NCBI RefSeq assembly: GCF_009914755.1
Contig: NC_060941.1
Strand: one strand, 5' to 3'
Origin: the human T2T-CHM13v2.0 reference genome, Homo sapiens
DNA length: 64,000 nt
The position numbers and the translations under genes were made by a program. Shown one piece after another: positions 1 to 64,000 of this stretch (its first letter is position 1; every line of letters begins with the position of its first letter). The notes beneath the pieces were generated by a model that worked only from the letters and a program-made list of their open reading frames with translations, was not told where the DNA came from and did not search any database.

Positions 1-1150
1 TTTCAGACTTGACACTGAAAGTGTGGTCCGTAAAGAAAAAATTGATAAATTGAATTTCATCAAAATTAAAAACTTTTGCTATTTGAAAGACTCTCTTAAG
101 AGGGTAAAAAGACAAGCTACAAAATGAGAGGAAATACTTTCAAATTACATATTGGACAAAGTATTAGTATTTGGAATATATAAAGAACTCTCAAAACTCC
201 ATAGTGAAAAACAATATAATTAGAAAATGAACAAAAGTTATAAAGAGACATTTCACTGAAGAGAATATACAGATGGCAAATAAGCACATGAAAAATGCTC
301 GACATCATTAGCTATTAGGAAAATGCAAATTAAAACCACAATGAGTGATCACTATCCCTCTATCAGAATGAATAAAATAAAAAAGAGTGAGAACTCCAAA
401 TGCTGACGAGGATGGGAGAAACTGGATCACTCAGACATTACTGGCGAGCATGTAAAATGACACAGCTACCCTGGAAAGTTGCAATTTCTTAAAAAACTAA
501 ACACACGACTACCATATGACCCAGCAATTGCACCTCTGGGCATTTATCCCAGAGAAATGAAGACTTATGTTCACACAAAAATCAGTATGCAAATGTTGAT
601 AGCAGCTTTATTCGTAATAGCGAAAACCTGAAACAACTCAGATGTCCTAGAATGGATGGTTAAACAAATTGTGGTATCTCCATATTATAAAATACTTCCT
701 GGCAATAAGAAAGAACAAACTATTGATGTACAAACAACCTGGATGAATTGCCTGAGATTTATGCTGAGTGGAAAAAAAAAGAAACAGTCTCAAAAGGTTA
801 CATGCTGTATGATTCCATTCATATAACATTCTTGAAATGATAGTTACAAAAAAGCAGAACAGATTAGTGGCTCCCAAGAGTTTAGCAGGGACTGAGGAGT
901 GGAAGGGAAGGGGCTGTGGCTATAAAAGGGTAACATGAAGGATCCTTGTGGTGATAGAGGTATTCTACCTTTTGACTGTGTCAATGCCAATGTCCAGGAT
1001 GTGATATTGTACTATAGTTTTGCAAGATGTTACCATTAGGGTGAACTAGGTAAAAGGCATACAGGATCTCTCTGCATTATCTCTTATTATTTCTTATAGC
1101 TGCATGTAAATCTAAAAGTATTTTAAGATAGAAAGTTTAATTTTAAAATT
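1..1150 (+). mobile_element. LINE-1 3' end (ORF2 tail + 3'UTR), L1MC-like
   Basis: Typical old-L1 motifs: AAATTGATAAATTGAATTTCATCAAAATTAAAAACTTTTGC, CCATATGACCCAGCAATTGCAC, AGCAGCTTTATTCGTAATAGC; L1MC1-type 3'UTR (GGATCCTTGTGGTGAT...GATATTGTACTATAGTTTTGCAAGATGTTACC). Confidence 0.85.
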
Positions 1151-1159
1151 AAAGAAGAA

Positions 1160-1440
1160 CAAAAACTACACATGTGACAAAATTTTGTAGAAACACACAC
1201 ACACACACACACGAGTGCCTGCTAAACCGGTGAGATCTGAGTAAAGTCTATAATCTAGCTAATTGTATTGGTCTGGTTAAGTGTATTGTGCCACTGTCGA
1301 TTTCCTGGTTTTGATCATTTGTTATGTTATGAAAAGTGTTGAGAGAAGCTGGGTGAGTGATAAGTACGTAGAACTTTTCGTATTAATTCTGCAACGTCTT
1401 GTGAGTCTATAATTATTTCAAAATAAAAAAAGTCTTTAAA
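1160..1440 (+). mobile_element. Second L1 3'UTR end, L1MD-like, with (CA)n
   Basis: ACACACACGAGTG...GGTGAGATCTGAGTAA...GATTTCCTGGTTTTGAT...GTGAGTCTATAATTATTTCAAAATAAAAAA, a separate L1 terminus. Confidence 0.65.
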
Positions 1441-2431
1441 AAGAACCGAGAACAAAAAAGAAACCATTTATTATGGAGCCAAATGTAAAATTCCAACACT
1501 GACAGTTCTGTTAGAACTGTCGCCACTCGTCTGGATGTGCATTCGCAAGCTGCCCTGCGAGTGCTGTCAATTGCAAATTCAGTCAATTAGGACTCAGCAT
1601 CAGGCAGCTGGAATGACACTTCCTCTAGTGAAGCCTCAGAGAGCTTACTTATGCCACTCATTTCAGATGGAGAGCAAGGGTTTGAATTTGCCCCCTCTAG
1701 AGCCCATGCTCGCACTTCTGCACCGTATGGCAAGGTTGAGTCAGGCAGAGCTTGTCCTCAAGAAGCCCGCAGTCTGCTGTGGAGAGAGGTGGGCAGTAAA
1801 ACACATGCTCCAGCTGTAGCCATGTCCCTGTCTGGACCAGTTAACTCAATTCAGTTTCAACTTGCAGACAGCTCCTTCAAGCCAATCAGACATCAGAGAA
1901 ATAAAAAGGATGTGACAAAAGAGAGTGAGGTGTAGAACACAGTCTCCCTCTCCTGGACAAACTGCTCTGGGAAAGTTTGCACTTGGAGGTAGATGGGGAT
2001 GAAGCCAACACATCATCCCGCTGTGGTGTGGCAGGAATCCCAGAAAGGAGTGTGTGCATGTGCATGCGTGTGTGTGTGAGTGCTGCTGTAACAGAAGGGC
2101 CTCATCTGTCTGCCCATCTGTGAAATGGGGAGGCTGCCAAAATTCCTCTTCCCTTGGGTTCTAACAGACTCCCAGCAAGAATGGAAAATAAGATATTGGG
2201 GCTGATATTTAGGTCCTTGGACAATAGGATCAGGACCTAGGGATGTGAAGAGCAACAGAGGCTGCTCTCAGCCTTTCTGTAAGTGCCCCAGGTGGGCAGG
2301 AGACTAATCCAAAACAGGAGAGACAGGAGGTCTAATTGCTTTTTGCTGGACTCTGCCTGGAGACTCTGATTGAATAGGCCTAGGACACTGGAATGTCCTC
2401 AGACCCATCTCAAGCTCTTGTGCAAGAGGCA

Positions 2432-2675
2432 TTAATAGTAGCCAACATGCATTGAGTAGCAGTTATGTGCCAGGTATGTTTTTAAGCACTTTATATACAT
2501 GATCTTATTCAATCCTCGCAATAACTCTGTGGGCAGGTTCCAGTATTACCTCTGATTTATAGTTGAGGAAGTTGAGGTGCAGACTGTCCAATTTTCCTGC
2601 ATAAAGTCACACGTTAGTGGCAGAGCTGAGATTGTAATTTCCAGCTCCAGAACTCATGCTTTTAATCACAACTGT
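2432..2675 (-). mobile_element. MIR SINE
   Basis: Reverse MIR: TATGTGCCAGG...AAGCACTTTATATACATG...GAGGAAGTTGAGG...AAGTCACAC...GTGGCAGAGCTG. Confidence 0.8.
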
Positions 2676-3819
2676 AGAATCCCTCCTTCTGCTATTTGCT
2701 TTCCTGCTGGGCTAGCCTGAGAAAGCCGGGGCCAGTCACCCCTCAACTCCGTTGCTGATCCAAGTTGCAATACAGATGGGAGGAGACCGTTCTTCCTGTC
2801 TCAGGGAAGCTGCCGCCTTGGCAGTGAGAGGAATGCAGCATTTATGCAGTTTGCATGTGTGCCTCTGTTTCACAAATTCTCCAGTGCACACCAACAGCAC
2901 TGCCAGTGACTGATGAAGAAATATGGTTTAGACCACCAGAAACCTAAAGGACCAAATTCCAGGGGATGAGAAACACACTTGGCCTGGTAAAGCTGAAAGG
3001 CATAGGGGTTGGTATCAAGAGATTTGGAATCCAATTCCAATTCTGCCATTTCCTGGCAAATGATCTTGGCATGCTTTTACTCTCTTTATGCCTTAGCTAC
3101 ATGTTCTAAAAAAGATAATAATATATTTGACCCTCAAGGGTGTTATAAAGATAAAGTGCTGGACTACAAAAGGCTTTACACGCTAAGCTTTATTCGAATG
3201 GCTGGAACCATTGTCGTGATTTCCAGGGTAAAGGAAACTGGAGATCCAGATAGCGGAGAAGAGCTTGCTGGCCTTCTTCCCTGTTCTCTATTGGCAAAGG
3301 GGCTGCCTTTAGATTTCTGCTCTGACACCACGTAATCAGTGAGGCCTCCCTAACTATGGCATTTACAATAGCATCATCCCACCCTGGCACCTCTCCTATC
3401 TCCTTTCTGTCCTTCAGTATTTATCATCATTTGACCACACTGTTTTTTGGGGATGATTACATAAAACAATGTATAACACATCTAAAAATTTTAGGAGCTC
3501 AGCACATATTATTTACTGGGGTAGAGGGAACTCTTTCTCCATGCAATTTAAAAATGCTCAACTGGTGTAGTCTCCTGGAATGAGTATTTTGCCCTCAGCC
3601 TCACAGAACAGAAGCTAGGTCAATTACACCTTCTTGTCTGCCTGGCTCCAGGCCAGTCAATGATCTCCCATCTCAGGCATTTGGTATTGTTCTTTTGTTA
3701 GTTTCTAAAGTTCCAGTTTCCCAGAAGCTTAAGGAAGCAATGGATTGCTTTGGCCACCTTCCTGGTCTTTTAATTAGGAAGTATTTGCTTCATTTCAGAA
3801 CTTGTGATATAGAAGAAGA

Positions 3820-4240
3820 AACATGGAATCTGGAACCCCCCAGAGCTGAGATCAGGACTTAGTTCTACCACTTATGATCTGTAAATATTGTTATTATTAC
3901 TTAAAAATGTGATAACTAAGGGATATATATTTCCTGATATATGCAGGCATTGTACAGGACAATCTGTGTACATAATCTCATTTGTTCCTTTAAACAACCC
4001 AGAAAGGCAAACATTATATTCTTTTTGCAGATGAGGAGACTGAAGTTTAGAAAGTGAAAAAGTTGGAGCTGATCTCAGGTCCATCAAAATCCATGGATGC
4101 AGTTCTTTCTACTATATTTAACATACTCAGTGAACCTCATTTTTCTCATCTACAAAATGGATCTATCAATATTTGTCTCATAGAGGTACTGTAATGATAA
4201 AGTAAGGTGCTGTCTGGCTAGAACAAGGTACTTAGTAGGA
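3820..4240. mobile_element. MIR(+) interrupted by MIR(-) at about 3890-4120
   Basis: Minus core TTGCAGATGAGGAGACTGAAG near 4026 lies between plus-strand MIR pieces; plus core CCTCATTTTTCTCATCTACAAAATGG near 4135. Confidence 0.6.
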
Positions 4241-4911
4241 GCTGGAGCTGTGCAGAATCTCTCTTCCTTCCCCCAATCCCTGAAGGAAAGTGAGCATATC
4301 AAAAGAGCTCACTAGAGCTTTTAGTTGAGAGCACAGAGGTCAAGAGGAGACCAATAATTTGCAGAAGCAGAAGTGAAGATCAACATTTTTCCTCTTTAAC
4401 AGAAACTCTGAGCAGCTGTTTCTCCCCTAAGCACATCTGAACTGGATAAGGATTGACCAGGAGGCCTTTGTAGCTCTGTGCTTGGCTTCTTGGCTCTGAG
4501 CCTTAATCAATAACCTACTCCTGATCTGTAAGACATAAAATCTCAAGGAGTGACACACTTTCCTTCTTCAAAATAGTTCTTGGAATTCCCATGGTCTAGC
4601 AATGTGATGTCAGATGATGAGATAGGCCTGGGAGGCAAAGGCAACATTATTTATAGACACCATTGTGTATAACATCTTTGTATCTCTTAGAGTCTTGAAG
4701 CCAATGTGCTTGGCACAATTAGCTGGCTTTGATTTGGGACCCAGAGCTCTCAGACTAAAACTACTCCCAAGTTTACTAGAAATAAGTCCACACTAAATGA
4801 AGTACAATTCAGAAGAAGTAGGGAATGTGGTAAAACAGGCCACTAAGAAGCTCTACAGGATGCTAAGCCAGCCATAGAATGAGTTTTTCTTGGTCAAAAA
4901 GAAGATGGCTT

Positions 4912-5052
4912 GGCTGGCACCATGGCTCATGCCTATAAATCCTGGCACTTTGGAAGGCTGAGGTGGGAGGTTCGCTTGAGACCAGGAGTTTGAGATCAGC
5001 CTGGGCAACAGAATGAGACCCATCTCTATAACAAATAAAACAACAAAAAAAG
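4912..5052 (+). mobile_element. Free left Alu monomer (FLAM_C-like)
   Basis: Single Alu left arm ending in an A-rich tail; AAAAAGAAGA on both flanks (TSD). Confidence 0.85.
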
Positions 5053-6629
5053 AAGACCTCCTAAGTCTTGAAAAAGCAGTCTTGGACAGTGTCTTGACTG
5101 GCTCTTCTCTCAATCCCCCACTAGATCCACCACACCCCATACACTGGGACAAGTGGTAGCCCTTTTAGAATAGTTTTCTGGCTCCATACTGATTCCACCT
5201 TCATCACAGTGTTGTCAAAGAACCAGACAGACCTGGTGCCTCGGGAAAGCCCTTCTGCTCTACAGACCTCAATTAAGCCTACCTGTAAAACTGGAATAAT
5301 TTCGTTGCCTTGGAGATTACTGTGAGAGTTAGGTCTCTAAAGCACCTGGCACAATGCCTTGCACATGGTCATTGCTTCCTGTTTCTCCTCCAGTTTTCCC
5401 CACCAGTTTCTCAATTCCTAATGCCAGAAATCCCAGAAGTCTGTCTGGGCTATTGCTCTGATTCAGATTCATCCACCTTCCTAGATGTTGAAGAATGGTC
5501 TGCCCACTGCATTCCTTCTAGCTGCCATTGCAATTAATCTGTGCCAATTTCCTACCCACCCCTGCTCCAAACACTGACACTGCAATCTCTGATTTGCTCT
5601 TGGGCTTCACAGTCTTGCTTGTCTATCTTGGGCTAACAACTCCATCTGAACATTCTTGAATTGCTTGACTGTTCCAGGAGGCCCTGTCCCTTAATTACCC
5701 TGTCTAATCCATCCTGTTCAGATCTGAGTTTGACTCTGCAAGGCTGCACCTCTATTTTGGGAATGATTACTGCTATGATGGTTGATTCTATTTTTCTATT
5801 TTTCATGTCCAATAAATAGAGTAATGATGAACCATGATGCAATAAATTGAATATTGAGTGTTCTTTCTATTCAGTCCCCATGTAGAAAAAAATCTTAATG
5901 AGTTCTCTATATCTATCATGAAGAGAGAGAAGTTTTCTTCCTTTTAAGCTTCTCAAGTTGGGTTGGAGATTTAACTCAGTGATCTGATTCCTGTTTCAGA
6001 AGTGTTAACACTTCTGAGTTTTGGGGGGATAGTATTATTATATATGTTTTCTCTTGTTTGCTTTTAGAGGCAGCATGGCATAGTGGAAGTAGAAAGGGCC
6101 CTTAGGATATCTGTAACATTTACCCCAGAAGAGCCAGTCATGAGAGTCTTCCCTAGAAACTAAACCTGAGAGGGAAGGAGAAAGAAGAAAAAAGGCTTTA
6201 TGCTCAGAGAAGCTCATAATCATATTATGGGATTATAGCAAAAAAACAAACAAACCAGAAATGACTTAAATCTTCAACAATAAGATAAAGGTTAAGTAAA
6301 GAACATATAATCTCCAAAAAGAGAGAGAGAGAGGAAGGAGGGAGAGAGAAAGAGAATCAGATTGACACCAGACTTTTTATAAATGACATGAAGACCATGT
6401 TAATGGAAATAAGGTAATAGGCTCAATTCTTACATTAAAGCATCAGCTTCTTGGCTTGCTTGTATCTCTAAGTATGTCCTTGTCCCCCAACATTGCGAAT
6501 GGCCTAAGACCAACACGTTCCTATTTCTGGAACAGAACTCAAAGCATGTCTGCCAGGGTCCCCCTCAGCAAGTCTGAAGTATGCCCACTGCACTTAGTGG
6601 GTATCTCCAAACCTGCCTGAAAACCTCTG

Positions 6630-6920
6630 CTCTGAGGCTTTCCATATGCTGCTCTCTCCATCAGGAATATGCTCTCTATTCCTTCTTCAAGTCTCATTTT
6701 AGAGGTCTTTTCCTCCAGGAAGGCCTCCTGGAACCTCCAAGCCTGTGTCTTGTGTTCCCCCTCTGTGTTTTCATAACACCCCATGTTCCCCTATGGTGGG
6801 TCTTTATCCCCTCCTGAGTTATAATCATCTGTTTACTTACTTGTTTCTCTAACAAGCTTATTTTCCATGGGGCCAAAACCCTAGACAAATTCTCTTTTCA
6901 ATAACCCCGAGTGTTGCTGA
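6630..6920 (+). mobile_element. L2 3' fragment
   Basis: TCCTTCTTCAAGTCTCATTTTAGAGGTC..TCCTCCAGGAAGGCCTCC..TGTTTACTTACTTGTTTCTC. Confidence 0.6.
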
Positions 6921-7821
6921 AATCAAAAGGCTATGAAGAGGCAGAAGTCTTGTGAAGGTGTTGTTGGGAAAGAGAATTGTTCAGATATGGGTAAGCCACT
7001 GAAAGGTGTCTTGATGGTTCATCTGAACATGGGCTGAGAACCTGAAGCAGATACAGAAAGCAAGATGACCATGCTGGAACAATGAGGACAGGGAGGATGG
7101 GCAGAGTGGCTAGGGAGAAGGAGGTCTTGGATGAACATCTGAGATAGAAAATGCCCCTCTGGCGGCTCATGTGTGCTCTCCTGATCACATGCTCTGACAT
7201 GGCAGGCCCCAGCCCATTCTCCTTACGAACGACACTTGCTGGGAATCCCTACTGGGCACACACAACCCAGTCTACAAGATAGAGTGGTCCAAACCCCCCA
7301 TCCTGGGCTGTGGTGCTTGGAAGATGCAACACACCGACTGGCTACGCTGCAGTTACTGCATCTTTCTGGCTGGCTGGCAAGCAAACTTCCCACTGCCTTT
7401 CTCCCCAGGCCTGACCCCATTATGACAATGGAGCCATTGTTCTGAACAGGGGCCATGAGGCAGCTGGGACTGGCCGACCCTATGCTGGCTCCTCACATCT
7501 CAGAAGTCAAGCCCTCAGACAGATCAAGGAAAGTGATAAAATTCAGCGGGAAGCAGGACAGAGTATTGGGGGTCCTGAGCCAGCTTCTTCCTCTCAGTTC
7601 TGTATCGTGATGGGAATGAATAATCACCCCAATTACAGAGCAACCTGAAGGAGACAAAATCACTTAACTAAATGAGGTGCTTGGGGAATGGAAGGTGGGA
7701 GCAGTCTGCAACGATTTTGGCAGAAACTTCTGGGCCAGCTCCCCCGAAAGCTTATACGAAAACAAGCAATATGATTATCAGAGCTCCAAGTCAGCTGCCT
7801 CAGACACCTTTGGCAGTTTCT

Positions 7822-7844
7822 AAAAAAAAAAAAAAAAAAAAAAA
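7822..7844 (+). repeat. Poly(A)23 mononucleotide run
   Basis: Uninterrupted A run with no adjacent SINE body. Confidence 0.9.
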
Positions 7845-8524
7845 GTCTGCTGCATAATTGTCATCTCCAGGATGTTTAGAAAAGGGAACACTGGATTAAA
7901 CTTAGTTGGAATCCAACAGCGATCTAATAAAGGCATGATCAGAATATAGGGAGGTGTGCTCAAGTTAATTAGAGCCTGGGGGAAGTGTGGGCTTGGCTGT
8001 CTTCTTCCAACAACTCCTCAGGGATATAATTAGCTCCTACTACTTGGGACACATGCCCTCTGCCTACTACAATAAGCCAGTCCAGAGAAGCAAACCATGA
8101 CAAAGACTTTGGGCTGAAGGCTTGCCTAGCCCTCACCTGAGGCCTCACCTGAGCCTGCTATTCCATCTCATACATGCTGCTCAGAGCCTGGGCTTCCATC
8201 TGGGCTCAGTCCAATTTGCTACTCCTTAGAAGTGGCCTGAGCCCAGAGCACAGTGAAAAGCAAGACAAGACAACTAAATCTGATACTAAACCAGAGAGGG
8301 ACAGAGGCCCCTGCACTCATCAGAAGGCCGGATGATCTTGAGTGAGCCAGGAAGCGAAGCATAGGAATCCAAATTCCTTTTGGCCAATGGGGAAAGTTTG
8401 TGCAGTCCTCCTTCAGGAGGTGTTAGTGTGTGGTTTAAAAAAAGCCTTTCAGACATTGATTCTGTCCATTTTCTGTTACTGCACCTAAGGCAGCAGTTTG
8501 CTCTGGAATGGGAGAGCAGGCATG

Positions 8525-9180
<656 letters not shown>

Positions 9181-9363
9181 GCACGCAGGGCGGAGGGTCC
9201 TAGTGTGGACACCAGGAAGACTGTGGCTGGCCACTCAGCCGGGGAATATTCCTGTCTTGTCTCTCACCTCTGCAGTTCCTTGAAGCATATCATTACATTA
9301 CGGTTGCTTTGCCTGACTCGAGGTCCTCAAACCCAACCCCTCCACTCCAGTTCCTTCTTAGTA

Positions 9364-10889
<1,526 letters not shown>

Positions 10890-12089
10890 TATTCCTGAAC
10901 TTTGCCCTCCCACTGCACCCACACGTTGAGAGCTGCACGGCACTTCTCAGCCCACAAGCCCACTTTCCATGCACCAAGCCCACCCCACCTTACACTTGGC
11001 CCCTGGCTCCTTAACCTTGAGCTCAGCCTCCATCTTAAGGTTTCACCAAGCTGCCCTTCACTATCCGGTCTGTTGGAGATTTTCCAGCTAGACTCTGCTA
11101 GCCACGCTCTGACTCTGTTTGACCCAGCTCCCGGGGAGAAGCCAAGCCGACTCCCTTCCACTCCCTCTGCCCCCGCTGCTGTCTTACACAGCCGTACCTT
11201 CCTTTCCTTTGCCCCCTCTCTTGGCTGGTGCTGAGCCACATTTAGCACCAGCCTCCAAGAGCAAGCACCCTGTGCTAACTTGGGCTCGTGTCTCGCAAGC
11301 TACCACCCTGATCTTAGAAACCCGAAGCTCAGAAAATAGTTCCTATCTTATGTGCGTTATACTCTTCAAGAAGGTAGTTCGTTTTGCATCGTGGAAGGAG
11401 CACTAAACTAGGAGTTTAAAGACTTGGATCCACCCTTGATTGCCTCGCTTGGGGCTGCCCCATTGCACAATAACGAGGGCCATCATCTTTGTAGAATAAA
11501 TAGAAACAGAGCACCCTGAAGTTGTGTAACCAACTGGGTTCCCCTGGCCAAGTCTAGTGGCATGGCCTTGGGCAAGACATTGAATGATTCTGGACCTCGG
11601 TTTCCCTATCTTATTCCTAGCCAAGTGTCCTTCCTTCAGAACCTCAAGTTTAGGCAGGGGAGAGTAGTTGGGAAATGATACCTGAGCTTTGCCTTATGCT
11701 CTGCTAGCATGGAGAAGTGGAAACTGATTTGGAGAAATAGTTTGAAGGCTGGGAATGAAAACTTGTTTGCAACCTAGTCATGCTGTTTGATTGATTTTCC
11801 ATGTGGCATAAAGTCCTGGAGATATTCTGAATGAAAGTCAGGCCTTTCTTGACTGTCCCAGTACACTTGTGGGAACTGAGGAGAGGGCTCTGGCAGAAAA
11901 CTGACTGGCGGCAGAAATAAAACCACCATAGAAATTACCTTGGTATCTATTCATCCGCTGTAACCCACAGGTCCCTGCCTGGTTAGACTTTACTTCGCTC
12001 TGTCCCCCTCTACTCATCCCTACTTTCCTTCTCCCAGCAACACCCTTGGGAGGGAAGAATGAGACCATTCTTGCTCACTTCTTCCTTAA

Positions 12090-12390
12090 GAAATAATACT
12101 TCCTACTATGCATTATGTCAGAGCAAGGATCTTCTATGTATATCGTTTAATCCTCACCAGAAAATTTGGCAAGGTGAAAATCATTATTACTCTCATCTTA
12201 AAAGTGAGAAAATTGAGGCTCAGAGAAGCTAAGCCACTTGCCTCAAGCCACACAGCAGTTAGGTAGCTGAAGCTCAGTTTTCTTATCTGTAAAGTAGAGA
12301 TGAAGTGCTTCCTACCTCATAGGATTGTTGTGATAATTAAATGAAGGGTGTGTTATGAATTTAGAGCAGGGTCTGATAAAAGTAACCTCT
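12090..12390. mobile_element. Adjacent MIR fragments, (-) then (+)
   Basis: GAGAAAATTGAGGCTCAGAGAAG (minus core) followed by CTCAGTTTTCTTATCTGTAAAGT..CCTACCTCATAGGATTGTTGTGA (plus). Confidence 0.75.
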
Positions 12391-12391
12391 A

Positions 12392-12763
<372 letters not shown>

Positions 12764-12780
12764 TCACTTTTAGTACTGTT

Positions 12781-12858
12781 TCCTCCCTCCCTCCCTCCCT
12801 CCTTCCCTCCCTTCCTTCCTTCCTTCTTTCTTCCTACTTGTCTTTTTCTTTTCTTCCC
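12781..12858 (+). repeat. (TCCC)n/(TTCC)n polypyrimidine tract
   Basis: Direct reading. Confidence 0.9.
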
Positions 12859-13129
12859 AGAATTTAAGGGTAATTACAAGAATATGTAAGATAAAATGAG
12901 AAACATTTAAGTAACTTTCTTAAGGTCACGTACCAGCAAGCAGGTCACAAATATAAGAGTTATAAAGTTAAAGAAATCCAATATTTTTCAAAAGGGTTCG
13001 TATTCAACCCGGGTAGTAGTGAAATGTAAAGGGGAAGACCTGCCAATTGTGGCCTTTTTGCTGACTCTTGTTAGGTGACACCAGGCAACAGGTCTCCACA
13101 CGCACTCGCATGCGCCTGCACGCACACAC

Positions 13130-13370
13130 ACTGACGGAGAACTCAATGCACGAGAGACATCAGTCACTCAGGTTCACGATCTCATTTCATCTTCAAAATA
13201 ACTCAGCAAGGTAAGTATATTTCCCCCATTTGGCAAATGAGAAAATTGAGGCTTTGTGAGCTTACCCAAGCTTTCCAGGTTCACGCAGCAGGTAATGGGG
13301 GAATGTGAGTCAAATCCGGGTTTGTCTGATTCCAAAATCCTTGCCCTTTTGCCTACACAATGTTGCCTCC
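13130..13370 (-). mobile_element. MIR
   Basis: CCCCATTTGGCAAATGAGAAAATTGAGGCT..GGTTCACGCAGC..GTCTGATTCCAAAATCC. Confidence 0.75.
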
Positions 13371-13547
13371 CTCTAAGATCATAAATATTTCTCAGTGTAA
13401 ATAGTAGTTTCTCAGTATGAGCTTTGTAAATGGCTCTCAGTGGATCCTAAAATGTTTACCTAGAGTGAAGAAGTGTGTTTTGCTCATTGAATGTAACTGA
13501 GGCTAATGCCGTCGTTTTTTTTTTTTCTTCTTCTCCAATCTTCACAG

Positions 13548-13704
13548 AAGTATATGCGTGCTAAAGTGTGCTTATAGAGTCTTCCTTTTAGACCTTACGT
13601 GTAAGGTGGCAGTAATTAAATGCAGGTTAAAAGACAATTTGTATTTCATTTTGAAAGTCTTCCCTGTGCCTCGAGGTTCGTGGCAGGGCTGAGTTGAACT
13701 GTAT
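13548..13704 (+). ncRNA. Candidate non-coding exon
   Basis: CTAAT branch-like motif at 13503, long pyrimidine tract, CACAG acceptor ending 13547; donor GTAAGT at 13705; upstream donor AAG|GTAAGT at 13211. No ORF. Prediction only. Confidence 0.35.
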
Positions 13705-14179
13705 GTAAGTACCATGTGGTAGGGGAACTAATTTATAATTTAATGCAGCAGTGGGGGTATGGGGACACAGACTGTAATTTTAAAACAAGGGAAAGACTTG
13801 CCAACGGATAGCAGGTTTGAGTTTTTATCAGCAACTGTGATTGCTGTCAATGGATCTGTGCCCTTCCCTGCACACTCCACTGCCTGCTCTCATTATTAAT
13901 CTCTCATGTCTTCCAAATGTTCTCAGCTGAATCCCAGTGTGCTCAGGGCAGCCCTCCTCAGAGTCCCTCAGGCCCTACCTACCGCCAGCTGCCCCAAACC
14001 TGTCCTCACCCAGGGCTGTGTGAATTCTTTGCTTTTACTGTTGCTTTTCCCTGACCTTTCAGCCTGTCTTCATCCTGGGGTATTTTCCAAGCACCTCCTT
14101 TGAAATGCGTCCTATAAAATTCTCCATGTCTAAGAGGGGTCAAGGTTTATCTGATGCTATCATCTACCTCACTTTCTGC

Positions 14180-14530
14180 ACACTTACGACGTCAGCCTTG
14201 GTGCAGTTGCCCTGATAGACTCCGCCTCCTCTGACCTTAGGGCCCTTACACATGTTGCTTGCTTCCTGTATCTAGACATCTCTTCCCTGACTTTTCACCT
14301 GGGAAAGTATGTTTTGTCTTTGGATCTCAGCTCAATTGGCCTTCTCAAGGAAGTGGTCTCTGGCCAGCCAGTCAAAGTGAAAGCCTTCTAGTCTGTGCTT
14401 TCCTCTCAGCAGCCTGGGTTTTTCTTCATTGCATGCCTCACAACTGATACTGAAACATTCATTCGTGTGATTCCTTGGCTTATATCAATATGCCCCACTC
14501 TGCAGTTTGGTAGTTTCCAAAGTGGAGTAT
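14180..14530 (+). mobile_element. L2 fragment
   Basis: AGGGCCCTTACACATGTTGCTT..GGATCTCAGCTCAA..CCTTCTCAAGGAAG. Confidence 0.6.
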
Positions 14531-15914
14531 ACAAGATGATCCAATGAGAGCTGAGAAGATAAAATGAGAATTCCCATTGACATTACTCTGATCTAAAAAT
14601 GTAAAATTAAGCCTCACATATTTCATATACACATTGACACTAGTGCCTCCACTTGGCCCACTGTCAGGCAGCCAAGTGTCACATATGGTCCCCGAGCATC
14701 CAGAGAAGAGTGGGAAAAAGTCCAAGAAATGGACAGTTGATAGAGCAGAGCTCCCCCCTCTTCTTTAACTTGCAGATACATTGTGATGGACTCAGTTCAC
14801 GTGTTCCCAGCAAAGAGGATTTTTACAATATATTGTTGAGTTTTAGTTAAATCAACCCTTACAAAATAGACAAGTGGCTTCAAAAGATTCCCGCAAGAAA
14901 CCGTGAGCTGAAAATGATGTGAGCAATGCAAGCACAACAGTCTTCCTGGTGCTATCTCACCATCAGCCAGATTTCTAGGCTAAAAACCACCCTCATCTAA
15001 TCAGGTCCAAAAAGAAAAAGCCCAAAAAGCTGCAATTGTTAAAGTGACTCTTTGAAATATCCAAGCATATAATATCATTCATGATGTTTTGTCAATAAAA
15101 ATTTTATTTTTTTTTTTAAGACAAAGAAACAAGAGGCTCAGAAAGGTGAAATGAGTTACCCAAGGTCACACGATTCCTCAATTTCTGGGCTCAGACCGTG
15201 AAGGCAGGGCTTAAGCATTTTAAGGAGATACTGTTTATTTCCTCTCTTCCTCATTGTTTGAAAGTTTCCATTTTGTGCATTTTTTATTATTTTCACAAAC
15301 TATTGGAAATGTGGTCCATATATACAATTTATGCATAAATGCATATACATATTTCGAGGTGTACTCAAAAGTATGTACTGATGGGGGTGTCGAATTCCAA
15401 TTCTGTAGACAATGGCACCGTGATGTAAAGCCACAGAGACCAAAGACCATAACATTTTACTTATCATTGGCACAGAGGGTAGGGTAGGAATGGCGTACCC
15501 ATGTCGAGGGTTGGCATTTAGGTTCTTCAGGGCAGTTGTTTCTACTTGAAACTATAGGACATATTGAGGCCAGATCTTGAACAAATTAACAATCTTTTAA
15601 GAAAAGACAAGGTTTCAATGCAAAGCAAATGTGGCTGCCAACGCTCTTGATTCAGACATTGCAGTTAGAAAATCATCTTTTGTTGCTTAAGTGTGCTCTC
15701 AGAATCTCTCTTCCCAATCCACATTGGAACAGATAATCCAAGTATATTTTCCAAGCAAGTTCAGTGGTCTTTCCACAGAAGAATTCTGGTGAATAAGATT
15801 TTCTCCATCTAATTGCTCAATGAAGGGAGGAGGCAGAATTAAATATTCAGAGGTCTCGAGGGGAGGTTGGGAGAGGGAGTATCTCCCTGTGGCTGCATTC
15901 TCCAAATTGACTTT

Positions 15915-16312
15915 TGCTTCTCTCTCCAGAGACTGTTTGGGCCTCACCACCTCAGCAAAACCTTCCCTAAGTGCCCAGGCTGGGTTAGGGGCCCCTTCTC
16001 TGTGCGTGCGACTATGTATTTCTTGGGAAATACATAGGATTACATACAGTAACATATATTTACATACAGTGTGAGCTCCTGGACTTCTTTTCCATGTCTC
16101 TGGCACCCGACGTGAGAATGGATGTCTGGTGGATGTTTCATAAATGTCAGAACCATCTTGTCATTTGCCCATTTTCCCCCCACATAACCAGATTGTTCTT
16201 TCCTGGTTTGATTATAAGCTCCTGGGGAACAGACCTTTGTCTCTACTACTGGGATGAACATATGTTTTATACACAGTAGGCACTCAATAACTACTACTTG
16301 TTGATTGATTGA
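15915..16312 (+). mobile_element. L2 3' end fragments
   Basis: TCACCACCTCAGCAAAACCTTCCCT; ends ACACAGTAGGCACTCAATAAC..TTGTTGATTGATTGA. Confidence 0.65.
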
Positions 16313-16539
16313 CAGATTGCTAGAGGACTGAATTCCCAACAACCAGTACAATAGCTGGCAGAAAAGGAAACGTTAAAACAAAATTAAGAAACGGGCAGAG
16401 TTTGGGGAGATTTTGAGTGTGTGGGTGGCAGAAGGTACTTTTAGGTTGGGGTCACAGTGCAGCGGGCCGAGCACCAAAGCACAGATATTCTAGAACTGGG
16501 GTTCTACATCAGACTACTACTGTGAGAGCCAAGAGGCTC

Positions 16540-17460
16540 AAAGCCCCCAGAGGGTGACTCATTCTTCCAGCCCTCCGCCTCCTCCTGCCTGTCCAGGTCA
16601 TCTTGATCATCCCATTATCAGAACTGCTGGAGGAATCATCTGGAAGGCTTGAAGTGACTGGGGGGCATCCGCTGGGTTGTGAGAGCTGCTCGGAGGGTCC
16701 CTTGTCTGTCCCAGTCCACCTCCTCCACCCACCTTATGCTGTCACCCCCTGCCCAGGACTGGACCTCCATTCAACTCTTCTGAGCAGAAGGAGCAGAAAC
16801 CATCCTATCTCTGCACTGGCCTGGAATGGACAGTGCTCCCCAGCATGGTTCTAGGGAGTTGCTAAGGTCTGCTGCCCCAGAATCGTTTCTCTGCTGGTCT
16901 GCTGTGGTTTGGGTTGCCAGATAAACTGCAAGATGCCCAGTTAAATTTGAATTTCAGATCAATAAATAATGATTGTTTAGTATAAGAACATCCCATACAA
17001 TATTTGGGAAATCCTTATATTAAAATATTATTTGTCGTTTATCTGATATTTAAATTTAACTGGGTGCCCTGTTTTTTATTTGCGGAATCTGGCACCCCTT
17101 GTTATGGCTTAAACAGGTGGACTATGGGACTTAGTCAGAAAGCAAAATCAGCATAAAGCGGGTGAGATGGCGTGAGTCACTGATGAGATAAGAACGATTC
17201 TAAATCTCAGCCGGAAACCACCTATTGGATGCACAGTGATCCGCTTGTGTGCATCTGGCAGCTTGGAAATTCTACCACGCCCTCGCCAAGGGCACGCTTA
17301 GACGCAGGTGTGGTTGGCACGGGTTCTAGAGAGTGCATGGTTAGGTGCTTCCAGCAGTATGGGAGGGCAGGAGGGAGGAAGAAAGGGAGGAAGACAGCGT
17401 GCACATGTGCTTTGTGGTTATTGTTAAGTAAGCAGAAACACCCACACAACGGAAGTGCAT
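16540..17460. promoter_or_regulatory. Candidate AP-1/RUNX/ETS enhancer
   Basis: AP-1 TGACTCA 16555 and TGAGTCA 17173; RUNX TGTGGTT 16903, 17309, 17413; ETS ACGGAAGTG 17449; several retained CpGs. Confidence 0.45.
16911..17098 (-). mobile_element. MER53 palindromic hAT MITE
   Basis: GGGTTGCCAGAT..CCCAGTTAAATTTGAATTTCAGAT..ATCTGATATTTAAATTTAACTGGG..ATCTGGCACCCC: internal inverted repeat matching the MER53 consensus. Confidence 0.9.
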
Positions 17461-17696
17461 AGAACACAAGGCTGTTAACCTTATACATATGTTTCTCTCT
17501 CTGTCATTCTGTTTTTCTTCCTTTTCACTCATCCTCTTTCTTTTCTTGCTACTTACTTACTTACACAGTCCATGATGGTGGTAAAATGGCCACGTTGCAG
17601 AATACAGAGGGGCGTGGGCTTCCGAACCAGACAGCTTGGATTTTGGTTCTGGCTCTGTTGCTTATTAGCTGTGTCATTTAACCTTTATGAAAACCT

Positions 17697-18333
17697 GTGT
17701 TAGTTCTCTATTGCAGCTGTAACAAATTACCAAAAACTTAGTGGCTTCAAAAAACACAAATTTACTAGCTTACAGTCCTACAGATTAGAAGAACTAACCT
17801 TCTTCTTACTCAGCTGAAAGCAAGGGTTCACTGGGGCTCACTGGGCAGAAATCTAGTCGTCAGAAGGTCACTGGGATGGTCCCAAGGGGAAAATGGGGGA
17901 AATTCTGACAGATTTATTTAGTCACTTTATCTATAAGCACAGCTGCTTAAGGAAACCAAATGGCCTGTTGCCACACACAACCTCGTGACCATTATCGGAT
18001 ACCAGAAAGTCCAGGCCTGCTCAAAACAAGTGCAGACTGGAGTAGGAAAACTACAGTTATCTTTAGATCACCAACATATTATTATAATACTAAAAAATCC
18101 TCCCCTAAGAGGAGACCACCGCCATTTTGCATACATATGAGGTAGGAAGAAGCATGTTTGTGAACCGCGCTGGCGTGTCTGGAACTCCACCCTGTGCCTG
18201 CCCACATACCTCTCTGTCCAGCATAAAGCTCCCATTGCTCCCCCTGCCTGGAGAGAAGGCATCTTTAGAGCACAAGCTCCCCTTCTCCATTCTTTGGCCA
18301 TTGAATAAAATCTGATTGCTTCTCCAATCAAAT

Positions 18334-18364
<31 letters not shown>

Positions 18365-18780
18365 GCAGCCAGTATAAAGTAGAAAAAGAACACAACTTAT
18401 TGGTGCCAAGAAGGGCTGCGTTCCTTTCTGGAAGCTCTGGGGGAAAATCCATGCTTGCCTTTTCCAGCTGTTAGAAGCTGCCCACATCCTGTGGGTCAGG
18501 AGCCCTTCCTCCATCTTCAAAGTCAGCAGTAAGGGGCAAAGTTCTTCTCATGCTGCCATCTCTCTGGTTTTCCGCAGCCAAGAAACAGTTCCCCAATTTT
18601 AAGAACTTGTGATGAGATTGGACCCACCTGGATAGTCCAGGGTACTCTCCCCATTTCAAGGTCCTTAAATTTGATCACATCTGCAAAGTCCCTTTTACCA
18701 CATAAGGTCACATATTGACAGGTTCCCAGGATCAGGGCATGGATATCTTTAAGAGGCCCTTATTCTGCTGACCTCAGCTT
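17697..18780 (-). mobile_element. MLT1D-like MaLR LTR, split by an ERV LTR
   Basis: GCTGTAACAAATTACCA..ACTTAGTGGCTT; GGGCTGCGTTCCTTTCTGGAAGCTCT; GATCACATCTGCAAAGTCCCTTTTACCACATAAGGTCACATA. Confidence 0.85.
17870..18408 (+). mobile_element. ERV1-class solo LTR (family not determined) with internal poly(T)
   Basis: About 540-bp insert interrupting MLT1D; LTR-like ATTATAATACTAAAAAATCC and GAAGCATGTT motifs; AATAAA near 18304; GAAGG on both flanks. Confidence 0.55.
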
Positions 18781-20802
18781 TCACATCCTTATCAGTGCCT
18801 ATGTCAGAGATGGTTGTGAGGGCAGAGGAGTTAGTACATGTAAAGTGTTGGGACACCGTCTGGTATACAGTAAGTGTTCATCGTTACTGCCTCTGCTGAG
18901 CCAGGCCTTGTGCTCAGTGCAGTAGCAGATGCAAAGGTAAATTCCTCGTACCCTTCCAGATGCTGCCAGTGTAGAAGAAGGCTTCTTGGCAACACTGAAT
19001 TTCCCTTCCTTGAATCTATGCTCACTAGGCAGCCTTCTGAACTGCATCTGGTCCTGCAACAGACGCCGCCAGGAGGAAGTAGCCCATGCAAGTGGTCTAG
19101 CATGGGCCCTGCATCCTCCATCTCTGAAGACAAACTTCAAAATCAGACTTTGGGTTTGTTGATCTATTTCTTTTGCACTTGGTTGTTGGAAGCCTGTTCC
19201 CTAGAGGGTCATCCTTGGGTAAGTGACCAAATTTCATATCTGTGAACTTGGAAAGCTCAAAATTCCTGCCTCAAGGTTCAGCCATTCTAGAAATCTACCC
19301 CAGGCACCACACATCGTTTCATTGGAACAAAGCAGCAACTGTCTGCAACATGTAAAGATGTTATGTGAAAAGGGTAATGTATTACCTCAGCAGTATATCT
19401 ACCTGTGCTCATTTTCACATGAGCAAAGTCCAAGTCAGCAGACCCAAAACAGAGGTACTCCTAAGTGTGTATGTACATAAATGTGTGTATATCTAACTAG
19501 GTATGTAGGTAAGTAGGCAGGTAGATAGACAGACAGACAGACAGACATGGAAGAGATTCCTCATTTCCTTCACCTTCAGCAGCAGAAGCATGTTTACTGT
19601 TCATCACAACAATTTTATAACCTATTTAGCATTTCTGAGGTCTCTCTAGCTACACCACTGACCAGCTTGTGTTAACCCCCTGCCCCCAAATATAGAGAAC
19701 GTGTGTGAATATGGAAACTTATGCCATTAAGAGATGTTTCTCTGGGAAGAGTGGGGGTTGGGTGGGTGGCGATGAAAACATTAAACAAATGCATAATACA
19801 GAATAAGTTGGTGAGATTTCATGTTTGGTTTTTGCTGCTGCAGATATCTTCCCCTCCTGTTTTGTTTGTTCATTGTGTTTTTGTTTCTTTGCCTGCCTGC
19901 CTGTTTAGACAAAGCAGAATTATCAGGCACCCATAAGACAAACAACCTACAGAGGCTTAATGAAAGTTAGCGAGAGGACAGAAGTGCACTGTCTGAAAAA
20001 GGGAGAGGCTGAAAAGGTTGAGAGATTTTAAGGTGGGCTTCCTGTAGAGACAGTGGAGGGAATGGGGGTTTAGTAAATGCCATGAGAATTAGGTACTCAT
20101 GCAAGGCTGAGTGATGCAGAAAGGGAGGCTGGACTTTGGGAACCAGGACACCCCACCCTGGCACAGAGCACAGAGCCCAAACTTGACCAAAACAGAGACT
20201 GGCAGCCTTGGGCAGTGGTCATATCAGCCATGTCCAGCAGAGATTGAAAACCATGGGGCACCCTGCAAATGTTCTGTACTGCATAGGAGGCCTCCCAGGA
20301 ATTCTGGATGACTGCACCTCCTCCACTGCACCGTCAAATGGGTGCTGTTGAACTACCCACCAGCCATGCTGCTAGAGGCCTGCTAAGGTGTCTTCTAATG
20401 CAGAGAAAATACTCAAGCCTGAGCCAGTTATGTTAAATAGGAATGCTGAATCTTCAGGACCAAGAATGTTTAAAATAAGGAATCACCATTTTAAATGAAG
20501 AGAAAAAGTGAGAATTGCAAGCAACTACAAAAACAAACAAACAAAAATGAAACATGGCTACCCATCTCAACGGTGACGAAGGCTTCCTGGAACAGGGGAA
20601 CTAGCAGCAGGCAATGCCATTCTGAGCTCCATCCCTGGATACCTCCTTTGATCAGGCAATGAACTACTGGAGCTACTCTTGGACTAGATCTCCAGCCCCC
20701 TGATGCCCCCTCTAATCCATCAACCTCATCTTTCTGAAATGGAAACGTGAGCACACTTCTCTGCTTTTCAAAATACTTCTGCAAGTTTCCATCCATCAAC
20801 AA

Positions 20803-21083
20803 CAATGGTGTTTCTCAGACTGGGTACACAGGCTCCAGGATGGTATGGCAGGACAACCCCCAGGTAAATGTGCACCAGTCCTAGAGTTTATCAATTTTAT
20901 TTTCACATTGGTATATGTAAAAGAGTAGTACACAAACTTAGCTTAAGTTTTAAAGATAAAATATGAGACTCCCTCAAAGTGTTAAGCCTGGAAAATGCTT
21001 TTTTTGGGCTTTGCCTCTGGAGCTGTCAGATTTCCTGTTCCTTCATCTATGCTTTTAAGAGATGAAAAGTTTAAGAACCCATG
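20803..21083. mobile_element. Possible degenerate hAT-Charlie element
   Basis: CAATGGTGTTTCTCAGACT start and AAAAGTTTAAGAACCCATG end resemble Charlie/MER5-type termini. Confidence 0.4.
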
Positions 21084-22899
21084 GGACAAAAATTCAGATT
21101 CCATGGGAGTGCTGCATGAGACCCGTCTGGCTTTACCTCTTATCTATATCTGCAGCTCCTTTATCAATTACTCCATGATACAACTTGCTCTTTAGGATAG
21201 AAACTCAGAGACTTACTCTTTCAAGTGGATGTCCCATTTGCTCACATCCCAAGCCTGCCTTGACCTCCTTTCTTCGTCTCACATGGCATTCTGTGCTAAT
21301 TGCTCCCCCTCCAACACACAAACACATGCATGTGCACACATGTACACACGCACACCCAGCATAGCATTTAAAATCCTCTGGGTAATAATCAGAAAAAAAC
21401 TCCTTCAATAATAAAGACTAACACACATTGAGGGTTGACTACGTGCCTGTGATACTTCCAAACACTTCATCTTATTAGCTCTGCCCCACAACCATGATAG
21501 CGTTCCCACTGGTTGGTGAACTGTTCACTAGACATTGAATTAGTGAAAGCAGTTCTCTATGACTGACAGCCAGAATGGGATGGGATATGGGAAAGACAAG
21601 GAAGGAGGGAGAAGTGGACTATTTAGTGTTCTCCTAGGGCAACTTTTAGTCAGACCTCATATGATTAAGACACAAAGATCCAGGTTTCTCAGCCTGCGTG
21701 GACATCCACTTGGGAGGGTCCAAAGGTCTTGGGAAGGCTACAATTAGTAAGTACATCTTTATGAGTCAAATCACATTGCTGGGGGGTAAAGTCCAGATTA
21801 GATGTCAGTGTCTCTATGGCCTGGTCTGGGTCCTGAGTCGCGAGATGCACCGCTTCATGCTTTTATTAGGAACCTGATAAATGGAACCATCTATCTTTTT
21901 ATTCTCATTCTTTAACGCTAATGAAACAGAAGTCAGGCTTGGAACCTTGAACCTTGTTTAGTGACTAATTCCAGCCACTTTCTGTGATCATTACCTGTGT
22001 TGCTCCCCACTTTAAATCAATTGAAATTGCACTCTTCTTGCAAATTGGAATCACATCAGTTCACTTTTCCCCCCCTATTCATTTGGAGGTTTGAAAAGCC
22101 AAGAAAAAAAATTTCCAGAATAAAAGAAGTCTCTGGGATCCATCTCTGCACAAATGAAAAATAAACCTCCCGGTTCTTAACCCTTGGCAGTCATTTTTCT
22201 TATACCTTGTCCCAAAAGGCCAGTTTCACACACTCCATTAATGCTGGCTGCCACTGGGACAATTACAGACAGACAGCTTTTCCCATTTGAGCAACTTCTT
22301 AAATTTAAAAAGCAACTGTGCAGGAAGGAAGGAGACATGTGGCTGCTCTACTACAGACCTTGTAAAAGGAGGTTCTTCTATGCTATTACCCACCCCCTCC
22401 CATACCTACCTTTCCTACCACACACAAGAGCTGAAATAAAAGTTGCATTTCACTTGTGTTGTGGCTGTTATTTTATTTTACACTCCTTGCTTAAAAAAAA
22501 AAAAAGTCTTCACTTAAAAAAAAATACATCACCCAAACATGTCTGAGATTTTTTGCAAGGCTTGGGTCTGAACCCAGTGCCTTTGATAGGGGCATTTTTC
22601 TTAGCCTGCTGTGGCTAAAGATGGGCATGGTCGGATTTCACTCGCTTGGATTAGGATGGACTTGGCCCTAATATTTTGTTTCTTAATGATTCTTCCAATT
22701 TTTAAGTGTCCCAAGAGATAGCTTTGACTTTCCACCCCAGCCTGCTGATGTTATCTTCCTAGGAACTGCTACATCTTTTAATACAACCTGTATTCAAGTT
22801 CTCCTTATAGGACCTGAGAGATTCAACTGGCAGCATTTAGGACTACCAGGAATCTCCAGTCTGGCGTTGAGATGAGACGCCTGCAGAAATGACTGGAAC

Positions 22900-23095
22900 A
22901 TACGGCAGAGCCTCTGTGGACAAGTCACTCAACCACCCCAGAGCTCACTTTCTCTATCTATAAAGTGGAAATAGCCATAATATCAATATCATAGGTTTGT
23001 GAAATGGGTCAATAAAATAAAGCATGCCACATATGTTACATAACGCCCAGCATGTAGCAAGTTGTTAGCAGGAAGTAATGACAGTGATAATGGTG
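22900..23095 (+). mobile_element. MIR
   Basis: GGACAAGTCACTCAACC..CTCACTTTTCTCTATCTATAAAGTGGAAATA. Confidence 0.7.
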
Positions 23096-23944
23096 TAAAG
23101 CTTGGGATGGGGGACATAAAGAAGAGAAGTTACTCCGTTTGAGAGAAATCAGGGGTGACCTCATAGAGGCGGCAGCATTACAAAGCCCTGTAGGGTTTGA
23201 CAGGCTCAGGTGCAGGTGCAGGGGAGTGCAGGAGGCGGTGAAGGTTGAAGGGAGAGAAACTGAGGATGGGATGACAACAGGCCTCAGGGAAGAGTGAGGA
23301 GACCATTTCATTTTAACTGAGGCATAAAGGGGATGAGGAGGGCAGAGGAGGCAAGGGCTGCCTCCAAGAGAAGCCCAGGTGCCAGGGCAAAGGGCTTGGG
23401 CTTTCTCTTTGGGTGAGAAGAAGCTATAGCAGACATGGAGCAGATTTCTCTTGAAGCACACACTGTTTTATCTAACAGGCTGCCTTCCAGAGCAGTGATG
23501 TCTGCATCAAAGTCATATAATATCAGAGCTGAAAGGCATCTGAAGAATCATCTGATGCAAACCCTTTTTTAAAGATGGGGAAACTGAGGCTCAAAAGGAG
23601 GAGTGATGTTCAGGCAAAGGCTCCAGGACCACATATCACCAGGGAGCAGGAGAGGATTCCTACACTGGGGATGAAGGACATGTCCTCTGTGTCCCTTTCA
23701 TTTTATGGCTTCTGAGATCCTCGCCCAGTCCCCTGCACCCACAGCGATAGCAAAACTCTCTCGGGGAGAAACATGGGTCCTGGCAGCTCTCATCTTCAGG
23801 GGATTAAATCCTATGCATACTTCAATATCCAAAGAAGTGGCTCCCTGAACCTACCTTACTGTCAGAATCATTCGTGAAGCTTTGTAAAGATGTGGGCAAG
23901 TGAGACCTGTCCTTTGAGCTGGGGATTCTGTAGGTCTGAGCTAA

Positions 23945-24257
<313 letters not shown>

Positions 24258-24549
24258 CGTGTCTTTAGCAAGATATTTTCAGAAGCTCCGTGCTCCAAGA
24301 AGGTGCCCTTCATTTCTCCCGACAGTGGGGAGTCCCCTCCTCTTTCCCAGCGTATTACAGTTCCTTTGCAATGATTTTTCTCCCTTCTTCCAGAAAACAT
24401 ATCTGAGTTACCTTTGAAACTCACCCTCATTCATTCCCTTGGCCCTAGGACAATTTTTGTTGTTTGTTTACATGACAGATACTAAATGAAAAAATGTTTG
24501 GTGAATGATTGAAGGAATAACTGAAATACTGTGCAAATCAATGAATAAT

Positions 24550-25230
24550 GGCAATAGTAGAAGCTACTATTCTTAGCACTTGCTCTGTGTCAGACATGGC
24601 TAAATATTTTTTATGTGTGTGTCATTTAAGTCTTGTGTCCCTATGAACAAAATACTATTTTCTTCACTTTATAGATATGGGAACTAAATTCAGAGAGATG
24701 AAGTGACCTGTCCAAGTTCGAACAACTTGTAAGTTATGGAATAAATAATTTTTTAATGGGTGAATAAACAAATCCATGCCGCTCGTTCTGTGATATCCAG
24801 GGCTCTAGTGCTGTCCCTGGCTGGCCTGAAAAAGAAGCAATGTTGCTCTCTTCTGCTCTCTGCCGGCCGAATGTAGTGTAGCACAAAGAGCTCAGAAGTC
24901 TGTCTTAGGCCCTGCATTTGTGGTCTGAGCCCAGAAATTGAGGAATCACGTGACCTTGGGTAACTCATTTCACTTTTCTGAGCCTCTTGTTTCTTTGTCT
25001 TAAAAATGAGAATGACAATCTCATCAATGAAAACTACTTGGGGATTTGGGGGAAACCGAATCAGATAAACAAAGGTGGGCACTTTGCAAGGTTTGGACAC
25101 AATAGTTACACAAATAAAAGCGTCCGCCTTCTGGTGTTGTGGAGATTAATGACCTAATTCTTGTAAAGTGCTTAGACCAGTACCAGGCACATAGCAAGTT
25201 ACCACTCAATATCAATTAATGTTATCATCG
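24550..25230. mobile_element. Cluster of MIR fragments, (-) 24550-24745 and (+) 24870-25230
   Basis: TTTATAGATATGGGAACTAAATTCAGAGAG; GTGACCTTGGGTAACTCATTTCAC..TGAGCCTC; GTAAAGTGCTTAGACCAGTACCAGGCACATAG. Confidence 0.75.
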
Positions 25231-25633
25231 TTATTTCCCTTTAACCCTTTAGTGACTCATCTTCTTTATTCTCTTTTCACCTGTCATGCTCCATCTACCT
25301 GAAATCTTCCTCTTGTCTGACACATTGCTCCTCCAGCTGGATTTGGGCATAGGCTCAGGGTGGCTGCAGTGTGTTGTAGGAATGTGAGAGGTACCAGGAT
25401 GTCCTGTCTACTCTGGCATCAGGAATTCCCAAGGGGTATCTCTGGCCTTGGGCTCTGCACGGGCCCCGTGATCAGCTCCACACCTGTTTGTTCCAAGGAA
25501 TCATGAGCTTAAGCAGAGTTTGGAAGTCTTTGAAAAAGCCTGCAACCTGGGGTTCTTGCCTTGGGGGACACAGATGAGCTTCACGGCCTCCCACATTTGC
25601 TTGCTTGGGTTTATAGGTACATCTCATTTTATT

Positions 25634-25939
<306 letters not shown>

Positions 25940-26847
25940 CCTCATTTTATTGCACTTTGCTTTACTGTACTTTGCAGATAATGCATTTTTTACAAATTGA
26001 AAATTTGTGGCAATCCAGCGTCAAGCAAGACTATAGATGTCATTTTTCCAACAGCTGTCTCTATGATGTCACATTTTTGTAATTCTTGCAATATTTCAAA
26101 CTTTCTTATTATTACTGTGTCTGATATGACGATCTATGATAAGTGATATTTAATGTTACTATTGTAGTTGTTTTGGGGCACCATGAGCCACATCCATATA
26201 AAACAACAAATTTAATTGATGATTGCTGTGTGTGTTCTGACTGCTTCATCTCTTTCCCTTTCTTTGGGAAATTGTTTCCCTGAGACACAACAATATTAAA
26301 ATTAGGCCAATTAATAACCCTACAATGGCCTCTAAGTAGTCAAGTGAAAGAAGGAGTCACACATCTCTCACTTTAAATCAAAAGCTAGAAATGATTATGC
26401 TTAGTGAGAAAGGCATGTAGAAAGCTGAGACTGGCCTAAAGCTACGCCTCTTTCACTAAATAGCCAAATTGTGAATGCAAAGGAAAAGTTCTTGAAGGAA
26501 ATTAAAGGTGCTACTTGTGAACACAGGAATAAGAAGAAAGTGAAAGCCTTCTTGCTGATATAGAGAACGTTTCAGTGGTCTGGATAGAAGATCAAACATG
26601 CCCAACATTCTCTTAAACCAAAGCCTAATCCAGAGCAAGGCTCTAACCCACTTCAATTCTATAAAGGATGAGAGAGGTGAGGAAGCTGCAGAAGTAGTTT
26701 GAAGCTAGCAGAGAGAGGCTGGTTCATGAGGTTTAAAGAAAGAAGCCATCTCCACAACATAAAAGTGCAAGGTGAAGCAGCAAGTGCTGATGTAGAAGCT
26801 GCAGCAAGTTATCGAGAAAATCTAGCTAAGATAATTGATGAAGGTGG

Positions 26848-27220
26848 TGATATAGCTTGAATACATGTCTCCACCAAATCCCACGTTGAGTTGTCCCTCC
26901 CATTGTTGGGGGTGGGGCCTGGTGGAGGTGGAAGGTGTCTGGGTCATGGAGGTGGATCCCTTATGGTTTGGTGCTGTCCTCCTGATAGTGAGTGAGTTCT
27001 CCTGAGATCTGGTTAAGTTTGTGCCCCCCATGCCACTGCCTCGCTTGCACCTTCTTTTGCCATGTGAAGTACCCGCTCCTGCTTCCCCTTCCACTGTGAG
27101 TGGCATGCTGGTGCCATGCCTGTATAGCCACTAGAATCATGAACCAATTTAACCTCTTTTACTTATAATTTACCCAGTCTCAGGTATTTCTTGGTAGCAA
27201 TGCAAGAACAGCCTAATATA
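26848..27220 (+). mobile_element. MST (MSTB-like) solo LTR within Tigger1
   Basis: TGATATAGCTTG..GTGGGGCCTGGTGGAGGTG..CCCAGTCTCAGGTATTTC..CTAATATA; 5-bp TSD GGTGG. Confidence 0.9.
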
Positions 27221-28499
27221 GGTGGCTACACTAAACAATATTTTCAGTGTAGACAAAACAGCCTTATATTGGAAGAAGATGCCCTCTAGGACTTTCATAG
27301 CTAGAGAGAAGTCAATGTCTGGCTTCAAAGCTTCAAAGAACAGGGTAACTCTTTTGTTAGAGGCCAGCGTAGGAGGTGACTTAAGTTGAAGCCAATGCTC
27401 ATTCACCATTTTGAAAATCCTGGGACCCTTAAGAACATCTATTCTGCGCCCATGGATCAAGAAGTAATTTTGACCTTTAAGTCTTATTATTCAAGAAATA
27501 TATTTTATAAAGCTATAGCTGCCATAGATAGTAATTCCCCTGATGAATCCGGGCAAAGTGAATTCAGAACCTTCTGGAAAGGATTCACCATTCTAGATGC
27601 CATTAAGAACATTTGTGACTGATGGGAGAAGATCAACATATTAACTTTAGTGGGAGTTTGAAAGAGATGATTACAACTCTCACGGATGGCTTTGAGGAGT
27701 TCAAGGCTTCAGGGGAGGAAGTCACTGCAGATGGGGTGGAAGTGACAAGAGGACTAAGAAGTGGAGCCTGAAGATGTGACTGAATTGCTTCAATCTCATG
27801 AAAAAACTGGAACAGATGAAGTTCGAAGTAAGAGTTGTTTTTTATGGGTGAGCAAAGAAAGTGGTTTCTTGAGATGGAATCTACTCCTGGTGAAGATACT
27901 GTGAATACTATTGACGTAACAAAGGATTGAGCATATTACATAAACTTAGTTGATAAAGCAGCAGCAGGGTTTGAGAAGATTGACTCCAGTTTTGAAGGCG
28001 TGGGTAAACTGTGGGTAAAATGCTACCGAACAGAATTGCATGCTACCTGTTAAATCCTTTGTTAAAGGAAGGGTCAGTCTACATGGCAAACTTCATTGTT
28101 TTATTTTTAAAAATTGCCACAGTCCCCCAGCCTTCAACAGTCCCCATCCTGATCAGTCAGTAGCCATCAGCATCAAGCTAGCAAAAAGATTACAGATCAC
28201 CAAAGGCTCAGATGATCATCAGCACTTTTTAGCAATGAAATATTTTTTAATTAAGGGCTGACTTTTTTTAGACATACTGCTATTGCACACTTAGTAGACC
28301 ACAGTATAATGTAAATGCAATTTTTATATACACTGGGAAACCAAATAATTTGTGTGACTCACTTTATATTGACTTTATTGTGGTGATCTGGAGCTGAATT
28401 TGCAATATCTCTGAATTATGCCTTTATATCTGTTCTCTGTGGGTTGAGGAGAGTTTTCATTAACATCTCCAAGTTCTGAACTATGGTGCCTGGTTCAAT

Positions 28500-28500
<1 letters not shown>

Positions 28501-28539
<39 letters not shown>
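28501..28539 (+). repeat. (CA)n microsatellite, about 19 units
   Basis: Perfect dinucleotide run. Confidence 0.95.
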
Positions 28540-28541
<2 letters not shown>

Positions 28542-29489
28542 TAGAGGTGAGGGTGTCACAGCCCAGAAGGAGGAAGAGAGGAATTGGCCTAAAGTTGCTA
28601 GGGGTGTCAGTGGGACTTTACTGCAGCTCCTGACACCCAGTCCACAGCCGATCACTACACCATATTCTCCCAAGACTGTCTGACTCTCCTTTGCAAAAAG
28701 AGACAGACTTTTAAATCAGGATTGCCCTATGTCAGAGGGCGTGTTCCCTGAGGTTCGGTGAGGAGTTTGGCCCTGTCCAGAAGGCTCTGTACCAGGTGCA
28801 CAGGAGCAGCTGCATCCAGCTGGAACCTCAGAGCAAATGAGAGTGCCCACATCCCAGGGGGCATCAGTCAGCGGGCATCCCAGGGGCTTCTCTTAGCTTC
28901 AGAAACCCTCCCTTGTGATTCACTACCACCCTGGGAGACAAATGGAGCAAGTGAGTGCCTCTCCATTTAACAGATGGGAAAACTGAGGCCCTGAGGGATT
29001 AAGTGACTTGCTCAGAGTTTCACAGTCAGACAGAGGCAGAGCTGGGCAGCCCCTCAGCTCTGTGCATTTTGTCTACAAGCAAGGTGACTTTGGGTTTAGT
29101 GTGTTCATGTTTCAACAAGAATGTAAGTTTGGGATCAGACATATGTTACCCCTGTTGGATAGTAGCTTTGCAATCAGTCTTTGCAAAAAATATCCAGAAC
29201 AAGGCTAGAACAAGGTGGTACAGAAACAAATAACACGTGTTACAGTTACATATGAGCTTGGATTACCTCCTTTATAGAAGGAAGTGGAGACATCCTTCAT
29301 GCAGAGATTTAGGATCTCTCACTAGCACTAACCCTCTTGCCCCCACCTAGTGTTTATTCCAATCACCCCTGTTGCTTTTTATCAAATGAAAGATACAGAT
29401 CCACTTTTAAGAGTAAAGAAGAGAGGAAGCACAGTTTATTAATTACCCATTGGTATCCCAAGGACTTGTGCTTCCATTATCTCATTGTT

Positions 29490-29990
29490 TTATTCATTCA
29501 TTAATCCAAACACTCATTCAGCAGGGATTTCTTGGGGGCCTACCTTGTACTGGGCTCTGTGGTCCTGGGAGATGCAGCAGGGAATAGAGTCACAGGCTTG
29601 CACTCATAGAGAGAACCTTCTAGCTGGGGAGACAGACAACAATGACAAAAACACATAGCACTAGGAAGGGAGCCAGTAGAATTTCAGGTGAAGAGTAATG
29701 GGAGATGGGAACCTACACAAACTGGAGAGACCCAGGAAAGCCTCCTGAGAAGGTCCTTTAAGATGAGCTGTGAGGCCAAGGAAGAGCAGGCCAGGCGAAG
29801 GCAGAGGGGACAGCCTTCCAGTGAGTGGAAACAGCAAATGCAAAGGCCTCGAGGCGGGGCAGGGCTTGTGCTTTTGGGGAGCAGAAAGAAGGTCACGGAA
29901 AAAAAACAGCGTGATTCATGGAGAGAGGCCCAGGGCTGAAAAGGGAGAGGCAGGAGTGGGGCTCATGGTCTCTAGAAAACAGACTGGGTT
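29490..29990 (-). mobile_element. L2
   Basis: TTCATTCATT..CATTCAGCAG..TTCTAGCTGGGGAGACAGACAA..CAGGAAAGCCTCCTGAGAAGG..GGAAACAGCAAATGCAAAGGCC. Confidence 0.8.
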
Positions 29991-30799
29991 TGAGTTTGTG
30001 TAATAGCCTGGTGAGGACGGTATTATTATTTCTGCTTCCATTTTACAGTTACAGAAACAGAGGGCAGCATATGATACTGGGGGGTACTGGGATAGGGCTG
30101 TGTTATTGATTGATGGGGGACCTTTGACGGTCAGAAATGGAGGGAGGCTGGTGGTGTACCCCCTTGACTTCACCTGAATGTCAGGGCAAGGCCAGGAGCA
30201 TGCAGGAGGCTTAAAGATTGGGAACCCCTATTCTTGGGCCTTCTCCCCATTCTTTCTGGAGCAATTGGAAGAGGCCCATGGGAGGGAGGTGACTGTCATG
30301 ATGTCCCCCACTATGAACTATGGGAATGGCTGGAGGGTCACTGGGCCTGGTGCTCCAGCTGCCTGACCTGCAGGGAAGTGGTACCTGCAGGACCTACAGT
30401 GAGGGAGTGTTGACACCCTGGCTCTGGGAAGGAGCTCATGGAAAGTTGGGTGAACTTCTTGTTAGACTACGCAGGCTTTCAGAAGTGCATTCCATACGGA
30501 GTGGGGTGGCCTCCCCAGGGAGGAGCAGAGGGCAGCCACTGGAACAAGCTACAGCTACAAAAGACCACCTTTATCCCTCTCAAGTTCTCCCAGGGGCCCC
30601 TGTGTCTGCCTGTACTAGAGGAAGTTTCCAAAGGATTTTCCTTTCCCCAGGATGAAGAATGAGGCCACACTGCCAAAGCAAGATCTCGTGCTATGTGTGA
30701 TTGAATCTCCTGCTGGGCGCCAAGCAGGAATCTCATCATTTCCCCACAGGCCCTGAGAGCACACAGGCCTCATCCCCACCCCACCACAGTGCAGTGCAC

Positions 30800-31023
30800 T
30801 CACTGCAGAGCCAATGAGGCCTGAGCTCAGGGTCTGCGTCTGCCTGCATCTGCATGGCCACTTCCATCTGTGGTACTTGTTAGTTTATTTTAAATGTGCG
30901 ATTTGTTTGGTTGCATTTTCTCCTTCTAAATATACAGTAGTTTTTGCATGTAATTATGTATTTTTTAAGAAGGGCTCCCAAATTGTGCAAGCTTCAGGCC
31001 TCACAAAACTGGATTGGCCCCTG
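30800..31023. mobile_element. MER96B-like hAT-Tip100 fragment
   Basis: Terminal AAGCTTCAGGCCTCACAAAACTGGATTGGCCCCTG. Confidence 0.55.
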
Positions 31024-31317
31024 CCATCTATAAGGAAAAAGGCAACTGGTTTGTGAAGTGCTGGCCTGGCTGCTCCTCCCCAGGAACCAACCAGATAGGG
31101 AGTTTCTTAGGTGAAGCTCAGTGGTCTCTGGTCCCGATCCACAATGATAAACTGGCCTGCATCCAGCCCCACCTTTCTCCTTCCCAGTTGAATGCATTTT
31201 GTTCAGGCATCTGTTGTCATGCACACCTCAGAAGAAACTGACTCCTTTCCCTGGCCCAGGGGAGCATCTGGTTGGCCTATGATCATTTCACTCCCCTTAT
31301 TCATAATTGGTTAAGGG

Positions 31318-31545
31318 CAGAGTTTCTCAACCTCAGCACACATGTACATTGGCGGCTGGATAATTCTTTGTTGTGGGGCTGTTCTGTGTATTATAGAATG
31401 TTTCACAGCATCCCTGGCCTCTACTCATTAATACCAGTTGCACCTCCCCAAATTGTGATAATCAAAGATTTCTCCAGGCATTTCCAAATGTCCCCTAGAG
31501 GGCAAAATCCCCGCCACAATGTATATGTGGGTTGGGAACTACCAG
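31318..31545 (+). mobile_element. MER20 hAT DNA transposon
   Basis: CAGAGTTTCTCAACCTCAGCAC..GGATAATTCTTTGTTGTGGGG..AGCATCCCTGGCCTCTAC..CCAAATGTCCCCT. Confidence 0.9.
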
Positions 31546-32125
31546 TTTAGGGTGACCCTAATTCTGGCCAATGAGACTTGAAAGAAACTCTGCAGGGCCC
31601 TTCCTGGAGCATTTCAAAGATTCCCCATAATTTTCCAATGATGCCCAACTCCTTGCAGCAGTGAGCAAGGCTCTGCGCAGCTGGAGGGCTGGTCTGTGTC
31701 TCAGCTTTGGGCTGTTACTCACGCCGTTCCTGCTTCCTGAAATCCTGAAATTTTCCTTCACCTGGTCGGCTCTAGTCCTGCCAGGTTCAGAACCCAAAGC
31801 CTCTCCTCTGTGTTATTCTGGTGTCGTGCACATATGCTTGTCACTGCATTTATTACAGTGACTGGAATTATTAATTCACTGTCCTCTGTCCCCTACTAGA
31901 ACATAAGATCCTTGAGGGCAGGAGACACACTCATGCTGACATCTCTAGTGTCGTCTAGTGGCTGGAACATGGTGGAGCCTCAATAAATGATATTTGACCT
32001 GTATTAACTTTCTGCCCCTCACTTTCTCATTTATAAAAGGTAGTGCTTGTACAAGGTGACCTTTGTAGAACTCTATGACTCCACAGTCAGGGGCCAGTTC
32101 CACACAGGATGGCATCAGTGACATC

Positions 32126-32429
32126 TTTTTTTTTTTTTTTTTGAGACAGAGTCTCTCTCTGTTGCCCAGGCTGGAGTGCAGTAGTGCAATCTTGGCTCAC
32201 TGCAAGCTCCGCCTCCCGAGTTCACGCCATTCTCCTGCCTCAGCCTCCTGAATAGCTGGGACTACAGGTGCCCGCCACCATGCCTGGCTAATTTTTTTTT
32301 TTTTTATTTTTAGTAGAGACGGGGTTTCACCATGTTAGCCAGGATGGTCTCAATCTCCTGACCTCGTGATCAGCCCACCTCGGCCTCCCAAAGTGCTGGG
32401 ATTCCAGGCATGAGCCACCGTGCCCAGCT
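32126..32429 (-). mobile_element. AluY
   Basis: CTGCAAGCTCCGCC, TTCACGCCATTCTCC, GTTAGCCAGGATGG; TSD-like (G)ACATCTTT / GGCATCTTT. Confidence 0.95.
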
Positions 32430-33018
32430 GGCATCTTTCTGTGATGACATTTCTGTGAGCAGGCATCTAGGAGAGGATGAGCTCCATTTTCCCATTTTCT
32501 ATTCTCCCCACATCCAGAAGACCTGCGTGCGGCCTCTAGAAATCACATTAAATCTATCAATTAGAAATAACAATAATGTTAGAATAATCTTCATGTTTTA
32601 GTCCTGATAGTTCAAAAAAGTTAATCTCTTGCATTCACTCCTGGCTTAATGCCACAGTCAAATTAGATTTATGAATTTAGCATGATTGCAAGAGAACAGA
32701 TAGCTGCATGTTCTGCTGAGCCAGTGCAAACCTTTAATGTTTAATTAAGAAGTGGAATTAGGAGTTAAGTATGCCTTGCTTGGGATATTAAAAAAAAAAT
32801 AAGAAATAGCCTTAAGTCTTCCAATCACAGCCAACTTCCAGCCTCTCCAGCCTGCCAAGATTATTCTCAGGGGAGATAACTTTGGAGAATGGTGCTTCCC
32901 AGTACTAAGGTAATGCTGTCTTTATTTTAACAGTGAATGAAGTAAGCTATACAAGCAAGCTGAAGCACTTCAACATCTGCCCACAGCTCCCATCCATTGC
33001 AAGAGATGTAATTGTCAT

Positions 33019-34066
<1,048 letters not shown>

Positions 34067-34376
34067 GTCAGCTTGATAGAAAATCATTAGAATATCCATA
34101 CATTTGCATATAGATTTTGCTTTTAGTTCTTTACACAAATCTAGCTAGTTGTTTTTGGTACACTTCTGCTAATAATTCTCCATACTCTTTCTGTTTTTGA
34201 CTTCTAAGGATCTTCCATAAAAGGCTCTAGGCTAGAACCTGGTCTACAAATTATACACCCTGGCATGTCCAAAAGCAAAATGCTGCCTACATCTCCTGAA
34301 AATGCAGGAATGTCAGAAAAGCTGCTGAAGTGGTGGCTACCAGGAGCTCCAGGGGCCTAGCACCCACTCCCAGCCC

Positions 34377-34684
34377 GACCCTGGGGTGGGGAGGGTGGTG
34401 CTCTTCAGAGTGGCTCATTTTAGAGCTGACTACCCAAGTGCAGAAGAAACAACGTTTTAAATATATCGGGCAGCAGAGCAGCTAGATATTAAGGTTCTTC
34501 TTTGCAGGACATCATGAAATATTGTTCATGACGACCCTGACCCTGGGTTGGGCGCGGGTGCTCTTCAGAGTGGCTCATTTTAGAGCTGACTTCCCAAGTG
34601 CAGAAGAAACAACTTTTTAAATACGTCGGGTAACAGAGCAGCTAGACATTACGGTTCTTCTTTGCAGAACATCATGAAATATTG
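34377..34684. repeat. 160-bp tandem duplication (2 copies) of non-TE sequence
   Basis: 34398-34524 vs 34558-34684: 127 bp ungapped, 9 mismatches. Confidence 0.97.
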
Positions 34685-36309
34685 ATGTTAAGCTAAAACG
34701 AATATAATAAATGTATGATTGCCTGCTAAATTGGTCATTATCTTTTTTAGATTCTGGCTTTGACAGAAAGTAGCAGGCCCCAATGGTTTAAGAAAGAAAG
34801 GAAAAAATTTTTTTAATTGAGGAAATCATATCCACGTCTTTTTTTTTTTAATTGTTGAAAAGATGTCCACAGTCAGATTTCAGAGGAAGAACAAATTGGT
34901 CCCAGTCAAGAGCACCGTCTTGTGGGAATACCATTGTGTTCTGTACGGAGCTGGAAAAATACATAACAGCAGGATCCTATTGTGAAACCAGATATTATGC
35001 GGAAGTCTAGGCATGAGACAGATATAAGTGGAGCTGTCATATCGAAGCAGAAATAGCAGCCCTCTGGATTGTCTTCCCCCTCCAGCCTTTATCCCAGCAC
35101 CATGGCAAGCCCTTGAAGCAAGAAAGTCCTGCTAACTGCATGACTTTGGTCTAGTCCTCACGTTCTGGTTCCCCCTGGGGGGGCTTAGTCTTTCACTGAG
35201 AGGAGAGACGTGTACACACGGATGGAGGTCAGGTTTCCCCCCTCCCCAACCCTCTCTAAGGCAGCAGGTGCGTTTGTTGCTTTCCAGATAAGTAGAAACC
35301 AATCCTTCACCCCTGGAGTGGTCCTGAGTGGGCTCCTGATCTACCATGCCCTGCTCCCACACCCAGCGTGAAGATGAATGGCTTCTCTCCAGGCCACCTC
35401 GCGCTCCTCCATCCATCACTGCTGCATGTGTGGCCCTCAACAGCCAGAAGGCTTCTGTCTCCACTTCTTCAATGACTCTCCTGCCTTCCCCAGCCGTGCT
35501 CCAGCAGCCCCCTCTAACACCCTGCTCCCACCTGAGCTCCAAATTACCCTGACAGCTAGTCCTTGATAGGGGATGATTGGGGACCATGTTTCCAATCAAG
35601 GAGTGACTAGCTGTGAAATCCCAGACTCCAAAGTACTTGCTGTCTCCTGGAAAACAAGGAATGGGCCTAGCCAACCTGATAGGGATTGTTTGAATTCTGA
35701 GAGGAAGGAGGCCGGCAGACTTGGTCCTTTTATTTATTTGAAGAGAGTTTGTTGCTCCTTGGTTTTACTGTACCCCTTCTGGTCATTTATTTCTTAGCTG
35801 ATCCTCTCAAACCTCTAGATGGCAGAGTCCACCAGCCCCATTGGTCAGGTGGGTAGACTAAGGCCTTCAGACAGCACTCAAACAAGATTCTCGGCAGCGT
35901 CTGATATGGTGCCCATATCTCTGCTTAGCTATGTCAAAAAAGGACCAGGCAGGAGGTTATGCGGAAGGGCCTGTTCTCAGCTGAGTGGCTGCTGCTCTCA
36001 GTCACGGGGGACCGGGACACGGGGGACCAGGGACTCGCTCACACTTTGCTTTGGGAATCGGCCTCCTGCATGAGCGTGGGCCAAGGCTGTTTCCCCACTT
36101 GACGACAGTGTTCATCTTGTTCCCACCTCGGAAGTGGGAGGTCGGAATCCTCAGCTCCAGCAGGAGGAAGAGCCTGGGCTGGAGTGGGTTTCTGAGTTCT
36201 TAACAGCTGCAGCAGGGAATTCTACAATGGCTGGAGGAGTAGGCAACACTGAAGCCAGGCAGGGGTATGAAGGTGCAAGTACCGGCACAGGTAGCAGAAA
36301 AATGGCCAA

Positions 36310-36548
36310 AGAGCACGCTATTCTTGATAAAATCACACTGTATTGGGGGCTGCAAAAACCTAGGATTCTTCGGATGGAGAACCTATAGGAGGAGTTCCTA
36401 TGGAGAGCACCCAGGGTACTTTGCGGGTGAGGGTGTAAGGGCTCCCCCTGCTGGGGTGGAGTGGAACACCAACTAATCTCTTGTCCTGTTCAGTATGTAA
36501 TTCTGTACAAAGTATCTGGCAAAGTCTTGGCCCATAGGGTTTACAGCC
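36310..36548. mobile_element. Ancient MITE-like repeat, copy 1
   Basis: Co-linear similarity to 51175-51437. Confidence 0.6.
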
Positions 36549-37049
36549 CCAGCTGTGCTTAATTTCTCTCTCTCCTTCTCCCCACCTGAAACCCCCTCAG
36601 GCTGGTTGAGATCCATGGGCAACTCTGCTGGTCCTCAGTGCTCCTGCAGAAGAGAGAAGAGAGCTCTCTTGGCATTCCTGCAAGCAGCCTTATGTAGGAA
36701 GAGCCCAGCTCTGGCCTTGCAGTCAGAATGACTGGCCTGATGCTGGGATCACCTCCCAAACAGCTCCTGGAATTGGCCTTGTCCTGCCCTACTCTCCAGT
36801 GTGCATGTGAGAGTTTCTGTCTCTGAATTTCCATCCTGACTTCTGGGAAGCAGGTCTGAGGTCAGCTCCCATCTGTGAATTAGGCTTGGGCAGCCAGAGT
36901 CCCAAGCCATCAATTGAATTGGGGGTGAAAATGGGGACAGGACTGGGGTGATACCAGTAGAGTTACATCAGGGAGGGGCAGGGGTTGGGAAAATAAACCT
37001 AAATGCAGTCTAGCCAAGAACAGTCTAGCTGAGGCCATGAATGACCAAG

Positions 37050-37275
37050 GGAACCTATGCGGGCTTTGGGGTTACACAGACCCAGGTTTAAATCTCAGTT
37101 TTTCTATTGACAGTGTGTCCTTCGATGAGTGGCTTAGCATCTCTGGGTCTCAGTTTTTTCATATACAGCAAGGACAAGAGGAATGCTTTCTTAACAGGAT
37201 TGTGAAAACCGAATGGAATAACACTTAAAACATCTAGAACTGTACGAGGCACATCATAGGTGCCTGATGTGAGTT
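37050..37275 (+). mobile_element. MIR
   Basis: CAGACCCAGGTTTAAATCTCAG..TCTCTGGGTCTCAGTTTTTTCAT..CAGGATTGTGAAAAC. Confidence 0.75.
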
Positions 37276-38926
37276 CTTTCTTCACCTTCCCTACATTCTT
37301 CAGTTCATGAACGGAGTGGCGTCAGTACCAGGGAGTTGTAGCAGAGCCCTAGGGAGTTGGAATCTGGAGGGAGAGGATCAGGTGGAAGTTGGGTTACCCC
37401 TTAGGAGAGAGGCAAGAAGGAAGATCCAAACAAGAGAAGTAACAGAGGTGGCAAGCCACCATGGGCTGCTACCCAGGGTGATGTTTCTCATGCATCAGGA
37501 TAGATTCTTCCAACACTGAGTCCTGCTGTCTCCACCTTATTGCCTAGGAAGGTCCAGCCCCTCTCTTTCCCTGCCACAATGGATGGAAGTCCCTGGTATT
37601 GTGGAAGAGGAGAAGATGGGGGCTCTTAGAGGAACCTCCCCTCCATTCCTATTGTGCCCCAGCCCACGCAGCTCTCATCCCCTTCAATGTGGCTCTGGGT
37701 GGCAGGTGCCAAAAGATGAATCCAGACAGTTCATGGGCCATCTCCTCTGCAGCCAGAGAATAAGAGAGGATAATTATTCATTGGATGTAGTTTACGGCAT
37801 TTAGTTGCAGGTCCTGTGCTGAGGGATGGTCACAGCCCAAGCCTCTCTAATGACCTGGAGAGCAGAGAAAAGGATGCTATTATTCTGTTTATTGAGAATT
37901 AAGATAAATCTGGTTAGAGGAGAAGCCATCCGCTATTTGGCTCTTCCCAAAAGCAATTACCTATAATTTTGCTGCTTCAGGAAAGAAAGTCACTAGTATT
38001 TGTGGGACCGAAACCATTACATGCAACCTGAGAAGGCCCAGAGGAGATTAATCATAGCATTTTTCTCAGTGCTGCATCAATCTCACTTCCTCTCAATTTG
38101 GGCTCAATTTACAGGCTACTCAGTTCCCCACAGATGCAGGGAGAGGGGAATGTGTGTGTTGGGGGTGGCCTGAGGGTTAATTGGAACATTTTGCAAACCA
38201 CCTTTATCAAAGCAGAGGTAGCCTGCTGGCCTCTTAGTTCAAATGGTTTCATCCTGTCCAGCTGAGAGGTGTGTTGGGTCTGGAGACTTCGTGTTGGTTT
38301 TGTGTAGTTGTGTGTGTTTAGATTAAAGATCCTAACTTAATGGGGCAACTGTTCTTTACTGCCCTGTTGCGGCCCACTGGTGTGTTAGGATCAATTGCAA
38401 GGTGTGTTACAAGTAAGTTTTTGCTACTACCAGTAAAAGTACTGAAGTTTTTGAATAATTTACCTAAGAAATAGTTTCCGACAGAATGAATGTTAACTTA
38501 ACAGTATTAGTACACCCACTCACCTGTGATGTACTTAATGGAGCAGGAGGGAACAGGCTGCCATCAAAGCTAACTCCTGGAAATGACCTAGAACCCACAG
38601 CCTGTCTCAGCCGTGCTGCATGTTCCAGCAGGGAACAAAGCGACTGTTGTATTATGTAAAATTACTTACCTGATAATAAAATGTTTGTGGATTGGATAAA
38701 TTTGAACGGATATATTGTTTCCTTCACCCCACCCCCACTAGTGGCAAAAGCTGCTCTGTATGAATCTGAGTACATTTCTGTGACAGTATTCCTCATATGT
38801 ACAGCATTCTATGTGAATCATCTCCCAAAAATTGCCATGGGGCCATTATCCCCAGTTCTTAACTAGAGAAACTGAGATTCTGGAAGTCCCTCTGAATGGC
38901 CCATACTTCCCCAGGTGTCTCTGCAG

Positions 38927-39243
38927 GAAACAATGTGGACAATCACAGTAGTTGGAAGGACAATGACTGACCTAATGGAGTTCAGGACGCTATGACTGTT
39001 GGCACCTGATGTGCACAGCTGCTCCCATCTGCGCAGAGAGAATATAAAGGCAGTGGCGCTGAAACATCTGCTGCTTTCACTCACCATCAAGATGGAACTG
39101 ACTGTACATGCAAGCAAATTTTGATGAAGAGAGTGATCTCAGAGTGCGAAGATAAGTTGTTTCTCCTTGACACCTAGGAATGCACCTGGCCAAGACCCTC
39201 AGTTGAAAGACAATATCAAATAAATGCAAAATCTAAATATCCA
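38927..39243 (+). ncRNA. Candidate lncRNA terminal exon
   Basis: Acceptor CTTCCCCAGGTGTCTCTGCAG| at 38926, repeat-free body, AATAAA 39219-39224, CA near 39242, downstream GU/U-rich TGTGCTTGTTTACTTTT. Confidence 0.4.
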
Positions 39244-39289
39244 TGTGCTTGTTTACTTTTCCCCCTTAGATAATGGACTGTAGCCATTG

Positions 39290-39434
39290 CATATTTATTT
39301 ATTGGTTTACCTTTTAGTAGAGATGAAGTCTCACTATGCTGCCCAGGATGGTCTCAAACTCCTGGGCTCAAGTGATCCTCCCACCTCGGCCTCCCAAGTA
39401 CTGGGATTACTGGCACGGGCCACAGCACCCAGAC
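39290..39434 (-). mobile_element. FLAM/AluJ left monomer, next to a MER20 fragment (39440-39545)
   Basis: Single left arm; adjacent AGCATCCCTAACCTCTAC..CTAGATGCCAGT..CAAAAATGTCTC. Confidence 0.8.
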
Positions 39435-39659
39435 TAGCCTCATGGTATATTTAAAAGCATCCCTAACCTCTACACGCTAGATGCCAGTACACACTAGACA
39501 CCACCTCCAGTGGTGTCAATCAAAAATGTCTCAGAGACATAGACTCAGTAATATGTATCCCTCTTTCCTCTATCCTTCAGTCATTCAATCTCCACTTCTA
39601 CCCCTGCCCTGGAGGCAACCAATCTGTACCAATTTTCTGTGTATCTTTTCTATAGAAAT

Positions 39660-40130
39660 ATTAGATTGAATGATTCCCCCTCACCCCAGACAATATGCCA
39701 TGTCCAGATCCCTGCAGCCAGTATATATTACCTTATTTGGAAAAAAAAGTGTCTCCACAGATATACTTAAGTTACAGGTTTTGAGATGATATTTCATGAT
39801 GGATTACCCTGGTGGGCCCTAAGTCCAGTGACCAGTGTCCTCTTCAGTGCCAGAAGAGAAGACACAGACACACAGAGCAGAAGGCCATGTGATAGAATTG
39901 GAGTGAGGTGGCCACAAGCCAAGGAAGCTAAGTTGTGCTGACAACCACCAGAAGCTGGAAAGGCAAGGAAGATTTCTACCCTGGAGCCTCCAGAGGGCGT
40001 GCAGCCCTGCTGATACCTTGATTTCAGACTCCGGTCTCCAAAACTGAGTCCAGAAACTTTTGTTGTTTCTGTTGCTTTAAGTTTCCCAGTTTGTGGTAAC
40101 TTGTTATAGCAGCTCTAGGAAACTAACTCT
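39660..40130 (+). mobile_element. MLT1C-like LTR
   Basis: ACCTTATTTGGAAA..GGTGGGCCCTAA..GGCCACAAGCCAAGG..CCACCAGAAGCTGG..CTAGGAAACTAA. Confidence 0.85.
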
Positions 40131-40249
40131 CTCTGCAAATAGAGGTATATATATTTTTTCCACAAACTCACAATGATAAGGCACATTGTTCTGCACCTTG
40201 CTTTTTTAACTTAAAATTCTATTATAGAAATCTCTTCATATCAATATAG

Positions 40250-40738
40250 CTTCATTTATCTATTATTGTGTAAAAAGCCACTCAAAAACATAGTGACTTA
40301 AAACAATAACAATTATTTGTTAGCTCATGGTTCTGCAAAGTGGGCAGGACTCAACTAGGCTGGGTCATCTTTGCTCCCTATGGCACCAGTTGAAGCTAGA
40401 ATTTCCAAGTCTGTTTTTTCACTGACATTTCTCAGCTGATGCCTCAGCTAGGATGGCTAGGACAGTTGGGGGCTTTTGGCATCTTTTGCTCTTCATGTGG
40501 TTTCTCCATGTGGATGCATGGGCTTCTTCATAGTATGATGGCTGGGTTGTAAGAAGTGTTCCCAAGAGAGAAAGTTCCAATATGCAAGCTCTTATTAAGC
40601 CTCCATTTGCATCTTGCTCTCAATGCCAAAAACTAGTCACATACCCAAGCCCAGAAACAATGCGGGAGGGGACTATACAAGGGTTTAAGTTTTGAGAGGT
40701 ATGGTTTGTTGGGGGCTGTCAAAGTAAGTCTACCACAA
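40250..40738 (-). mobile_element. Older MLT1 LTR (F/G/H group)
   Basis: CAAAAACATAGTGACTTAAAACAATAAC..GCTCATGGTTCTGC..CAAAAACTAGTCAC..CCAAGCCCAGA..CTACCACA. Confidence 0.7.
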
Positions 40739-40790
40739 GTAGACTTGCATATTTTCATTTCCCAAAATTTACTTTAGGCATGTAATCTAG

Positions 40791-41112
<322 letters not shown>

Positions 41113-42213
41113 TAGACAGTTACTTTTCATTCTTAACAGTTAAATAGCATTTCATTATCTGGATGGACTAATTTATTCAGTTCATATACTAATGGATATT
41201 TATATTACTTCCAAACTTTTGTTGTTAAAAATGATGCTGCAAAAATATTATTTTATGTATACATCATTTTGCACATCTGTGAGAATATCAGTGTGCTGAA
41301 TACCTAGCAAAATTGCTGGTTAAAACAGCATGTGCACGTATAATTTTGATGGAAATTGATTGACTAATTGCCCCACATAGAGGTTGTACCAAATTACATT
41401 CCTATCAGCAATGCATGAAAGCAACTATTTCCCCCACACTCCAATCATCCTAGGCATCAAACATTTTTTGCTTTGCCAGTGTGATAGGAAAAACATAGTA
41501 TTTATTTTTGTTTTCATTTCTATTTCTCTTCTGATTGAGATCAATCATGTTTGCACATTTGTAAGAACTATCTATATTTTCTTTCTATGAGCTGTAGTTA
41601 TTTCCTTTGCCCATTTTTGAGGATTGTTGGTCTTTTTCTTGTTAATTTTAAGGAGCTACTTATACATTAAAGTGATTGTGCCTTTGACCATAATATAAAT
41701 TGAAGATTTTTTTTTCTGATTTTAAAGCATGACTTTGTTCATGGTGGGGTTTTTGTTCTATGCAGAAATTGGATTCTATGTAACCAAATTACTCTCTTCT
41801 CCCATGGCTTCCACATATTGTTGTATTTAGGAAGGTTTTCCACATTAACAGATTATATATGTGTGTGTATTTATGTATATGCATGCATGTGTGTGTGTGT
41901 GTCTGTGTATACATCTACAACTACGGGTAACTTAACAACAGGGATACATTCTGAGAAACACATCGTTGGGTGATTTTGTCATTGTGATAACATCATAAAG
42001 TGCACTAACATGAACCCAGATGGTATAGCCCACTGCACACCTATGCTATATGGTAAAGCCCATTGCTTCTAGACTACAAACCTGTCCAGCATGTTACTGT
42101 ACTGTATATTGCAGGCAATTGTAACAAAATCTAGAAATAAAATCTTATTTCTAGAATACACTGTATTCTATACACCATATTCTACACACCATACTCAATA
42201 CACCATATTCTAT

Positions 42214-42289
42214 AGTTAGGTAAGCAAAACAAGCAATTAATATCAAACCTGCACCCCAAAAAATGTTGGTTTGTATCCTTCCTGTGCTA
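42214..42289 (+). pseudogene. Mitochondrial tRNA-Met pseudogene (NUMT)
   Basis: AGTTAGGTAAGCAAAACAAGC...CACCCCAAAAAATGTTGGTTTGTATCCTTCCTGTGCTA vs mt-tRNA-Met AGTAAGGTCAGCTAAATAAGC...TACCCCGAAAATGTTGGTTATACCCTTCCCGTACTA; directly upstream of ND2, as in mtDNA. Confidence 0.85.
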
Positions 42290-42575
42290 ATCAACCCCTC
42301 AGTTCCTATCATTATCCTCTTCACCCTCTTCACAGGAACTACAATCACAGTATTTATCTTGCACTGATTACAAGTCTGGATAGGGCTGGAAGTAAATATA
42401 CTATACATTATTCCTATCCTATCCTAGTTAAAAAAGCAACTCCCCACTTCACAGAACCCACTACTAAATGATTCTTTATACAAGCAGCTGCATCCATAGT
42501 CCTAACAGTAGCTATGATTATTAACATAAGGTACTCTGGACAATAAACAGTTATAAAAGTCTTGAACCAAACAGT
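42290..42575 (+). pseudogene. MT-ND2 5' pseudogene fragment (about 95 codons, NUMT)
   Basis: Mitochondrial-code translation MNPSVPIIILFTLFTGTTITVFILHWLQVWMGLEVNMLYIIPIL / VKKATPHFTEPTTKWFFMQAAASMVLTVAMIINM*YSGQ*TVMK aligns to the ND2 N-terminus (MNP..GT.IT..HW..W.GLE.NML..IP.L.KK..P..TE...K.F..QA.ASM..SGQW); 5-bp duplication frameshift near 42420 plus stops. Confidence 0.92.
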
Positions 42576-44349
42576 ATACACAAATAAAGTTTGTGTATCT
42601 AAAGCTATCTAAACATAGAAAATGTACCGTGAAAATACAGTATAAAAGATTTTTTAAACCAGTACACCTGTATAGGGTACTTACCATGAATCGGAGCTTG
42701 CAGGACCAGAAGTTGCTCTGGGTGAGCCACTGAGTGAGTGGTGAGTGACTATGAAGGCCTAGGGAATTACTGTATGCCCTAATGTATGACTGGCAGTGCA
42801 GTACGTTTATTTACACCAGCATCACTACAAACACATGAATAATGTGTTGCACTATGATGGTACAACAGCTATGACACCACTAGGCAATAGAAAATTTTCA
42901 GCTCCATTATAATCTGATGGGCCATCCTCATATATTGTCCATTGTTGACCTAAATATCATTATGAGATGCCTAATTGTGTATGTATGTATATGTAAATCA
43001 ATCGCATATTTTAAATCTTTATGTATTTGTTTTTGCATTAAGTTCTTTAATTTGTCTGAAATTCTTTTTGGTGTAGGTTATGAGGTTATTATTTTCTGGA
43101 GGCTCAGTTGCCTCAATGTTTATCACATAATCCACTGTTTATCCACTAATTTTAACTGGTATCTTTTTCGTATACTAAATTCTCTCATGTATTTGGTTTG
43201 ATTTGTAGGCTTGCTATTCTGTCCCAATGATCTATCTGTCTATTAATATCCAGTAACATATCTTTTAAAAATATCCTAACATTATATATTCTAAAGTTCA
43301 GCTCATCTTGTTTTGTTTCAAAAACAATCTGTTGTTAATTTTATTTAGTACTGCATTAAATTTGTAGATGAACTTAGGGAGAATCCTCTTGATTTTTGAA
43401 TTTTCTTTTTGGCCCAGTCTTTTCCTTGGCCTGAGCTTGATTACTCAAATTAATCTGTCAGGTCTAGGCCTGTTGATGTCACACCTCTGATAGGAACATC
43501 CTGGGGCAAATTGGCCTGGAGCTGTCTGGGTGCAGCAGGCTAAACTAGAGCTCAGGTGCCTTAGGGACTGGATGGAGGCAGATGAAATTGATACTAGGTA
43601 TGTAGTCAGGGGACAAAGCAGGATCATCTCAAGGGTACCAGAAGGATCTGGGTAGACTATTCTGCGGACCAGGTCTGAGGAGCTCAAAGGAATGTTGAGA
43701 ACCAGGAGAATAAAGAGAAGAGGGGTGTCAAAGGAAAGGAAGCGAACAGACTGTATGTCTCCCTATTGCAGCTCACTTAGAATCTGGGGCGTACTTTGAG
43801 GGGCTATAAAGAGCCATGGAAGACTTGGTATAGGTCAAGGTCAAGGTGAATTCTCTCTAGGTGAAAGGGCTGTGAGTACACATGCCTGGTGGAGAGTTTG
43901 TTTTGAGAGATAGAACAGTGATAGGAGAGGGCTCTAGAATAGATGTCAGATCATTTGGATTCTTTTAGTTCTAGTGTCACGACCAATTTGTTGGAGGATG
44001 GTGGGATCAATCATGTTTGCACGTTTTTAAGAACCATCTGTATTTTCTTCCTATGGACTGTGTTTATTTCCTTTGACCATGCTACTTGCCCACATTACTT
44101 GCTTGCTCATCTATAAAATCAGGTGGAGGTGGAGTAGCTCTAAGATTTTTTCCCAATGCAGTGTTTCATGGCTCTGTGATTACTTTCCAGAGTGTGAGAA
44201 AGATTCATGGCCTCAGGCTATGGGTAATATTCCCGAGTCATCTGAAGTCCCAGCCAAGGCCATGGGGTTTAAAACGTTTAAAACTTCAACCTGGTGTTGG
44301 CACATTTACAGAGTCTGGGAAACTTGAGTTCTTCATATGAAAATGCGTT

Positions 44350-44650
44350 CCATCCAATGGCTCCTCCACCGTCAACAGAATAAAGCCCTGATGTCTTACC
44401 CTGGGACGGGAGCACCGTCATGATCTAGCCTAGCATTCTTTTTCAGCTGCACCACCCATCCTCCCTTTCAGGAATTCTGTGTTCCAGTCAGGCTGAACTT
44501 CTTGTGATTTCCCACAAGTGTTAATACTTTCTTGCCTCAGTGTTTTTATTCATGTTGTTTCCACTACCTGAGCTACTCTTCCTCATCTCATAGCCAAATC
44601 CAAGCCACAGTTAAGTGCCAACCTCAGATTTTACCTCTTCTCTGATGCTC
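44350..44650 (+). mobile_element. L2 fragment
   Basis: TCCAATGGCTCC..CAGAATAAAGCCC..TGTTCCAGTCAGGCTGAACTTCTTG. Confidence 0.6.
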
Positions 44651-44654
44651 CCTG

Positions 44655-45060
44655 TTCTAGTTGAGATCTGGGGGTTATAAGTGGAAGAGACCCAGTCAAG
44701 CTAACTCAAGCAAAAGGAAGTGTATCACAAAGCTCCAATGGATAATGTCATATACAGCCAGAGAGAGAACAGGGGGTGAGATACATGTGGAGTGAAGGAG
44801 GACTCTAACTGGGACCTGGGGATGCTGTAATGGATGCTACTGTCTCCATCTCTCAGGGTGAGTGGGATTCCCTTCATCTCCAGTTACCTCTGTTTTTCCT
44901 CCATGCAGCTTTTCCTCCAAGCTTGTCCTCCGTGTCTTCTCTTCTCCTGTCCTCTTGTTCCCCGTCTCACTCAGCAAATAGAATGGCTGCCCCACGCTGC
45001 CTACATGATTTCCTCAGCACCTACTACTGACGGATGTGTCACTTTGTTTAAATTCTTAAC
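44655..45060 (-). mobile_element. Old MLT1 (J/K-like) LTR fragment
   Basis: GGTTATAAGTGGAAGAGACCCAGTCAAGCTAACTCAAGCAAAAGG. Confidence 0.45.
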
Positions 45061-46677
45061 AGAAGGAATATGGTTGGTAAGTAATTTTTAAAGGTAGCTA
45101 TTAACCTAAGAAAACAGAAATTGTATGGGAAAGAAAATATATCACAAAAAAAGTTTTTTGTTTAGTAGCAAACAGTATTTATAAAGCTATTATAATTTAA
45201 ACACTGACTTGGTTTAATAAAAAATTGAAATCAAATGATATTGGGAGAATAGGAGAGGAGGCAGGGAGTTGGTAGATATCAATTAAATACTCTTCTCTCA
45301 CAACAGCAAGTTCATGTCTAACTCTGAAAATCCAGGAAGAGTAACATAAACAAATCATTTAAAAATATGGTGGTACATCCAGAGGCAGCTAGAAAAGTTG
45401 AAAGAGGCCACTGCTATGGGGTTGTGGGGCTGGGGAGTGGCAGTAAATGTGCAGGGGATTGATGTATTTATTATAGGGCTTTCTGTAGTTTTTTTAAAAA
45501 ATTAAAAAATACATATGCATGCATTACTTTTAAAATTGCTCTTTTAAAAATTATGAAAAAATGTAAAGAATTTAACTTTTATAAAAAAGCTTTAGTTCTT
45601 AATGAGATGCACTTTCAGAAATCTGGCAAGCTGAACTATACAGAAGGTCCCATTTCCTGGGGCTTCCCAAGAGTGCTGCTTTCACTGGACAATTAAGCAG
45701 ATGAAAAGTTTTGTTTGTTTTTGTATCAGACAGATTTTACTTACACATAGGCACACACACATGCACACAACATAACCTCACAGATAAAGACATATGTCCT
45801 CCATTCCAGTCCCTTAAACTCCATCCCCCAAGCAATTAGGAACATAAATTTAATGTCATTCTTCCTAGTCCACAGTTTTTAATATTTTTACTATAATACA
45901 TACACACATATGACACATCTATACACATATCTGTTAAAAAATACTAATTTACTTATTATGTTTTGAAATTTTCATTTAAATGTTATCATAATGTACGTAT
46001 TATTCTGGTACTTGCTTTACTCATTTAATATGTTGAGACCTATCTATATTCACATATGGATCTAGTGCATTCATTTTATTTCATCGTATGAGTACAGCAG
46101 AATTTATTTTGCCTGCCAACCTTTTTACTCTTACAATCAGTGTGTCAGTGAATATCCTTATACAAACCTCATGCCAACACATACAAGAATGTCTTCTGCA
46201 TGTATGCCTAGACACGGAATTGCTGGGTTACAAGGAGGCACATTTTCCTTTTACTAGGTCACTGGGTCAGCATCGTTTTTAAACACAACTAAATAGCGCT
46301 GTTGTCAGATTCTGGCTCCTGGGTGACAGGCTTGTACAGACTGACCCAGCTGGGGGTGGAGGCCGTATCTGAAATACCATCTGTGTCGCTGTCACAACAG
46401 TGCTGGAGGCTCTCTTTTCAGAGGCAGCAGTTTAGGACCGGAGCAAAGAGACACATTTATTCATGTTCTTTCTAACAAGCTGGTGTTTGACACTTAAAGG
46501 GCTGATAAGGTTCTTTTCTTTTTTACATATATGAGGGGAAAGCACTAGGTAACATACAACAAAGAAGACCGAGGGAGGATGAGCAAAGTAGAGTTATAGA
46601 ACACATGACATGAACGAAGAAGGCCCCCATGGGTGGGAGGTGGGTCTATACATTTTTCCGTTCGTTCATTATCAGTA

Positions 46678-47524
46678 CAGTTGACTCTTGAACAATGCAG
46701 AGTTGGGGTGCCAACCTCCATGTAGTTGAAAATCCATGTCCCCCAAATTTAACTAACAGCCTACTGCTGGCCAGAAGCCAAACTGATAACACACAGAGTC
46801 ATTGAATATGTATTTTTTATGTTACATGTATTGTATACTGTATTCTTACAATAAAGTAAGCTAGAGGAGAAAAATCTTATTAAGCAAATCCTAAGGAAGA
46901 GAAAATATATTTACCATTCATTAAGTGGAAGTGGATTGATATAATTTGGATGTGTGTCCCTTCCCAAATCTCATATTGAAATGTAATCCCTAATATTGGA
47001 CGTGGGGCCTGGCAGGAGGTGATTGGATCATGAGGACAGATTCACATGAATGGTTTTGCACCATTCCTCTTGATACTGTCCTCACAATAGTGAGTTCTCC
47101 TGAGATCTGGTCATTTAAAAGTGTGTGGTTCCTCCCTCCCTCCCTACTCCTACTCCTGCTCTGGCCATGTGATGTACCTGCACCCCCTTTGCCTTCCACC
47201 ATTATTGTATGTTTCCTGAGGCCTCCCCAGATGCTGAGCAGATGCCAGCATCACACTTCCTGTACAGCCTGCAGAATGATAAACGAATTAAACCTCTTTT
47301 CTCTATAAATTACCCAGTCTCAGGTATCTCTTTATAGCAATGTGAGAACAGACTAATACATGGATCATCATAAAGATCTTCAGCTCATCATCTTCACTTT
47401 GAGTAGGCTAAGGAGGAGGAGGAAGCAGGTTGGTCTTGCTGTCTCAGGGTTGACAGAGGCAGGAGAAAATCCACATAGAAGTTGACTCTTGCAGTTCAAA
47501 CTCATGTTGTTCAAGGGTCACCTG
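46678..47524. mobile_element. Tigger2a (MER28-type) DNA transposon
   Basis: TA|CAGTTGACTCTTGAACAA ... TTGTTCAAGGGTCACCTG|TA TIRs; TGTATTCTTACAATAAAGTAAGCTAGAG. Confidence 0.9.
46937..47360 (+). mobile_element. MSTB-like solo LTR within Tigger2a
   Basis: TGATATAATTTGG ... GACTAATACA; TSD TGGAT. Confidence 0.92.
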
Positions 47525-48129
47525 TATTTGTGAAGAATGTGTCAGACTTGGAACTAGACTCTGGGGCAGAAAGTACCATAAGAAAGGGACGGTTCCCTTT
47601 TGACTGATATGGTTGATGAGATTTGGAAAGCCTACTTCATTCACATTCCTTTCCAAAGAAACAGCCCCTGGCCATAGGCTACCACCTTTCTCCCAACCAT
47701 GGCAGTAACTGCCCTCATTTCTCACTCTTGAAAACTGAGTCAGCTGTTTAGACCAGAGAGAGTCCCTTGACTAAGGACTGCTGCTCTTAAAGCCACCCAA
47801 TGACCTATGATTCACACACCACATCAAGAAGATGAGTGGCACCAACTATATGTATATAGTGATATATCTTCATATGATATAGCAATACCATGAAAAGAAC
47901 TCTGACTGTCAGTGACAAGAGACTGGGGCCCAGAGTGTATTAATAAACTGAGGAGAACTTTTGCAGTGAGTGTCTTGAAAGGGCTTGATTATTTTGGTTG
48001 TACTGCACGTTGTAGATAGATGCACATAGTAGGTGTTCAATTAAGATTTGTTGATTAAGACCGGTTGAGTAGTGTTCAATGCTTATTTAGATGTGATGTT
48101 GGAAAGTGAATTTTATTAATTACAAAATT

Positions 48130-48790
48130 AGAACTACTTTATATTCACATAATTCTTTGTTTTCAGAGGGATTTTATATACATTGTTCATTTTAATTTTC
48201 ACGAGGAGTTATAATACCAGCATGCTATTTAGATATAGTTATTATTATATAGGTGGTTTTCATTAGGAATGAATCCCTATAGTGTAGCGGTTAAGTGTGG
48301 ATACAATTGCCAATCTTGCTTTCCATCCCAGTTCTACTTCATATGGGGTTTACGCATCTCGGTACTTAAGATTCTTCATCTGCACAATGGGGAGAAAAGC
48401 AGCATCTACTTCATCGTGTTGTCATGAACTGAATTCATGAATTCATGTGTGTGAAATGCTTAGAACAGTGTCTGGCACATAGGAAGTTTTCAAACGTTAT
48501 TATTAGCTGTCATTTTTTTTGTTGTTGACCAAGGTGGAAGCTGAGATTCAAGAGGATCAGTTTCATCCCAGGCCACCCTGCCAGTAAGTGACCCCATGAA
48601 AATTAGAAAGCTATCAGTAAAAGCAAAGGAGAGAAAGTGTGAGACATAAGTTTTGGTTCCCACTGCAAAACATCACTGGTAACTAAATTGGGGTGAATAA
48701 GTACTTGCCAGCCTGCCACATGGGGTGTTGATGAGGTTTCAACAAACTGATGGATGTGCAAAGTCTTTGAAAACTGAAGTACAATGGTGT
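48130..48790. mobile_element. MIR cluster, both orientations
   Basis: TATAGTGTAGCGGTTAAG..CTTCATCTGCACAATGGGG..GCTTAGAACAGTGTCTGGCACATAG and neighbouring fragments. Confidence 0.7.
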
Positions 48791-49959
48791 GGCTGCATTG
48801 TTCTGCTGGGGAGGAAAGGGCACGAGGCTGCGGTATGGTGAGGCTGAATGGGGTCTATGGCTTGGGAGAAAGAAAGGAAAGATGGAGACCCGCAGCTCAT
48901 TTCCTGGGAGCATGGATAGGCAACAGTTTGGATTCATTACAGAGCCCCCAAGCAGGTGGTGAGAAAACGCAGATGCCCCCCCTCTGCTTTTTGAGCATCT
49001 CATGTTATTCAACATTGTCCATATATTTGTGCAAAATGCTGTCTCCTCATTGGGAGACTTCACCGGCTCCCTGTGCTACTGGCAGGAGAATAGGAGTTTC
49101 CTAAAGGGGTCTGTTCAGAAATGAAACTCATAAATGTATTCCTGGTAGAGAAGGAACAACTGGTTTCTTAGCCAACTGAGTTTTCCTGAAATCACCTCCA
49201 AGGACAAGCTCTGAGCCTGTAACACTGGTTCTCTCCTCACAAGGACTCCATGAGTCATGTGGAGAAGACATGTTTAATTCTGTCCAGCAGGTGAACAAAT
49301 GGGCCAAGAGAAGAGAATTGATGCACCCAGAATCACGTGGCCCATCCTTAGCGTGGAGCTTCTGGCTCCTGCTGACACTGCTCCCAGCCACACATGGGGT
49401 GCCTGCTGAACAGAGCCCCTCATGTCTCCTTCCCCACTACTAACTGTCACGGGATGCCAGTCTGAGGCACCAAAGTCGGAGGAACAACCACAGTCCAGGA
49501 CGACTTTGGGAATCCATTAGTGTGGGATTTGATGCATTTCCTAGGAAAGCAAACAATCTCTGCATGACTTTCGCAGCCACATGTCCATAGAATAGCAACA
49601 TAATATTTATAATCTCTTATCTGTTCCTTTTCTACCTTTCTCCTTGTGGACAATGGTTACAGCTCATCTACATGTCTCCCTCTCTCCCAAATTCAGCAGC
49701 AGAGACATCACAGATTTCTGGTTGGGAAACCATGGTCTACACCACAGATACAGTACCCTCAACAAGGCTGTAAAGAAGGGGGTTGTTGGTTAAGAACATG
49801 GGCTTAGTGGCAAGACAGAATTAGGTGTGAATACAATTTTGTTATTTCTTAGCATACATTTATTGTTTCCAAATTTCAGTGTTCTTCTCTGTAAAACAGA
49901 GATAATAATAGTGCCCATGTCATGAACTTACAGCATGAGAGGAGTACATATAAACTGAC

Positions 49960-50680
49960 TACAGGACTTTCGTTTTTAGCAAGTTAGCCAATTACATAGA
50001 CTTCTGGATAAAGTATCGTAAATATATTTTTAATAGTGTATCTATGCTTAATGGAAAAAAAAACCCTGAAAACCAGAAGGTTAAGAAAGACCTAATATTT
50101 TGGCTACCCTGAGACAAGGATGCATTTTCTCAACTAGCTTGAATTTTTAGCAGCCACTTGGATATAGAATATGAGTCCTTAAGCTCACATTAGGCAAAGA
50201 ATTGGAACTGAGATCCCAGACTAAGCTGGGATCCTCAAAGGGTTGGAACCCTTGGTAAATGGTTAGAATAGAAATAAATCTTCCTGCCGACTCAGGGAAA
50301 TAGCAAGAAACTTTGCTTTCCTCTGGACTCTGGGGAGGTGAAAAAAAAAAGTTTTCTGTTGATAGTTTGTAACCATGACCTTGACCTCTCTTGGATTTGG
50401 TATTTACCTTTATTATATCTGTTCAGGAAATTAACACAAAGAGATCCCTAGCTGGAATACCCCTAGAGCTTCCAGCAAAGCAAAATCAAATTCTGTCCTG
50501 CCAAATACAAGCTCCATTACAAAATACATGAAGAAGCAAGACACTGTAATTGAGGCAGCAGACAGCATCCATGGAAAGACAAGAGCCCCCAGTGCTTCAG
50601 AGAACAGAATTATCAGAATGGAGAAATAAGTTCCATTTGAAACAAGTAAAGACAGATGCGAAAAGGGTAAGATACTACTA
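49960..50680 (+). mobile_element. Ancient L1M 5'/ORF1-region fragment inside a MIR (49780-49950, 50680-50745)
   Basis: A-rich degenerate L1-like sequence between two halves of a plus-strand MIR. Confidence 0.45.
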
Positions 50681-51036
50681 ATAAAGCATTCACAGGGAAG
50701 CTGGCACGTAGTAAGCAAGTAATAGATGTTAGCTATTATTCATATTAGTGTTAGGGTTCTGTTTTCATGGAGGAAGGGAAAACAAATCTGAAATTCAATC
50801 CATGCGTTGATCACTAGTTCCCTTCAGACACAGCGCTTTGCAGGCTGAGGAGCATATGACCAGAACCGGAGAGATGGGAGGGTCCATGGATGAAGGTCTG
50901 GAGGTAAAGTCTCCTTGGTCCCATCCTGACTACTCCCCAAATGACCATGAGAAAATCCATCGCTTTTGCAAGAATCACAAATCTGACCTCCTAAAGCTGA
51001 AGTACAGAGTAGAATTGGGGGAGCATTCTAAGGCTT

Positions 51037-51437
51037 GCTGTAAAATTAATCACCACACAATAATAATTTTAAAAAGCCGTTGCCAGAGGGAGAAAGGCAT
51101 AAAGTCACTGAGGTCACAGTATCAAGCTATCATTTTGATGTACAGTTCCCAAAGAGATCAGTCTACTCTGACTTAGAACACATTATTTTTGATAAAATTG
51201 CAACCTGTCAGGGATAGCAAAGAACCCGGATTCTTCAGATTAAAAACCTAGGATGCAGATGGACAGCCTAGGGTACTCTGAGAAGTATGTTGTGTGTGGT
51301 GGGCGGAGGGGGCATATGAGGACTGTCCTTGCTGGAGTGGAATGGAATACCGACCAATCTCTTGTTCGTCTGTTCAATATTTAATTCTGCACAAAGTATA
51401 TGATTGGCCAAGCCTTGGATCATATCATTTACAGCCA
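51037..51437. mobile_element. Ancient MITE-like repeat, copy 2, with short inverted ends
   Basis: GCTGTAAA at 51037 and TTTACAGC near 51428; 3' part homologous to 36310-36548. Confidence 0.55.
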
Positions 51438-52003
51438 TACCGGACTACAATCAGTAAATAAATAGCTTGCTGAAAATCAATAAATAAGGAAATAATTGTC
51501 TTCTATAGGATTCAAAATGAAGAAAGACCATCATTTTTGTTATAGTTCTCAGCCCAATTCACTCTTACACAAGGGACAGGAAGTAGGTCTGAGTCTATCT
51601 CCAGCAATAGGCTGAATTCCAAAGGGTGTTGGTCCCAGGGTCTGTCCTGGTTTGAAATGAGTTCAAGGTAGGGTTTGAGCACCTTGACACAGTACAGACT
51701 CCCTCCAAGTCAGGGTCAGCCATTGGCATTCTATGCTGAGACAGCCTTTGCAGTGCTACCTTGGATAATTCATTCTTACCCACTTGATCATTAGAGATCA
51801 AGTCATGAGGTATTTGCAAGTCACTTAATCGGCCAGAAAGCCTTCGGATTAAGATGGCAATCAGGCTTCTCCCATCAATGTCTTTTTGCAAAGAATAGTC
51901 CAGCCTGCCTCTGCACATCAGTCTGTATTAGTCTAAGGATCATTCTAAGATGTATGTATTTCATTGTCGGTACTTCTGATCCGATGGACAATTTGTCTAA
52001 GTG

Positions 52004-52037
52004 AGTTCTGCAGACATAGAAGTTCTGCAGACATAGA
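52004..52037. repeat. Perfect 17-bp tandem duplication
   Basis: AGTTCTGCAGACATAGA x2. Confidence 0.95.
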
Positions 52038-52153
52038 AGCTGGTGGCGTTGAGCTCGGCTGTGCCAGCTGGGTGGGGAAGGTCTCACTTTGGCATGGTGG
52101 ATAACAGGGCTCATTCTGGAAGGTGGTAACTTCTTCCTTTCATTCCTCTTCAA

Positions 52154-52165
52154 TGTGACGTCACA
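52154..52165. promoter_or_regulatory. Full CRE palindrome
   Basis: TGTGACGTCACA with intact CpG; function untested. Confidence 0.45.
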
Positions 52166-52884
52166 GACAATGTCCTGGTTTAGGGATCAGGATGATGTGA
52201 GTTTGTGTCTTGGCTTTGAAGCATACTCGCTTTGGTACTTACCTCAGTTCCTTCATCTGTAAAATGGTGATACCTCTCCCAATTGTTGTAAGGATCAAGT
52301 AACTTAGCACAATGCTAGGCATATAGTAGGTACTCAGTCGTAGTTAGTTTCTTTCTCCTTCCTGGGGTTAGAGGGGGGGTATCACTGATTGAACCAAGAA
52401 ACATACCTAGAGATAAGGTTTTAAGGCAGGAGGAGGCTTCCTGTGGAGGAAGAAAGGATGAAAACGTGAAATCTCTTAATCCTCAGCTAGGATAGTTCAC
52501 TACAACTTGAAATCTGGGCAACCCAATTCTCTCTGAGTTTCCATCAAGGGAGCAGAGCCAGCGTCACACCTTTAACTTCTATGACAGCCAACACACACCA
52601 TTACACTTTAACTTGTGTCCAAAAGGAAAAAAGGCCTTGCCCCGAGGGAGGAATTAGGGAGATCCCTATGAGCAAGGTGACCTACACAATGACAGCCCAG
52701 GGACATCAAAAATCCAGCAGGGTTGCGAACTGGGGAGTTGGGACACAGAACAAATGTCTTGATAACTGCAATCTACTTCTTATAAATATCACAATAATCG
52801 CATTTGTTCAACTACTCAATCAATGAGGTTAGCTATATAAGTGTCATATGTTGCCTCCCCTGGAAGTGAATCTAGGAGATTTAA

Positions 52885-53330
52885 TGATTCATTCACTCAA
52901 CAAATATTTATTGAGCATCCTCTGTATGCCAGGCGATGTACCAGGAACTAGGGGCATTAGGTTCCTGCTTTCATGAAGCAGAGAGACTAAACAAACAATA
53001 TCAGATAGTGCTAAGTTCCATGGAGAAAATAAACAGAGTTACGGATTGTGCCCAGGGTAAGGGAAGAGTTCATTTTAATAGTGGCCTGGAAAGGCCACTG
53101 GGATGGTTACTTTAAGAGGGGATATGAAGAGTACAAAGGAGGCAAGCATGAAAAAAATCTGGAGAAAAATATTCCAGGCAGATGGGATAGCAAGTGCAAA
53201 GTTCCTTTGGTTTGTTTGAAGAATGGAAAGAACCTCAGGATACATGGACGCCTAGAACAGAGTGAGCAAGGGGGCAAATGCTGAGTTGAGGCTGGAGAGA
53301 TGGGAGCTATAGTTTGTATCATGGCCAAAT
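52885..53330 (-). mobile_element. L2
   Basis: ATTCATTCACTCAACAAATATTTATTGAGCATCCTCTGTATGCCAGGC..TATTCCAGGCAGATGGGATAGCAAGTGCAAAG. Confidence 0.85.
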
Positions 53331-53375
53331 ATTTGGATTTTAATTAATTAAAATAGAGACTCTTTGGTAGTTTGG

Positions 53376-53716
53376 TTTCTTTTTCTTTTTTTTTTTGTTG
53401 CTGTTGTTGTTGTTGTTGTTGTTGTTGTTGAGACAAGGTCTGGCTCTGTCACCCAGGACGGAGTGCAGTGCAGTGGCATGATCTCTGCTTACTGCAACCT
53501 CTGCCTCCTGGGCTCAAGTGATCCTCCCACCTCAGCTTTCCGAATAGCTGGGACTACAGGCACAAGCCACCATGCCCGACTAATTTCTGTAGTTTTTGTA
53601 GAGATGGGGTTTTACCATGTTGCCCAGGCTGCTCTCAAACTCCTGAGCTCAAGCAATCCACCCACTTTGGCCTCCCAAAGTACTGGGATTACAGGTGTCA
53701 GCCACCGTGCCCAGCA
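53376..53716 (-). mobile_element. AluJ with (GTT)n tail
   Basis: J-type arms; CTCTTTGGTAG repeated at 53359 and 53743. Confidence 0.92.
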
Positions 53717-54138
53717 TATGTTATATAATACTAATATATAATCTCTTTGGTAGGTTTTAAGCAGGGGAAGGTACATTCAGGGGAGAGAACCTGGGGCCTT
53801 TAGCCTGTCCATGCCCTCAATTCTGTAAGCTCCCCTGTTCTGCTCCCAGACTCAGCATGCCTCTAGGTGTACATGATTGTTAGACTGCCCTCCTGTCCTC
53901 CCCCTTAGCTAGGTGGGCCAGGCCAGAGCTCCTAAGCTCTGACCTTTAGCCCTCAACTCCATCTGTCCTTCTGGCCTCAGGCTTTGGCTTTCACAATCCT
54001 ATGCATCATTCAGACCTAGGTTTTAGTACCTCCAACTTTCCCACTCGCTTTTCTATTTTTATTCTGAGCTCAGGTCACTGTTCTCTCCCTACTTCCTGAA
54101 CTTTGCCTGTGCCTGGACTCCTTAAATCATAGAGAAAC

Positions 54139-54708
54139 TGAGGCAGGATAGGTAGTCAAGAAAGTGACCATGTTCTTGGGACCCAGCAACCACGGTGACC
54201 ATACAGTCAACACAATAAGCCTCAGCATTAGCATTGTAATTGGACTTTCTCCTGAAGAGAGCATGCACGTTTTGATTTTACCTGTCCTCAAACTGATGCT
54301 TTGCTCGTTATCATGTAAAAAACACAACCCTGGGTGGAGATTCAAGATGCTAATGAGATATTGGTATAGGAACAAGCATGTATAGCTACTGCACGTGTGC
54401 ACTCAGAGAGCCATCCAGAATATGCTTACCTGTAGGCACCTCTTTCCACCTCCTTATGAATAATCATGCATGACTCCTGTAAAGGGAGTCTCCCTAGTGC
54501 CAGTCTTTGCTGTCTCATCCTTGCCAGTAGCCCACCCTGAATTCTGTCTCTCTCAAGGTGTACTGTCTAGTCTGCACCTAACTTATAAAATATATTTTTT
54601 CTTTTGCAATAAATTACTCTATGTCGCACTTCTTTTGCTGTGTGTCTCTTATTTAAATTCTTTTAAACTAACAGGATAAGAACCAAGGTATCACAACAGC
54701 TGTCAACA
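54139..54708 (+). mobile_element. MER66-like ERV1 solo LTR
   Basis: TGAGGCAGGATAGGTAGTCAAG ... CTGTCAACA with TG..CA ends, 4-bp TSD AAAC, AATAAA near 54608. Confidence 0.85.
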
Positions 54709-55413
54709 AAACAAGGGGCAGAAGTTCATGGACCAAAGACTAGGATCAGGAGTCACATTCTGCCTCTGCTGCCTTGGGGATCATTACTTCACCCCTGTGG
54801 TCCTCTCTGGAGCTTCTAAACTGTACTGTGTTGGGATTGGATGTAATGGTCATTAAGGTCCTTTTCAACTTGGATGCTCTAACCTGGGGTTCAGCCAATT
54901 CAAGAAAAATAGGAAAAAACTAACAGGTACGAAGTAGATATACTATATATTTGAGAGAAAATGACTCCCTATATTGGGTTTAAAAGCACTCTTTGGTTTT
55001 GAAACCCCACAAAACCTCTCTCCAGCCCCTGAGCTCTTGGCTTCCTGTAGGCGTATGTTTGTAACACACATATGTCTTCCAGGGAACAACATGAATGTCA
55101 GTGTCATTTAACTGGAGACTTGCCTGGTGTTTGTATTTGAAATGAAAGTCTTGGAACTAGTTAGCCTCAAATGTAGATTAGCCAAAGCATGAAATTTTTC
55201 TTCCTGCCTCTTTTTTCTCACAAATTAGCATTTTACATGAGTAATGTATGTTCATTATTCAAGAACACTATGGAGTTAGATAATATAGAATTGAAAGTCT
55301 CCCAGAATTTTCTATTGATTACCACAGTAAAAAATTGGTACATATTCTTTCCTTTAATTAATCAACTAACTAATTTATCGTATGTAAATGTACTAAACAT
55401 TTTTTTAAATGTT

Positions 55414-55910
55414 TGTGGTTGGCTTAGCAGTAGCCCCCAAAGATATATCCACATCTCAATCTCAAGGTAAGAATGTTACCTTATTTGGAAAAAGAATCTT
55501 TGCATATGTGACAAAATTAAGAATTTTAAGTTGAAGAGATGATTCTGAATTATTCAGGTGGGCCCTAAATGTAATCACACATATCATTATAAGAGGAAGG
55601 CAGACAGAGATTTTAACAGAGAGAAGGCCATACGATGATGGAGTGGAGAGAAATTTGAAGATGCTGGCCTTGAAGATTAGAATGATGTGGTCACAAGCCC
55701 AGGAATGCCAGCAGCTACCAGAGGCTGGAAAAGGCAAGAAATGGGTTCTCCCTTAGAACCTCTATGGGGAGAACAGCCCTGCCAACACCTTGGTTTTGGC
55801 TCATTGAAATCTATTTCTGACTGACTTCCAGAACTGTAGAATAAATTTCTGTTGTTTTAAGCCACGAAGTCTGTGGTAATTGGTCATAGCAGCCACAGAA
55901 AACTGGTACG
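55414..55910 (+). mobile_element. MLT1C/D-like solo LTR
   Basis: TGTGGTTGG..GTTACCTTATTTGG..GAAGATGCTGGCCTTGAAG..GCAGCCACAGAAAACT; TSD ATGTT. Confidence 0.9.
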
Positions 55911-56233
55911 ATGTTCAAGGCCTAAAATGGAAAACTGCAGTCCACTTCACTCATTTTCAAGCCCCTAGTTTTGTTTCCCAGAGGCAAATATTTTAAATCT
56001 TGGAGCAGTTACTTCTGGAAATTTTCTTGATATTTCCTGTTGAAGTGCATGTATACGTTATATGTGTGCCCACTGACTTTGTATTTTTGTTTTAAAAATG
56101 TTTAGAAACTCTTATACCTCCTAAACATATACATATATATGCACATGTATGCATATATACACCCTTCTCTTCATCACACTCTCAACTTCCAAGATAATTA
56201 TAATACAACTTTTGGTTGAATCTGTAGTCATAT

Positions 56234-56585
56234 GTGTGTGTGTGTGTATGACTATACATATATGATTCATATATATATATATATATATATATGTATATTT
56301 TTGAGACAGGATCTGGCTCTGTCGCTTAGGCTGGAGTACAGTGGCACATTCTCAGCTCACATTCTTCACCTCCCAGGCTCAAGCCATCCTCCCACCTCAG
56401 CCTCCCCAGTAGCTGGGACTGCAGGTATGTGCCACCATGAATGGCTAATTTTTTTTTTTTAATTTTGTAGAGACAAGGTTTCACGACGTTTTCCAGGCTG
56501 GTCTCAAATTCCTGAGCTCAAGCAATCCACCCACCTTCACCTCCCAAAGTGCTGGGATTACAAGTATCAGCCACCGTGCCCAGCC
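56234..56585 (-). mobile_element. AluJ with (TG)n/(TA)n tail
   Basis: TSD TGTAGTCATAT. Confidence 0.92.
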
Positions 56586-56599
56586 TGTAGTCATATTTT

Positions 56600-58550
56600 T
56601 GTGTCATTTATTACAATGATATAAATTGTACCATAGCAGTTCTGTGTGGTGTACTATGTTTATATTTTCTTTCTTGAACAACCTTTTGTTTTTTCTGGAG
56701 TTAGTAATTGCCTCAAGTTTTTCTTTGCCCACTCCCTTTATGTGCATATCACCATAATTCCATCCTCAAACTCTCTGCCAGAAATAGAAAATCTCTCTCA
56801 ATATATTCAAGCACATGAAATAATCTGTGATTTTCATTCTGCCCCCACCTGGGAAACATCTTTCCTAGATCTCCTCATCTTCTTGGTTCAATAAGAAGTG
56901 GTTGCTTTTTAGTATTTGTAACTGTGCTGTCATTCTGAAATCCTAACTGTTGGAGTGTCAGCTTTGCATATCTTCTGTCTCTCTTTCTTCGTTGTGCCTC
57001 ATTAAAATGAAGATTCAAAATTCAAGTAGCTTCTGAAGAAAGGGTGAATGCTGTGAAAATTCTTTGATTTATTGCATATCTTTATCTTGACTATGCATAG
57101 AAATCTAGGAAACTGATTTTACCTCAGAGTTTTGAAGACATTTTCTTACTGTCTCCTAGCTTCTGATAGTGCTATTGATAATTTTAATGCTTTTGTTATT
57201 TCTGATCTCATGTATGTGATCTTCCTCTGAGAGTTTTTGGGATTTTAATTTTACCCCATTACTCTGATATTTTATAATATTTTATTCATTGTGCTGGGCA
57301 TAAAGTAAGCTTTTAAAATCTGAAAACCTATAACCTTTAATTATGGCAAATTTTCTCATTCTAGCTCTTGTATAATTTTCTCAATTCTAATTTCTTCATT
57401 TCCTGGAACTTTCCTCAGTTACATTTTGAACCTTCTGACTAATTTTTTAACACACTTATCTTTTCCTTACTCTTTTCCATTACTTTGTCTTTTTATTCTA
57501 CTATCTAGATTTCTTTTCAAATACATATACAGATAAATTTGTCCATTCTATCAAACTTTGTATTTTGGCTTTCATAATTTTAATCTCTAGGAGAAATTTT
57601 ATTTGTTATTTTTGAAGCTCCTTTTAAAAATCATGTAATTCTTGTTTCATGGATTCGATATTTTTTACCTCTGTGAGAATGTAAATTGGAGAGTTTCCCC
57701 GCATAGTTTTCCCTTCTCTGAGTTCTGCATCGTATTTATTTTCTCTAGGCTCCTTTACTCTGTTTATCTGCCTTTCAGTTAGAGGTGTTACTCAACTGTT
57801 TTAATATCTGGTATCTTTTCGCATTTAAAAGTGAAGCATTGCAGAGATAAGCAGCTTCATGGGCATGCACCTGACTTCCATTAGGATGCTCCTGCAGGCA
57901 TGGAGCCATTTTTTTAAAGGACGATCAACTGACACTATCTGTAAGACTCTTCTCTCTGTTGGGTCAGCTTGACTACCCTCCAATCTTCTGTAAAGGGCTA
58001 GAGGACTTCTATTCCTAATTCCCAGTTTTCAGCACAGTAATCTGCACCTCCCACTCTGCCCAAGCTGTGCAGGGTATTCTTGAGTTATAAGTTCCTCTGG
58101 GTCAACTTCTTCAGAGAGCAAACCTCCAGTCTCCTGCTAGATAGGGGAGGGAGAGCTGTCTGGTTGCCTAAGGTAAAGAAGGGAATGTGGGGGTCTAATT
58201 ATTTCTTTTATGGAGTTTCAACCAATTCTTTACTTTTAAGCTCCATCCACACCTTAATTTTTGAAGACATCTATTGCCTTAAATTCTAAAGTGTTTACAG
58301 AGTTCCAGAATGGAAATTGGTTGGCTTCTTGTTTTACCCACCCAGCAACCTTATGGGCATTTTATTTTGGCTTTCTTTGCTATGCAAAGTTAAATTTTAG
58401 TTATCCATCTGTCTTCTAACATCCAAAGTTATCTTGATATTTCTCTGTTTTTTTTCCTTCTTGATCTTCGTCTTCATAAGCGCATGCTTTTAACAAAATC
58501 TTTTTACATTCATTTTAGTGGGATCTTGGAGCAGAACAGGATAAAACACC
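56600..58550 (-). mobile_element. Highly degenerate L1M
   Basis: T-rich antisense L1-like tract (TATTCATTGTGCTGGGCA, CCTTTAATTATGGCAAATTTTCTC, TTCCTGGAACT). Confidence 0.55.
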
Positions 58551-59319
58551 TAAGTTCTATTGACCACATTTTACAAGAGCCTGTCTCCTTCTTTCTTCTC
58601 TTCCAGCTCTGAAGCCAAGATCTCCTCCTCTGAATTTGTGGCTGCAAAACTTCTTTCCAAGTGCAGGTATGTGGCTACTACCTCTGTTCTCTATGGGATG
58701 AGGTTTCTCTGCTCCATGTCCAGTAGGGAAAAGAGGAGCCTCATCCAGCCCCAGCGTACCCCACTCCAACGTCACCACTCTGCACCAACCATCTCCTCCC
58801 CTTTCCTCTCCCAAATCACAATCTCCTTGGCTATCTTGGTCATAGAGACTCCTCTCCTCCTTCTCTTCAAGATCTCAATGATCCTTTACCCAACTCTGAC
58901 TCCCTTCCTCGCACAAGCAGGAGCCCTGTTTCAAAAATTTCTGGTTGGACTTATTGCCAATCACACCTTAATTTTAATGTCTGATGTTTTATTTTTGGCT
59001 TGCTGCCTTGAGCCTCAGTCAGTTTTCTAAAATGAGGAAAAGAAGGTATAATTACCAACTATTCTGGGTCAAGATATATCCTGCCATCAACAGAACCTTT
59101 AAGCCGTCTGCCTGTTTTTTGAACAACACATTCAATACTCTGTAAAAGGTAAACCCTACATCTTTCTGGGTCTCCATGGAATCCATCCTGAACTTGCCTT
59201 AAGTCATAACTCTGTAACGCCGTAATCTTTCCAGCATCTATTTCAACTGCCTGTTTCCCTCATTTCCAGTTTTTCCTCATAGTCTTCTTGAAATTAAAGA
59301 CAAAGTGTTATATGCCTCC

Positions 59320-59708
59320 TGCAGTGGGCTCAATAATGCCCTCCTCCCACAGAAGATATCCATGTCTGAATCCCCAGAAACTGTGAATGTTACCTTATAT
59401 GGCAGAAGGAACTTTTCAGATGTGTTAAAAATCTTTAGATGGAGAGATAATCTCGGATTATTCATTCAGATGAACCTAATGTACTCACAGGTGGCCTTTC
59501 TAAGAAGAGGTCAGAGAGTTGGCTCATGCTCTTTCTGCCACATGAGATTACAGTGAAAGTCAGCAGACTGCAACCCAGAACAGGGCCCTCACTCATGTGG
59601 CACTGTGATCTCAGGCTTCCAGCCTCCAGACTGAGAAGTAAATTTCTGTTGTGTAGAAGGTACCAATCTATGGTACCTTGTTGCAGCAGCTAGAACTGAC
59701 TAGGACAG
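59320..59708 (+). mobile_element. MLT1 LTR (5' MLT1D-like, 3' MLT1A-like)
   Basis: AAGATATCCATGTC..TGTGAATGTTACCTTATATGGCA; GGGCCCTCAC..CTTCCAGCCTCCAGA..GAACTGACTAGGACA. Confidence 0.8.
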
Positions 59709-60319
59709 TTGTGTTCATGTCTTGATTCCTGGCCCAAACAATTTCTTAAAATAAAAGATGATCAGTTAAGGGATTTAATTTGCAGTAGCTTTTGCATTGG
59801 GGGAAATGGATAATATAATGGGTATAAAGAACCCTTAATATGCAGAGAGACAGAACAAGTTCAAGCCACTTACTTTGTGCTTTTAAACAAACCACTTAAC
59901 ATTTTTAAGCACCTATTCCTTTATCTGTACCATGTTGATTCTCTATTTGGACATTTCCAGTGACATGGATGCTCAAGTCTTTATGGGCAACCCTTATTAT
60001 CACGGCAGTATTTATACCCCCTTCTTTCTTTTTGCATTGACCTTGTTATCTTTGTTCCACTTCCCTAACATCTGTCTCCACACATGCCATGAATTAATTA
60101 TCTCTGCCTCCAAGCTCCATAGGTTGATGGAGCAGAAAGGAGATGAGATTTCTCCTCATGGGTCTGCATGGATCCTGAGATCTGATGTCTGCACCAATGT
60201 CCATCCCTCTCTAACCACATTATGTCACTGCCAACGGCAAGCCATGTGGCAAGAGAGACACAACTGCCTAGTCTGTTTCCCTAGAAAGCACAATTCCCAC
60301 CACAGGTAAAGAAGCTCCA

Positions 60320-60640
60320 TTTATCCATTCATCCATCTAGTCACTCTTTTATTCAACAAATAGTTACTGACCATCTATTATGCGTCAAGCAGTCAGTTAG
60401 ATCCCACACACACAAAGAAAAATAAGACAAAAGCCAATCTTTGAAGTGCCGCAGGGAGCTGACTGGATAATGGAGGAAACAGGTCCGGAAATCCACAACC
60501 ACTCTGTAGGAGCTATGATCAACAGAAGTGTGCCTAGGTTGTGGCACCTGTGGACGTGGGTCAGGTCTGCAATCTGGTGAGGTCATGGGAGGCTTCCCAG
60601 AGGAGATAATGCCAGAGTTTTCAAGAATGAGAAGAAATAA
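60320..60640 (-). mobile_element. L2 3' end
   Basis: ATTCAACAAATAGTTACTGACCATCTATTATG..GGGAGGCTTCCCAGAGGAGATAATG. Confidence 0.75.
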
Positions 60641-61000
60641 GGCTCATAAATTTACTTTTACTTTGTTTCTGGACTTTCTGATTCTTTTAATAGGGAATGG
60701 TAAAATACGATTGGTGAAGAGGCCCTTAAAGATTATATAAACTAATCATCTGATTTTACAAATATGAAAACTGAGGGAGAAGAAAGGTTGTGGTGTATCC
60801 AAGCATATTGGTAGGGAAGCTTGAGGAAATCGTACTAGAGCAGTTTGGGTCCTTGTGGCAGGAGTTATCATGTTATAAGGCTTTTTCCCGGGTCACTGAA
60901 TTTACCTAGAGGTTAGTTGAAGCCTGCAGGCCCTGGGTTATAAATAAGATGACGCTATTTTGTTAAAAAGCAGTAGTTTGAGTGGGGGCACAGTGCTGGC

Positions 61001-61170
61001 TTTTTATTTTTAATTTTAATTTTTTTGAGACAGGGTCTTGCTCTGTTATCCAGGCTGTCTGTCATACAGGGACATGATCATGGCTCACTGCAGCCTCCAA
61101 CTCCTGGTCTCAAGCGATCCTCCCACCTCAGCCTCCCAAAGTGCTGAGATTACAGGTGTGAGCCAACACA
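61001..61170 (-). mobile_element. Hybrid Alu monomer (AluJ/FRAM-like)
   Basis: Left-arm 5' end joined to right-arm 3' end; TSD ACAGTGCTGG. Confidence 0.8.
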
Positions 61171-61566
61171 GTACAGTGCTGGTTTGAACCCTTAGAGTGG
61201 CGTTGTGTTTGGGTAACACAATTTGAAGGTGCAGCGGGGCACCTGTGCCTCTGCTGCACTGCAGCCCAGCCTGGAGCCCATTCTTTCTTCAGGAACACCT
61301 GGCAAAGCAAGGTGTTCCAACCCGTGTTGGTCTGTGATGTGCTGTTCAACCTGCTGAAATGTCCCTTTTCTCTCCCAGTACTCATCATGGATACGTGAGC
61401 TTCTCCTGAACTCCCTCTCCCACCAATCTTGATGCATTTGCCACAGTTATACCCACCTGGGTGAGAGTCAAGGAGCCTCATCCTCCTCCATATGCGGTCA
61501 AAGGGTGGCGGGGCTGGGAGCAATGAATCTCATTTTTGTTTTCCCTGGGTCTGGTCAGTCTGTGCT

Positions 61567-61933
61567 TGTATTACTCTGTTCTCACACTGCTATAAAGAAC
61601 CACCTGAAACTGAGTAATTTATAAAGAAAAGAGGTTTAATTGACTCACAGTTCTACATGGCTCAGGGGGCCTCAGGAAATTTACAATCGTGGCGGAAGGT
61701 GAAGGGAAAGCAAGCACGTCTTATCACGGAAAAGCTGAAGAGAGAGAGAGTGAAGGGGGAAATGCCACTTTTAAACCATCAGATCTTATGAGAACTCACT
61801 CACTGTCAAGAGAACAGCAAGGGGGAAATCTGCCCCCAAAATCCAATCACCTCCCACCAGGCCCCTTCCCTGATAGGCTGGAATTACAATTCAACATGAG
61901 ATTTGGGTGGGGACACAAAATCAAATCATATCA
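61567..61933 (-). mobile_element. THE1D-like solo LTR
   Basis: TGTATTA..AAAGAAAAGAGGTTTAATTGACTCACAGTTC..GAGATTTGGGTGGGGACACA..CATATCA; TSD GTGCT/GTCCT. Confidence 0.9.
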
Positions 61934-62464
61934 GTCCTCTTTGTGTGAGAACCTTCTGTAAGTTTCATCTTCAGAACCAGGAAATTAGTCTCTGACTTTT
62001 CTAAAACCCCAAGGTCCCTGGGGTGATAAATGACAGCTAATTTCATAAATGAGGCCTCCTGACTCAATCCAATCATCATCCCCCTTTTCTCCATACCTCC
62101 CATGATGTAACAGTAGATGGAGAAAGGAATTCCCAAGAGTGAATATAGGAAAACCTTTGGAGAAGTTACTGAGTCTAAAACAGTCTGTAAGGAGCTAATC
62201 CCTGTCTTCTTTCAGGGGAGTTTCACTGAACCACTTGACCTCCAGGGATGACTGCCTACAGTCTCAGTTTGGAGCAGCTGCCTTCTGTGCAGGCAATGGG
62301 AATGGGCACATAATGTAGAGGCTTGATGTTTGCAAGACGCTGTAGCTTTTCTAAGTCACTGTTCTGGCCCCACAGCACACAACACACACTGAGCCACAAG
62401 AGGGCTCCAGCACAGGCTCCCTGTAATCTTTGTTCCCAAGCATCTGCTTTGACCTACTGTTTGC

Positions 62465-63291
<827 letters not shown>

Positions 63292-63768
63292 TGTATTAAT
63301 TTCCTAGGGTTTGCCATATGACAAACTGGGTGGCTTAAAACAACAGAAATGTATTCTCTCACAGTTCTGGAGGCTAAAAGTCCAAAACTGAAGTTTCAAC
63401 AGGATCACCCTCTTTCTGAAGGCTAGAGGGGAGGGTCCTTCTTTGCCTCTTCCTAACATCTGGTGGTTGCAGCAATCTTTGGTAATCTGTGCAGCTGCAC
63501 AAGTTCAATCTCTTCTCCATCATCATGTGGTATTCTCTCTGTACGTCTCCGTCCTCACATGGTATTCTCCTCTTTGTGAGTGTGTGTCTCTTTGTCCAAA
63601 TGTCCCTCTCCTTGTAAGGACACCAATCATATTGAATTCAGGACCCACTCTAATTCAGTATGATTTTATCTTAACTTGATTACATCTGCAGACCCCATTT
63701 CTAAATAGTCACATTCACAGTTTCCAGGTAGACGTGAATTTGAGGGCAATGCTATTCAACGCAGTATA
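63292..63768 (-). mobile_element. MLT1C-like solo LTR
   Basis: TGTATTAATTTCCTAGGG..GGCTTAAAACAACAGAAAT..GATTACATCTGCA; TSD GCTGC. Confidence 0.88.
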
Positions 63769-64000
63769 GCTGCAGACTGGTGCCCCTTGGCAAATCAGTG
63801 CAGGTTTAGGATCATCCTAACCCAATGCTGATCCAGGGATTTTTAATAGCAAAGTAGTTAATGCATTTGTCTCCTGTAATCCCCTGGGATCTGGACAATA
63901 TTTCTGTTGATAACAAGGCTTTGAGGGATTTAGCAGCTAAGGCAAAGACATCAAAGCAAACTAGTTATGTCTTTTTGATCTTAAAGTCAATTATTTTCAG

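What the first reader, a model, noticed from the sequence alone, without database searches (positions are those of the whole stretch)
42131..42589. Ancient mitochondrial DNA insertion (tRNA-Ile/Gln ends, tRNA-Met, ND2) inside a Tigger3 transposon
Seen: a ~460-bp insert splits Tigger3 between GTAACAAAAT and TTTGTGTATC, where the other copy in the window reads GTAACACAATGGTAAGGGTTTGTGTATC. The insert follows mtDNA gene order: CTTATTTCTAG (Ile/Gln overlap), TACACCATATTCTA (Gln end), tRNA-Met, then about 95 ND2 codons in the mitochondrial code. Established: this I-Q-M-ND2 order is roughly human mtDNA 4320-4760. Inference: several segments (IIIL.T, W..VW, IIPI, IIN..SGQ.TVMK) resemble non-primate eutherian ND2, as I recall it, more than modern human ND2. 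The insert would then be a fossil of an early-primate mitochondrial genome whose maximum age is set by the host Tigger3. It is diverged enough, and embedded in a repeat, that stringent NUMT catalogs could miss it.
Basis: partly seen in the sequence, partly recalled or inferred. Interest (0 to 1): 0.8.

Follow-up and report, generated by a model that had tools for sequence, protein, structure and literature searches.

The report
Old mitochondrial DNA fossil, already catalogued
A 459-base piece of ancient mitochondrial DNA (remains of three tRNA genes and the first quarter of ND2) sits inside an old repeat in an ASIC2 intron; it is real and old, but it is an ordinary dead insertion that published lists already contain.

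Summary
Window 42131-42589 interrupts an interspersed repeat exactly where a second copy in the window (9569-9596) is uninterrupted. It encodes ND2 residues 1-92/95 in the vertebrate mitochondrial code (PDB ND2 chains, E 1e-7 and 4e-11). It is G-poor like the mtDNA sense strand. It is dead: a 5-bp duplication shifts the frame, there are two in-frame stops, and no tRNA folds.

It is not new. Tsuji 2012 lists it (hg18 chr17:29043268-29043616, mt 4389-4724, age class a: after the mouse split, before the rhesus split). The 2026 pangenome catalogue lists it as numt_296 (CHM13 chr17:34638200-34638515 = window 42200-42515, chrM 4387-4690, fixed, present in GRCh38). One BLAST catalogue (Uvizl 2024) lacks it.

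The "non-primate look" is modest: 40 of 76 residues identical to bovine or ovine ND2 against 36 of 76 to human. It is best read as retained ancestral states plus nuclear decay. I could not test the Tigger3 identity or orthologous sites in other primates.

One unreported detail: both junctions carry perfect short inverted repeats (11 and 9 nt), possibly footprints of snap-back synthesis during end joining.

Verdict: already known, neutral fossil, low interest.

The parts
41930..42130 (.).
   Evidence: Aligns to 9376-9578 at 72.5-73%. Homology to the other copy ends at 42130.
42130..42155 (.). Left-junction perfect inverted repeat: arms 42130-42140 and 42145-42155 (11 nt), loop 4 nt
   Evidence: The right arm is the colinear mitochondrial part; the left arm abuts the host repeat.
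42144..42153 (+). Remnant of the 3' end of mt tRNA-Ile (CTTATTTCTA), overlapping the start of the tRNA-Gln remnant
   Evidence: Sequence read. Identity rests on recalled mtDNA and was not tested. It lies outside both published alignments.
42152..42212 (-). Remnant of mt tRNA-Gln (encoded on the other mtDNA strand). Its body is lost and replaced by a 14-nt tandem array (42156-42214, unit ATACACCATATTCT, 4.2 copies)
   Evidence: TRF; units listed. The last unit (42200-42212) is the part aligned to chrM 4387-4400 in the 2026 catalogue.
42214..42289 (+). Decayed mt tRNA-Met, 76 nt, about 7 nt longer than the mtDNA interval
   Evidence: It falls within the published alignments chrM 4387-4690 and 4389-4724. 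From 42200 to 42290 is 90 nt against 83 nt of chrM. No tRNA fold was found.
42290..42421 (+). ND2 codons 1-44
   Evidence: phmmer against PDB: ND2 residues 1-44, E 1.2e-7 to 2.3e-3 for 9 ND2 chains.
42412..42426 (+). TCCTA x3; the extra 5-nt unit shifts the ND2 frame
   Evidence: TRF. Frames: PIL is read in both frames. The published nuclear span is 5 nt longer than the mt span over ND2.
42427..42579 (+). ND2 codons 45 to 92-95, with in-frame AGG at 42529-42531 and TAA at 42544-42546
   Evidence: Read-through with X: ND2 residues 42-92 (ovine, bovine, human) or 42-95 (pig), E 4.4e-11 to 7.1e-5. Stops seen.
42576..42598 (.). Right-junction perfect inverted repeat: arms 42576-42584 and 42590-42598 (9 nt), loop 5 nt
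   Evidence: The right arm TTTGTGTAT is host-repeat sequence also present in the uninterrupted copy.
42590..42964 (.). Right half of the host repeat. It has about 10 extra nt (TATCTAAAGC) relative to the other copy just after the junction
9376..10876 (.). Second copy of the same repeat family, uninterrupted at the insertion point (9569-9596) but carrying other insertions; serves as the empty-site comparator

Best explanation
This is a fixed, non-functional NUMT. A fragment of about 435-460 bp of ancestral primate-lineage mtDNA was captured as filler when a chromosomal double-strand break was repaired by end joining. The fragment runs from the 3' end of tRNA-Ile, through tRNA-Gln and tRNA-Met, into about the first 92-95 codons of ND2. 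The break lay inside an already resident interspersed repeat, in what is now an ASIC2 intron, and the ND2 sense strand is antisense to the gene.

Capture cost the target a few bases (up to 8, GGTAAGGG in the other copy). Since then the insert has drifted neutrally. The tRNA-Gln body was lost and its end expanded into a 14-nt tandem array. About 7 nt were gained in tRNA-Met. A 5-nt duplication shifted the ND2 frame, and two stops arose. About a quarter of otherwise invariant ND2 residues changed.

Shown here: mitochondrial identity, colinearity, interruption of a repeat, loss of coding capacity. Taken from print: presence in catalogues, fixation, age class. Inferred: the repair mechanism and neutrality.
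For: ND2 identity and colinearity:
- residues 1-44, E 1.2e-7.
- residues 42-78, E 1.3e-5.
- residues 42-92/95, E 4.4e-11.

Published alignments of the same locus:
- chrM 4387-4690 to CHM13 chr17:34638200-34638515, fixed, present in GRCh38.
- hg18 chr17:29043268-29043616 to mt 4389-4724, + strand, intron, unique, age class a; class definition.
- In both lists the locus lies between the same two neighbouring NUMTs.

Empty-site comparator: an exact 28-mer at 9569-9596 and flank alignments.

Composition: G is 10.9% in the insert, against 17.9-20.2% in the host repeat and 21.5% in the window, as expected for the G-poor ND2 sense strand.

Decay:
- Frameshift unit and two stops.
- No foldable tRNA.
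- 9 of 37 positions that are invariant among the mammalian ND2 chains shown differ in the fragment (counted).

End-joining capture of mtDNA with small target deletions is the established model (passages of PMC2567098).
Against: - No mitochondrial DNA reference could be fetched, so the tRNA-Ile/Gln part (42131-42199) and nucleotide identity to mtDNA were not tested here.
- tRNA finders see nothing.
- Pfam gives no ND2 family hit for either piece. That region of ND2 is apparently not well covered for pieces this short, so protein identity rests on the PDB matches.
- The age class is one published tree inspection, which I did not reproduce.
- One catalogue (Uvizl 2024) does not list the locus.
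- Neutrality is assumed, not tested.
Confidence: 0.93

Rival explanations
1. The insertion predates primates altogether. That is Tsuji's class (o), before the human-mouse split. It would then be a fossil of a boreoeutherian-grade mitochondrial genome rather than an early-primate one.
For: - The fragment is no closer to human ND2 than to artiodactyl ND2: 36/76 against 40/76 identities.
- I found no residue in the tool-printed alignments that is clearly a human-lineage novelty shared by the fragment.
- Host repeat copies differ by 18-37%, so the host is old enough.
Against: - Tsuji 2012 placed it in class (a) by bootstrapped trees that included mouse, rat and other outgroups.
- The mouse ND2 chain is the most distant one (47.2 summed bits).
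- Few references were available, and fast primate and rodent mtDNA evolution can produce the same identity pattern.
Confidence: 0.12
2. The two perfect inverted repeats at the junctions, and the small direct duplications nearby, are not footprints of the insertion event. They arose later by replication slippage or short template switching in an AT-rich, repeat-prone stretch. Alternatively they are partly the natural acceptor-stem complementarity of tRNA-Ile, or plain chance.
For: - The insert and its flank show several independent small duplications: a 14-nt array, TCCTA x3, and 10 extra nt in the right flank.
- If about 10% neutral divergence has accumulated since insertion (a rough inference from 9 of 37 conserved ND2 residues changed), 40 arm positions would stay unchanged only about 1% of the time.
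- tRNA acceptor stems are natural inverted repeats.
Against: - Only 9 places in 64 kb have a perfect hairpin with arms of 9 nt or more and a loop of 3-8 nt, and 2 of them sit exactly on the two junctions.
- The other 7 cover 0.26% of the window.
- The left arm at 42130-42140 is complementary over 11 nt, which is longer than a 7-bp acceptor stem.
Confidence: 0.55
3. It is not a genuine human nuclear sequence but assembly contamination or a recent transfer from non-primate (for example artiodactyl) mtDNA.
For: In the second half of the fragment, the ND2 chains that I recall as ovine, bovine and porcine score about 10 bits above the human chain.
Against: - Identity to those chains is only about 53-54% (40/76; 48/89).
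- The insert is embedded between two halves of one nuclear repeat.
- It is reported in hg18, GRCh38 and T2T-CHM13, and as fixed in the pangenome study.
Confidence: 0.01

Closest known systems
numt_296.chrM:4387-4690 (Supplementary Data 3, row 229, of PMC13179385, Nat Commun 2026)
   Same: It is the same locus. CHM13 chr17:34638200-34638515 equals window 42200-42515, on the + strand. It is listed as reference, fixed, and present in GRCh38.
   Different: The catalogued interval is the BLASTN core (316 bp). The full insert between the host-repeat halves is 459 bp (42131-42589). ND2 homology runs on to about 42570-42579, and a decayed tRNA-Ile/Gln part lies upstream.
Tsuji et al. 2012 hg18 NUMT list entry chr17:29043268-29043616 (PMC3467031, file hg18-numts.tsv)
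   Same: Same locus by mt interval (4389-4724), strand, intron location, and position between the same two neighbouring NUMTs. It gives an age class, a: after the mouse split and before the rhesus split.
   Different: LAST-based and 349 bp long. It has no junction analysis and no mention of the host repeat.
Other old human NUMTs covering tRNA-Met/ND2, for example HSA_NumtS_427 on chr12 (mt 4440-5101) in the RHNumtS compilation (PMC3228558 supplement)
   Same: The same mtDNA region, captured in the nucleus, with a similarly diverged sequence (passages seen).
   Different: An independent insertion at another locus. Our locus is not in the part of that supplement that is held, which contains alignments of the validated subset only.
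NUMT capture by end joining as described by Hazkani-Covo and Covo 2008 (PMC2567098)
   Same: mtDNA acting as filler at a chromosomal break, with a small target deletion and an insertion into non-coding DNA.
   Different: That study classifies junctions as microhomology, blunt, non-templated insertion or target duplication. The words 'inverted' and 'palindrom' have 0 occurrences in its main text. Here both junctions carry reverse-complement copies of the adjacent sequence.

Membership tests
NUMT (nuclear copy of mitochondrial DNA) | Significant similarity to a mitochondrially encoded gene | tested here: met
   ND2 residues 1-44, E 1.2e-7. ND2 residues 42-92/95, E 4.4e-11.
NUMT (nuclear copy of mitochondrial DNA) | Colinear with mtDNA gene order across several genes | tested here: met
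   The two ND2 pieces are colinear. Published alignments span the tRNA-Gln end, tRNA-Met and ND2 (chrM 4387-4690 and 4389-4724). The tRNA-Ile end rests on recall only.
NUMT (nuclear copy of mitochondrial DNA) | Flanked by nuclear DNA, with an identifiable uninterrupted target | tested here: met
   It splits a repeat whose other copy is uninterrupted at 9569-9596.
NUMT (nuclear copy of mitochondrial DNA) | Pseudogene state (cannot encode the mitochondrial product) | tested here: met
   Frameshift, two in-frame stops, no tRNA fold.
Pre-catarrhine / early-primate NUMT | Branches from the human mtDNA lineage before the rhesus split and after the rodent split | not tested
   This comes from print only: age class a in Tsuji 2012. 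No mammalian mtDNA could be fetched. Protein identities (36/76 human, 40/76 bovine or ovine) are compatible with it but do not resolve it.
Pre-catarrhine / early-primate NUMT | Filled orthologous site in monkeys, tarsier or lemurs and an empty site in outgroups | not testable with these tools
   No primate genomes are held.
Tigger3 (Golem) DNA transposon as host | Similarity to the family consensus | not testable with these tools
   No Dfam or Repbase is held. The family exists in Repbase (PMC5753468). I showed only that the host is a repeat with a second copy in the window.
Tigger3 (Golem) DNA transposon as host | Terminal inverted repeats at the element ends | tested here: inconclusive
   No inverted repeat of 20 nt or more joins the ends of 41850-43050. 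The copy may be truncated or too decayed.
Snap-back (synthesis-dependent / polymerase-theta-type) end-joining junction | Reverse-complement copy of sequence next to the break, separated by a short loop | tested here: met
   11-nt and 9-nt perfect inverted repeats with 4- and 5-nt loops at the two junctions.
Snap-back (synthesis-dependent / polymerase-theta-type) end-joining junction | The copied arm is absent from both donor and target before the event | tested here: inconclusive
   Right junction: the other repeat copy has the template arm but not the copied arm. However, the copied arm overlaps a stretch that could still be ND2 (pig alignment to residue 95). Left junction: the donor mtDNA was not available.

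The most novel reading that the evidence does not exclude
Both ends of this tens-of-millions-of-years-old NUMT keep intact footprints of how it was stitched in. At each junction a 9-11-nt stretch is a perfect reverse-complement copy of the sequence 4-5 nt away: of the mtDNA end on the left and of the chromosomal end on the right. That is what a 3' end produces when it folds back and primes on itself (snap-back synthesis, as in polymerase-theta-type alternative end joining). If so, this capture went through alternative rather than classical end joining. Old NUMT junctions could then be mined for such signatures.
Probability: 0.35. Interest if true: 0.3.

Novelty: already known. Interest (0 to 1): 0.1.

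Why it matters
It matters little. The locus is one of roughly 600-800 fixed human NUMTs, and it belongs to the commonest published age class. It lies deep in an ASIC2 intron, with no exon in the window, and nothing suggests a function. At about 47% ND2 protein identity to modern human it is too diverged to disturb mtDNA genotyping.

Two small points are useful. First, catalogue coverage of diverged NUMTs is uneven: it is present in a LAST-based list and a pangenome BLASTN list, and absent from one mammal-wide BLAST list. Second, the catalogued intervals (316-349 bp) understate the true 459-bp insert. The junction palindromes are a minor lead on the repair pathway.

Tried and rejected
- **Mitochondrial reference sequences for a tree or nucleotide identity: none obtained.** The search for homologous proteins with ND2 codons 1-45 and lengths 'longer' gave 3 candidates and 0 hits. 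A 23-letter tRNA-Met-region pattern found 0 stretches in viral contigs. In genome contigs it found 3 stretches, all in 62-118 kb bacterial MAG contigs, which is about the chance number, so I discarded them. PDB chains cannot be fetched as proteins. No ND2 tree was built.
- **tRNA detection: nothing.** ARAGORN bacterial mode found 0. ARAGORN -mtmam found 0 at default and only opposite-strand low-score calls at lowered thresholds, which I judged spurious. Rfam at E<=10 gave 4 unrelated weak matches and no tRNA.
- **Pfam.** No family for piece 1. Only an irrelevant DUF3379 at E 0.079 for piece 2.
- **Catalogues I could not check.**
  - Tao 2023 (PMC10671835): the held supplement text has no chr17 lines, so its File S2 was not seen.
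  - Simone 2011 (PMC3228558): the held supplement contains alignments of the validated subset only, and our locus is not among them.
  - The full RHNumtS/UCSC track, GENCODE MTND2P names and the 2026 great-ape T2T paper's supplements were not seen.
  - Supplementary Data 8-9 (primate comparison) of PMC13179385 may lie beyond the cut of the held file.
- **Age of Tigger3.** Pace and Feschotte 2007 is not held. PMC5753468 gives only the name.
- **Readings rejected.** A chance ORF, given the E-values and colinearity. Contamination from another mammal, given only about 54% identity, the nuclear flanks, and presence in three assemblies.
Full report
**What is there.** A host repeat runs up to ...GTAACAAAAT (ending at 42130) and resumes at TTTGTGTATC (42590). 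BLASTN within the window pairs:
- 41930-42130 with 9376-9578 (72.5-73% over 204-205 nt);
- 42663-42791 with 10165-10289 (81%);
- 42787-42964 with 10708-10876 (64%).

A MAFFT alignment shows the homology stopping at 42130 and restarting at 42590. The 459-bp insert has no other match in the window. Relative to the other copy, 8 nt (GGTAAGGG) are missing at the target. Fewer would be missing if the TAAAG before the right flank is host sequence.

**The insert is mitochondrial.**
- Read in the vertebrate mitochondrial code, 42290-42424 matches residues 1-44 of 9 NADH-ubiquinone oxidoreductase chain 2 entries in the PDB (best E 1.2e-7).
- 42418-42528 matches residues 42-78 (E 1.3e-5 to 2.1e-4, 8 ND2 entries).
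- With X at the two in-frame stops, 42418-42588 matches residues 42-92, or 42-95 for one chain (E 4.4e-11 to 7.1e-5, 8 ND2 entries).
- The two pieces are in different frames because TCCTA occurs three times at 42412-42426. PIL is read in both frames.
- The stops are AGG at 42529-42531 and TAA at 42544-42546.
- The insert has 10.9% G, against 17.9-20.2% in the host repeat and 21.5% in the window. This is the composition expected of the ND2 sense strand.
- Pfam finds no ND2 family for these short pieces.

**The tRNA part.** No tool sees a tRNA: ARAGORN in bacterial mode, ARAGORN in mammalian-mitochondrial mode at default threshold, and Rfam at E<=10. The assignment of 42200-42289 to the tRNA-Gln end and tRNA-Met rests on two published alignments to chrM 4387-4690 and 4389-4724, combined with the standard human mtDNA map, which I recall rather than looked up. 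The arithmetic fits my anatomy:
- 42200 to 42290 is 90 nt against 83 nt of chrM, so about 7 nt were gained in tRNA-Met;
- 42290 to 42515 is 225 nt against 220 nt, which is the 5-nt duplication.

Upstream, 42156-42214 is a 14-nt unit repeated 4.2 times. Only its last unit is in the published alignment. The body of tRNA-Gln is therefore gone and its end was amplified. The motif CTTATTTCTAG at 42144-42154 agrees with my memory of the tRNA-Ile/Gln overlap. I could not test this, because no mitochondrial DNA could be obtained.

**It is already in print.**
- Supplementary Data 3 of PMC13179385 (Nat Commun 2026; I saw supplement passages and main-text passages) lists row 229, numt_296.chrM:4387-4690, chr17:34638200-34638515, + strand, source reference, type fixed, present in GRCh38. 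Those are T2T-CHM13 positions and equal window 42200-42515.
- The file hg18-numts.tsv of Tsuji et al. 2012 (PMC3467031; I saw supplement passages and method and result passages) lists chr17 29043268-29043616, mt 4389-4724, + strand, age a, intron, unique.
- In both lists the locus lies between the same two neighbours (mt about 13121-13201 and mt about 2255-2596), so it is the same locus.
- Age (a) means that the NUMT joins the human mtDNA lineage after the mouse split and before the rhesus split in bootstrapped trees. It is the most populated class. Class (o), before mouse, has 138 members.
- The GRCh38 list of Uvizl et al. 2024 (PMC10764098, supplement part 120) has 24 chr17 rows and none between 28,974,426 and 35,654,871. 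Its two flanking rows are the same two neighbours once its mt coordinates are shifted by 577. So that catalogue lacks the locus (also 0 hits).
- In total, 2 of the 3 catalogues whose chr17 rows I could read contain it.
- Two others could not be judged: Tao 2023 and Simone 2011, where only the validated subset is held.
- The RefSeq table supplied with the finding shows no MTND2P gene in the window. GENCODE was not available.

**How old, and how 'non-primate'.** The PDB output gives no species. I recall 5xtc/9cwt as human, 5ldw/5lc5 as bovine, 5lnk as ovine, 5gpn as porcine and 6g2j as mouse. The counts below are from the printed alignments.

| ND2 residues | human | bovine | ovine | pig | mouse | source |
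|---|---|---|---|---|---|---|
| 2-44 (of 43) | 21 | 24 | 23 | not printed | not printed | |
| 45-77 (of 33) | 15 | 16 | 17 | 17 | 14 | |
| 78-92 without the two X (of 13) | not printed | 8 | 8 | 7 | not printed | |
| 2-77 total (of 76) | 36 | 40 | 40 | - | - | |

Summed bit scores of the two pieces are ovine 77.6, bovine 75.9, pig 69.7, human 67.6 and mouse 47.2 (three residues are counted twice).

Human and bovine share 43 of the same 76 positions. The fragment is therefore further from each of them than they are from each other. At 37 positions where all the printed mammalian chains agree, the fragment differs at 9.

I read this as a copy taken from the human lineage before most primate-specific ND2 changes. 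It then decayed without selection, by roughly 10% per site. That figure is a rough inference with a wide error, and some of the changes may predate the transfer. This agrees with class (a), and it does not exclude a slightly older date.

The host repeat sets only a loose maximum age: its two copies differ by 18-37%. Its family name could not be checked. No terminal inverted repeats were found in 41850-43050. Tigger3 (Golem) is a Repbase family, but the paper that dates it is not held.

**Mechanism.** Capture of mtDNA as filler during end joining of a chromosomal break, with small or no target deletions, is the established account (passages of PMC2567098). The small target loss here fits it. 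Nothing suggests a function: the locus is intronic, antisense to ASIC2, with no exon in the window, and it is decayed.

**One detail not in the catalogues.** Each junction carries a perfect inverted repeat:
- 42130-42140 with 42145-42155 (11 nt, loop 4);
- 42576-42584 with 42590-42598 (9 nt, loop 5).

In the whole window only 9 places have a perfect hairpin with arms of 9 nt or more and a loop of 3-8 nt (11 centres, 3 of them in one TA tract). The 7 other places cover 167 nt, or 0.26% of the window. Two junctions landing on such hairpins by chance is therefore unlikely, of the order of 1e-5, though the local AT-rich, tRNA-derived sequence may raise that.

On the right, the template arm is host sequence that the other copy also has. 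On the left, the template arm is the colinear mitochondrial sequence. This is the pattern left by a 3' end that folds back and copies itself (snap-back synthesis in alternative end joining; abstracts of PMC4912351 and PMC5728401 seen in the listing).

Against this reading:
- The region has several other small duplications.
- The right copied arm overlaps a stretch that may still be ND2.
- The tRNA-Ile acceptor stem is itself an inverted repeat.
- 40 arm positions staying intact over about 10% divergence would be expected only about 1% of the time, or about 13% at 5% divergence.

I give the insertion-footprint reading about one chance in three. The main text of PMC2567098 has 0 occurrences of 'inverted' or 'palindrom'. 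A search for NUMT with 'templated insertions' or 'snap-back' found no paper holding both NUMT and snap-back among the 10 of 22 listed. That is as far as I checked whether it is in print.

**Verdict.** The NUMT identity is confirmed, and the old age is supported by print and compatible with my counts. The novelty claim is refuted. It is an ordinary, already catalogued, fixed NUMT.

Noticed in passing
window 42130-42155 and 42576-42598: Perfect 11-nt and 9-nt inverted repeats with 4-5-nt loops sit exactly on the two junctions of the NUMT. Only 9 such places exist in the 64-kb window.
   Followed up: partly
window 42596-42615: The host repeat just right of the insert reads TATCTAAAGC TATCTAAACA where the other copy (9595-9604) has a single TATCTGAACA. 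This is a roughly 10-nt tandem duplication next to the junction.
   Followed up: no
window 42156-42214: A 14-nt unit (ATACACCATATTCT) repeated 4.2 times replaces the body of the tRNA-Gln remnant. Only the last unit lies inside the published NUMT interval.
   Followed up: partly
window 9627-10163 and 10290-10707: The second copy of the host repeat is itself split by two other insertions (repeat-masked stretches 9627-10163 and 10426-10699 in the hub's table). It is an empty site only for the NUMT.
   Followed up: no
window 41860-41915: A (TG/TA)-rich microsatellite-like tract lies directly upstream of the host repeat's left end. It gives weak matches to similar tracts elsewhere in the window (about 56232, about 28500).
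   Followed up: no
PMC10764098 supplement, human chr17 rows: The mtDNA coordinates in this catalogue are shifted by 577 relative to the standard numbering used by the other two lists. This matters when cross-matching NUMT catalogues.
   Followed up: partly
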